A stretch of DNA of 63,916 nucleotides, the filler included, from Ministeria vibrans ATCC 50519 (lineage: Eukaryota; Protista; Filasterea): assembly GCA_943704425.1 (NCBI GenBank). It is 6 parts of 6 records of this genome, joined end to end, with 100 filler letters (N's around TTAATTAATTAA, not from the genome) between each part and the next. Parts side by side here need not be neighbours in the genome. Positions count along the whole stretch, not along the records: positions 14,671 to 39,580 come from CALSCP010002438.1; 5 more parts are not named here. One strand, 5' to 3'. This document shows, in pieces, positions 1 through 63,916 of the stretch (position 1 is the stretch's first letter; every line of letters begins with the position of its first letter). Under the pieces are notes generated by a model, which had not been told where the DNA came from, did no database searches, and worked only from the letters and a program-made list of their open reading frames with translations. A program made the position numbers and the translations under genes.

Positions 1-102
<102 letters not shown>

Positions 103-134
103 CTCTCTCTCTTCTCGCGTGTATGTGTGTGTAG

Positions 135-1627
135 GTTCTTTGTGAGATTGTCGTGCAAATCTTCCGGTCGTACATCAAGACGATTGAAGATGACCTGAAC
201 AACATGCTTGTGTCGGCAATGCTTGAGTACGAGAGCATTGACCTGGCCGAGTGGACGGGCCAGGCAACCCCGACGGTATGATGAAGATTTTTGTTATCGA
301 TGTTGCGAGTTTGTCGAGAGAAAGAGAGGTGGCATTTAGAGAGAGAAACTTTGGCCTCGTCTTTTTTCTCTCTCTAGCGCTTTGTTTCTTTTTCCCTCCT
401 CTCTCTCTCTTTTTTCCTCTCTATCACTTTGTTTTTCTCTCTCTTTCTTACTCTCTTACTTTCTTTCTTTCTTTCTTACTTTTTTCTTACTTTTTTTTCG
501 TTCTTACTCTCTTACTTTCTTTCTTTCTTTCTTACTTTTTTCTTACTTTTTTTTCGTTCTTACTTTCTTTCTTTCTTTCTTTTTGTATACTTTTAGCGGT
601 CGCGGTTGAGTGGACGGCAAATGGCACCTCCTGATGTTACAGCACTACTCTCACGTTCCGTCGAGACCCTTCAACGCTACCAAGTCGACTCTGAGATTGT
701 GGATCAAGTTGTCGAACAGGTGCGAGTGTGTGTGTGTGTCACATAATGTGTATCATTCTGCTGCAACTGTGGTTATTGTTAATTATTCAGGTGTTTATGA
801 CGATTGGTGCGATTATGTTGAACAATCTGCTTTTGAGAAAAGGGCTGTGTAAATGGTCTAAAGGTCAGGAAACAAAGATTTACCAGATTTTCAAGTTAAA
901 AATGCTCAACTCTCTCTGTCACTTTGTTTCTCTCTTTCTTTCCCTTTCTTTCTTTCTTTCTTTCTTTCTTTTTATTGCGTCTCTTTTTGTAGGCATGACC
1001 ATCATCCACAATCTCAAGGTCATTGAGTCATGGGCTCGCGACAACAACTTCCCTCACGTACGAGCCCTCTCTCGTTCTTAATTTTTACTAATATCCTTTT
1101 CTTACTCTGTTAGGTGATGATGGTGCGTCCGGTGGTAGCTCTGCGACAGTGCGCTCAGTTGCTCCAGATTCCCAAGAAGGAAGATCAAATCGATACCATC
1201 CTTGAGACCTGCTCGGGTACACACTTACTAACACACTTACACACTCAAGACAACAGACACACCAAGTCATACTTAATCTGTTTCTGGCACCCTTTTTTTA
1301 GAAATGTCAATCGTTCAAATGCAGAAGATCCTCACAATGTACACACCCGACAGCATTGAGGGGCGTGTGCCGCAGAAGCTTATCCGTGCCATTGCGGCCC
1401 GAGGTAGCGTACGCTCCACCGACAACAAGGTACTCACCCTCCTCCTGAAATGCCCTTTTACTGACCCCCCGTTTTTGCCTTCCTGATATTGTGTGTGTGT
1501 GTAGCTGATGATTGAGATGGTGACGGAGAAGCCGCTCAATGTGCCATTTACGCCCCTTCCAACACAGTTTACCACTCTGGAGATTCCGCGTGCCATTGCG
1601 CTACACGATGTCCTTGAGATGATGTAG
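135..1627 (+). CDS. Class V-type myosin C-terminal globular tail (DIL domain), 3' exons only (5' truncated by window start)
   Basis: Seven hand-spliced GT-AG exons give VLCEIVVQIFRSYIK...VDSEIVDQVVEQ-VFMTIGAIMLNNLLLRKGLCKWSKGMTIIHNLKVIESWARD...QCAQLLQIPKK...QMQKILTMYTPD...LEMM*. This matches the myosin V DIL signature (LNNLLLRKxxCxWSKG, AQLLQ, KILxxYTP). Stop TAG at 1625-1627. Confidence 0.85.
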
Positions 1628-1759
1628 ACAGGAGACCAATGCCTTTGTTTCATAGCCCTCACATACACATACACACACACACACACATTTCAAAACAATA
1701 CGATTCGTTTCATATTGAACAGTCGGCAGGTTAAAATTATACATTCTCGTACAGAGGTG

Positions 1760-4700
1760 TTAGGTGGCACTGTCATTCTCGGCAGTTTGCCGGGGGTCGC
1801 CTGCCCGCAATGGACCCGGCGAGAGCAAGCGCTGTGGATAGTGCGCCTTGATGGCGTCCAGGAGGCGCTGTGCGACGGCAAGGAAATCGTCCGAGTGCCG
1901 CAGTACACGGTCGTTGGGCAATTCAGCGTGCACGTCGTCAATAAAGTCGGCAAGCAGCCCCATGAGCTCAACACAACACTGCTGTCCAAACTCATCAATC
2001 GCACTACTCATGCCCGCACTGTAATTGAAAAGCGTCTTGCACACCAGCTGGCACACTGTCCAGTCTTCCCGACCCCACTGCACAAGCACGTCCACCAGTC
2101 TACAGAAGCAACAAAGCAGTAATTTAGTTCCTCATGTGAATTTCAAGCAGGCGGGGGGGGGGGGGGGACACGCTGCTTTATACATATTGGGGCCTGATGC
2201 CTCGCAAAGGAAGCGCCGGTGCTCACGGTCCGCCATCATGTTGATCAGCACCCCACACGCTGTGATGACCACCTCGCTTGAGCGTTTGTGCTCCTGTACA
2301 ACACTGAGCAACAAAGGTCCCACTACACGACAGACAATAGTGAGTGAGTGTGCGCCTTGAACGGGTCAGTAAGAGAGCGGGTGAGCCAGTGAGTAAGTCA
2401 GTCAGTCAGTCAGTCACTGACTCACTCACTCACCCAGTGAGAGTACATGGGTGAGGGTGGTGCACTCATTCGTACCGCCTTGTGAACGCAGCAGTGTGCG
2501 CACATCCTCATAGCGAGTCAGATTGCCCAGTACTCGCGACGCTTCCGTAATCATCTCAACATTTTCGTGTTGTAACAGAGGAATCAATCCTAGGTTAGAT
2601 ATATTACATCTTGCCTCAGAGAGACCATTGCCTACTTACGTTCAACGACAGACAATCTCAGGCAAATAACACAGTTTCGCGGATCATCATAGTACGACAG
2701 ATTATGCACCGCCCCCACTGCATTCAGTACAAGCTCTTCATTGCCACACTGGCCGTCTATCCAAAGAGTAGCGGAGCAAGTTTAGTCCAAGAGAGGATGG
2801 GGTGAGTGAGTGAGTGAGTGATTGTGTGATGTGTGTGTACCAATAAACTGAATGACTGACTCAACGCTCTTCAGTGCCGCAATGGACGGGCCCACCTCGG
2901 GATGAATTGAGAGATTGGCAATCACTCGAATCAGCTGATAAATACAATCAAATCATGATCTTTTCACTGTTAGAAAGCTTAAACTATTTATACCTTTATA
3001 ACAATGTTTTGTGCATCTGCCAAATCTGGTGTGCTCTCCCTACATGATTGACATTTAGTCCAATCATTAATCGTTGGTTTTTGCTACCTCTTTTTGATTT
3101 GCTTTGCGTACTCATCGAGCAGCGCAAAGAAGATCGTGATAGCACTAAAGGCATTGAAGAGAGCCAAGCGCACTCCATTTGCGTGTGACGTGAGGTTCCC
3201 CAGCACAAACGCAATGCGCAACACAATTGGTTGGTGAGTGGTGGCATAGCGCGCGAGCAAGGGCACAAGAGCAACACTGAGCTGCTCGAGCGCCCCATTG
3301 ATCTCAGGGGTCGAATCGGCAATCTTATTGGATGCATCGACTGGTGTTGTGATGGTGGTGGAGGGTATTTTCATATGCATGTCTGTGGTGATGGTGAGTT
3401 TGCTGAGAATTCGTGAGACGTTGAGGATCACTTCGGAGTCGCTGCAGAAGGGCTGAAGCAGACGATACAGTGCCTACATATATATATATATATATATATA
3501 TATACATTAAGACAAATCGTTTCGTTTTTAAATATTTTGAACCTGAGTGACTTGTGCACGACGGAAAAGCGGACGATGGTCGGGAGCAACAGCAAGATTG
3601 CGGAGGGTTGCGGTGACAAGCACGACAAGGTGAGTGTACTGCTGCCGCAGAAGGTCGCTCGTAGTACTACTACTACTACTGATACTATTACTCGTGTGAG
3701 AGAGAGGTGTGTTTGGTGTGCTTGGGGCTGGTGTGATGGCGGTGGTACACGAGGCGTGAACAACATGTGACAGGAGCACTGTGAGGGCTTCGATGAGATG
3801 GAGATCGCGTGCAAAACGGCTCTGCGCTGTGTCGTCATTGCTCAAGTTGCGTAGGGTCGCCATGACGTAGATGAGACCTTGTAATTGCGATGGTGATGTG
3901 GTGGCAACGCTAAGGAGTCTCACTAAAACGCGTTCGAGTCCGTGTGCGTCAAAGAGTGGATCGTGTGCTGCAACACGCGACAGTCGAAAGATCAGTTTGG
4001 CCGTGGCGGTGAATGTACTGCCTTCTTGGCGCAGCAGAAAGGCAATTTTTGCCAGACGGAGGGCCAGAGCTGCAAGGGATGCTGGAGGGCTCGCGCTGTT
4101 GATCGCATCGCGGTGTACTTCGATAACACGAAATAGCGTCTGAAGTAAAGCTTTGCGATTGCGACCGCGCTCGAGCATCCCCTGCTTGTCCAGGACGTCT
4201 TCAATGCTGACGCAAGTCTGAAGCAGCGATGTCCACGTTTCGTCGTCAACGAGTGACGTATCTTGCACACCCTGGTGCACCAGTGTCTCGGTGAGAGGTG
4301 CAAGCGCCTCCAAGCGGCCTTGGTCACCCTCGGGTTGTTGGGTGGACGAGTCGTCGTCCGTTGATAATGAGGCAGTTCGTCCCACGGAACGGTGTCGTCG
4401 AGCAGCGGCCGGAGCACTGCGAACCCCTTCGGGGCGATCGGCAGCTGGCGGTTTGGGCGCCACCGGTGGTTTGTCGACGGTTGTCGAAGCCAACGAGTGT
4501 TCACGCGGCACTGTGGCAGGGGCGACGCTTCGCGGTTGACTCTCGTGCTGTTCGACGGCAGCGGCAATGGACGTTGAGCGTGATCGCCGACGCGCCAGTG
4601 CGCCATGGCTGGGTCTCTGTAAGAGAGGGGGATGCTGTTATCGCGTCGAGCCTCTGCGCAGACGGCGTACCTCGCCACTGGGGGGTCGTGGAACTGTTCT

Positions 4701-5214
4701 GTCGGGTCGATCAATGGGATCAAGCCGGATCCCCGCTGTTCGTACCGAAGTGGCAGAGTCCAGAGAGGTGACACTCAATTTGAAAGAACACATAATTATT
4801 TTGTTAAAAAAAAAAACTCAAGAGAAGATAATGCAAAATAATGTGTCCAGAGGGCATGTTCGTGTGGAATAAAGAGAGTTTGACACGGGTTTGAGAGAAA
4901 AAGGGGCGATTTGGATCATAATTACGAGTTTTCAGTTTGTCAAATTGTGACACAGATTGACAAATCGTGTGCGACACACGATTTGCACAGACAACTTACC
5001 TGAACGCACTACTAGGACGATACTCATTTAAGCTTGCCCGAGACTCGCGACGGTTCAGAGCGGCAGGAGGCAGGGCTGCGGCAGCATGAGAAGTGTCAAA
5101 GAGGGATCGACATCCCGATTCGGGCGTGAACGGACGAGAGGGGCGATGCAGCGACGCGCGTGCCTCGCCGATGATCTCTGCACTCGTCTGAACCCTGCGG
5201 GGAAGATTCATCAT
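1760..5214 (-). CDS. ARMC2: Armadillo repeat-containing protein 2-like (cilia/flagella-associated)
   Basis: Multi-exon model. N-terminal QTSAEIIGEARASL..RPFTP...RPSSAFS matches the ARMC2 N-terminus. ARM segments: TLRNLS, NVSRILSKLT, RIAFVLGNLT, KLIRVIANLSIH, EELVLNAVGAVHNLSYY, EASRVLGNLT, ACGVLINMM. Confidence 0.85.
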
Positions 5215-5288
5215 AAAAAAAACTAATACGTCTTAACTCTTAATGTACTATGATTGTGCGTGTGTGTGTGCAAAGTGTGTGAGTACGT

Positions 5289-6298
5289 CTACATTTCAGC
5301 GAATTCACGCAATACAACGGGCACACTGGTGCAAGGGATCATGCCAACCTCAGTGATAACCATGTCGACAAAGTGGGGTGGAGTGACATCGTACATGATG
5401 TTGAGCATGCGCAGTCCAGGCATGTTGCGCCAATCCGCAAGCGCACCTGTATTCAAACGGCCACCAGCAACTGCTGTGGCAGAAGCGGGGGCGGCAGTGG
5501 CTGCAGCGGCAGCTGATGTAGACGCAGCGGCCGATGGGGCAGAGGAGGAGGAGGACGAGCCCTTTGCATTCGATGCGGAGCAGGCGTCTTTAGTGAGCGC
5601 AGCCGCAGCGCCACTGAGCAAGAGTGACTTGTGATGATGCGTATCGACGCGAGCAATGTCATCCGGATCGCCAAGCTCGTTGAACACAAAGGGATCAGTC
5701 TGAGAGCGTTCACAAAACTTGTAGCGTTCGCAACAGACCATGACAGGAACATTGTTAGCCTTGGCCATCATCGCAACGACACTCGTGCCCACGCGCGACA
5801 TCACACACCCGTTCGCCAGCATTGCATGCGCCCCAAGAATCACCGACGTTACTCCCTGGCAATATAAGGGGAAAAGGCACACGCATATTAGAACACAAGC
5901 GCAAAGAATCACATGGTCCCTCACTCACACACACAAACATACATACACACACAAACAGACGGTGTGACAGAGTGTGACAGGGTATGTAAGAGTGTGATAT
6001 GACAAAGTGTGACAGAGTATTAAAGGTGAAAAAGGCACACGCATATTAGGACACAAAAGTAAAAATCATATAGTCCCTCGCACACACAAACGGACGGCGT
6101 GACAGAGTGTGACAGAGTGTGTAAAACACATAGAGTGGGAGAGAGAGTGACAGAGTAAAAAGAGAGAAACAGAGAGAGAGGAGAAAGAAACAAAGTGATA
6201 GAGAGAGAGGAAGGAGAAAGAAACAAAGTGATAGAGAGAGAGAGGAGGGAGAAAGAAACAAAGTGATAGAGAGAGAGAGGAGGGAGAAAGAAACAAAG

Positions 6299-6377
<79 letters not shown>

Positions 6378-6386
6378 NNNNNNNNN

Positions 6387-6441
<55 letters not shown>

Positions 6442-8501
6442 GAGAAAGAAACAAAGTGATCGAGAGAGAGAGAGAGAGAGAGAGAGCACGACTCACCTTC
6501 ATAATGTACGATGCTGCGCCAATGAGCACATACTTGCAGGCAATTCCGGCGGCAATGAGTCTGCGAAGCGTCTCGACGCCCTCCATCTTGGGCCGCGAGT
6601 CCATGACAACCACCTCAAACGGAACTCCTTTGCTGTGCGTGTACAGAAGCGTCTCAAGCACACACGACGAACTACTCGAATTCAAAATGATTCAGTCACT
6701 CACAAATCCGTCTCGTTCTTACCACGCAAACACGAGAATGGTGTCCCCGCGTCTAATTTTCGTCTGTGCGTACTTGGCAATCGCTTGATCTGCCAACTCA
6801 ATTCGCTCGTACACAAACTGATCAATTGCTTCCCCCAAAATCTCTTTCGCCTATTCCAACAAAAACACAAAAAGTACAAGTCAGCGTCACGATTCGCGTC
6901 GTGTGTGTGTCATTGTTACTTCAGTATCACTGATTTCCGGACTAATTGAGGCGATTTTCTGCTTAAGGAACTTGATAGCATTGCCCATTGAGACTGAGAT
7001 CTGACGACACTGTGCCAGATGCTTAATGTAGGGTTTGATGCTGTCGCCCTATCGCCAACGTGAGTGGATTGTGTGGAGTGTTTTTCTTGTGGTGTGTTTG
7101 TACCAGATCGTGTCTGAGTTGAGTCTTTGGCGGGGTTTCGTAATCTTCAAATACGCGTCTGAAGGCCGAGAGAAGCGCAATGCAACGGGCATTTGAGCCC
7201 ACAATAGACCCTGTCGCATACTTAAGGCCCAGTGACACTAAACACACACATCAGTGCTTATCACTTTGTTTCATTCTCCTCTCTCTCTATCACTTTGTTT
7301 CATTATCCTCTCTCTCTCTATCACTTTGTTTCATTCTCCTCTCTCTCTCTATCACTTTGTTTCTTCTCCCTCCCCTCTCTCTCTATCACTTTGTTTCTTC
7401 TCCCTCCTTTCCCTCTCTCATCTCTCATATATATATTACCAATAGCCGGGTGAATGTCAGAGGCACTGAGACCCATATCAGCCTGCGAGAGAGTCGCGAG
7501 AGGACGTCGGAACGACTGCAGATGCGACACAAATTGCACTTCCTTCTCCGTCGGCTGAAAAAATCACCATGTCATTATCTCTTTCCTTTTTTTCTCAAAA
7601 TTTGGGCCTGCTTGTACCTTGCTCTTCTTGTTGATGTCTTGTAAGATTACAGAGGGTGTCGGCTGAGGTTTGGCTATCGAAACACAGAAACACACGCACA
7701 AAAGGGCTTTTAAGTACGAAGGATGGAAAGAGTGGGTTTTATACCTTTGCTTTGCTTTGCACTGCTTCCACTTGCACCGCCACCGCCACTCAAAGTGGTG
7801 GTGATGCTCTTGGATGTCGATGATGCTGTTGATGCCGCCGCTGCATTTAAGGTACTCTTGCGTGCCTCATCGACACGCGCACGATCCTTCTTCGATTGCT
7901 GCTGTGCCGTTTCCTTTTTCGCTCTCGTGCTCTTCGGCGACTTTGCCAAGCCAGCCTGCAATCATACCCCAAGAGTCCATAAGTAAAGTATCAACCCCGA
8001 AAGACACAGCGAGAGCGAGCGTGAGAGTGAGACAGAGAGAAAAGTGATACGGAGAGCAACAAAGGGATAGATAGAAAAACAAAGTGATACAGACAAAGTG
8101 ATACAGACAAAGTGATACAGATAAAGTGAGAGAGAAACAAAGTGAGACAAAGTAGAGACAAGAGACAAAGTGAGACAAAGTGAGACAAAGTGAGAGAGAT
8201 TGCCGAAAAGAAGGCAAAAAAACAACTTACATTCTGCTTGCGCTCATATTCATAGAGAACCCTTCGCTCGTCCTTGCTGAGCTTGCTCTTTTCCTCTTCC
8301 GTCATGGTGGAAATGAGCTTTTTTGGCACCTGACGAAATATCCCCCATGAAAAAGAGGTGAGAAGGAACGCCACGCCAGGCTGTTTCTGCTTACCAGGGG
8401 GTTGGCTGCCGGGCCGGCCGCATCGCTCCCTGTGGAGCCCAAGGTGAAGGAGGAAGACGCGTGAATCAGTGGATTGGGCGTTCTTTTCGAGTACCGCTCA
8501 T
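5289..8501 (-). CDS. EIF2B4: Translation initiation factor eIF2B delta subunit
   Basis: Spliced exons give [115 protein letters not shown]. Predicted ATG at 8501 via two short first exons. Confidence 0.95.
6181..6486. repeat. (GA)n microsatellite with interspersed GAAACAAAGTGATAGAG motif (eIF2B-delta intron)
   Basis: Five motif copies between GA runs. Confidence 0.9.
7255..7400. repeat. TATCACTTTGTTTC motif array (eIF2B-delta intron, antisense orientation)
   Basis: About five copies separated by CT runs. Confidence 0.9.
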
Positions 8502-8883
8502 TTTCAACAATGATTCTCTGTGTTCAACTGTGGTGCTCGAATAAGAAGTGAACCGCTGTCTGCAACACCGACTCTACCAAAGTATGTATGAAACAACAAC
8601 AAAATTGAAATGTTGAAATTTGATGACTAATTGTATAATAACTTTCGAGTTTGTTTGAGACTGAATCGTTTGCTCTTGTGAAGAAGGAGCTATAGACAGC
8701 TGTAGAAACGAAGGATGACGAATGAAATGATTAAAATCATTTGAACGAGAAGTATGCGAGGCTCGTTGACGAGTGGGTACTTTGTATATCAAATCTCCAA
8801 AACTCAAGGATCTCCGTTACATGTCCTGACACAAAAAGAAACACAAACAACCTGAAACACCAACAGAAAGCACACGCGCTCGC

Positions 8884-9730
8884 TCAATTCTCGGTTGCTT
8901 CTTTCTCGGCCTTGAGCTTCTGAGCCTTGGCTTCGAGGTCCTTGAGGGCACCCTGGATAGCGTCCTCTGCAAGCATGGAGCAGTGCAGTTTGACGGGCGG
9001 CAGACACAGCTCCTCGGCAATCTCCAGATTCTTAATCTTCTTCGCCTGCGACATGTGCATTCCAATGAGTTTCTCGGTGGCATACGAGCTGCTTGCAATC
9101 GCCGAGCCACACCCAAACGTCTTGAACTTGGCACCGATGATCTAAGTCAAGACAGACAAGGTCAAACAACCACAACAACACAGTAAAGGTCTCTTACGAC
9201 GCCACTTTCGTCGACTTCAATCTGCAGACGCATCACATCACCACACGCCGGTGCACCCACAAGACCTATGTACAATAAATAGTATCAGTGAAAAAAAAAC
9301 GTTTTTGTGTCCAAAGGTAAAAAAAAAAAATAAAAAAGAACGACCAGAAAATGCAAAGAGTGCAGCTCCTGTGAGTGGGCAACCACGTAGTGGTAAACCA
9401 AACGAGTCCATTGGCTCCACCAACACAATTGATGACGAAAACGCCACAGAAAGAGAACGAAAGAAAAAAAAAGAAAAGAAAATTTCCTCTGCGCACCTGT
9501 GCCGACATTGGACTTCTTGACGTCCATCGTGCCGACGTTTCGAGGGTTCTCGTAATGGTCAATCACCTACGCACGAGAGAGCGGGTCAATAAGCCCGTCT
9601 AAGGCGAGAACGAGCGACTCTCGAAAACGAAACGAGTCCCGACCTTTTGGTGATATGCGTAGCCACGTCGTCCAATGGCTGTGAGCTGGGCGCCCAGGCG
9701 TCCGTTTGCTTTGAGCAGCGATGACAGCAT
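8884..9730 (-). CDS. ISCU: Mitochondrial Fe-S cluster scaffold IscU/Isu1
   Basis: Four exons: a presequence-like MLSSLLKANGRLG, then YHQKVIDHYENPRNVG...GLVGAPACGDVMRLQI...KFKTFGCGSAIASSS...LCLPPVKLHCSMLAEDAI. Confidence 0.97.
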
Positions 9731-9921
9731 GATATTGGATATTGAGAATTTTTATGAAATTTATTATGAGTTCATTAATCATTTAATCATTTCATTCAGA
9801 GCAATGCTCAATCGTTTCCGAGTTCCGATCGAAAATTCAAAATTCACAAATCACAAGAGTCAAGACCCAAATCACCCAAATCACAATATCTTCTTTCCAC
9901 TGACCGACACACACACACACA

Positions 9922-9952
<31 letters not shown>

Positions 9953-9953
9953 C

Positions 9954-12986
<3,033 letters not shown>

Positions 12987-13086
12987 ACCCTATTTCGTCT
13001 CAAATCAAACCCCACCCAATGCCGCCTTCCCAATAATAATAAAAATTATGTTACACATTTGCTGTCCTGCAATAAAATTAATTTGA

Positions 13087-13907
13087 TCAATCGTCACTGT
13101 CGTCACTGTCACTCCCATAGCCGGCAATGAGGAGGATGGGCGCACCACCAACCACTGGGGCTGACTCGGTCGCGCTCACAATCTTTTCGTCCGCTGGCGT
13201 TGCGTCCGTGTCCGTTTTGGCCTTCTTTCGGCCTTCCTCAGTCGTCTCGTCGCGCTTTGCTTCCGCCCCGCGCTTCCGTACAATTCCTCGCAATCCTTTC
13301 AGCAGCTTTGATTGACTTGCTGTTGCAGGCGGCGGTCTTTTCGCAGCGCCATCTACTTTAGGTCGTGGTCCATTTGCGTCACCTGTTCTGCTCGTCGTCG
13401 TTGTTGTTGTTGTTGCCGTCTCCGTCGTCGATTTCAAGACAGCCTCGCGAAATTCTTTCACGGCGTCCACCTCTTCTTTCCAGCGCTCCGATTCACGCTG
13501 CTCTTGCGTGTCCTGCACATTCTTGACAAATTCATACTCGTCGGCGTCCAGACCAAGGTACACTTGGTTCTCTGTAAGAAGCAGCACACGGGTTGAGCGA
13601 CCAGCGAGCACACAAGAAACACAACCGTCCTTACTCAGCGCATATTTTGACTCAAATTCCGCGTCCTTCTTTGCTCGCTGCTCCGCCAACTTTTCAAATA
13701 GAGGTCGTCGATCAATTCGTTCCTTGGGAGCTTCGGCTGTGAACAAGAGCCAATGTCAGAGAGAGAGAGAGAGAGACCCAATCTATCTCTATAATAAATG
13801 GTACCTTCCAAACGTTCCGCTTCACGAACGGCCGCCCATTGCGCCGCTCGCTCTTCCGCCGAACCCAAGTGAAGTTCTTGCTCTACTCCTCCCTTGGTGA
13901 ACTCCAT
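13087..13907 (-). CDS. FAM192A/NIP30 (PSME3IP1)-like nuclear protein
   Basis: Three exons. DRRPLFEKLAEQRAKKDAEFESKYALKNQVYLGLDADEYEFV matches the NIP30 N-terminal domain; the C-terminus is IAGYGSDSDDSDD. Confidence 0.85.
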
Positions 13908-14042
13908 TGGGAAAAGCAAATATAAAATTAATTGAAGAAGAAGAAGACATTTCCAATAATTATCGAGAAAAGCTAAAAAGGAATTTGCAGAATGCGTGAT
14001 TGTGAGACTGTGAGTGAATAGCTTTTTTTCCTCCTCCTCACG

Positions 14043-14570
14043 ATGGCGTCGAGGGCGCCGCCGGTGGCTGAAGCTGACCGGGCGGGTGCGGCATCGTCAC
14101 CGTCCTCGTCGACTGCGACCCTTGTGAGGCGCAGCACCTCGCTCGGCTGCGTGGCGGACGCCAGCGCGCAACCGACGCGAACGGAAGAGGAGTCGCCCGC
14201 TTCAAACGCCGCAGAAACAGGACACAGCAGGGCTCAAACGGAAACGCCGGCGTCCCAAACCTCTCCCAAGTCCCGTACCACCACCCCGAGCTCCGCACCG
14301 CCGCCACCAAAGCCCTGCAACTTCTTTGTGGTCCGCTCTCTGGACTCCCAGTTGGCGTTACGTGTCCCCGATGGCTTCAACAGCCAAACGTGCGCCGTCT
14401 CTGGGCCCGGAACGTTACACAACCATGCCCTGGAACGTATCAACGCGGTAAGCTGCTGTGCGCGTGCCCTCTTCTCGTCGTCAGTGCACTCTAAGTTTAC
14501 CTGTGACACTTCGGCCAAAAACGTTGTAGTCATTTGGTGTGGCCATGGCGGATGTCGACGATCCCGACCA
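14043..14570 (+). CDS. Hypothetical protein, 5' part (cut by contig end)
   Basis: ATG divergent from FAM192A and an open GC-rich frame, with a plausible GTAAGC...AAG intron near 14447-14495. No family recognised. Confidence 0.45.
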
Positions 14571-14670
14571 NNNNNNNNNNNNNNNNNNNNNNNNNNNNNN
14601 NNNNNNNNNNNNNNTTAATTAATTAANNNNNNNNNNNNNNNNNNNNNNNNNNNNNNNNNNNNNNNNNNNN
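14571..14670. other. Artificial contig linker (N44-TTAATTAATTAA-N44)
   Basis: Identical 100-nt spacer with stops in six frames; recurs five times in the window. Confidence 0.97.
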
Positions 14671-15030
14671 ATGTCGGTGTCGCACAGTGCGCCGGTGTAA
14701 CCAGGGAGACATGAACAAGTGTGGCCGTTGACATTGTCGGTGCAGTTGCCAAAGGCGCACGGTGACGACGCACAGTCATCAATGTCGGTGTCGCACAGTG
14801 CGCCGGTGTAACCAGGGAGGCATGAGCAAGTGTGGCCGTTGACATTGTCGGTGCAGTTGCCAAAGGCGCACGGTGACGACGCACATTCATCAATGTCGGT
14901 GTCGCACAGTGCGCCGGTGTAACCAGGGAGGCATGAACAAGTGTGGCCGTTGACATTGTCGGTGCAGTTGCCAAAGGCGCACGGTGACGACGCACATTCG
15001 TCCATGTCGGTGTTGCACAGTGCGCCGGTG
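14671..15030 (-). repeat. 111-bp coding tandem repeat (37-aa EGF unit), ~3 copies
   Basis: Near-identical DIDECASSPCAFGNCTDNVNGHTCSCLPGYTGALCDT units; nucleotide period 111. Confidence 0.9.
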
Positions 15031-16328
15031 AAGCCCGAAGCGCAAAAGCAGAAGAATGCGTTGCTGTTGTCAATGCAGGAAGCACCGTTTCCACAAGGGG
15101 ACGAAGAGCATTCGGTCATTGTGTCCGAGCACGTCGGCCCCGCAAACGGCGTTTGACAGGTACAACTAAACATCCCGAATCCGTCTGTGCAAGTACCATT
15201 GTTCTCACAGGGAAACGACGCGCACTCGTCAATGACCGTGTCACAGGTCACGCCAGTGAAGCCATTAGCGCAGTTACATATGAACATATTCGTGGCATCA
15301 GTGCATGTACTGCCCAATTCACAGGGTGACGAGGCACACTCATCGATGTTGATAGTGCACTGTGAGCCTGTAAAGCCCGGCGAACAGGTGCACATGTACG
15401 AGGCAGTACCGCCCGAACACGTACCAAACTCGCTGCAGGGCGATGAGCTACACTCATCAATGTCGATGGAGCAAGTAGAGCCTGTCAGGCCCGGAGGACA
15501 GGCGCATGTAAACTGTGCGATGCCATCGACACAAGTGCTGGCCACATCACAAGGCGACGACGCGCACTCGTCAATGTCCGAGTCGCAGAGCATTCCGCTG
15601 TAGCCGGAAGTGCAAGTGCAGAGAAAGGAACCTGGCGATGGGGTGGAGCAGTTCCCGAATGCACAAGGCGACGACGCGCACTCGTCAATGTCCGAGTCGC
15701 AGAGCATTCCGCTGTAGCCGGAAGTGCAAGTGCAGAGAAAGGAACCTGGCGATGGGGTGGAGCAGTTCCCGAATGCACAAGGCGACGACGCGCACTCGTC
15801 AATGTCCGAGTCGCAGAGCATTCCGCTGTAGCCGGAAGTGCAAGTGCAGAGAAAGGAACCTGGCGATGGGGTGGAGCAGTTCCCGAATGCACAAGGCGAC
15901 GACGCGCACTCGTCAATGTCTGAGTCGCAGAGCATTCCGCTGTAGCCGGAAGTGCAAGTGCAAGTGAACCCGTTTGCTCCATCTGCACAAGTTCCTGAGT
16001 TGTGACATGGTGACGATTCACATTCATCAACGTTTGTCTCGCAAACGGTCCCCGTGAAGCCTGAATCGCACACACACACAAATAGCCCTGGTGATGGTGA
16101 TGTACAGTTGCCTTGCTGGCATGGCTGCGACTCGCAGACGTCGAACAAGCTCTCGCAAAGCTCTCCGGTGAATCCCGCACCGCAAATGCAAGTGAATTGA
16201 CTCGCAGGCGAGCCAGGCACGCAGGTCGCGCCATTCATGCAGGGGCCCGTCTGACACATGCTGGCCGCCGGTGCAATGAGAATCGCGCACGCCAACGAGA
16301 GAATGAACAAGTTTTTTGAACACGTCAT
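14671..16328 (-). CDS. Secreted/surface protein with tandem calcium-binding EGF repeats (Notch/fibropellin-like), 3' truncated
   Basis: Intronless ORF. Signal peptide MTCSKNLFILSLACAILIAPAAS, then ~14 six-cysteine EGF units, most starting D(I/V)DEC. Confidence 0.92.
15549..15962 (-). repeat. 114-bp coding tandem repeat (38-aa EGF unit), ~3.5 copies
   Basis: tagccggaag recurs at 15601, 15715, 15829 and 15943; unit DIDECASSPCAFGNCSTPSPGSFLCTCTSGYSGMLCDS. Confidence 0.92.
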
Positions 16329-16647
16329 CAATGGAAAATATTTTTTTTCACAAAAAAATTCTTCACACGCCCCAAAAGTTTTTCAACACCCAATTGCCCA
16401 CAAGGCGAGTGAGCAGAAAGCCAAAGAGTCTGCTCTGTGTGTCAAGACGTTGCACGTGTTGCCCAAGCACTGCAAGACAGGTCAATAAAATTATTCACTT
16501 TTTTAAAAAACTTTTTGCAGAGCGATTAAAAGCAACCTCCGAAATCCGAATCTATAAAACGTTATAATTATAATAATTATTATTCTAATCTCGACAAAAA
16601 ATAATAATGGAGTTTTGATATATTATGTTTCTGAGGGATGTTTTCTG

Positions 16648-18324
16648 TTACAATAGTTTGAAAGTGGCGGGTTGGCGGCACCAGGGACACGAGACGGGTG
16701 CGGTCTTGGATACGGCACCGCGCCACTGCTTGGCACACTGGCGACATATTTTGTGCTGACACGGCTCAAGGACTACCCAACAAACACACACACATAGACA
16801 CATACACGCATATATGAGTTAGAAAAACACACACAACATCATTAAAGAACAACACAAGAGTCAACAACAAGAACAACACAAGAGTCAGTTACCCGTGTCA
16901 ACGGAATTGTCACAACACAGCCCACACGTTGTGTCATCCTCATCATCGAGGGGAATTCTGTCAGCCTCCGTGGTTGTCGTTGTGGCATCACCAGAACGAT
17001 GGACATCCTTCTCCTCCCCCTTTGCTGCAACGGTGGGCGTGAGTTCGGCCAGTTGTCGTGCAAGAGTTGCATTGAGTCGTTCGCGTTGTGTCTCCAGCTG
17101 CGCTCGCGCTGTGTCGACGCTTGCGCGAAACTGCTCGTGTGCTTCCATCAGTGCTTTGTGATGCACCACATGCAGTGCCACCAGGGGGCTTGTCTCGGCA
17201 TCCGTAGTCACAATCGGAAGGGCAGACGTATCGCTGAAACAAGAACTACGCCAAAGAAATAAGTGAACTTTCCAATCAGATAATGCAATAAGAATTACCG
17301 GTCGTTGAGTCTTGGGGAGAGAATGGGACATGGCGAATGCTGAACAGGTGAAGAATGAGTTGACAATGGTGCAGTGTGGGTAGGCAGTGCAAGAGGAACT
17401 GATGCCAGAGGCGGATTGTGAGCGGAAGGGAGCGGGTTGCTGTTGTGCGGTGGAAGGTTCTCCGAGACATGTTTGTCGCCCAGGAAGGGCGCAAGTGTCG
17501 CTATGAAGAAAGACAAACGACGTAGAGAAAATAAAGGCGCAACATCAACAATATGGAGATGGGCATACCGGCATCGTCAACGGTGATGCGAATAGAGAGC
17601 GCATTCGCAATGCGCAGCGTCAGGTGCCCGTCCCTATCCTCGCTCAGGCGCGTTTGCGTCTTGGGGACCACCAGACAGCCCTTGCCCAGGGCCCCCGTCG
17701 TGGACGCCCATATCCAATGGTGTGGAGCTTGCTGTAGCCTGCCCACCGACAGCGGTTGCTGCAGACCGTTCCATCAAAGAAAAAGTTTAGTCATTCGAGA
17801 CCTTGATTATCTATTTTTGTTTTTTGAAAACTGACCTCGTCCATTTCAAGTGTACCGCTGAGTGATGCCGTCACCTTAGACCGTAGCGACGAGTCTAGGG
17901 TGGTTCTACGCCAAGGCGTGAGACGTCGAAGCAGCAGGGACGACGGGTCGTCGCTGGGGACGATTGATGAATTTGAATTCGACGCAACGATCGGACTCGA
18001 TTCGCCGGTGAGTCCGGCAAAGCCAAAGCACGACTCGCGACGAAAAGCATCGTCCTCGTCGTCGCCAAGGACGTCCCCCACCACTCCACTGCGATCGTTT
18101 CCAGCGGCCCCAGTGCGCGCTTGAACTGAGCGAGCTGTGGCAGTCGCTTGCGAGCGATTTCGAAAGTTTTCAAACGAAAAACTCAATGCTGGTGTAAAGC
18201 CATCCGACTGACTAGGGCCGAACATCAAGCCATCCTCCTTGGAATCACCCAAAGGATCCGCTATTAGTCGCTCGGAGACTCCCTGCGACGTTGCCGAGTC
18301 ACCAAACGAGAAACCAAAGCTCAT
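16648..18324 (-). CDS. Protein with coiled coil and C-terminal C3HC4 RING finger (putative E3 ligase)
   Basis: Five exons splice in frame. The C-terminus reads CGLCCDNSVDTVLEPCQHKICRQC...SCPWCR. Confidence 0.75.
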
Positions 18325-18455
18325 CGAAAATAAAAAAAATATGAACTGTGAAGTGGATAAGTTTTAAAACTCATCGAATAATTCTCATAAATCGCAATTT
18401 CGCATTGTATTTAGTCGCGTGGTCTCACTGGTGGACTGACAGCCTGCCGTCTGGC

Positions 18456-21400
18456 ATGGGAGGAAGAGTCTCCAAGCTTCCGCAAGCGCGTCGGCGGTCC
18501 CAGTCGATCCGGCCGAGACGATCGTCTTCGCGCGCCTCCTTCCCTGACCGCCTGCAGCCGCACCAGCTGGCGCCGGCCGCATTGCTTGTGGCGCGTGCCA
18601 TTGAAAAGGCGACGGCCATTGGCAAGCAGACTGTCCGCGTGTTGGTGTGGCCCTGCGGTTGCGATGCGGTCAGCGCAGCCCACGCCATCAACACAGCGCT
18701 CCACGACGTTGACGACGGACGCCTCAGCCTGCTCCTTGTCCCTGTCTCCCTCTGCTTCACCGAACGCAGTCCCTGCGGTGTGCCCGACGCTATGCTGGAC
18801 ACCGTCGTGCGCACTGTCGACTCTGCAGATCTCGTCTTACTTGTTGTCGCTGCCGATGCGGCCGCCTCTGCCGACCCCGCTGCCTTTGAGCGCGCCTGCT
18901 ACGCCCGCGCACAGAGTCCGCATAGCAGCGACGCAGATGCGCTGTGGTTTGCCGCCGAGGTGCTTCAGGCTGCGTCCGATGCTCCTCCTGCGGTCTCACT
19001 GTCGGCGCTCGTCGCCAAACGCACTCTCCACAACGCCACTCCATTGCTCAGTGTCGCACTTGCGCCACAGAACCCAGAAGGACCCTCGTCGTCGTCCTCA
19101 ACTGCACCGCAACAGTCCAATGAGGCGGACAACCTGTGCGTGGAGTCGCGCTCTGTCGCCTCCCTTCCGCATCACCACAACACAACCGACCCACTGCGTG
19201 CTTGGCTCGCTCACACTCCCACAAGCGATGAGTGCGCTCAAGTGGCGTTGTCGTCGCCCAACGATTGTGCCGATGCGGTGCGCCGACTCATCAGTGCTGT
19301 GCGTGCTCCGCCGACACACGCGGACGACTTGGATGCGGCTCTATTTAACAGCGAAGCGCTCTTTGCAAGTCTGTGCCTTGACGACATTGCCAATGGCCAA
19401 GAGGAGCCCTTCTTTCACACACGTTTTATTCAAATCAGCAACGAAATTAAAGCACATTTTGCAGCAACCACATCGGGATCAACGTCAAGCAGCAGAAAAA
19501 ACCAAAACAACTGTGGGGGCGTTGTGCTACTCCTTGGGCCCGATGGCGTCGGCAAGGCAACGCTACTCGCTCGCTTTATCTGTCAACTCGAACTTCCCGT
19601 GCACGACCAGTCACAGCAGGTTGATCAGTGGGAGGATTGCGATACGGCCGCCTCGGAAACCCCACCGGGAATGGCTACGCCACACTGTCCAGCGCCACTT
19701 GTGCTCTCCTTCTTTGGTCGCACACCCGACCGCTTCACCCTTGTCTCATCCCTTGTCAATCAGCTCACACGCTGGTTGGGCCTTGCTGTTGCCCCCGTAT
19801 CACCTACAGTCAGCGAGGCGCGACACTTACTCGTGCAGCTCATGCACACAGCAGTCGCGTCGGCTCGCTGGTCGGCCGTCTACATTGTCGTGAGCGATAT
19901 TCATTTGTGCGCTCCCGACTGGCCGGACTGGCTGCCTCGCATGGCCGCACTCTGTGCCGTTCACATTCTGCTCTCAGGAAACAACATTGACGCGCCACAG
20001 AGTGTCGCGCACACGGCACATGTGCGTACCATCCGAGTGCCCCTTGTCAACCGCCTTGGCCGGCGTCACTTGGTGCGTGTGGCCCTTGACTCGCTTGGAG
20101 TGCAGCGTGACTCTCCGACACGCCGTTTAGACGAGGATTCATTGCCACAACGAAGCGAAGACAAAGACTGCACACACTGGCTTGACGGGGCCACTTCATT
20201 GCCACTTTGTCACCGTCTTGCACTGACTGCGGCGCGCTCTTGTCTCACGTGCGAAGCTGCACACAACTGTTACACCGCCGTTGTGTCCATGCCCACCTGT
20301 GAGGAGGTGGCCCTTGCTGCTCTGGACCAGTGTATGCGCCAGGCCGCCGCCGGCGAGTGCGCCGCTGCCATTGCCGATGTACTGGCGGCGCTAGTGTGCA
20401 CACGCTCCGGTCTCATTGAACGTCACCTCGTTGAGTGGTGCACCCACTGTGGCTACACGACGGGCACAGTGCACTTTGTACTCGCGACGCTGCATCCTTT
20501 GCTCGTTGCGAATGGCCGTCACATCCGCATTGCGCATCCCGTGGTGTGTACCGCTGTGTTGCGTATAGTCTTTGACAGCGACGACGATGGGTCGCGGGTG
20601 ATGCGCCACCGTCGTCGCCTCTGCGACTTTTTCGCCGCCCGTCTTGAGCAGGCAGCGGGACGACGGTCGATGCTCAGGCAGATTCTGCCAGAGCTTGGTT
20701 GGCTTCTCATGACCGTAGACGACGGTCGTGAGCAGCTGTGTGCCCTTCTGGCTGACCTGAGTGTATTTGAGACGCTCTATGCGTCCCATTTGCGTGAGCT
20801 CTTTATGCAACTGTGGCTGCACTGTCTTGAGTCAAACAGTGGCGGCGCCACCCTGGTGCGTGGCTACATGGCACAACTGCACGCCAAGGTACATAATGTT
20901 GAGCAAAGCGTGCGCTTGAAGGAAGAAGCAGATCATTCCGCGACTAGGTCAACCGATGTCATCGGTGACCAGGAGGGAATGGGAAGGGAAAAATGTGGTG
21001 TGGGTGTAGGGTCTTTGTCAGCTGCACGACGGACGGTCGCGTCGGAGCTGAAGGAGAAGCGACGAAGGTCGTCTCAGATGCTGGAGGAGGAAGTGTCGCG
21101 ACATCGTCGACACTCTCGACGGCTAGCGTCGGAGGAAGAGGGCGCAGTGGTGCCGGGAGAGGCGTCGTTGCCTGCGATGGCTGGCCAATACTATCGTGTG
21201 GCATGTTTCCTACTGGGCATGGGCGATGCATTTGGGGCGCTTGAGCCGCTGGGTCGTGCGGTGGAGTTGTACGAGCGGGTGTTTGGCGGAGGGCACTTGG
21301 ATGTGGCTACTGCTCTGAACAATTTGGCGATGGTTCACATGCGCGTGGGACAACTGTCGAGTGCACTGGAGCTGTACGAGCGGGCTCGTCGTGTGTACGA

Positions 21401-22913
21401 ACAGTACGCGGTAGTCAGGAAGGAGGCAACGACGACGACGAGCGCGGAGCAGGTGCTGGTGACGGGCGAACGAACGGGCTTTGATCGACGACGGTTGAGT
21501 TGGCGTCTATCGCAGCGGCGCAGGAAGAAGCAAGAGAAGAAGAAGAAAAGTATTAGTTGTGACACGTCGCAGCAAGACGAAGACGCCGTTGCTGTGGTGA
21601 GTCAACTGCACATTGCGACAACGGAGCATAACATGGGACTGGTCTGCGAGAAGATGATGCGACTGCGCGAGGCAGAGCGGTACTATGCGAGTGCGCTGGC
21701 AATGCGCGAGCGGCTGCTTGGCGTGATGCATGTGGACACGCTGGCGTCGCAGTGGTCACTTGCTGGGTTACTTGTGTCTCAGCTGCGCTGGGACGATGCG
21801 GTAGTCGTGTTGGAGGATCTCGTGGGGTTGCGCACGACGGCGCAGGGTGCGTGGCATCCAGGGACTGTGGACGCGCTGGAGGCACTGGGGCGAGTCTACG
21901 CGGCGCTTGAAGGGCGCTCTGATGACGCCTTGCGAGTGTTTCGCGACGTGTATCGCGTGCGTCGGGCGTCGGGCGACCCTGCGGCACTGGCGCGCACTGC
22001 ACATAATCTAGGGAGTGTTCTGGTGCGCGTTGGGCAACCAAATGAGGCGCGTGGGTTGCTGGAGGAGGCCATGCGCACGCAGGAGTCAACTTTAGGTGAG
22101 GTGCACTGCGACACGGCTGCGACTTGGTTGACGCTGGCGCGTCTGTCGCGAAGTGTGGGCGACACGAGTGGTGCGATGGCGCTGTATTTGCGTGTGATTG
22201 AGGCGCGTGAACGATGTGCTGGTGTCACTAATAGCGATCTGGAGCTCATGACGGCCCGCAGTGGCCTTGCCACGCTGTATTGTGCGGGGGCTCAAGGTGA
22301 GCAAGAACGAGCGCTCGAGCTGTATGCACTCGTGCTCGATGGTATGGGATCAGTGGCGGCGCGCGCTGGCGAGCGGGGACACCTGGCGGTGCAGTGGGCA
22401 CGTTTGAATCGTGCTGTGGTGTTGGGAAGCGCTGCGGAGGCACATGTAGCACTGGGACACAGTCAACAAGGGCTACAGATGTACGCTGAGGCGATGGCGG
22501 CTGCCGAGGTGGAGGAAGGTGAGACGCGAGGACGTCAGTGTGTGGTTGTGGCCGAGCTGTGCTCTCAGTACGCGACGCATCTGGTGTCGAGTGGTTGCGT
22601 GGAGGAGGCCGAGGAGCACTTGTATGCAACAGTACGCCAGCTGGACGCCAGTATTGCGTCGTTGTCGTTGACAACTGCAGAGAATGCGAGGGTGAACGCA
22701 CTGTTGCCGTCGTTGCTTACGAAGCTGGCACGACTATTGCGCATGCGCGGTGATCACGTTGCGGCCGATCTGCTAGACGAGCGAAACAAGTTGGATGACA
22801 ATAAGGTATCATCGAGGGACTCCCCGGCAACACACGAAGCTTACCTGCGCGAATTATCATTGCTCAATCTGCAAATTGCTTTGTCGCGTTCCGTTCGAGT
22901 GACACTTGTCTAG
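18456..22913 (+). CDS. Nephrocystin-3-like protein (N-myristoylation motif, P-loop/NACHT-like domain, TPR array)
   Basis: Single 4.46-kb exon starting MGGRVSK (MGxxxS). Contains LLGPDGVGKA (Walker A-like) and ELGWLL...LADLSVFETLY...LW, similar to NPHP3. Kinesin-light-chain-type TPRs such as HLDVATALNNLA. Confidence 0.7.
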   Translation: MGGRVSKLPQARRRSQSIRPRRSSSRASFPDRLQPHQLAPAALLVARAIEKATAIGKQTVRVLVWPCGCDAVSAAHAINTALHDVDDGRLSLLLVPVSLCFTERSPCGVPDAMLDTVVRTVDSADLVLLVVAADAAASADPAAFERACYARAQSPHSSDADALWFAAEVLQAASDAPPAVSLSALVAKRTLHNATPLLSVALAPQNPEGPSSSSSTAPQQSNEADNLCVESRSVASLPHHHNTTDPLRAWLAHTPTSDECAQVALSSPNDCADAVRRLISAVRAPPTHADDLDAALFNSEALFASLCLDDIANGQEEPFFHTRFIQISNEIKAHFAATTSGSTSSSRKNQNNCGGVVLLLGPDGVGKATLLARFICQLELPVHDQSQQVDQWEDCDTAASETPPGMATPHCPAPLVLSFFGRTPDRFTLVSSLVNQLTRWLGLAVAPVSPTVSEARHLLVQLMHTAVASARWSAVYIVVSDIHLCAPDWPDWLPRMAALCAVHILLSGNNIDAPQSVAHTAHVRTIRVPLVNRLGRRHLVRVALDSLGVQRDSPTRRLDEDSLPQRSEDKDCTHWLDGATSLPLCHRLALTAARSCLTCEAAHNCYTAVVSMPTCEEVALAALDQCMRQAAAGECAAAIADVLAALVCTRSGLIERHLVEWCTHCGYTTGTVHFVLATLHPLLVANGRHIRIAHPVVCTAVLRIVFDSDDDGSRVMRHRRRLCDFFAARLEQAAGRRSMLRQILPELGWLLMTVDDGREQLCALLADLSVFETLYASHLRELFMQLWLHCLESNSGGATLVRGYMAQLHAKVHNVEQSVRLKEEADHSATRSTDVIGDQEGMGREKCGVGVGSLSAARRTVASELKEKRRRSSQMLEEEVSRHRRHSRRLASEEEGAVVPGEASLPAMAGQYYRVACFLLGMGDAFGALEPLGRAVELYERVFGGGHLDVATALNNLAMVHMRVGQLSSALELYERARRVYEQYAVVRKEATTTTSAEQVLVTGERTGFDRRRLSWRLSQRRRKKQEKKKKSISCDTSQQDEDAVAVVSQLHIATTEHNMGLVCEKMMRLREAERYYASALAMRERLLGVMHVDTLASQWSLAGLLVSQLRWDDAVVVLEDLVGLRTTAQGAWHPGTVDALEALGRVYAALEGRSDDALRVFRDVYRVRRASGDPAALARTAHNLGSVLVRVGQPNEARGLLEEAMRTQESTLGEVHCDTAATWLTLARLSRSVGDTSGAMALYLRVIEARERCAGVTNSDLELMTARSGLATLYCAGAQGEQERALELYALVLDGMGSVAARAGERGHLAVQWARLNRAVVLGSAAEAHVALGHSQQGLQMYAEAMAAAEVEEGETRGRQCVVVAELCSQYATHLVSSGCVEEAEEHLYATVRQLDASIASLSLTTAENARVNALLPSLLTKLARLLRMRGDHVAADLLDERNKLDDNKVSSRDSPATHEAYLRELSLLNLQIALSRSVRVTLV

Positions 22914-23047
22914 TAAACTGTGTGTGTAAAACAACAACAAACTGTTTATACTTTTACTTTGACGGAGCTTTTGATGACTAAGGTTGTGACTTACCAGAGT
23001 TAGTTGTCAGAGCTCAGAAGTTTTGTTTTATTTTTACTTCTAGTTTT

Positions 23048-25144
23048 ATGACTGAGATTGTATCCGACTCACAGTTGGAGTTGCTCAATGTGGTTGGACG
23101 GGGCAGTTTTGGTGATGTTTACTCGGCGTAAGATGTGCATGTCGAACATCACTTACTCACACACAGAGAATGTGTGTCGACTCGTGCAATTGATTTCTTA
23201 CGTTACATGCTCTCCGTATAGGAGAAATAAGAGCAATGGAGAGACAGTGGCGGTGAAAGTGATCAATCTTGAGGTGAAACTGTGGCGCTTTGAGCATTCA
23301 GTTGAACTTTGACCTATTTTTCCAAACAGGGTTCCGAAGAGGACATTGATGTGGTGAAGAAGGAGCTGATACATCTGAGCGAGTGTAAACATCCCAACAT
23401 CACCAAGTGAGTGCCGTAAAAGCGTCCGTGGAGCAGTGTGGGGCGCAGTTGGACGCACTGACACTCTCCCGATCATTGTTAGGTATTTCGGGTCGTTTAA
23501 CAAAGGGTCAGATGTGTGGATTGTGATGGAATATCTTGCGGGGGGCTCTGCCTATGCACTGGTATGAGATGACGGTTAGATGGGAAAAGTTAATGCGTCT
23601 TTGTGCAGTACGAAGTGTGCACTTTTGACGAGACACAGATCTCGGTGGTGATGCGCGAAGTGCTCAAGGGACTGCGGTATCTGCACGAGAACAAGAAGAT
23701 CCATCGTGACATTAAAGGTAGTGGCGGAGAGCAAGGTGGTTGGAGGTGCTGAGATGGGCGTTGATGATTAGGTGCGAACATCCTGTTGGGCAGTGACGGG
23801 AGTGTCAAGTTGGGGGATTTTGGAGTGACGGGGCAACTGAGTGAAACAATGCTCCAGCGCAACACAGTTGTAGGAACGCCTTTCTGGATGGCACCGGAAG
23901 TAAGAAACAAGCAGAGACAGGGAGAGAGAAACAAAGTGTATGTATGTGTGTATGTGTGTTTGTGAATGTGACAGAGTGAAGGGATTAGAATGAGAGAATG
24001 TGTGTGAGTCACTCACTGACATCCTCTCTCTCTCTCTCTCTCTTTGTTGCGCTCAGGTGATTCTGCGGAGCGGGTACAGCACACCGGCGGACATCTGGTC
24101 GGTTGGAATCACTGCGATTGAGTTACTGCTCAAGAGCCCCCCGCTAGCGGCCGACTTCCCACCCATGAAAGCGATCTTTGAGATCCCCCGTCGTCGCCCC
24201 CCTTCGCTTGATGCTCACCCTAATGTCTCGTCGGCCCTGAAAGATTTTGTGCGTGTCACTCTGCAAAAGGATCCCACTCGAGTAAGTCCCAAAAAATTAG
24301 GGTTTCAGGTTTCTTTGCTTTCTTATGATTATGATTTTGTAGCGGCCGACGGCGAGTGCACTGCTTCAACACGCGTTTATTCCGAGCGAGAAAAAGAAGA
24401 AGATTGGGTTGGTGAAGACACTGATTGAGCAGGCGCACCAGCGCAGACTGCTCAACGGTGCAACACAGCTGCCGTCACGCCCGCACCAGCCGCCGCGTCA
24501 CGAGACGCGCCCCATTGACGAGTGGGTCTTTGATGAGACTGTGAGGATAGCAGATGAAGAGCAACCGTCGCGTGCGATTAATGAGGAGCCTGTAAGTGTC
24601 CCTGCAACCGTGCCCCATCGTGTCAGTATTGCTGTCCACGCCCAGATTGCATCCGCCGACCCCACCGAACAGAACGCCATCTCGTCGGTACGGTGGAATG
24701 TAGAAAAGAGTGAGGGAGAAATGCGGGGAAAGAACAATGTGGGTGTGTGTGTGCATATATATTATATAATTATAATTATATTATTCTATATATCAATGTG
24801 TGTGTGTGTGTGTATGTGTGTATGTGTGTGTGTGTTGTGTGTTTGTTGTGTGCATTCGTGTTAATATATTTATAATGTCTTTGTGGTGTGTATGCGTGAA
24901 AGGAGGAAGAAAAACAAAAGCAAAAAGTGATAGCTCGATTCCTTTGAATGGTTGATATTTGTCTTAGATTCGTGACGGATTTGCGGCTTTAAGTGAGTCG
25001 CGCGCTCTTGAACTTGTGCGCAGCCTTGCCTCGTCACTCTCCCTGTCGCCCGCCGCCTCAACCACAACAGAGAGTAATCCTCGTGGTGATGCGCTGGTGC
25101 TTCTGGATCGTTGGCAGCAGACGCTGGATGAGTTCCGGCGGTGA
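23048..25144 (+). CDS. STE20-family GCK-III (MST3/STK24/STK25-like) Ser/Thr kinase
   Basis: Spliced: [80 protein letters not shown]. Short helical C-terminal tail. Confidence 0.9.
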
Positions 25145-25249
25145 AATGAAACATGAACTGATTAATACTCTAAAAAATATTCGACTTGATCCATATAAGT
25201 AATTCCAGTTTAATATTACTCTCTCTTTCTGCCTGCCTGTGTGTGTACC

Positions 25250-26500
25250 ATGACTGAAAAGGCAGCTGTTGCTTCGCGCGACCTTGGGGCTGCGCGACAA
25301 GCCTACTCGCTTGGGGACATTGAGGTGCGTCTCATGCAACACTTGCCCGGTTCTGCCGCACTCCGCTGCCGCACGACTCTCCGCGTGTCCCCTTCGCCTT
25401 CCGCTGTGGCCATGCTGAGTCTAGCGAAAGCGCCCATTCCCTCGTGAAACTCTTGCGGTTATCCCTTTCCCGCTTTTTTTTTTTTTTTCTCTCTCCACTC
25501 TTTGAGTCTTCGCACTGCAAGCCGTCCCCCCTCCTCACCTGCACTTGGAGGGGGCAGTGACCGTGCGGAGAGCAGGGCCGTGTCGCGTCGGCGTAGCTGG
25601 GCTGCGAGTGGCGCCATGAGAGCGTCGTCGTCTTACGCAAACCCCATTCTTCTACTTGTAGCTCTCCCGTATCGCCCACGAGGCAGGAGCGCCCGAGAAG
25701 CACACCAAGGGCGGCGACCACATCCGCAGCGTGATTCTTGGCGGTCTGGATGGCATTATCACGACGTTTGCTGTGGTCTCGGCGGTGGCGGGCGCCTCGT
25801 TGGCGTCTCAAGTGGTGCTCATTATGGGCTTTGCCAACCTGCTGGCCGACGGCATCAGCATGGGCTTTGGCGACGCCATCAGTAGCAATGCCGAGCTGCT
25901 TTTTGTGAAGAAGGAGCGCGCGCGCGAGATGTGGGAGATGGAGAACAACCCTGAGGGAGAGATTCGCGAGATGATTGAGATTTACACGGCGGCGGGCGTT
26001 GAAGAACAGGACGCCGAGCTGATTCTCACGACGATGGCCAAGTACACAGACTTCTTCGTGGACCACATGCTGGTCTTGGAGTTGGGCATGATGCCGCCGG
26101 ACGACGACGACAACCCCTGGAAGGGCGGCTTTGTCACGTTTATCTCCTTCCTCATCTTCGGCACGATCCCCCTTCTCTCCTACGCCATCTTCAACACCAT
26201 CAACTTTAGCGGCTTTGACCCTAAATTTCTCATTGCCTGCATTCTCACTGGCTGTGCTCTCTTCTGTCTCGGTTCCTTTAACGTATGCGGAAACCAACAC
26301 AATATTAGGAAGTGTACTCATCTCTCTCCTCATCTCTCTCCCTGTTCTGTTTCACCCAGTCTCGTTTTAACAGCCAAAAGTGGTACATTGGTGGCCTCTG
26401 GATTCTGTTCAATGGCGGTGTGGCTGCCGCTGCCTCATATGTCATTGGGCTGCTCGTTTCAAAGATCGTCGGTGACGGCGACGAATGTTCTACTCCCTGA
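25250..26500 (+). CDS. VIT1/CCC1 family vacuolar iron/manganese transporter
   Basis: Three exons: SVILGGLDGIITTFAVV, GFANLLADGISMGFGD, ERAREMWEMENNPEGEIREM, FGTIPLL. Confidence 0.93.
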
Positions 26501-26957
26501 GTCATTTCTTAAATTAATCGATTGAAAAGGTTTTTTATTTTTGTCTTCTTGACCAAAAGGCCACCCCCATCTCACTCATCTGACCTCTCAGCAATACATC
26601 TCGAACGAACGCAGCGAAGATGTTAATCAATCATGTTCCCAAACGAACTAATAATAACTATAATCTATATTATGATTATTATCAAAAATCACACTTTTAC
26701 CATTCAGTGAGTCGCAGTACACCAGTGTGCTTCAAAACCCTCCTGTTGATTACGATTGTGCGCGATGCGGTCGCCTCTGGTTGTGGTCGTGGCTGTTGCG
26801 TCGCTCTCGCTGTGCACTCTCGCGACGGGCCACAGTGTGCTGGGCGCACGCCGCCCCCCGACAGTTGTGAAGAAGCTCACAGGTGTGGTCTATGAGGCTG
26901 TCATGCGGAGCGTGGTCTCTTCTGTGCCTTGCATTTGATGTAAATGTCGCTGACGCT

Positions 26958-26992
<35 letters not shown>

Positions 26993-26993
26993 G

Positions 26994-27361
26994 ACGAAAC
27001 TGCCGCTGTGCACAATTTCCAACCGTTTGAGCACTGCGATCGTGTCACTGTCTGCAGATATGATGAAGAGCAGCACACTTTTTGAGCGGGAGTCACTGCG
27101 CCGTGCAGTTCTGACTGCTTATTGTCCCTCCGTGCTCGTTGAGACCTTTGGTAAGAGACAGTTTGCCCATTCCGCAGCGTGAACTGACATACACATGTTT
27201 GGGCAGGATTGGACAAGATTGCAAGCAACGTCCCTGAGACATACATGCGCGCCATTTTCTGCAAGTATCTCTCGTCGCGCTTTGTCTACCAGGCGGGTCT
27301 GGAGTTTTCGCCCTTTTCTTTCTTCGACTTCCTTACTGACCTGCAGGCCAAGTACTCTTGA
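26994..27361 (+). CDS. Isolated C-terminal 103 aa of Gdh2-type (large) NAD-specific glutamate dehydrogenase; exons 26994-27150 and 27207-27361
   Basis: Splicing GTAAGA..GGGCAG gives TKLPLCTISNRLSTAIVSLSADMMKSSTLFERESLRRAVLTAYCPSVLVETFGLDKIASNVPETYMRAIFCKYLSSRFVYQAGLEFSPFSFFDFLTDLQAKYS*. This fits the fungal Gdh2 C-terminus pattern as I recall it (ISNxLSxxI...LR...P..L....G......N(I/V)PExY....YL(S/A)SxFVYxxG...F.(D/E)F). Preceded by GCTGAC, a long T tract and CAG. Confidence 0.8.
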
Positions 27362-27390
27362 GTCTATTCCACTATTCTGTGTCATGTTTG

Positions 27391-27426
<36 letters not shown>

Positions 27427-27480
27427 CGAGTGAACGAATCAGAATAGAAATTGGAGGAAATTGAATTGTACACTTGAGAA

Positions 27481-28955
27481 TCAGGACGGACTCGCCTTCG
27501 TCTTCTTCTTCTTCTTCTTGTTGTTCTTGGGGCTCGCTGGTGCATCGCCAGGAGTGCTACCAGTAGTCTGCTTGGGAGCCTCAGACGAAGGGTGGGCGGA
27601 TTGTGCCTTGCGGGTGGGAGCAGCAGGGGAAGGGGAGGGGGAAGAGGAGGTCGAGGGTTCGGGTTGGCGCAGTTTGCTCAAAACGCGCCAGGCACTGTCG
27701 GGGAGAGACACATGTCGCTCAAACACAATGCATTCAACGACGGGCTTCACCAGGTCCGGGTGTCCCGATAGGAGGCGATGACGTGCGTCGTAGACCGCAT
27801 TGCGCTGTAGAAGGACAGAAAAACAAGCGGGCGAAAAAAAAAAGTTAAAAAGAAAATTAATAATAATAATTATTAATTATATTGATATAAAAATAAATAA
27901 GAGAGAGAAACAAATAGAGCAACCGAGAGCGAGAGACGTACACACACCCAAATTCAGACATACAACGTAAGACTGACCTGCTCAGTGTGCATTTTGACGG
28001 TCGCTTGGATCCACAGATCTTCTTTGGATTCGACGGGAATTGCAGCAACATGAAGGACTTCCGGATCGGAAACGGAGCGCTAAAGAGACAGAGCAAGAAT
28101 CAAAAGAAGTAGTACAATTTAATATATAATTATATATATTAAAATGTATACCACAAATTCAAAGAAGCGATTGTGATTGCCTGCAAGCACAGACGATTGG
28201 AGTTGCACAAACAGTTGGGGTGTCGTGAGATTTTCAAGCGTTTCGGTGTCGCGTCTGCAAACGACACATAACTGTCAATACATACAAGACCAGTCGCGTC
28301 TTTTCTTACGCCACAATTGCCCGTGTCATGTCCATGTAAAGGGATTGGGCTTCCAAAGCAAACTCTTTCTGAAAACAGCCAAAAGCGATCAGACAGGAGG
28401 AGTGCGATCAGTGGTCACCGTCAAACCTGATTGAACCCTTTCAAGTGCTTGCGCGCATGGAATATCGACACGTACTTGCGCAAGACCATCTTCCAGTCGT
28501 GGATGTAGGCGCTGATGCCTTCGCGAGAGAGCAACGAGCGTCGCTATGAGATGAGTGTCAGACGAACCGTTCAAACACGTCTGCTCTTCACACTGGTCTG
28601 GTTGGGGCCAGACAGGCGTTGCGGTACCTTGACAGGAGGCATATAGTCGTCGACAACGCCCCCGAGCGAGGCCAGAACAGGACGTCGCATGGACTGGCGG
28701 GAGGAGAGGCGTGAGCATTTTGGGCGACGGCGAGAGGGACGCCGCGCACGCGAACGCAGCCGGGCGGCCGTGCGCACCTACCTGCATTTCGATTTGTGCC
28801 TTGGGGTCGCTCATCTGCGCCATCTGCAGCTTCTTGGAGAAGCGCGAAGCCTTGGATGTCGGCTCTGGCTTTTCCGGGACGGTGACGACGAAACGGCGAG
28901 GAGCGCAGAGCAGCGCTGCCGATCGGGCGCGACTGGCCCTGAGCAGCAGAGACAT
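27481..28955 (-). CDS. MRPL45: Mitochondrial ribosomal protein mL45 (Tim44-like domain; MRPL45/Mba1)
   Basis: Seven exons splice in frame: presequence, DDYMPPVKRRSLLSREG, KEFALEAQSLY, WIQATVKMHTEQRNAVYDARHRLLSG...VVECIVFERHV...WRV. Confidence 0.85.
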
Positions 28956-29132
28956 GGTCACGCGTGAAACACTGCCGAGGAGATGAGTAAAACTATTCTT
29001 AACTTAGGACAATAGGACTTTGCAATACCATTGCATAAGGTAAGGGAGACTTTTGTCTTTTCGCTCGACTCATTGATCAATCACTCGACTGACTGACTGA
29101 CTCTCACTATTTTAATTTCTTTTTCTAACAGC

Positions 29133-30128
29133 ATGTCAAAACGTCTTGAAAGTAACGCCGACTGGGATTCAGTCACTGTGCTCGGTCGACCTGGCGCCGG
29201 CGCGGTATGGATGCATTTGTGAGAAGTGTTTTGCTCGACCGAATGTGACGGCGATTGCTTGCTTGCGACTGATGCGGCTCGCGATGCGATGCTGCAGGCG
29301 AGCATTCCCCCCCTCTAGCGACTCGCCGTGTGCTACTCGCCTGTTTGAAAGAACGCTCTTTTTTTTTTCTTTAATATAAGAAATGGATTTCACTCACACA
29401 TCGACTTGTAGGGCAAAGGAAAGCACGCGGCTGTGACATCTGCCATGCGAAAGGGCGACGGTGTGGATACCGTCAAGAAGTGTAAGCAAGCCCCGACAGA
29501 CTTGTTTTTCAAGCGAGTGTCATATTTCAAAGTTCGCCACTGCGAATCCATTCCGAAACAGCCGTCCCCAGCGCGCCCCGGCCTGAGTGGGGTGGCGCCG
29601 CACATAACCTGTATTGCGTGGGATCCTCCCGCAGCATTTTGCGTGTGCAGGTTGCGTTAACGCGCCGCTCAACGGAAAAAACGAGAAAAACGAGAAAAAA
29701 AATAATATTAATAATTTTACATTTGCCTCTGCTGTGCTCGCCAATGGCGTCTACGGCGGGGTGCGTGCACACGACGCAGGCACGGCGCGGTGGGTGATCT
29801 GTGCATGGGCTGCATTCGCCAGAGGGGCTCGTGTGTGCTGCGCAGTGCTGTCGTTCCCTTCTCATCCGTCTCGTCTTCTCTTGTCTCTCTCCCATCGCAG
29901 TCGGCGGAGGCGAAAACCGCGCCCACTCGTCGTCGATCGACACAGCCAAGCTGGACCGCGAGACGGACGCGATGCAGCGTACGTTGAGATCCCGCACGCA
30001 GCACTCCATTGTCTGATGTACTGTTTGTGTAGACGATCGTGTTTCGCTGAGCGTCGGCAAGGCCATTCAGCAGGGCCGCATGGCACTGTCTATGACTCAA
30101 AAAGATCTAGCAACGGTATGTTCGTGTA

Positions 30129-30159
<31 letters not shown>

Positions 30160-30433
30160 TTGACACCAACGTGGTGTGCCATTCTAACTGGACTCTTTCT
30201 TCTTCAGAAAATCAACGAAAAACCGACAGTGATCAACGAGTACGAGGCGGGTCGCGCCATTCCCAACCAACAAGGTGCGATTGGCGGTGCTTCACTACTT
30301 TGCTTTGTTCTTATGATCTTATGCTTGTGTGTATGTGTCTTTAGTGTTGTCGAAGATTGAGCGAGCAATCAAGGTGAAACTTCGCGGAAAGGACATTGGT
30401 TCACCATTGGCCGGTCCGTCCAAGAAGAAGTAG
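29133..30433 (+). CDS. EDF1: Multiprotein bridging factor 1 (MBF1/EDF1)
   Basis: Six coding exons: [74 protein letters not shown]. Probable 5'UTR intron at 29040-29131. Confidence 0.95.
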
Positions 30434-30619
30434 GCGATATCGAGACGGCTGGTACATGTTCGTCGTCCGTTTCCACTTGGGAACGTGTCAGTGTGCGTGT
30501 GCGGGGATGGAAATGACAGAGAGAGGAAGGAGTAGAGATTGTAAAGAAGTTTCCCAAGTTCAAAACTATCGTCGAAAATCGAAATAGTATTATTCATCGT
30601 TGTTAATTGCCCTGCCAAC

Positions 30620-33600
30620 ATGGAAGAACAAGAGCTGCTTCAGACACTCGCCAATACGTTCTGTGCAGACGCCACACTGCGCAAGGCCGCGGAAGCTCAA
30701 TTGCTGCAAGTATGCCTCGCTCTGGTCCTGCTGCGGCCTCCTCCCTCTCTTCCCTCCCGTGCGACCATGTGTCGACACATGTACACAGCCCCCTGGGCAG
30801 TGTACTTTCCCAATCTCCCTGTCAGAAGGCATTCTTGGCCGTTTCCAAATTGACTTGTTCAACTCCACGTGAAACTCCTCCTGTACCTCTATTTGATGCG
30901 TTCTGCCGCCGAGCCCACTCCTTACAATGGGTGACACCCTACAGTGCCCCGAATTGAGCTCCTGCGACTGCTCCCATCGGCTCTTCCGCTCCTGACACAT
31001 TTTTTTCTCCTTTCACCGCAGTTCAACTCGGCACCCGCCTTTCCCGTCTACCTCCTGCGACTGTCTGCCGCCGAGGGTGCCGATCCCCAGTGTCGGCTCG
31101 CGGGCTCCATTTATCTGAAGAATCTTGTTGTGAAGTACTGGCGACCACGCGCAGACCCAACCGTCTTCTGCATCAGCGACGACGACAAGGCCGTCATCCG
31201 CAGCAACATCATCAGTGCGGTTGTGAGCGTGTCCGACAATCGCCAGTACGATTATATATCGATGCAGTTATAGTTATGGTGTGTGTGTGTGTGTGTGTGT
31301 ATGTTTTTCTGTGTGTACGTTTGTTGTGTGTGTGTGTGTGTGTCATTCGTATGAGAGACTAAGGAGATAGTGCGTCTGTTTTTTGCGCAGGAGGGAAATG
31401 CTTTTGTTGGTGCTTGTTGAGGTCTTTAACCAAGACTTTTGCAAGGGACTTTTCAACGAGAGTGTTGATCAACTGACAACACTACTGAGCGAACACGCCA
31501 ACAACGTCACCGTGCTCCCGTCCGTTCTTCTCTGTGTCTATCAGCTCATCAAGGCATTCAAGTACTCACAGAACCGTTCGGCCCTATTCAATGCGCTTGC
31601 GGTGCTCTTGCCCCCACTGCTGGCCGTCACTTCGGCGCACATGGACAATTCGCTTGAGCACGCCTACCTCCACCACACGGCCATCAAAATTATCTACGGA
31701 GCCTTGCAGGTACTGAACTGGTTGGTTCTCATTGCTCTCTTCTCATGGGAGTGTGCTTTTTTGTTTCCAGTTTGATCTCCCCGAGTGCCTGGCTCAGCAG
31801 GACATGCTTGATGCGTGGGTGCAGCTGTGCCTACGCATTGTCGCCATGCCCATTCCCGAGCAAGTGCTGTGCGACCATGAGCACGATTTGGCCGTACGCC
31901 CTCTCTTGCACCCCTTTCCTCCTCTCACTTTATTCTGTTCTTTTCTTTCCTTCCTCCCTTTCGGCAGTGTGTCACCGAGACCCCTTGGGCCAAGGCACAA
32001 AAGTGGTCGGCAGCAGTCATTGAGCGACTCTTTGAAAGGTATACTACGCACAGTGGGAAGGACGTGTTCCTACACACCTCACAATTCGCTCTTGCTTGTC
32101 TTTCCCTCCTTTTGCTTGCGTGTGACAGATATGGACATGAGGGGATGTGCGAAGACTGCTACCAGGGATTTGCCAAGGAATTTCCCCTGCGCTACTCCGA
32201 GTCCATCGTCAACACCTTTATGGGTGTTCTCACTGCCTCTCGAAACGGCGCGTACCTTTCGCCACGCGTTCTCCACAAGATCCTGTCCTACTTGAAGAAT
32301 GCGTACGCGCGGCCCGTCTCACGTGCCTCCGTCTTCTTCTTCTTATCGCGTTCATTCTCTCTCACGTAGTATCACACACAAGGTGCCGTGGCAGCTCCTG
32401 CGCCCCAATCTCAACAGCTTGATCATGCAAATCATTTGGCCCCTCTTTGCCAGTTCGCACGAGAGCATGGAGCTCTTCCACGACGACCCTGTTGAGTACA
32501 TTCGTTCACGTGTACGACCAATAACATGTCGCGATGACCCGGGCAACGCTTACAAATGCATTTTTTTCCCCCTCTTTATCATTTTCTTTCGTTCTCCTCC
32601 GTTGCTCTTTCCCTCTTTCTCCCCATCCCTTTCTTTCTTTATCTACTTTGTCTTTTCTCCTTTTGTTTGTTTCCTTCCTCTTTGTATATAGTTTGACGTA
32701 TACAACGACTTGCGTGATCCAGTGACTGCAGCGACGGCGTTTGTGGCCGAGTTGGTGCGGACGCGTCGCAAGCACTCGCTGGGAATGCTGATCCAGTTGA
32801 TTCAGACGACACTGACCCAGTGCCTCAACATGGAGGATTACTCGGTGATGTGCGAGGGCGAAGACCAGCTGACGGGCTTGCAGCGCTTTGATGCTGCTCT
32901 GCATCTGTGCGGGGTGCTGTCCAACGATATTGTCAAGCTCAACCGCAAGGATCAACCGGGCCTCGTTGACTTCTTCTTCTCGACCTTTGTCACGCCGTTG
33001 CTCACGGGAACCCACCCGGCTGGCCGCGACCATGCCATTCTACGTTTCCGTGCGTGCTTTGTGGCTCAACGCTTCTTAGGCGAATCTGCCTTCAAGAACC
33101 GTCAGGTGTACGAGGAGTGCGTGCTGGCGACGCTCAATCGCGGTCTTGATGTCCACGAGACACTTCCGGTGCGCATGGTTGCTTTCATGGCCATTCAGAT
33201 GAGCACTTCCCAGCCGCTGAGTAAGTGCACTTGTCTCTTGTTTCTCATAGTTGGATTTTGAATAATATTGGTCTGTCTTCTATTGTGCATAATTTTGCAT
33301 AGGCAAACAAATCATTCTTGATCGAATTGAAGCAATCATTCTGGAGCTGTTGAACCTGACGAGAGCCATTGAATGCGACGAACTCCCCTCTGTGTTAACG
33401 TGTCTGCTGCGAGAGTACGCACTGCAGTTGGGTGGACTGGTTCCGCGCATTCTTCAGAGTCTGTCGACTCTGCTGGTTGAGGTGGTTGATCAGGGCGTGG
33501 GTCCCGAGGACGACCCCGAGGGCGCACGAGGTACGCAGACAAAGTGCATCTCCGCTTGAGACGCGCACGTGTGTAACTGTGAGTCTGTGTGATAGGAATG

Positions 33601-35845
33601 TTGGTGGGAAGCCTGTTGAACAGCGTGTCGGTGCTGTTGTGTGCATCGGAGCGCACGGCTGAGTTCATCTTCTCGGTCGCGCCCATTCTTGCGCCAGTGT
33701 TTCATGCCTTTCTCGGCCATCACTCGGTCAGTGACTTTATGGACGACTTTGCGGCTATTTTGGACGACTTAGTGTCGCCGCTGGACGAGGGTGAGAACAA
33801 CATTCCGCCCGTGCTGTGGGAGGTTGCGACGACCATGATCCAGTTCATGCTCAAGGACGAAACGGCCTTCCTCTACTTCCAAGGTTTGTATTTCGTTCCA
33901 ATCAAGCCCGCACCACCTCAATCTCTCTTTTTCTTTTCTTTTTTTTCTTTTTTTTTCTCTTTCTCTTTGTTGTTGCTTTCACAGAGGTTGAGCCCATTCT
34001 GGAGCAGTATGTTGATCGCGCGTCCGGTGTCTTCAAAGAGAATGCTGAAGTGTGTGAAATGTTCTTTGGTCTCATTCAAGCTGTAAGATGTGGTCTTTTA
34101 TCGACGTTGTTTGATTTGTTTCTATACCTCTGTCTCTTTCTCTCGTGTATCGTTCGCGGTGTGTATTCCTTTTCTGACATTGAGAATTTCTTATCGACGT
34201 TGTTTGATTTGTTTCTATCCCCCTGTTTCTTTCTCTCGTGTATCGTTCCTTTTCTGACATTGAGAATTGCCTTGTCTACCTTTTGGTTTGTTTCTCTCTA
34301 TCTCTCTGCGACACTTGTATCGCGTTTATTCATGAATTTGTTTCATATCGTTTTTCTTATGTGTTTGACTGGTGTATTGGATAGATGTTGGCGAGTGAAG
34401 ACGAGTCGAGCGATGGTTCGATGGCTGCGCGTGCTTGCATGCTTATGGAGCACTTTATGTTCCATGTGGGCAACGAGGGGCACATGTCGAGGGTGAGCAC
34501 ACTACCGCTCGCCTCGCACTGCATTAAACGACTATGACTGTAGTACTTTGGTCCGATGATTGAGTTGGTTGCGGAGGCTGCGCTGGGCACGGACGATAAG
34601 CACATCAACTACTCCGATTGGTGCCTCCAAGTGGTACGCTCTCGTATTGTGATGCATTTTTCTGATTCCCGTCCGTCTCGTGCACAGCTCATTGATGCGC
34701 TCTATGCGGACCCTATTGCCGCCATTACGGTTTTTGAGCAGATCCATCCCTTTGGTCAGCAGACTTCTCTCACTTCCCTCTTTCTCACCCAATGGCTTCA
34801 AAAACTCGATCGATTCACTGTGTACGCAACAAAACAATGTCCACAGACAACTTAATATTATTGTATTTGGGTTTATAATGATATTTTCTTTTTCTTTTGG
34901 GTAGATTCCGTGATATGAAGATCAACGTGCTTGCACTGTCGCGCCTGATGGAGACAGACGTGGCGACGCTACCGGGGGCGGTGCAGAGTGCATGGTCGTA
35001 TGCGCTACCGGTCGTGATCCGCATGTTTACCGAAATTCGCGTGATTCAGGAGAAGAAGACGGAGGTGCTACAAGAGCTGTCGCGTATGGACGACGAGGCT
35101 GAGCAGGACACCACGGCCGAAGAGCGTGACGTGCCCGACGACTACGGTGAGAGCCCACACACACACACACACACAAACATAAACGCTCATTTCTCATTTT
35201 TCTTTCTATCTGTGTGTATGTGTGTGTCGTGGCAGAGGACCTCTCTGACGAGGAAGTTTACCAAGATCAAAATCACAAGGACTACATTGAATTTCTCGCG
35301 TCCAAAGTACTCCGAACGATTTGCATTTGCACACACACTAATATCTCGTCAATCCATCATTCCCATCTTTCGTTTTGCTCTGTAGATTCGCTCTGCTGCT
35401 CCCCACGATGAATTTGGCGACGACGACGACGATGAAGACGATGATGCTATCTTTGAAAATGCTCTTCCCGACATTGATGAGTTTGTACGTGTCTACCCAA
35501 TTGTTTTTTTTAATTCAATTTTTGTTCTGTTCTTGTCTCTTTTGCAGATTTTCTTTGCAGATCGGTTCAACGCACTGCGCGAGCGATCTCCGGAGGCGTA
35601 TGCATTACTGACGCAGCAGGTGGATGCAGACGCTGGCCAGTGCGAGACATTGTCGTCCATATTGGCCGAGGCTGACCATCGCCGTCAAGTCAAGCGTACG
35701 CCGCGCTCCCTTCTTCCCTCCTTCCCTAACCCTCATTTCTTACGTCTTTGTAGAGTCCGAAGAACTCGCCCAGACAGGCTTCCAATTCAATCCCGCTGCT
35801 CCTTTGAACATGTCCTTTGGCGCGAGCAATCCCTTTCCGCAATAG
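30620..35845 (+). CDS. Importin-7/8 (Nmd5-like) karyopherin beta
   Basis: Many-exon model: LRKAAEAQL, RLAGSIYLKNLVVKYW, PWAKAQKWS..IERLFERYG, ELFHDDPVEYIR, LRFRAC, LPVRMVA, acidic loops, C-terminal GFQFNP..MSFG. Confidence 0.88.
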
Positions 35846-35923
35846 AGTCATTCTAAAATTTACAAGCCTTTCTTGCGCTTCTTTTCTTTTTATTTTTTGT
35901 CTTTTACACACTGTTCGAGTTGG

Positions 35924-37284
35924 TTAGCGCCATTGCATGACCTGAGGAAGGCTCTTGCGCGTGAGGGCAGGCACGGTGGCGTCGTCAGCAGGGTAGCCTA
36001 CAGGGAGCAGCAGGAGGACCTTTTCGTGAGAGGGACGTCCCAGCAGGGCGCGTAGAGCGGGACCCGTGTTGAGGGGCGTGCTCGTGAGCGTGCATAAACC
36101 CGCCTGATGCACTGCCGCAACAAGAAGACCCGCTGCGATACCACTTGATATCTCGTGATAGTAATGCGTCACCTTGGAGCCGTCTGCTGCTTTGCCGTAC
36201 GGCTACGTGAAAGAAAAGGAGTAAGATTAGTCGGAGGAGCAGACAGGATATAGAGTCAAAGAACAACATATATATAGAGTCAAAGAACAACATATTCATA
36301 CCTGTTTAAACATGACGATGAGGACGGGCGCCGTCTCAAGATAGGGTTTAGACCAGGACGTACCAAACGGCTTCAAGTCTTCAACCCATTTTGCGCCCAT
36401 TCTCCGCTCATAGTTTTCCTTCTCTTCTCGCTCCACTGCCTCACGAATGCTGCGCTTCATTTCGGCCGTGCGTATCGCAACAAAGAACCAAGGCTGTGTG
36501 TGTGCACCAGACGGCGCGGAGCTGGCAGCCATTATGACATTTTCAATGACTACATGTAACAATGTATCACTTACACACCGATACTCACCACTGCTCCACA
36601 CTCGTAAATACACAATACACAATAACATCATCAAACTTCATCGAACATCATCATCAGCACACACACACACACACTAAGCACACACACACACACACTAAGC
36701 ACACACACACACTAAGCACACACATTATAAGCGCGCACACACACTAAGTACACTAAGCGCACACACACACTAAGCACACTAAGCACACACACTAAGCGCA
36801 CCAAGGACACTAAGCACACTGAGCACATACACTACGCACACGAAGCACACACTCGCATTCGCATTCACTCAACACCAGACCGCTTGTAGACTCCACGTAC
36901 CGCTGTTGGGAATGTTTCGCGAGGAGAATGTGCGAACGGACCGCCGTTGATTGATCTCTTTGTAAAAGGTGTTTGCTCGTTCAACAATCTCCGCCTCTGT
37001 ACGGGATGTGAAGCGAAGAGGCACCATCGGCACGCCAGAGGTGCGAGCCACGGGGTGCTCTTCGTCTGCTCCCTCGTCACCTCTCATGGGGGAGCGCATC
37101 ATGCGCCGCTGATGCGAAGAGGAGAGAGTGTGTGTGTGAGTGAGATGGTCGCGCAAAGAAGTTCGACCGGTACCGCGAGAAGCAGGGTGGCGAGCGCCAT
37201 GGCCACAAGCACAACTAGCTCAGCTCCATCAGCACCCTCGACACGGTCAAGTCCCGCCCGGATCCACCCCGCGATCACGCCCAT
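35924..37284 (-). CDS. IYD: Iodotyrosine deiodinase (nitroreductase family) with N-terminal membrane anchor
   Basis: Four exons: [93 protein letters not shown]. Confidence 0.92.
36655..36852. repeat. (CA)n-derived repeat with recurring CTAAG interruptions (IYD intron)
   Basis: CACACTAAGCACAC and variants, about ten times. Confidence 0.85.
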
Positions 37285-37425
37285 ACGAAAGAAAGAAAAT
37301 TAGTGGGCGCACAAAATTAAAATTAATCAAAAGATAAGATGATCCTTCTTTCTGAATTTAACATATTTCTACAAAGTTTGACACACCGCAACGTGGCTGG
37401 GTTGTGCGCCTCATCTCAGTTGCTA

Positions 37426-39413
37426 ATGACCGAGCGCACTGCGAGTGCGATTGCGGACGAACTTGCAGAAGGGTTTGCCAAATTTGGCCATCCTGCAGCC
37501 ACGACGTCGGCCGCTGTGAAGGGGCAGCCACAGGCCTTGGTCGTGCCTTCCGCCAGTGTGGTGCACGACCAGCCGGGCGTCGCTGCGAGTGCAAGCCACA
37601 GTCGAGTGCCTTGCGAAGTGTACGAAAACCAACGCAGCGGTAAGTGCGCACACTCCCGACCGCTCCTCGACACACTCTCTCTGCACCGGCGCACCCCTGC
37701 CTGCTTGCATGGCCCCCAACTGTATGTTCAATTGCGCAATGGCGCTGAAGATATCCCATCTGCTCTTGCGCACTCCCTCTCCTCTCTCTCTCCCTCTCTC
37801 CTTTCTCACCCCTCCTTCGTCCCCTCCGCAGGTCTCATTGGAAAGTTTAGTGAGCACCTGCTGCTCCCCGGCGAGCGTGCGCACTTCACGGATCTGGACG
37901 GCAACGCCAAAACCAAATTGGACAGCCAACTTCCGTCGACGGACTGGCGATGGTCTGGACAGTGGGCCATTGAGCGCAATGAGCAAACCGACGCCGATGG
38001 TAGGGCCGCGCTAGTGGTTGCATCGTTCTGTGTGTGTGTGCGTGTGTGTGTGTATGTATGTGTGTGTGTGTATGTATGTGTGTGTGTGTGTGTAGCGTTG
38101 TCTCTAAACGACTCCCTTTGCTGGCAGGTTGGCAGTACGCCGTTCATTGGATGGGCGACTTCACGCGCGCTCTTCGCCCCGAAACATTTGTGCGACGCCG
38201 AAAGTGGACGCGTTTTATGGAATACTGCCCGCAACAAGTGGAGAGTGTCGTGAAGGATAGCACGCAGCCTGCCGAAGGGAATGCCAGCGACGGTGCTGAT
38301 GTGAACTTGGGTCGCGCCACCGGCAGCGAGGAGCAGCCACACGTGAGCGAAGCACCCCTGAGCTTTTCACCGCCCACATCGAGACGTACGCCGTCTCCTG
38401 CTGTCACAATACCCGTCAAGCCTGGGCTGCCTGTGCGCACCGCCAGTCTGCTGCACAAGAAATCACCAGACGCGAACACGACCACCAAGACGGCGGTGCG
38501 CCACCGACGACAGCGTAGTCTGTCAATGTCATCGCACTGCGATGACACGGCGGCATCTTCGCCACTCAAACGTGAGAGTACATTAGGAAGCGATCAGATG
38601 CGCGACGTCGTCGGCTCGCGCTTGTCCATGCCTCCTTCCTCTGCGTCCACCAGTGTCCCCCCGTCGCCTGTGCGTCGACCCGCATCCACGACGAGCGTCG
38701 TCAGCGCAAATGCCAGTGCATCCGGCACATCCAGTGATGTAGGAGTGCGCGTGCGTCTGGAGGAGCAAGTGAAGGAAAAGACGTCGGCATTGCACTTTAT
38801 GGGTCAGCAGATGCGCGCGTACGAGGCCGAGCTGAAGCGGAAGAAGACGGAAATTGAGCGAATTCAATTGGCACACTCCAATGAAATTACGAAAATGGCG
38901 ACGCAGCGGCGACGCATCGAGGAGCAGTTGCAACGGGAGCGCAGTAAAAGCAAGGCGCGTCGACGAGGGCTGGGAGGCTCACGGGCTACTGCGTTGGGCC
39001 CATTCGGGTCGTCAGACGACGACGACGATAATGACGGTAGTGGGGCAAGGATCAGCTCTGGCGGTGGTGTACAAGAAGTGGTTGTGCAGCAACCACGGAG
39101 TACGGCCAGTATGTCACTACAGACCATGACAATGGAAGGCATTGATGACGCTTCCGACGCGCCAATGCAGCAACCGGTGATGAAACGAGCCCCTCAAAAA
39201 GTGATGGTGACGGACGTGGTGTATGAGAACCAACGAAGCGGACTGGTCGGGTCGTTTAGCGACAAGTGGATGGCCCTCGATCTGCGTGGTCTGTGGAGCG
39301 ACGAGAACGACGACAAGTGTCCAGAGGTCTCACAGATTGCTGTACCTGAGGGGTGGACTGCGAGTGACTGGTCCATTGTCATTGACGAGAGCACAGACGC
39401 CGACGGCTGGATG
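37426..39413 (+). CDS. Dysferlin (DysF) domain protein with two DysF units and a central coiled coil, 3' truncated
   Basis: EVYENQR...LPSTDWRWSGQWAI...TDADGWQYA...VRRRKWTR, then a second VYENQR...VPEGW..SDWSI..TDADGW. Confidence 0.8.
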
Positions 39414-39525
39414 GTACGTCCTTTTTATGTCGCTCTTCCATCGTGGTGACTCTATCACTTCATGTCTTTCTCTCTCTCGATTCTCTATTATCCCTATCTC
39501 TTTGTTTTGTTCTCTCTCTCTATCA

Positions 39526-39580
<55 letters not shown>

Positions 39581-39680
39581 NNNNNNNNNNNNNNNNNNNN
39601 NNNNNNNNNNNNNNNNNNNNNNNNTTAATTAATTAANNNNNNNNNNNNNNNNNNNNNNNNNNNNNNNNNNNNNNNNNNNN
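39581..39680. other. Artificial contig linker
   Basis: N44-TTAATTAATTAA-N44. Confidence 0.97.
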
Positions 39681-39820
39681 AAGCGATAGAGAAAAACAAA
39701 GCGATAGAGAAAAACAAAGTGATAGAGAAAAACAAAGTGATAGAGAAAAACAAAGTGATAGAGAAAAACAAAGTGATAGAGAAAAACAAAGTGATAGAGA
39801 AAAACAAAGTGATAGAGAGA
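39681..39820. repeat. 18-nt tandem minisatellite (GAAAAACAAAGTGATAGA)n inside an intron
   Basis: Six copies with GTGATAG at 18-nt spacing (39719-39809) plus two GCGATAG variants. It follows a GT donor of the minus-strand esterase gene. Confidence 0.9.
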
Positions 39821-40129
39821 AAGAGAGGGAGAGGGAGACAGAGACAGACAGAGAGACAGAGAGAACGATAGACAGACACACAGACAAGACAGACAGACAG
39901 ACAGAGAGAAAGACAGACAGACAGACAGACATACAAGACAGATAGACAGACAGACAGACAGACAGAGAGAGAGAGAGAGAGAAACAAAGTGATAGAGAGA
40001 GAGAAACAAAGTATGTGTGCGTGTGTGAGAAAGTAAAAAAGAAAGAGAGAGAGAGTAATCGAGATGAAATAAGCATGAAGAAAAAAACGAGTGTGAGAAA
40101 TACGAGACAGTAATGATGGTCTACGAAGT

Positions 40130-41712
40130 ACTTTTCATCAAAAGACGCATGCGTCGTTTTGTTGCAGCCACGGAAAAAGTTGGAGAAGTGTCATGGAGAC
40201 CGAGTGAGGACATCACTATGAGGTCGGCTGCCTGCAGTGATTCCCATTGAGGCGTTGTAGGCGGTTGTGCCAGTATGGCCTCCGTCTGGTCGCCTTTCTC
40301 ATTTCCCCATTGTGCTCGAAATTTCCGCCGGTTATCATAGAAATCGTTATAGTCGCGATTGCATGTCACCAGATCGGTGTCCTCTGGCCGAAGTGAGTAC
40401 ATTCCTATTCATAGACGAGGTCAATGCAAAGTCAACACGTAGCATATTACTCTTTTTTGCAACATTAAAGCGCACCAGGCAGTGACGTGAATGCAGTAAA
40501 GTTGAGGTTCCAGTTGGACTCCTCTTCGTCGCCTCCGCCCTCCATTACCAAGCTAGGCTGGATGGATATGCCTGCCGGCGCAAGCATTTCCCATAATCGA
40601 CCTAGCATCTGGCGTCCCGTACTCTCGTATATGAACCCAATTTTCAAAAAGCCCCTTGCTTTCAGGCGCGCACCAATCTCGGCCTGTGAGAAGTAGCGCA
40701 TGCGACACCCACGCGGTTGGTAGAGTGTCGTGTTGTGCAAGACGCTGGAGTAGCCGGGGTTTGGTGACCGCATCTGCGGCGTGACTGCTACACCACTCAG
40801 CACCGGGAGCTGTGCAATGCCATCGCGACACGGCTGTTCCAAGTCGCCCAGGCAATCACCGCGGATCCAATGCCCCAGCTCGCTGCCGTCGCATACATGC
40901 TGTGTCAACGGCGTGCCCGGACTGATTGTCGATGATCTCTGGTACTCTTGAGAGACACCTTGTGCCACTTTTGGCAATGCAACGGACTCGGCCTGTCGAA
41001 TAATCCCACGATACGTCGTGATTAGAGTGGGAGGACATCGCTCACCCAGAGGCACTAAGATCAGAGGGGAAAAAAATTAAGCAATAAACGAACAATAAAC
41101 TGACTAAGTCACAACATTGTCTGTCAGGGAAAAGCCATGGAGACCTCTCAAGGGCACGCCTGCGTAGCAATATAGACAACGAGGGGGTCCGGTGGGGAGC
41201 AGGAAGCCTTCGTAGGCGCGCGAGGCAAGCACCAGCGCGGTCGGTTGCCATTGCAACACTGAGCGAGACTGCGTTGCTGGGTAGAATCGAAAGCGATGCA
41301 TGCCGTTGCACTCCTCGTCCTCGCTCAGATCTCGATAGCGGGCTCCATCCACGGAGATCTCCAAGCGGTAGGTGTTGCCAGCACACGGTTGTTGGCGATG
41401 ATTGACACTTGCCATTGTCACCTCCAGCAGGTCGCTCTGCTGCCTTGCCGACACGATTTCCGCCCGACACCCGCCCTGGCTGGCCAGAATGGCTGCGTTA
41501 GAGCGCAGCACGCTCTTCGAGAGGGCGCATGGCGGCATCTGCGGTCGCATGCTCCACAGCAATCCTTCCTCAGAGACAGACACTGCATCGACAGTCTGCG
41601 CCGCCTGCGCAACCGTCAGCGTGCCGTCGCCTGGCGGGTAGAAGCACGCAAGACCCACCAGCAGAAGGATAGACCCCACGGCGACAAAGCCCGCTCGCAA
41701 GGATTTGCCCAT
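40130..41712 (-). CDS. Type II membrane SGNH/PC-esterase (NXPE/TBL-like glycan O-acyl esterase or transferase), 3' truncated
   Basis: N-terminal TM helix; CDGSELGHW...YQPRGCRMRYFS...KIGFIYESTGRQM (position of the GDS block); ADLIVMSSLGLHD (block III). The first intron donor is uncertain. Confidence 0.6.
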
Positions 41713-41744
41713 TGGGGGTCACAAATCAAAATAAAAGAATACGA

Positions 41745-41975
41745 NNNNNNNNNNNNNNNNNNNNNNNNNNNNNNNNNNNNNNNNNNNNNNNNNNNNNNNN
41801 NNNNNNNNNNNNNNNNNNNNNNNNNNNNNNNNNNNNNNNNNNNNNNNNNNNNNNNNNNNNNNNNNNNNNNNNNNNNNNNNNNNNNNNNNNNNNNNNNNNN
41901 NNNNNNNNNNNNNNNNNNNNNNNNNNNNNNNNNNNNNNNNNNNNNNNNNNNNNNNNNNNNNNNNNNNNNNNNNNN
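41745..41975. other. Scaffold gap
   Basis: Run of N without the linker motif. Confidence 0.95.
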
Positions 41976-42441
41976 CGTAGTCAATAATAAGAATAAGAAG
42001 AATGAGAAGAAGAAGAATAATAATAATAAGAGAAGGAGATGAACGACAAGAGAAGATACTGGAAAGGGCACGGCATGCTTGGACCACGATACAGTCGCAG
42101 GAGAATGAAGAGACCCATTCGTCATCTACGAGAGATCTTACTCCCTTTGCAAACCACTTCTTCTCTTTCTCTCTCTCTGCGACACACTTGAAAGGTAATA
42201 ACAACATGTACACTTTCTCTCTCTCTGCGACACACTTGAAACTGGAATCTAATAACAATATGTACAGTCCTATTTTGTTTCTCTGGGTCGTCTCATTCAA
42301 TGGCTTTGCAGAACTGGGACGCAGCGCTGCTGATGATGATGAAAATGCCCTAAATTATAAAGATGCTGTCGTGCTTGTTGCACCTCACGAGCATTTCAAG
42401 TCAGCTTGCATTGAATGAAAGCAAATGGAAAAGAAAAAGGT

Positions 42442-43265
42442 TTACACAGGTTGGAGAGAGCGCAGATACGACTGGCGGGCGGGCGAGGACTCTGCCGGGC
42501 GATTGAGAGGCGTCCAGACGGGTTCCTATAGACGAGGGAGTCAGCAAAGCAATCGATGAGAAAGAGGGGGGTGTTGGGTGTGTACGTCTTGGAAGAGACG
42601 GATGGCGTGGATGTAGTCGTTGTGGTCGAGGGTGAAGCGGTGGTAAATGCCGGCGGGAACGACAAGGAGATCCCCAGGAGCAACGGCAATGCGGATCCAC
42701 TCGTCAGCCGTGTCGCGCACATCAAAGTAGCCACTCCCCTTCACGACGAAGCGGATCTCTTCGTCTTCGTGCAAGTGCCTACGACAGTGCACACGTCAAA
42801 ACACAACACCAGAACAGAGTGGGTGGGACCTCCTGACTCTTCAAAGAACGACTCCAACTTGCCCGGCGGCAGCTTGTCCTTGGCGCAGTGAATCTACAAG
42901 GCAACGTCAGCGCCTCGCGACACCCCGGCACACGCCACAGCGCCTCTCCTACCTCATCTTGGTTGACATACTTCCGTTCCTTGCAAATCTCCTTCAGGTC
43001 TTCTTTGTACGTCTTTCCTCACAAACACACCCCATGTTCACTCGCCACACGTCTCCAAGGATCGTACCTCTACGTCAATCTTCCAATAGAGCACGCCCAG
43101 CTTCTTAAGGTCGTCGAGCGTCACCTGCGCAGCAACACCAGTCACTCACTCACTCACACCCGATCACTCACTCACTCACAGTGGACGCACCTCAACATTG
43201 GGCGATCGCTGATGCATCGCCTGCTGGTCCTCAGCACTGTCGTCCATCTTCCATGCCTGCACCAT
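42442..43265 (-). CDS. ADI1: Acireductone dioxygenase (methionine salvage)
   Basis: Six exons: [70 protein letters not shown]. Confidence 0.96.
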
Positions 43266-43437
43266 TATGCAATCCGTCACTCACACAAGAGAATGGGACG
43301 ATAAAAAAGTAAACTTGTCCAGTCATCAACTGATTCAACAATAGAATATAGATCACTTTATCTCTCTTCTTCTCGCTGCTCTCGACGCGCCGCCCTTCCA
43401 CCGCACCACCACCACCTCCTCACACACTACAGTCACC

Positions 43438-45431
<1,994 letters not shown>

Positions 45432-45543
45432 CATCATTGAAAAGGATTAAAAAAGTATTGTTTATTTTGACTCAAAAAGGAAAAAAAAACAATCGGACGT
45501 CAACACACACGCAAACGAAAGAAAGAGGAAAGAAAAAAAAAGC

Positions 45544-48500
45544 TCAGCGACGTTGCTTGGTACCGCCAAGGGCAGGGAATTCGCTCTTGTCGGGGATGTG
45601 CATACGGCAAATAGGACATGTGTGGTTCTTTTGCATCCACACACTCACACACTACACAAGAACAACAAAGAAAATGGCGTAAAATATAATCATACTTCTC
45701 TAACCCCCCCCCAGATGTGTATANNNNNNNNNNCCCCCCCCCCCCCCCCCCCAAGAGAAAACCACTTCTTACGGGAGCATGAAAGCGATGCTGACAGTCC
45801 AAAGTAATCCCATTCTTGTCGTCTCGGGGCAGATCATCCAAACACACACTACATTGTGGGATCTAGAGAAGAAACTTAATTAAAATGGAACGCACACACA
45901 AGTTCAAGACTCACACACATACACAAGACATAGACACGCAACACACACACACATACAAGACATACACACACACACGCAAAACATAGATAGGCACACACAC
46001 ACACAAGACACATGCATACTACACACACACAAGACATACACACAGACACATACACACACGGTGATCTCACTTTCTCTTCGTGATCGGCCTTTTCGTGCTG
46101 CTCTGCTCGCTTGATAATAAAATCCACAGTCAGGCCCGACATTGACCCGCCGTTCTCGCCTTGCACTCGCATCAATCGGTTAACAAGTTTCTCCTAAAAA
46201 ACACCACAACATGTTCAAAAACAAAAAAGCGGGAAAAAAGATACCAGTTTTCATATTTTACCTTGCTGTCATTAGGAAACTTTCCTTGAAGCTCTTTGAA
46301 AATCTTGTGAAACAGATTAGGAGGCTTGTCGGTCGAAGCAGAGGCAGCAGCGGACGGCTTGTTGGCAGTAGCTGTCTTGGTGTTGGGCGTTTTGCTCTTG
46401 GCACCGGGCGCCTTGTTCGTCGGCGGGGCGACTGGTGCGGGAACAGAAGTTGTGGTCATCATGGGTGTGACCGGAGTGGGTGCCTTGGAGGGGACTGTAA
46501 CTGATGCTGCTGCAGCAGCAGCAGGAGGAGGAGGAGGATGAGCAGGCTGCGCAAACTGAGGTGCGGTGGTGGCACGTGCACCAAAGGGAGCAGAAATGCC
46601 GGCAAAATGAGACAAAGAAGTGACGGCGGGAGCAGGAGTGGTGGTAGATGTGGCTGACGCGGAGACAGACAGAGCAGAACTACCAAGAACAGGCTCGGGC
46701 GGAAGAACACCTGCCTCACCCAGGTCAAAAGGTGCCGTCAAAACCAACTCCATTTGGTGCTCAAACTGCTGACGCGTTTCGGCAATTTGCGAGTCTAGTA
46801 TGGCACGCTGCGAGAGTAACGACGCAATCTGCGTCTGATCGTCGGCAGTACGACGAGGCAGACGCTCTCGTTGGTTCAGGTCACGCTCCACAAGAGCGCG
46901 ACGTTGCTCCTTGGGTCTCAGAGCCTCCTGTACCTCGGCCTGCAAAACCTTCATCTGCATCTCCACCAAGTGCTTGTGTTTCGTCTCGGCAAGCGAAACC
47001 ACAGCCTGGTAGGCACCCTTTAGCTGGCGAATGTAGTTCACAAGGGATGCTACATCGGCACCACCCGCAATCAAACTCGAAGCACTACCAACATTGCCAC
47101 GCTGCTGCTGAGACAGCTGGGTTTGCAACGCTGTAATGGCATTGTTGTAGGCCTCTTCGCGCTCCTTCATTGCCTCTTGCTCGGTCACAAGGCGGTTAAT
47201 GAGCGCGTCGCTTTCGGACTTTTCGTTGCGCACTTTGACCAACTGCTCCTGAATGTCACGAAGATGTGTCTTCGACTGGTCAAGTTGTTTGGTCAACTGT
47301 TGAGTGTCAGCAGACGACGATGCGGCAGCAGTGACGGAGAACGAAGATGAAGTGGCGTCAACACGAGAGGAAGACGCTGCTACTGCTGCTACTGCTGCTG
47401 TGGAGGGTGTCGTCGAAGTGGTTGTTGAGATTGTGGTGACGGGGGGTGTTGTGGATGGAGGTGGAGTGGTGACTGCGTGGAAAAACTTGGGACAAAGCTG
47501 CAGGAGGGTGACAGCCTCGCCGTGCGACCCTTGCGGGTACTTGCGCAGCTCTTCATCGGCCACCTTGTACTTTTTCACTTTAACCTTTACGTAGGGAGAA
47601 GAATCCTGGCCGTCGGGGTACATGGCCAACTCGATGTTACGCGAATCGGGGTCTTCAATGCAGCGCGTGGCCGCCTTGGAGCGCTCGTAGTCGATAAGCG
47701 CGTACATCTGCGTGGCACGGGGCGTCGCGGGCTGAGCATGGAACGAAAGACGAATCGACAGAATGCGTCCGTAGTAGTTGAAGTGCTCGTGTATGTCGGC
47801 GTAAGTGATGCGCAACGCATCAAACTGCTCGCCGCTGACATGAACGCGCGCATGGTAGTTGCACGCCTCGGCAGGAAGATCACACATAACGGCAATAGGG
47901 ACCAGCGTGCCGTAGGTTTGCGCTGCTTTGCCCCCGGACGTAGCGCGAACCTCGTGCGTCTGGGCGAGCGCCTGCTGTAGCACAGCCTCGCTGGGAAACT
48001 CAACAAAGCCGTATCCCTTGTTGCCGCCCGTCTTGGGGTTGGGTGGTACAACAACATCGCTCACGGGTAACGACAACTTCTCCTCAAAGTGCAAGAGTAG
48101 TTCGTCGCTCGTGAGCATTTCGGAGGGATCACGAACAAACAAACGCCACTGCACCGGCTCGTAGCGCACCGTCTCCGACGACCCTAAACCTGAACCTGAA
48201 CCTGAACCTGAACCTGAACCTGAACCTGAACCAGCACCACCATCACCACTAGCACCGCCATTGCTACTCCCAGCACCACCACCAGCACCACCAGCACCCG
48301 AGGCGCCATCATCCTTGTCCGACGGACCACCTTTGCCTCTGGCGCCACCACTATCACTGTCACCAAAACTTTTGGACGAGCCCTGAGGGGGACGACCTTT
48401 GTTCTTGCCAACAGTGCGAACACCACGTCTGGGCATCCGGCTGAGATCGGGTGGTGCACCACGGCGAAGAGATAACTGAAGAAAAAGGAAAGTTCAGACG

Positions 48501-49191
48501 AGTATAAAATGACTTTTGGCGCGTGTTTGTGCTTGTGTGAGTTGCGCAGAGAGCCAACACACTTGCGCGCATGCGTACCTCGTTGGCATCGTCAAAGATG
48601 ATGCCTGAAACGAAAGAGCGCCCCTCCTGATCCTGACCTTTGCAAAGCTCTACTCTCACACACCAGACAAAAACACAGCGGTCAGCAGCGGAGCGACACC
48701 ATGCTACCGGACGCTCACCAAGGGTGGGAACAATGGATCCTAAGGGGTGTAGTGCCGCTGTAGATAGTCTACAGTGAGCAAATGCATCAAACAACAGAGT
48801 GTTTTGGCGCTGCCGAAAAAAAAAAAAAAAAGAAAAAGAACAAAAGAGGTTGAGTGGTGGCGAGTGAGGGTGAAGACACTAAGACATACACACACACACA
48901 TGCAACACACAGTGCAGGAGGATGGCGGGAGAACGGAGGCCAAAGCATCGCTGTGGCGACATGCACTGGGCAGGTTTCAACTAGATCGGATTTGAGCTTT
49001 TGCGCGGCAACTAAAAGAAGACATGGAGATGTTTTGACAAGGGGGCAAGCGGGTCGCTCGGAAGACGCAAAGGGATAACCACTGGCGGGGTTGAAAGGGA
49101 CGATGGAGCGCACCAAAACGGAACACATTGTGCATTTCACGCGGACGGTTACCGAAGAGTGTTGGGTCAAATCCTCAACAAGGGGTCTCAT
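45544..49191 (-). CDS. Two RRMs, coiled coil and C-terminal RING-H2 (DZIP3/TTC3/RNF214-type tail)
   Basis: RNP1 NKGYGFVEF and a second RRM (YALIDY); long coiled coil; [47 protein letters not shown]...EFPAL. Three upstream exons from ATG 49191 splice in frame (lower confidence). Confidence 0.8.
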
Positions 49192-49530
49192 ATTGAAAAG
49201 ACGAGATTGAACGAAGAAGGGAGGGTGGGTGGGTGGGCAGTGAGATTGTGAGAATAGTGTTACTTTAATGAGTTCAAGACGAGATTTCAGATTCGATCTT
49301 CGGTGGTGATTTCGTGAGATCAACTCCACCTCAGCTCCACACCTACACTCGATAATCGACACTACGGGAATACTCCTAGGGAGTAAATAAGGTGATAGGT
49401 TTTACTGAAGACTGATGCACCCATAAGAGGATGAAGAAGAAAGCGGAGGGCACAGGTAAGTCTATGGAAAAAACGAAACGCTTTGACTCCTTAATGATTA
49501 ATCCTTTAGTCTTTTTCAATTTTATGTGAT

Positions 49531-52041
49531 ATGTCGGACGAGAGAGCACTCGACGTGGACTACCGAAAGATTCCGAAAGGGTTGCAATTGCATGCGGCCG
49601 CACTATACAACGATGCGGAGATCATTGCCGCTATGATATCGGACGACGAAACGGCGTGCCAGAAGCGCAACGACGCTGGCTGCACACCCCTTCACCTGGC
49701 AGCCAAAGAAGGCCATGCTGGTGCCGTTGAATTGCTGCTGCTTGGAGATGCGAGTGCAGCAAACGCGGCCGACTGGGAGGGCGAAACACCTCTGCACTAT
49801 GCGGCAGCGCAGGGGCACGTCCAGGTATGGAAGACAGCCCAATCCGGCTTGCAAGCTGCCTATCGCATAGCGACGCGTCCAACAAGCCCACCCTGCTGCA
49901 CCCCTTTGGCTCCGTCATCGTCGATTTGGCGCAAATCTCTTGCTTCTCAATATGGATTGAGGAGTGCTCCATTGAACTTGTGTGTGTGTGTGTGTGTGTG
50001 TGAAAATAGGTGCTCGAGATGCTGCTCGACCATCGGGCCGATATCTACATGAAAAATCTGTATGGAGAGACGCCCGAGGTGGTAGCTGAGCAATGCGAGA
50101 AGCCGGACACGGTCAAGATTCTTCGTACGTGCGGCGATTCTTCTTGCAAACCAATTGCCCTAACGGTAATTCTTTCTTCTCAGAGGACGAGCCCACGTCG
50201 ACGCGCCACCAAAAGTTCCGCGAAGAACTTCTTGCGTATCATGCTAAACTCGAAGAGTACGAGAAACAAATGGCGGAGTATGAGCGCAAAATGGAGGTGA
50301 GAGCACAGGGAAGGCAAAGCTGTCAGTGACCCATTGCATGTGTAGGAGCTGAATGAGAGTGCAAAGGGCGAGGCGCAGCGAAAGCAAATGGAACAGTACA
50401 ACCAACTGCGAGAGAGGCACGAACGAGCGGGGGCAAGTGCGGCTGTGGTGTTTACCGGGATTGACTTTGAGCAAGAGACACTTGCTGAGGCAACCAACAG
50501 CTTTAGCGACACAACGAATCTGTTGGGTCACGGGACGTTTGGCAAGGTGTACAAGGGTGTGCTGCGGGACGGGACGGAAGTTGCGGTGAAAGTGCTGAGT
50601 GCGTATTCGCAGGACAGCGAGCGTGAGTTTCGGTCTGAGATTGCAGCGCTGGGCCAGTACCGCCACCCGCATCTGCTGGGGCTCATTGGAACGTGTCTGG
50701 GGGGTGGCGGGACCGAATCGCGCATTCTGGTGTATGACATAATGCCCAATGGGGATGTGCGGGGTGCGCTTGACAAGGGCACACCGCTTCTTGCCTGGGC
50801 CGACCGCCAGCGGCTGCTCATGGAAGCAGTGTCGGTATGAGGCTGTGTGCGAGTGAGTGTGTGAGAAGCGTGTGTGAGAAGTGTGAATGTGAGAAGTGTG
50901 AAGTGCAAGAGTGTGTGAGAAGCGTGTGTAAGAAGTGTGAGTGAGAAGTGCAAGTGTGCGTGTGAGTGTGTGAGAAGTGTGAGTGAGAAGTGCAAGTGTG
51001 CGAGTGAAGTGTGTGAAAAGTGCAAGTGTGTATGACTGCACTCAGCATGCGTGTGCTCAAATGTATGAAATTGTGTGTATAGGGTCTGCTGTACTTGCAC
51101 ACTGCGCGGATGCCCCCGCTTTTGCATTTGGACTTTAAGGCTGACAACATTCTGCTGAGTGCGTCGCTCACAGCTAAAGTTGCCGATTTTGGACTGTCAC
51201 GAGCAGTGCCGCAGTTGATGGTCCAGAGCCACCACAAGTCATCGATGATTTGCGGCACACCCGGCTATGTGTGTCCCATGTTTATGCAGCATGGAATTGT
51301 GTCTGGTCCGTGCCACTCTCACACCCCTCTCTTCTTTCTTACTCATATTTTGTCTGTCTGTCTGTCTCTCTACCACTTTGCTCCTTTCTTCCTCCTTTCT
51401 CTCTATCACTTTGTTTTTTCTCCCTCCTTTTTTTTTCTCTCTCTCGTTATTGCCTGTAGTCAAGTCGGATGTGTACAGTGTTGGCATTGTCATTCTGGAG
51501 GTACTAACTACCACACCGGTCCTCTCTCTCTCTCAACATCATTGTGCACATTTTGTGTAGATTCTCACGGGATTGCCTGTGATCAGCAGCACTCGTCCGC
51601 AGCCCTATCTAAAGTTCATTGTGGAGGATGAGTTTGCCCAACGGGGCACCATTGCCCATCTGGTGGACGCCCGAGCACACACACTCTCACCCACCAGTGC
51701 GTACACACACACACGGACACACACATACAAACCGACTCAACTTTGTTATGAATTCTGTAGCGGATTGTTTGGGCGCACTCTGGCCGACCACTGCCATTGG
51801 GCAGCTTGCGCGGCTGGCTTGGGTGTGTACGCGTGACAACAGCGACGAACGGCCGCTGCTCGTACACGTCCTCAACGAGCTGCGCCTGCTCAACCGCACG
51901 ACGGGCGTCGAGAAGAAGAAGACACTCTCCCCAACCCAGTCGGTGGCCGATGGTGCCGGTGCCCTTGGTCGCAAAGTCTCTGTGCGCGCCGGTACCCTCG
52001 ACTGGAAGTCGGTCCGTAAAGACACAAAAGCATGGGAGTAA
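49531..52041 (+). CDS. Ankyrin repeats, coiled coil and RLK/Pelle(IRAK)-like protein kinase
   Basis: Eight exons in frame: GCTPLHLAAKEGH, GETPLHYAAAQGH; FEQETLAEATNSFS..LLGHGTFGKVYKG..VAVK..EFRSEI..RHPHLLGLIG..LVYDIMPNG..WADR..HLDFKADNILL..KVADFGLSR..GTPGYVCP..KSDVYSVGIVILEILTG. Confidence 0.9.
50850..51030. repeat. (GT)n-derived repeat with recurring GAGAAGT/GCAAGT interruptions (kinase intron)
   Basis: GTGTGAGAAGTGT and variants, repeated. Confidence 0.85.
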
Positions 52042-52058
52042 AAAAAAGTCTTTCCTGA

Positions 52059-52090
<32 letters not shown>

Positions 52091-52133
52091 ACAATTGTTG
52101 TAAAATGGTTCATTAAGACGAGGGATCAGTCGC

Positions 52134-52756
52134 TTATGAGCGGGGCTTCTCCTTCTTGTGCTTGTACAGAGCGAGCAGCGAGACACCGGCAACCTTGGCG
52201 ACCTTGAAACGGACACCGGGAACATCACCGACTACGCAACAATCGAGTTAACTTATGGTCGTTTAAATCGGTGCGTGCTTTCAGCTTACCGGCGTGACCG
52301 GATCGGCCGAAACCGGCGATGAGAACCTCGTCGTTCTCCTCGATGTAGTTCAGGCAACCGTCACGGGGGACGAACGCAGTAATCTGGAGACAGAGAGAGA
52401 GAAGCATTCTCTCGTTCAAGCGCGCTAACAAGACCTTTGGCTTTGCCGAACTNNNNNNNNNNAAAAAAAAAAAAAAAAAAAAGAAACGAGTGTTGGATTG
52501 CAAGTGAAAGGAAAAAGAAAAGGGGAGACTTACGCGCTTGCCGTTCTTGATGAGCTGGACACGGACGCACTTTCGGATAGCCGAGTTGGGCTGCTTGGCC
52601 TCAACGCCAATCTTCTCGAGGACAATTCCCTTGGCGTGCGACGCTCCGCCGAAGGGCGAGTGCTTGTGGCTGGTGCCCAGAAGAATCTTCTTCACTTTCT
52701 ACACCGCACGCACGCAGGTGGTTAGGATGAAAAGCACAGAGAGAAACGCGACAAGA

Positions 52757-52789
<33 letters not shown>

Positions 52790-52895
52790 AAACGAAATGC
52801 GCTCTACAGTAAATGATTACCAAGTCAGCCCAGAGGGCATCCTTGCGGTGCATGCGGAGCTTGCGTCCAGTGCGGATTCCACGAGGCTTGCCCAT
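52134..52895 (-). CDS. RPS23: 40S ribosomal protein S23 (uS12)
   Basis: [13 protein letters not shown]...[40 protein letters not shown]...EKPRS*. Confidence 0.98.
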
Positions 52896-52910
52896 GATTT
52901 GTCTAGACGT

Positions 52911-52942
<32 letters not shown>

Positions 52943-53245
52943 GAGAGGAAAGAAAAGGTCAAAAAAACGACCCCAAGACAATGTTGGATAGGCAAAGAGC
53001 GCCGGCGACAGGAGTGAGGACAAGAAAAGTGGCTTGGGCGAAGGCTGGCGGCAAAGGCGAGGTGGTTTGCGGGGGGCACGGGGCGCGTTGGCTCGAGGGA
53101 AAGGCCAGAAGGGGTTTGCAGTCGCTGACATGTGCAGGAGGGCGGCGCAGGCACGCACGGCTGCAAGGGCGCGCCCCTCCCACCGCCATCCACGACGACC
53201 CCGCACCATGCCTGCGTCGCCCACGCTCCATCCTTTCCCCTCGTT

Positions 53246-53277
<32 letters not shown>

Positions 53278-53377
53278 NNNNNNNNNNNNNNNNNNNNNNN
53301 NNNNNNNNNNNNNNNNNNNNNTTAATTAATTAANNNNNNNNNNNNNNNNNNNNNNNNNNNNNNNNNNNNNNNNNNNN
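53278..53377. other. Artificial contig linker
   Basis: N44-TTAATTAATTAA-N44. Confidence 0.97.
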
Positions 53378-53421
53378 TTTTTTTTCTGCTTCCTCCGTTT
53401 GACCCTTTCAACGTCGCTCAG

Positions 53422-54724
53422 ACGAAGACGAGCTGAATGACTTGAAGCTGCGCAAGCGGAAGGAGTTTGAAAACTTTGTGCGAAAGAACAGGTAGGCGGT
53501 GGAGAGTAGGGAGTGGGCTGTGGAGCGAGAGGGAGAGAGAGAGAGGGAGAGAGGAGCAAGACCGTTTCGTTTTGACACGATCAATTTCCTTTGCACAGGG
53601 CAAACGTTGCCGAATGGATCAAGGTGAGCTGAGCGACCGTGCGTCGATTGTGTTACCGTCGGTTCTCATGCGCCTTGCGCTATTTCTCTCTCTCTCTCTC
53701 TCTCTATGTACAGTACGCCAACTTTGAGGAGAAGCTCAATGAGTTTGAGCGCGCACGGTCGATTTATGAGCGAGCTCTGGACGTGGACCACCGTGCAGTG
53801 GGTCTGTGGATGAAGTATGCCGAGTTTGAGATGAAACACAAGCACGTTAGTCATGCACGCAACATTTGGGACCGTGCAGTGGCGTTTCTTCCGCGTGTCA
53901 ATCAGTTCTGGTACAAGGTGAGCAGCAGAAACAATTGAACTACCGAGTGTTGCGTTTGCGAGTGCTCTTTGTCTGATGGATGATGTTTCACAATCGATTG
54001 CAGTATGTGTACATGGAGGAGGTGTTGGGAAATGTACCGGCGGCACGACAGATCTTTGAGCGGTGGATGGAGTGGGAGCCGGATGAGCAAGCGTGGCTGT
54101 CCTACATCAAGATGGAGTTGCGCTACAAGGAGGTATTTTTTTTTTCTTTCTTTCTCTCTTTTTTATTTGTAATATCATGTGTAACAAGCTGCATTGATCT
54201 TGTAACTTGAACTTATCTGGTGTTTCTTGTTTTGTTTTTTTTTTTGTTTTTTTGCTTTTTTGTTTGCCTGTTAGGTTGAGCGCGCGCGAGAGATCTACGA
54301 GCGCTTCGTCGTGGTACATCCAGAGGCAGCTAACTGGGTGCGGTATGCGCGCTTTGAGGAGCGCGTGGCCCACTCGCCCGAGCACAGTCGTGCCGTATAC
54401 GAACGTGCCGTCGCCTTTTTTGGAGACACCTTCATCAGCGACAAGGTGGGACACAATTGGCGTTTGTTTTTCTTCTTTTTTTTCCAGCTGCTGATACTCA
54501 TCCCATGTTCATATTGGTTGTAGTTGATTTTGGCCTTTTCGTCGTTTGAGGAGTCACAGCATGAGATTGACCGAGCACGAGTGGTGCTGCAGTATGCGTT
54601 GGATCGGGTTCCACGTGAGAAGGCGCATTCTCTTGTAGCTGCCTTTACTCAGTTTGAGAAGAAGCATGGCGATCGCAAAGGTACGCGCAGTCATGAACAC
54701 CACTATCCAAGTGTGGAGAATGAT

Positions 54725-54758
<34 letters not shown>

Positions 54759-55833
54759 AGGAGTGGAGGAGGTGATTGTGGCGAAGCGACGACAGCGTTA
54801 CGAGGAGGAAGTGAGCGAAGACCCGCACAACTACGACGCATGGTTTGACTACGTGCGTTTGGAGGAGACTGCCGGAAACACTGCCAAGACAACCGACGTG
54901 TACCGACGGGCGATTGCAAACTGTAAGCACCCTGCAGAAGGAATGCGGTGAAGGAAGTCTACTAATGCTGGGTGACGTGGTTGTATAGTGCCTCCGGGAC
55001 AGGAGAAGCGGCTGTGGCGACGGTACATCTACCTGTGGCTGTACTACGCGGTGTGGGCAGAGGTCGATGCCAAGGACCCGACGCTCGCCCGTGAGGTGTA
55101 CGAGACTTGCCTTTTCAAGGTCTCTTTCAGTGTTTTTTTTTTTTTTTTTTACTCCTGTTGCTGACCATTGCTTTTTTTTTTCTCTTAGGTGATTCCCCAT
55201 CGAAAGTTTACCTTCACCAAAATGTGGATCGCTTTTGCGCACTTTTTGGTGCGTCAAAAGGCCCTGACGGAAGCGCGGAAGGTGCTTGGAATGGCCATTG
55301 GAATGTGCCCCAAGGTACAGCATAGAGAGAGGAGAAATACACAGAGTGAGATTGAGGGGAGTGTGTGTGTTTGAAAACAATTTTAGAGCGGCGCGAATAA
55401 TAATTATAATTGATATTGGTTGACGATTTGATTAATTTTGAATTCTGTTGTTGTAGCACTCGCTGTTCCGACGATACATCGAGATGGAGTTGAGCCTGCG
55501 AGACTTTGACCGGGCCCGCAAGCTGTACGAGAAGCATCTCGAGTTCAGTCCTTCTTCGTACGACCGAAAAATGTCATTGTCTCTCTCTCTATCGCTTTGT
55601 TTCTCTATCTATCACTGTGTTTCTCTATCTATCACTGTGTTTCTCTATCTATCACTGTGTTTCTCTATCTATCACCTTGTTTCTCTCTCCCTCCGTCACT
55701 TTCTCTCTCTCTATCACTTTCTCTCTCTCTCTCTCTATCACTTTGTTTCTCTCTCTATCACTCTGTTTCTCTCTCTCTCTATCATGTTGTTTCTCTCTCT
55801 CTCTATCACTTTGTTTTTTCTCTTTCTCTATCA

Positions 55834-55882
<49 letters not shown>

Positions 55883-55891
55883 NNNNNNNNN

Positions 55892-55989
<98 letters not shown>

Positions 55990-56919
55990 GTCTGTCTGTC
56001 TCAGCGCTGTTTTCTTGTGTAGAGTGGACACGTGGGTGAAGTATGCAGAGCTGGAGACAGTGCTCAACGACACAGAGCGGGCGCGAGGTCTGTATGAGCT
56101 GGCGGTCAGCACGGAAACGGGCATTCAGCTGGACATGCCGGAGCTGCTTTGGAAGGCGTACATTGATTTTGAACTGCAGATGGGCAGTGTGGACCGTGCA
56201 CGCGACCTCTACACGCGCCTTCTCAAGCGAACCCAGCACGTCAAAGTGTGGCTCAGCTACGCCCGTTTTGAAGAGGATATTGCCGGTTGGAAGCAAGAGA
56301 GACAAGGAGAGGGTGAGACGAGAGGGTGTACTGAATTATTTGTTCTTTCATAGGCGATGGTGATGCGACGGAGGAGGAGCGAGCAGGCGCGATTGAGCGC
56401 ACTCGCGAAGTGTACACGAATGCAGACAAATCGCTGAGCCGACAGCAGCGCGAGGAGAGCGGTGACGAAGGCGTTGGTGCGGTGAAGGAGGCGCGAGTGG
56501 TGTTGCTCAACGAATGGGCAACCTTTGAGCGCCGATGCGGCGACGATGCGTCGCGTGCGCTGGTTGCCAAAAAGATGCCGGCCAAGGTCAAGAAGCGCCG
56601 ACCCATTGTCAAGGCGGATGGCGTAAGGAGGAAACTGGTGGTGGGTGGGACCATGATGTGATTGACTGACGTGTTATATTTTTTTATTGTTTTTTTGCCT
56701 GGGTTTGACTTGCAGACGGCGGCGGGCTTGGAAGAGTACATTGATAATGTGTTCCCGGATGAGTCGGAAGCGCCCAATCTGAAACTGCTGCAAATGGCAC
56801 ACCAGTGGAAGCTCCGTCAGCAACAGCTGGAAGCGCAAAAGACAGCCACAGCCGCCGCAGTTGCGCCAGCGCCAGTGCATGACGAGCCCGCCGTTGTCGA
56901 GGACGACAACGACGACTGA
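53422..56919 (+). CDS. CRNKL1: Crooked neck / Clf1 / Syf3 splicing factor (HAT repeats), 5' truncated
   Basis: [97 protein letters not shown]. Confidence 0.97.
55580..56000. repeat. CTATCACT(T/G)TGTTTCT motif array plus (CT)n (CRNKL1 intron)
   Basis: About ten variant copies, including a 20-nt-period block, followed by (CT)n. Confidence 0.9.
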
Positions 56920-57050
56920 GATATCAACGATGAAGAAAAATGATCAAAACATAACAATAAGAAAAAAATATAATCATAATATTATTTTTTTTTGACTATT
57001 ATCGCTAAACATCACGCCTTCTTCTCTATCATGTATGGTATGTGTATTTC

Positions 57051-58514
57051 TCATTGTCCCTTTCTGTACATCTGACGGTCGGCACGTCGTCGCTGAGCAA
57101 ACTCTTGGCTCTGCTGGTGGAGCGCGCGTCGCATTAGGTCGTGTACCAGCACTTTAGCCTCCTTGTTGCGCACACGCTCCTCAGCGCGCGCGTGCTTCAC
57201 ACGTTCTGTGGCGCGGTGTGCCTCCAAGTGTACGCGCTGATGTTCTTGGCGCGTTCGAGTCGCCACCGCTGTCGTCCATCGTCGCTGGTCTACCTCGGCA
57301 CGTGCGTGCTCCATTGCCTCTCGCTCTCGCGCCAGTTGATGCCGGTGCTCTTCGACACGCACCCGCTCACGTTCTCGCTCGCGCTCCTCGCGTCGCCGAT
57401 TGCTCTCTTCGATGCGCGCTTGTCGCTCACGTGCTTCCTCTTCAATGGCACGTCGTCTTCGTCGGTCTTCTTCGTGCGCCCTCCTTGCCCCCCCATCCTC
57501 TCGTGCTTGAACCGAGCGCTCGAGGGTGCGCGCATGTTGTGCGTGCTCCATTGCCACCTCTTGTGCGCGCGCACTGTGTGCCTGACGTCTTGTCAAGTTC
57601 TCGCGCTCAACAGCACATGCTTGTTCGAGTCGTTCGCGCTCAATACGCGCTCGCTGCTCATTTGCCTTGCGTTCGCGTTCTTCTAATTTTTCTTCGCGTT
57701 GCCGCTGTGTGCGTCGTTGCTCTTTGACTTGACGGTGTCGTGCCATGATCATTTGTTCTTGTCGCAACCGAGTATCGCGTTCCAGTGCCTCTTGCTTGCG
57801 ACGCTGGACGCTACTGATGATAGCGTCTTTGCGCGCGGCTTCGCGTTCCAGCTGCCAGCGTTTCTCTTCTGCGTGCCTAATGTGTGCCTTCTCACGCGCG
57901 ACCTGAGCCTCGTATCGCTGACGGTCTCGCTCTCGCTCGCGTTCGAACGTGCCACGAAGTTGAGCAAGTTTTGCGTCGTACTGGGCTTGAACATCGGCGG
58001 CCGTCGTATTCGAGCTTGAGGATCGAAAGGGTTTGAATGACGAGGTGGGCGCCGTCCAATTGTCGCTGGTGCGCGGAGACGTGGTGTCTAGATCTTCGAG
58101 CTCATGACTGCGCGATGAGGTTGGATGAGAGGTGTCACCAATGTTGTCATAGTGAGGTGGGGGCGGTGCAGATGCGGATGCAGATCTAGATGGGGATACC
58201 ACTGGTGCCACTTGATCGCGACTTGTGCTTGCGCTTGCCATTGGGCTCGTTTCTAGGCGATGATCGCGACGACGAGTCGAAGTCGACGGCGGTTTGCTGA
58301 AAAGTGACATTGAACGACGCAACGATGGTTGGTCTCCATGGCGACTGTCGACGGCGCGCTCCTGAGCTTTGTTCGCATGGTCATCGTCATGCACGTGACG
58401 ATGATCATGCCGGAGACGTCTAGCTGCGAAAGGTGGCGACGTTGGGGAAGTGCTGTGGTGGTCTGTTGTTGTCGGCGGTCGATTGAACACGCTGAGCGAC
58501 TCGCGCAAAGGCAT
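57051..58514 (-). CDS. Hypothetical protein: Ser/Pro-rich N-terminus and long Arg/Glu-rich coiled coil
   Basis: Single 487-aa ORF with ATG, divergent from the cyclin gene. No family recognised. Confidence 0.7.
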   Translation of the reverse strand: MPLRESLSVFNRPPTTTDHHSTSPTSPPFAARRLRHDHRHVHDDDHANKAQERAVDSRHGDQPSLRRSMSLFSKPPSTSTRRRDHRLETSPMASASTSRDQVAPVVSPSRSASASAPPPPHYDNIGDTSHPTSSRSHELEDLDTTSPRTSDNWTAPTSSFKPFRSSSSNTTAADVQAQYDAKLAQLRGTFERERERDRQRYEAQVAREKAHIRHAEEKRWQLEREAARKDAIISSVQRRKQEALERDTRLRQEQMIMARHRQVKEQRRTQRQREEKLEERERKANEQRARIERERLEQACAVERENLTRRQAHSARAQEVAMEHAQHARTLERSVQAREDGGARRAHEEDRRRRRAIEEEARERQARIEESNRRREERERERERVRVEEHRHQLAREREAMEHARAEVDQRRWTTAVATRTRQEHQRVHLEAHRATERVKHARAEERVRNKEAKVLVHDLMRRALHQQSQEFAQRRRADRQMYRKGQ

Positions 58515-58678
58515 GATGAAGGCGATAGAAAAAAGTACTACACAAGCGGAGAAACAGTGGATTTAAATGCAGAGGGACGACAGGAAAAGTGAAAGGAAGT
58601 TTTAAGTTTGAACGGATATGATTTAGTAGTAAACTCTAAAGAGATAACAGACTTCTACTTTCATCACTCACCGTCGGG

Positions 58679-60220
58679 ATGGAGGAGAGGAAAGAAGACC
58701 AAGGCGAGAGGGTCGTCCAGCACCCTGACTGGCTCTATGCGGCGGCGTACCTCGCAAACGAAACGCCGTCGCGCAAAGACGGCGTCTCACTCGAAGCGGA
58801 AACCCTCTTTCGCCGGCTGTCCATCCTGCGTCTGATTACGTTTGGCGAGGAGCTTGGATTAGAGATGGGCGGTGCAATAGCCACTGCCGCCATGTATTTT
58901 CACCGCTTCTACATCGCCAATGTAAGTCATCGTCAATGCATCTGCCTTGTTTTCGCCAGTCGTGTCTCTTTCGCGCCGTGAGACACCCCACTTGGGCGCC
59001 CAACTAGCTGTTGGACCTCTTTTATTGCTGGTGGGCCAGTCTCCGCTGCGTCTGTGTCTCAAACAAGCGGCTGTGGTGAAGCAACCCTTGAGATGCAAAA
59101 GTCAACAGCGACTATGAATTGTCAGTGCGCCAATATGCCATGCGCCTTCTCTCTCTGGCACGACCCTTGTGGTGCCGTGCTGCCTTGTGTCACGAGCGAC
59201 GTTTGAGGCATGATTCTGACAGTGTTTCCTTTCTTTGTGCAGTCTGTGGCGCCGTTTCCCGCTGATGATGCGCTGGACAAGACTGAGCGCGATGTCGCGG
59301 GAACCTGCTCTCCCTGGCCCCTCATTGGCGCTTCGCTGTTTCTTGCATCGAAGGTTTTGGAAGAAATCACTGTAGAGAAGCTGAAGGAGTACGTCTCATC
59401 GGACGAGGCGTTCATTTCGCGTACTAATCCGTGAGATGAACGTAGATTCAAAAAGGTGCTTGTGCATGCGCTATATAAAAAAATGTCGGTAAGTTTTTTT
59501 GTTTTTTCTTTTTTTTTTACTAACATCCATCAATTCTTTATGTATATGTATGTGTGTCTCTGTGGTGTGTGCGTGTGTGTCTTTGTGGTGTGTGTCTTTG
59601 TGGTGTGTGTATGTAGGCTGGGGGTCAATTTAGACGGATGGAAGGCTCGACGTACGAGGCACAGCTGCTCACCAATGAAATGCATCTGTTGCGTGCGCTG
59701 AATTTTGATGTGAACACCCGTCACCCTTTTCAACTGGCTGCATCCTATGCTCGTCGATTAGACCAAACGGTACGTGTCATATAAATGATTTGGTTGTTAA
59801 TGCACACTAAACAAAAGCAAAACAGGAGTTGTTTGTACGTCCGCTGTGTGTAATGGCGCGCGACTGCCTGGCCACGCCACTGCCGCTGCAGTACAATGCA
59901 CACCAACTCACGTGCGGCATGATTGAGCTCACTTGTCGCTTCCGTCAGCACAGCCTGCGTCCCGTCGACTCTGCCAGTGCGCGCGTCCTCGACACCCCCT
60001 CCGATCCCACAATTCCAATCAACCATTGGTCACGCAAAGTTGGTGCTGGAGTGCCTCAGGCTCTTCTTGACGGTACAAACCTACGCTTTATGACTGATTT
60101 GTGCTCGTTTTGCGTGCGTGCGTGTGTGTGTGTGTGTATGTGTGTGTTCGATCTTATTTTGATAATAATAATTATCATAACGGCATTATTATTGTTATTT
60201 TTTCTTCATCAATAGGCGAG
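58679..60220 (+). CDS. Transcriptional cyclin (cyclin K/T/L family), 3' truncated
   Basis: TPSRKDGVSLEAETLFR, IATAAMYFHRFY, SLFLASKVLEE, EMHLLRALNFDVNTRHPF, LPLQY. Confidence 0.85.
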
Positions 60221-60320
60221 NNNNNNNNNNNNNNNNNNNNNNNNNNNNNNNNNNNNNNNNNNNNTTAATTAATTAANNNNNNNNNNNNNNNNNNNNNNNN
60301 NNNNNNNNNNNNNNNNNNNN
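60221..60320. other. Artificial contig linker
   Basis: N44-TTAATTAATTAA-N44. Confidence 0.97.
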
Positions 60321-60445
<125 letters not shown>

Positions 60446-60580
60446 ATAAGGCGTTGTTATGTGACAGAGAGTCAGAAAGTGTGTCAGATTTAGTTAATCA
60501 GATAATCATTATAATAAAAAAGATTTATTTGTAATCATTAAGAAATAAGATCACTTTTTTTCCCTGCTTTTTTTGTAACG

Positions 60581-62090
60581 ATGCTTCTTGTGTGTGCCAT
60601 GCTAATGGTGCTGGCGGGCAGCGCGAGCGCCCACACGATCCACAATGCGCTTGATCTTGTGCGCGTTGAAAACATTGTCGAACAGCGCAATGGCGACGTG
60701 GCCATTGCCGTGTCTCCTACCGCCGTCAAGTACAACGGCGAGTGGGTCACCGTCTCGTGGTCGGGCGTTGCCCAGGTACGGGCTCCTTCGTGGTCTGCGC
60801 GTCCGTTGTTTCTGTCCTGCTCCTCTCGCACCTCATCCCAAGCCATTCCCCACGCCTGCCGCACACACACCCCCCCTGCAGTGTCGTATGCGCGTCCTCT
60901 CCGATGAATATCTCCTCCAAATAGTGCGCAATTCACAAACTCTCACTCTTTCTTTTCTTTTTCTTTTTTTCTTTTTCCTTCGTGTTTGTTTTGTTTTCGT
61001 TTCTGTCTTCTGTTTCCTTTTCGCTTCTTCTGTCGCAGCCGAAGAAGGACGACTGGATTGGCATCTACGCGGGCGATGTCAAGGTGACCGACGTCACCCC
61101 CGTGAAGTACGTGTACCCGGCCGAGGTCGTGGCGGACTATCTGCAGACGGGGAGCGGGTCGCATCGCTTCCGCCTCATCAACATGCGCACGCACGTCTGG
61201 TTTGGCCTTTTCTCGGGCGGTCTCTCCGCCGGCAAGCTGATGGCTTCGTCGCCGTCAAACGTCACTTTTGGCGACCCCAACGAGGCGCTTCAGGGCCACG
61301 TCACGGTGACGGACCAGCAGGGAGAGATGCTTGTGACATGGGTGACGCGTGACGTCGGCAAGCCCACTGTGCAGTTCGGCACAAGCGCCAGTACTCTCGA
61401 CCACACGGTTGCTGCCAGCACAACGCAATACACACGTGACATGTTCTGCGGCCCGCCCGCCACGACCACAGGCTGGAACGTCCTTCCCGGTGTGATCCAC
61501 ACAGCCAAGCTCACGGGCCTCGCGCCCGCCACCAAGTACTACTTCACCTTTGGGGATTCCATCTCGTCCACTCCGCGCTCGGCCGTCGCTTCGTTTACCA
61601 CGGCGCCCAAGCTTGGTCCTGATGCGGTTTTCAACACGGTCATCTTTGGCGACCTCGGTCAGGCAGAGATTGACGGCTCCACCGAAGCATCACAGGTCAG
61701 ACCGCTTGTCAAAATTGAAAGGTGCTCAAACCGCTATGCATTTTTTTTTTTTACTTTAGATGGTTGCTTCGCTTAACACGACACGCACAATCAACGCTCT
61801 TCTTGAAGAGCACAAGACTCAGTTCATTGTACATTGCGGTGACATTTCATACGCGCGCGGATTCAGCAGTCTCTGGGACACCTTCTTTGACCAGCTCACT
61901 GACAGCCAGCACCATGACACGACCGCCAACCCGCGCACTGCCTATGCTGGAACGCCCTTTGTCACCAACATTGGAAACCACGAGCGTGACTACCCCAACA
62001 GTCACGGGTACTTCAACGGCACCGACTCGGGCGGCGAGTGTGGCGTCGCCTATGAGTACCGTCTGCCCATGCCCCGTCCCTCGCGCGATC
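60581..62090 (+). CDS. Secreted purple acid phosphatase (large plant-like type with N-terminal Fn3-like domain), 3' truncated
   Basis: Signal peptide; DWIGIY, GSGSHRFRLINMR, EMLVTWVT; metal motifs FGDLG, HCGDISYA, IGNHERD; DSGGECGVAY. Confidence 0.9.
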
Positions 62091-62176
62091 GTACGCACCA
62101 CCCATCAACGTATCGCTCCTTTACTCATTCTCTCTATCACTTTGTTTTTCTCTTTCTCTCTGTCTCTCTCTCTCTG

Positions 62177-62381
<205 letters not shown>

Positions 62382-62481
62382 NNNNNNNNNNNNNNNNNNN
62401 NNNNNNNNNNNNNNNNNNNNNNNNNTTAATTAATTAANNNNNNNNNNNNNNNNNNNNNNNNNNNNNNNNNNNNNNNNNNNN
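62382..62481. other. Artificial contig linker
   Basis: N44-TTAATTAATTAA-N44. Confidence 0.97.
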
Positions 62482-62527
62482 CCCCCCCCCCCCCCCCCCT
62501 CTCTCTCTCTCGATGGTTGTCGTTTAC

Positions 62528-63558
62528 CTTGTCACGGTCGCCGTGAAAGAGAGCCAGAAAACTCGCCTGGGTGCCCGTGGTGCCCTTGCAGCCGCGGAAG
62601 CGCAGGTCGTCGCGACAGCGCACCACATTGGTCAGATCCATCAGCAGCTCCTGAAGCCACAGGCACGCGCGCTTACCCACCGTCGTCAGTTGGGCCTGAG
62701 ATAGGAAGAAAATCGTGTCTCAAGACGCCACTACGCGGTGCTGCCCTTCTTACCGGCTGGAAATGCGTAAAGCCGAGTGTTGCTTGAGAAGCGTACGTCA
62801 GTGAAAACGAGCGCAGACGGTCAATGCAGCGCACCAGCTTGGGAATCCTACACAATGTCACAACTATCAGCACATGTAGCGGTGATACCTCTCTCGTACA
62901 GAATGTCAAATCCGCTCTTAAGCACAATCAAGTCGGTGTTGTCACCCACGTAGCACGACGTGGCACCCAGGTGGATGATGGGTGCTGCCAGAGGACAGCA
63001 CACACCAAATGTATGCACTACAATCTCAGTGTGAGTCAAACAAATACAACAACATACACACTAGTACCATGTGCCATGACGTCGTGGCGGCGACGCTTTT
63101 CTTCCTCGGCCGCGAGCGTGTAGTCAATGTTTGTTACGTTCTGCTCCATCTCATCAATCTAACAACATGCAGAAACGGCTGAGTTTACATCGCTCCCGTA
63201 CGTGTGCCCACACCTGTTCCTGAGTAACATTGAGGCCAAGCTCCTTTTCGGCGCGCGCAAGCAGAATCCACAGACGACTGGAGAGAGTGAGTGAGAGAGT
63301 GAGAGAGACAGACAGAGCGCGCGTGTCAAGTCAGTCGCTCTCTCATGAAGTCATCCTGAATCAGTACCGCCATGTCTGGAATTTGTTGTCGTCGCTAAAG
63401 TTAAACGACATTTCCTTGCTATACACGTCGAACAAAGCAGGAAAAGGGGTCAGCGGTGGGATGGCGCGCAGTGGATGGTTTGATGTGCGATGTTTGGTCG
63501 CATCTCGCGCTCACCTCGCATAGCGGCTTGTCAGAGGGCTTCGATACTGGTGTGACAT
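62528..63558 (-). CDS. ADSL: Adenylosuccinate lyase (ADE13/animal type), 3' truncated
   Basis: [80 protein letters not shown]. Confidence 0.97.
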
Positions 63559-63916
63559 TGAGTAACAGCTGGGTGTACAATACAAGTTCCAACCAGATGC
63601 AGAGATAGAAGAGAAAGCGACTGATAATTTCTAGCTTTTTCACGAGTTATTCCTACTTTATCTAATCACAATAATTTGAATGGACTTTGAAGTAGACGTG
63701 GAATTGGTTGTCCCACCGACACCTCTCGAGCGGTATGCCTCGTTGTGGTATGGACAGTCGTCACAAGGACACGATTATTGTCTCGCCTCCAATCATAATG
63801 GGTACAAGTCATGTTCTCTTCGTCTCTCCTCTCATTCTCTCTCTCTGCGGCGCGCTTCGACTCGTGAGGGCGGATCGACGTTTGACCTTGCAAAGGACTT
63901 TGAGGACGAGATGAAG

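What the first reader, a model, noticed from the sequence alone, without database searches (positions are those of the whole stretch)
26620..27361. Orphan but intact C-terminal module of NAD-glutamate dehydrogenase: candidate trans-spliced or split gene
SEEN: two exons (26994-27150, 27207-27361) joined by a normal intron encode 103 stop-free aa ending in TGA. They are preceded by a complete 3' splice signal (GCTGAC at 26949-26954, ~27 T, CAG at 26991-26993). The VIT1 stop lies only ~490 nt upstream on the same strand, and the rest of this contig upstream is filled by unrelated genes with no GDH exons. KNOWN: the peptide matches the extreme C-terminus of Gdh2-type NAD-GDHs, ~1000+ aa single-chain enzymes in fungi and protists (recognised from memory, not searched). 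Similarity starts at the acceptor, 22 codons before the first internal ATG, so those codons are probably translated. INFERENCE: (a) a distant 5' half is joined by trans-splicing, as in Giardia split introns; or (b) the enzyme is split into two chains, using the AT-rich non-homologous exon 26620-26706 (ATG..TCA|GTGAGT, phase 0, in frame); or (c) partial duplicate or misassembly. The ORF track misses this gene.
Basis: partly seen in the sequence, partly recalled or inferred. Interest (0 to 1): 0.85.

Follow-up and report, generated by a model that had tools for sequence, protein, structure and literature searches.

The report
Assembly chimera splits an ordinary GDH gene
The "orphan" C-terminal piece of NAD-glutamate dehydrogenase is real coding sequence, but it looks orphaned only because the assembler wrongly joined two loci at a long run of T inside an intron; the gene is ordinary, in one piece and cis-spliced.

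Summary
Window 26994-27150 and 27207-27361 are two spliced exons encoding the last 103 residues of a Gdh2-type NAD-glutamate dehydrogenase.

The rest of the genome's only Gdh2-type gene lies on a 4.1-kb contig, C2305. Its last exon ends at a phase-0 donor (…REHNR|GTACGT), and the contig stops in a poly-T run 160 nt into that intron.

An independent public DNA contig (Logan SRR23272272_99060, locus L023) runs without a break from C2305's exons through a 173-nt intron (…T14-C-T7-ACACAG) into window 26994 onward. It shares nothing with the window's left flank.

RNA-derived contigs give the same picture:
- The GDH exons carry about 2.4 kb of further upstream mRNA.
- The sequence left of the T-run (26701-26882) is exon 1 of a different gene, a secreted thioredoxin-like protein. 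It splices to contig C433 and not to 26994.

Contig C2438 is therefore a chimera of two introns joined at T27 (26961-26987). I found no support for trans-splicing, a two-chain enzyme or a duplicate. Interest is low; the finding is an assembly artefact.

The parts
26994..27150 (+). Second-to-last coding exon of the single Gdh2-type NAD-GDH gene (52 codons plus the first base of a split Gly codon); enters in phase 0.
   Evidence: Translation. Aligns from residue 1 to P0158 911-960 and P0001 925-976. Covered by RNA contigs X8 and X9 and by DNA contig L023, which places it directly after the C2305 intron.
27151..27206 (+). Ordinary 56-nt GT..AG intron between the last two GDH exons.
   Evidence: Skipped in RNA-derived contigs of X8 and X9 (joint 27149>27206). 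Retained in DNA contigs X1 and X6.
27207..27361 (+). Last coding exon of the GDH gene, with stop TGA at 27359-27361.
   Evidence: BLASTP to the C-terminal ~45 residues of NAD-GDHs, e.g. P0001 976-1021 of 1023, E 3e-11, best E 2.5e-14. Also found by the genome search with P0001 (C2438:12533-12670).
26988..26993 (+). ACACAG, the 3' end and acceptor of the true GDH intron, whose 5' part lies on contig C2305.
   Evidence: Identical in L023:1475-1480, where T14-C-T7 and the C2305 intron sequence precede it.
26961..26987 (+). T27 homopolymer, the site of the false join between two unrelated introns (chimera breakpoint of contig C2438).
   Evidence: Run length. Logan DNA contigs of X1 and X6 coming from the left end inside it. 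L023 matches the window only from 26966 rightwards and matches C2305 to the left. C2305 ends in T9 at the same point.
26883..26960 (+).
   Evidence: RNA contigs leave the window at 26882 and continue with 30 letters that match only C433:67-96 in the genome. This flank is unrelated to L023.
26701..26882 (+). First exon of a thioredoxin-domain gene: 5' UTR plus ATG at 26765, a signal-peptide-like N-terminus (by eye) ending …VVKKLT, leaving in phase 1. The remaining exons are on contig C433.
   Evidence: RNA contigs X9 (26701-26882) and X8 (26708-26882). The C433 exons hit Pfam Thioredoxin PF00085 (E 6e-6 and 2.5e-4). Frame continuity across the junction was worked out.
26620..26706 (+).
   Evidence: Depth 0 in RNA contigs X8 and X9 over 26587-26668; the next RNA contigs begin at 26701/26708.
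25731..26552 (+). VIT1-family iron transporter gene (3' part): intron 26283-26359, stop at 26498-26500, poly(A) site at 26552.
   Evidence: Pfam PF01988, E 5.5e-53. The RNA loose end before 26360 equals 26253-26282, and a poly(A) tail follows 26552.

Best explanation
Window 26994-27361 holds the true last two exons of the organism's single, ordinary, cis-spliced Gdh2-type NAD-glutamate dehydrogenase gene.

In the real genome they follow the exon ending …LEFEVLWREHNR after an intron of about 170 nt whose 3' end is a long T-run plus ACACAG. In this assembly the upstream part of the gene was left on a separate 4.1-kb contig (C2305) that stops inside that T-run. The downstream part was wrongly attached to another intron that also runs into a long T-run. 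That other intron is intron 1 of a thioredoxin-like gene next to VIT1.

Contig C2438 is therefore a chimera with its breakpoint in or at T27 (26961-26987). The apparently complete 3' splice signal is a composite: the branch-like GCTGAC comes from one intron and the ACACAG acceptor from the other.

Shown here: the homology, the collinearity, the DNA continuity in an independent contig and the RNA connections. Inferred: that the sequenced isolate has the same arrangement as that contig.
For: 1. **One gene, two contigs.**
   - Searching the whole assembly with a 1023-aa NAD-GDH (P0001) finds exons only on C2305 (residues 462-923) and one on C2438 (975-1021).
   - tblastn extends this to about residue 56 through 921 on C2305, then 925-1021 in the window.
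2. **Exact fit at the junction.**
   - C2305's last exon ends at P0158 residue 910 and the window's first exon starts at 911.
   - The donor CGA|GTACGT is phase 0 and the acceptor CAG|ACG is phase 0.
3. **Contig ends.** C2305 ends in poly-T 160 nt into that intron.
4. **Independent DNA.**
   - Logan contig SRR23272272_99060 (L023, 1567 nt) matches C2305rc 2661-4129 at 99.4% and window 26966-27080 at 99.1%.
   - The two matches overlap only in the T-run.
   - Alignment A1 shows the window's left flank is unrelated to it.
   - X6 record 6 has the same length and runs 1484 nt upstream of 26998 without touching 26300-26944.
5. **GDH mRNA.** Contigs in X8 and X9 carry 2398-2414 nt upstream of 26998.
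6. **Left flank belongs to another gene.** Exon 26701-26882 is spliced to C433:67 (30/30 letters, unique in the genome). The C433 exons are a Thioredoxin domain. No joint 26882>26994 is listed.
7. **No support for the assembled join.** None of the laid contigs of the four runs spans it. An ORF specific to the join is not on record anywhere.
Against: - No raw reads of the sequenced isolate were available. All four runs were Logan contigs, which break at long homopolymers, so the false join itself is contradicted rather than seen to lack reads.
- L023 comes from an algae-metagenome run. It differs slightly from the assembly (99.1-99.4%; T14-C-T7 against T27), so it is a near-identical strain and not the same isolate.
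- The DNA between the left-hand T-run and C433:67 was not recovered. C433 has no AG before position 67, and its first 65 nt duplicate C137:6388-6452. The thioredoxin side therefore rests on RNA contigs only.
- The first GDH exon, about 15-55 residues, was not located.
Confidence: 0.95

Rival explanations
1. The join is real in the sequenced isolate. A reciprocal exchange between two intronic T-runs broke both the GDH gene and the thioredoxin-like gene in that strain only.
For: The assembly does contain the join. Logan contigs of the same-label organism (X1) stop on both sides of the T-run, so they neither confirm nor deny it. The strain behind L023 is not identical to the assembly.
Against: The same assembly has contigs that end exactly where the correct partners should attach: C2305 in the T-run and C433 at the exon. 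The reciprocal product is absent. It would inactivate the only Gdh2-type gene. C433's 5' end is also likely chimeric, so misjoins probably occur elsewhere in this assembly.
Confidence: 0.03
2. Trans-splicing. The 5' and 3' parts of the GDH gene are transcribed from separate loci and joined through a split intron, as in Giardia.
For: In this assembly the two parts lie on different contigs, and the mRNA is joined exactly at a donor and an acceptor.
Against: L023 shows the two parts as continuous DNA with one 173-nt intron. Duplex energy between the two 'halves' is no better than shuffles (z -1.07 and +0.45). The sequence upstream of the T-run belongs to another gene's intron.
Confidence: 0.01
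3. A naturally split two-chain enzyme. The 103-aa module is expressed alone, either from the AT-rich exon 26620-26706 or from the internal ATG.
For: 26620-26706 is an ATG-started, phase-0 open frame followed by GTGAGT.
Against: RNA contigs give depth 0 over 26587-26668 and the next contigs begin at 26701/26708. The exons lie inside ~2.7-kb RNA contigs with about 2.4 kb upstream. Homology begins at the acceptor, 22 codons before the first ATG.
Confidence: 0.01
4. A partial duplicate or decaying pseudogene copy of the GDH C-terminus.
For: None beyond its isolated position on the contig.
Against: It is the only copy in the assembly, and the C2305 gene lacks exactly this part. The frame is intact and it is spliced and expressed.
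Confidence: 0.005

Closest known systems
Gdh2-type (about 115 kDa, ~1000-aa) NAD-specific glutamate dehydrogenases of fungi and protists (Pfam architecture PF23147, PF23152, PF05088, PF00208)
   Same: Collinear with the ~1000-aa homologues from about residue 56 (P0001) or 14-39 (others) to within 2 residues of their C-terminus. Catalytic exons are 50-69% identical to them. Single chain, and one gene per genome here.
   Different: Nothing of biological note. Only the N-terminal 15-55 residues were not located, because the assembly also breaks at a T-run upstream of C2305.
Chimeric contigs and contig breaks at homopolymers or low-complexity repeats in draft assemblies
   Same: The breakpoint is in a T27 run. 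The partner contig ends in the same run. An independent contig and RNA contigs contradict the join. A probable second chimeric contig end lies nearby (C433:1-65 = C137:6388-6452).
   Different: The false join happens to rebuild a plausible intron (donor, branch-like motif, T-tract, CAG), which is why it looked like biology.
Giardia split-intron trans-splicing
   Same: Only the appearance: gene halves on different contigs and an mRNA joined at canonical splice sites.
   Different: The halves are contiguous in DNA (L023). There is no complementarity between the intron halves.

Membership tests
Gdh2-type NAD-glutamate dehydrogenase (C-terminal region) | The peptide aligns to the extreme C-terminus of full-length ~1000-aa NAD-GDHs. 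| tested here: met
   Exon 1 aligns to P0158 911-960 of 1008 (E 4.5e-9). Exon 2 aligns to P0027, P0162, P0163 and others (E about 1e-14) and to P0001 976-1021 of 1023.
Gdh2-type NAD-glutamate dehydrogenase (whole gene) | The catalytic domain (PF05088/PF00208) is in the same gene, collinear and physically linked. | tested here: met
   PF05088 E 8.1e-13 and PF00208 E 3.3e-4 on C2305 exons. L023 links C2305's exons to the window exon in continuous DNA.
Gdh2-type NAD-glutamate dehydrogenase (whole gene) | Complete N-terminus with a start codon. | tested here: inconclusive
   The first visible exon (ERLIPAEF…) corresponds to residues 14-56 of homologues. There is no ATG exon on C2305, whose upstream end is again a T-run.
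Trans-spliced split gene (Giardia-type split intron) | The two gene parts lie at separate genomic loci. | tested here: not met
   They are contiguous in L023, with a single 173-nt intron.
Trans-spliced split gene (Giardia-type split intron) | Extended base-pairing between the two intron halves. | tested here: not met
   RNAduplex against 200 shuffles gives z -1.07 (26707-26993) and +0.45 (26883-26993).
Assembly chimera at a repeat | Each flank of the junction continues elsewhere according to independent data. | tested here: met
   The right flank continues into C2305 (L023). The left flank's exon is spliced to C433:67.
Assembly chimera at a repeat | No reads of the sequenced isolate span the assembled join. 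| not testable with these tools
   Only Logan contigs were served. They stop in the T-run, and the tool masks 26945-26997.

The most novel reading that the evidence does not exclude
In the sequenced isolate itself the junction is genuine: a recombination between two intronic poly-T tracts exchanged the 3' ends of the GDH gene and a thioredoxin-like gene, knocking out the only NAD-GDH. The intact arrangement would then survive only in sister strains.
Probability: 0.03. Interest if true: 0.3.

Novelty: not a real feature. Interest (0 to 1): 0.05.

Why it matters
It removes a false lead. There is no trans-spliced or two-chain NAD-GDH here.

The practical value is technical:
- In this 2860-contig draft, long T-runs just before intron acceptors break contigs and can join unrelated introns into convincing fake introns.
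- Other "orphan" exon groups preceded by a T-run in this genome should first be checked against contig ends.
- Any annotation of C2438, C2305 and C433 will carry truncated or fused gene models for the GDH and the thioredoxin-like gene.

Tried and rejected
- **Loop model.** My first idea was that C2305, which has poly-T at both ends, is a 4.1-kb loop dropped between two T-runs at this locus, with 26765-26882 as GDH exon 1. I rejected it because that exon leaves in phase 1 while the first C2305 exon enters in phase 0, and because RNA joins it to C433.
- **Pfam on each window exon alone.** No hit.
- **PF21074 (GDH_C) on the genome.** No hit. That model is for the bacterial 180-kDa type.
- **Two metagenome-collection scans** with exact 32- and 38-nt patterns: nothing.
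- **Homologue search with the ORF across the T-run.** Nothing.
- **Homologue searches with P0001 and VIT1.** No near-identical proteins came back, so the organism could not be named.
- **Exact-product look-ups.** Ten of the eleven gave no help. Nine found no record, and one search used wrong coordinates through my own slip. One found only a 1.3-kb metagenome scaffold.
- **Joined protein.** The spliced 103-aa protein and the full GDH protein were never assembled or submitted; exons were searched one at a time, by reference.

Full report
**1. What is in the sequence.**

- Window 26994-27150 and 27207-27361 are open. With the split Gly codon they give 103 residues ending in TGA.
- Upstream lie GCTGAC (26949-54), a run of exactly 27 T (26961-26987) and CAG (26991-93).
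- The gene upstream is a VIT1-family transporter (Pfam PF01988, E 5.5e-53) with its stop at 26498-26500.
- Pfam does not recognise either short exon on its own. I therefore fetched full-length relatives by searching with a catalytic exon found elsewhere in the genome.
- Against those ~1000-aa NAD-specific glutamate dehydrogenases:
  - Exon 1 aligns from its first residue to P0158 911-960 of 1008 (E 4.5e-9).
  - Exon 2 aligns to the last ~45 residues of many of them (best E 2.5e-14; P0001 976-1021 of 1023, E 3e-11).
- The peptide is therefore the extreme C-terminus of a Gdh2-type enzyme.

**2. Where the rest of the gene is.**

- The window's piece is contig C2438 (24,910 bp) of a 29.7-Mb, 2860-contig assembly.
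- Pfam PF05088 and a full-length NAD-GDH (P0001) find Gdh2-type exons at only one other place, the minus strand of the 4129-bp contig C2305.
- tblastn shows C2305 carries the gene collinearly from about residue 56 of P0001 (14-39 of other homologues) to residue 921-923. The window continues at 925 to 1021 of 1023.
- In P0158 the C2305 exon ends at 910 and the window exon begins at 911.
- The C2305 exon ends …LEFEVLWREHNR with CGA|GTACGT in phase 0, and the window exon enters in phase 0.
- About 160 nt into that intron, contig C2305 simply ends in TTTTTTTTT. Its other end is also a T-run.
- There is thus one gene, and the contig holding its upstream exons breaks off in a homopolymer inside the intron.

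**3. Evidence from public runs (Logan contigs only).**

X8 and X9 behave as RNA. They skip 27150-27206, skip the VIT1 intron, and X8 shows a poly(A) tail after 26552. They show three things.
- The GDH exons sit in contigs of 2761 and 2775 nt, with 2398-2414 nt of further sequence upstream of 26998. The module is part of a long mRNA.
- Cover is zero over 26587-26668, and the next RNA contigs begin at 26701/26708.
- A transcript exon at 26701/26708-26882 leaves the window at the GTGTGG donor and continues with 30 letters that occur once in the genome, at C433:67-96.
  - The C433 exons encode a thioredoxin domain with a WCPHC motif (Pfam PF00085).
  - The window exon supplies the start codon (26765), what looks by eye like a signal peptide, and …VVKKLT, in frame with DATFEH… on C433.

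The sequence left of the T-run is therefore the start of intron 1 of another gene. No joint from 26882 to 26994 is listed.

The DNA contigs of X1 and X6 coming from the left stop inside the T-run. X6 record 6 (1567 nt) passes from 27080 leftwards through the T-run for another 1484 nt, none of which lies on 26300-26944.

**4. The decisive contig.**

- An exact-product look-up of the ORF that covers C2305's last exon returned Logan contig SRR23272272_99060 (L023). It is 1567 nt, the same length as X6 record 6.
- blastn shows L023:1-1464 equals C2305rc 2661-4129 (99.4%) and L023:1453-1567 equals window 26966-27080 (99.1%). The two matches overlap only in the T-run.
- Read directly, the contig runs …GAACACAATCGA|GTACGTCACC…TGTGTGTGA-T14-C-T7-ACACAG|ACGAAACTGCCG….
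- This is one ordinary 173-nt intron (L023:1308-1480).
- The three-way alignment (A1) shows the window's left flank (…GCTGACGCTTTC) is unrelated to this contig.
- L023 retains introns, so it is genomic DNA or at least an unspliced primary transcript. Either way the two gene parts are in cis.

**5. Test of the trans-splicing model on its own terms.**

- Giardia-type split introns pair extensively.
- The best duplex between C2305's intron half and window 26707-26993 or 26883-26993 is no better than shuffles (z -1.07 and +0.45).

**6. Explanation.**

- Contig C2438 is a chimera. Two introns that each run into a long T-tract just before the acceptor were joined at or in the T-run.
- The left half is VIT1, then thioredoxin-like exon 1, then the start of its intron.
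- The right half is ACACAG, then the last two GDH exons, then everything downstream.
- The "complete 3' splice signal" is a composite of the two introns.
- Long T-tracts before acceptors recur here. C2305 has a T28 before GTATAG| that was assembled correctly.
- C433's first 65 nt are a 100% copy of C137:6388-6452 and no AG precedes the exon at C433:67. That contig end is likely also chimeric.
- I put the misassembly reading at about 0.95.
- The main residual doubt is that no raw reads of the sequenced isolate could be laid and that L023 comes from a near-identical strain. A genuine strain-specific exchange between the two T-runs therefore keeps about 3%.

**7. Comparison with known things, and verdict.**

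- The gene is an ordinary member of the ~115-kDa NAD-GDH family. The membership features tested were met. The exception is the N-terminal start, which the assembly does not contain.
- Of the split-intron features, only the trivial one holds (an mRNA joined at canonical sites). Both discriminating ones fail: separate loci and paired intron halves.
- Interest is low. The useful by-product is a warning about T-run chimeras and truncated gene models in this draft genome.

Noticed in passing
window 26701-26882 and L012 (C433) 67-1007: A thioredoxin-domain gene (signal-peptide-like N-terminus by eye, WCPHC motif, acidic Glu-rich C-terminal tail) is split between C2438 and C433 by the same misassembly. 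The DNA between the left-hand T-run and C433:67 is missing from the assembly.
   Followed up: partly
L012 (C433) 1-65 and L014 (C137:6388-6452): The first 65 nt of contig C433 are 100% identical to an internal stretch of contig C137 and are followed by CA rather than AG before the exon. This is most likely a second chimeric contig end.
   Followed up: partly
L002 (C2305) 3954-4129, minus strand: The upstream end of C2305 is also a T-run. The first GDH exon visible (ERLIPAEF…) has no start codon, so about 15-55 N-terminal residues of the GDH lie on an unidentified contig or are unassembled.
   Followed up: partly
window 26552: VIT1 mRNA poly(A) site about 50 nt after the stop. The VIT1 intron 26283-26359 is confirmed by RNA contigs.
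   Followed up: yes
X8 record 9, loose end before 26708: 26 letters that look like bacterial 16S rRNA (recognised from memory, not searched) are fused to the 5' end of the thioredoxin transcript contig. This is probably a chimeric Logan contig, so the transcript start near 26701-26708 is approximate. X9 is labelled 'DNA?' but its contigs are spliced, so it behaves as RNA.
   Followed up: no
window about 27390-27426: A (GT)n microsatellite lies about 30 nt after the GDH stop codon. Contigs of all four laid runs stop there. Similar (GT)n tracts sit in introns of C433 and C2305.
   Followed up: no
window 18348-22913 (+) and 14671-16331 (-): A 1521-aa uninterrupted ORF with TPR_10/TPR_12 repeats, and an EGF-repeat ORF cut by the edge of the piece. 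Neither is related to the finding.
   Followed up: no
L015 (ENA metagenome scaffold, 1321 bp): A related strain in an environmental metagenome carries the same GDH exons with a few SNPs, one of which makes a TGA in the catalytic exon (TESE* against TESEC). This may be a sequencing error or strain variation.
   Followed up: no
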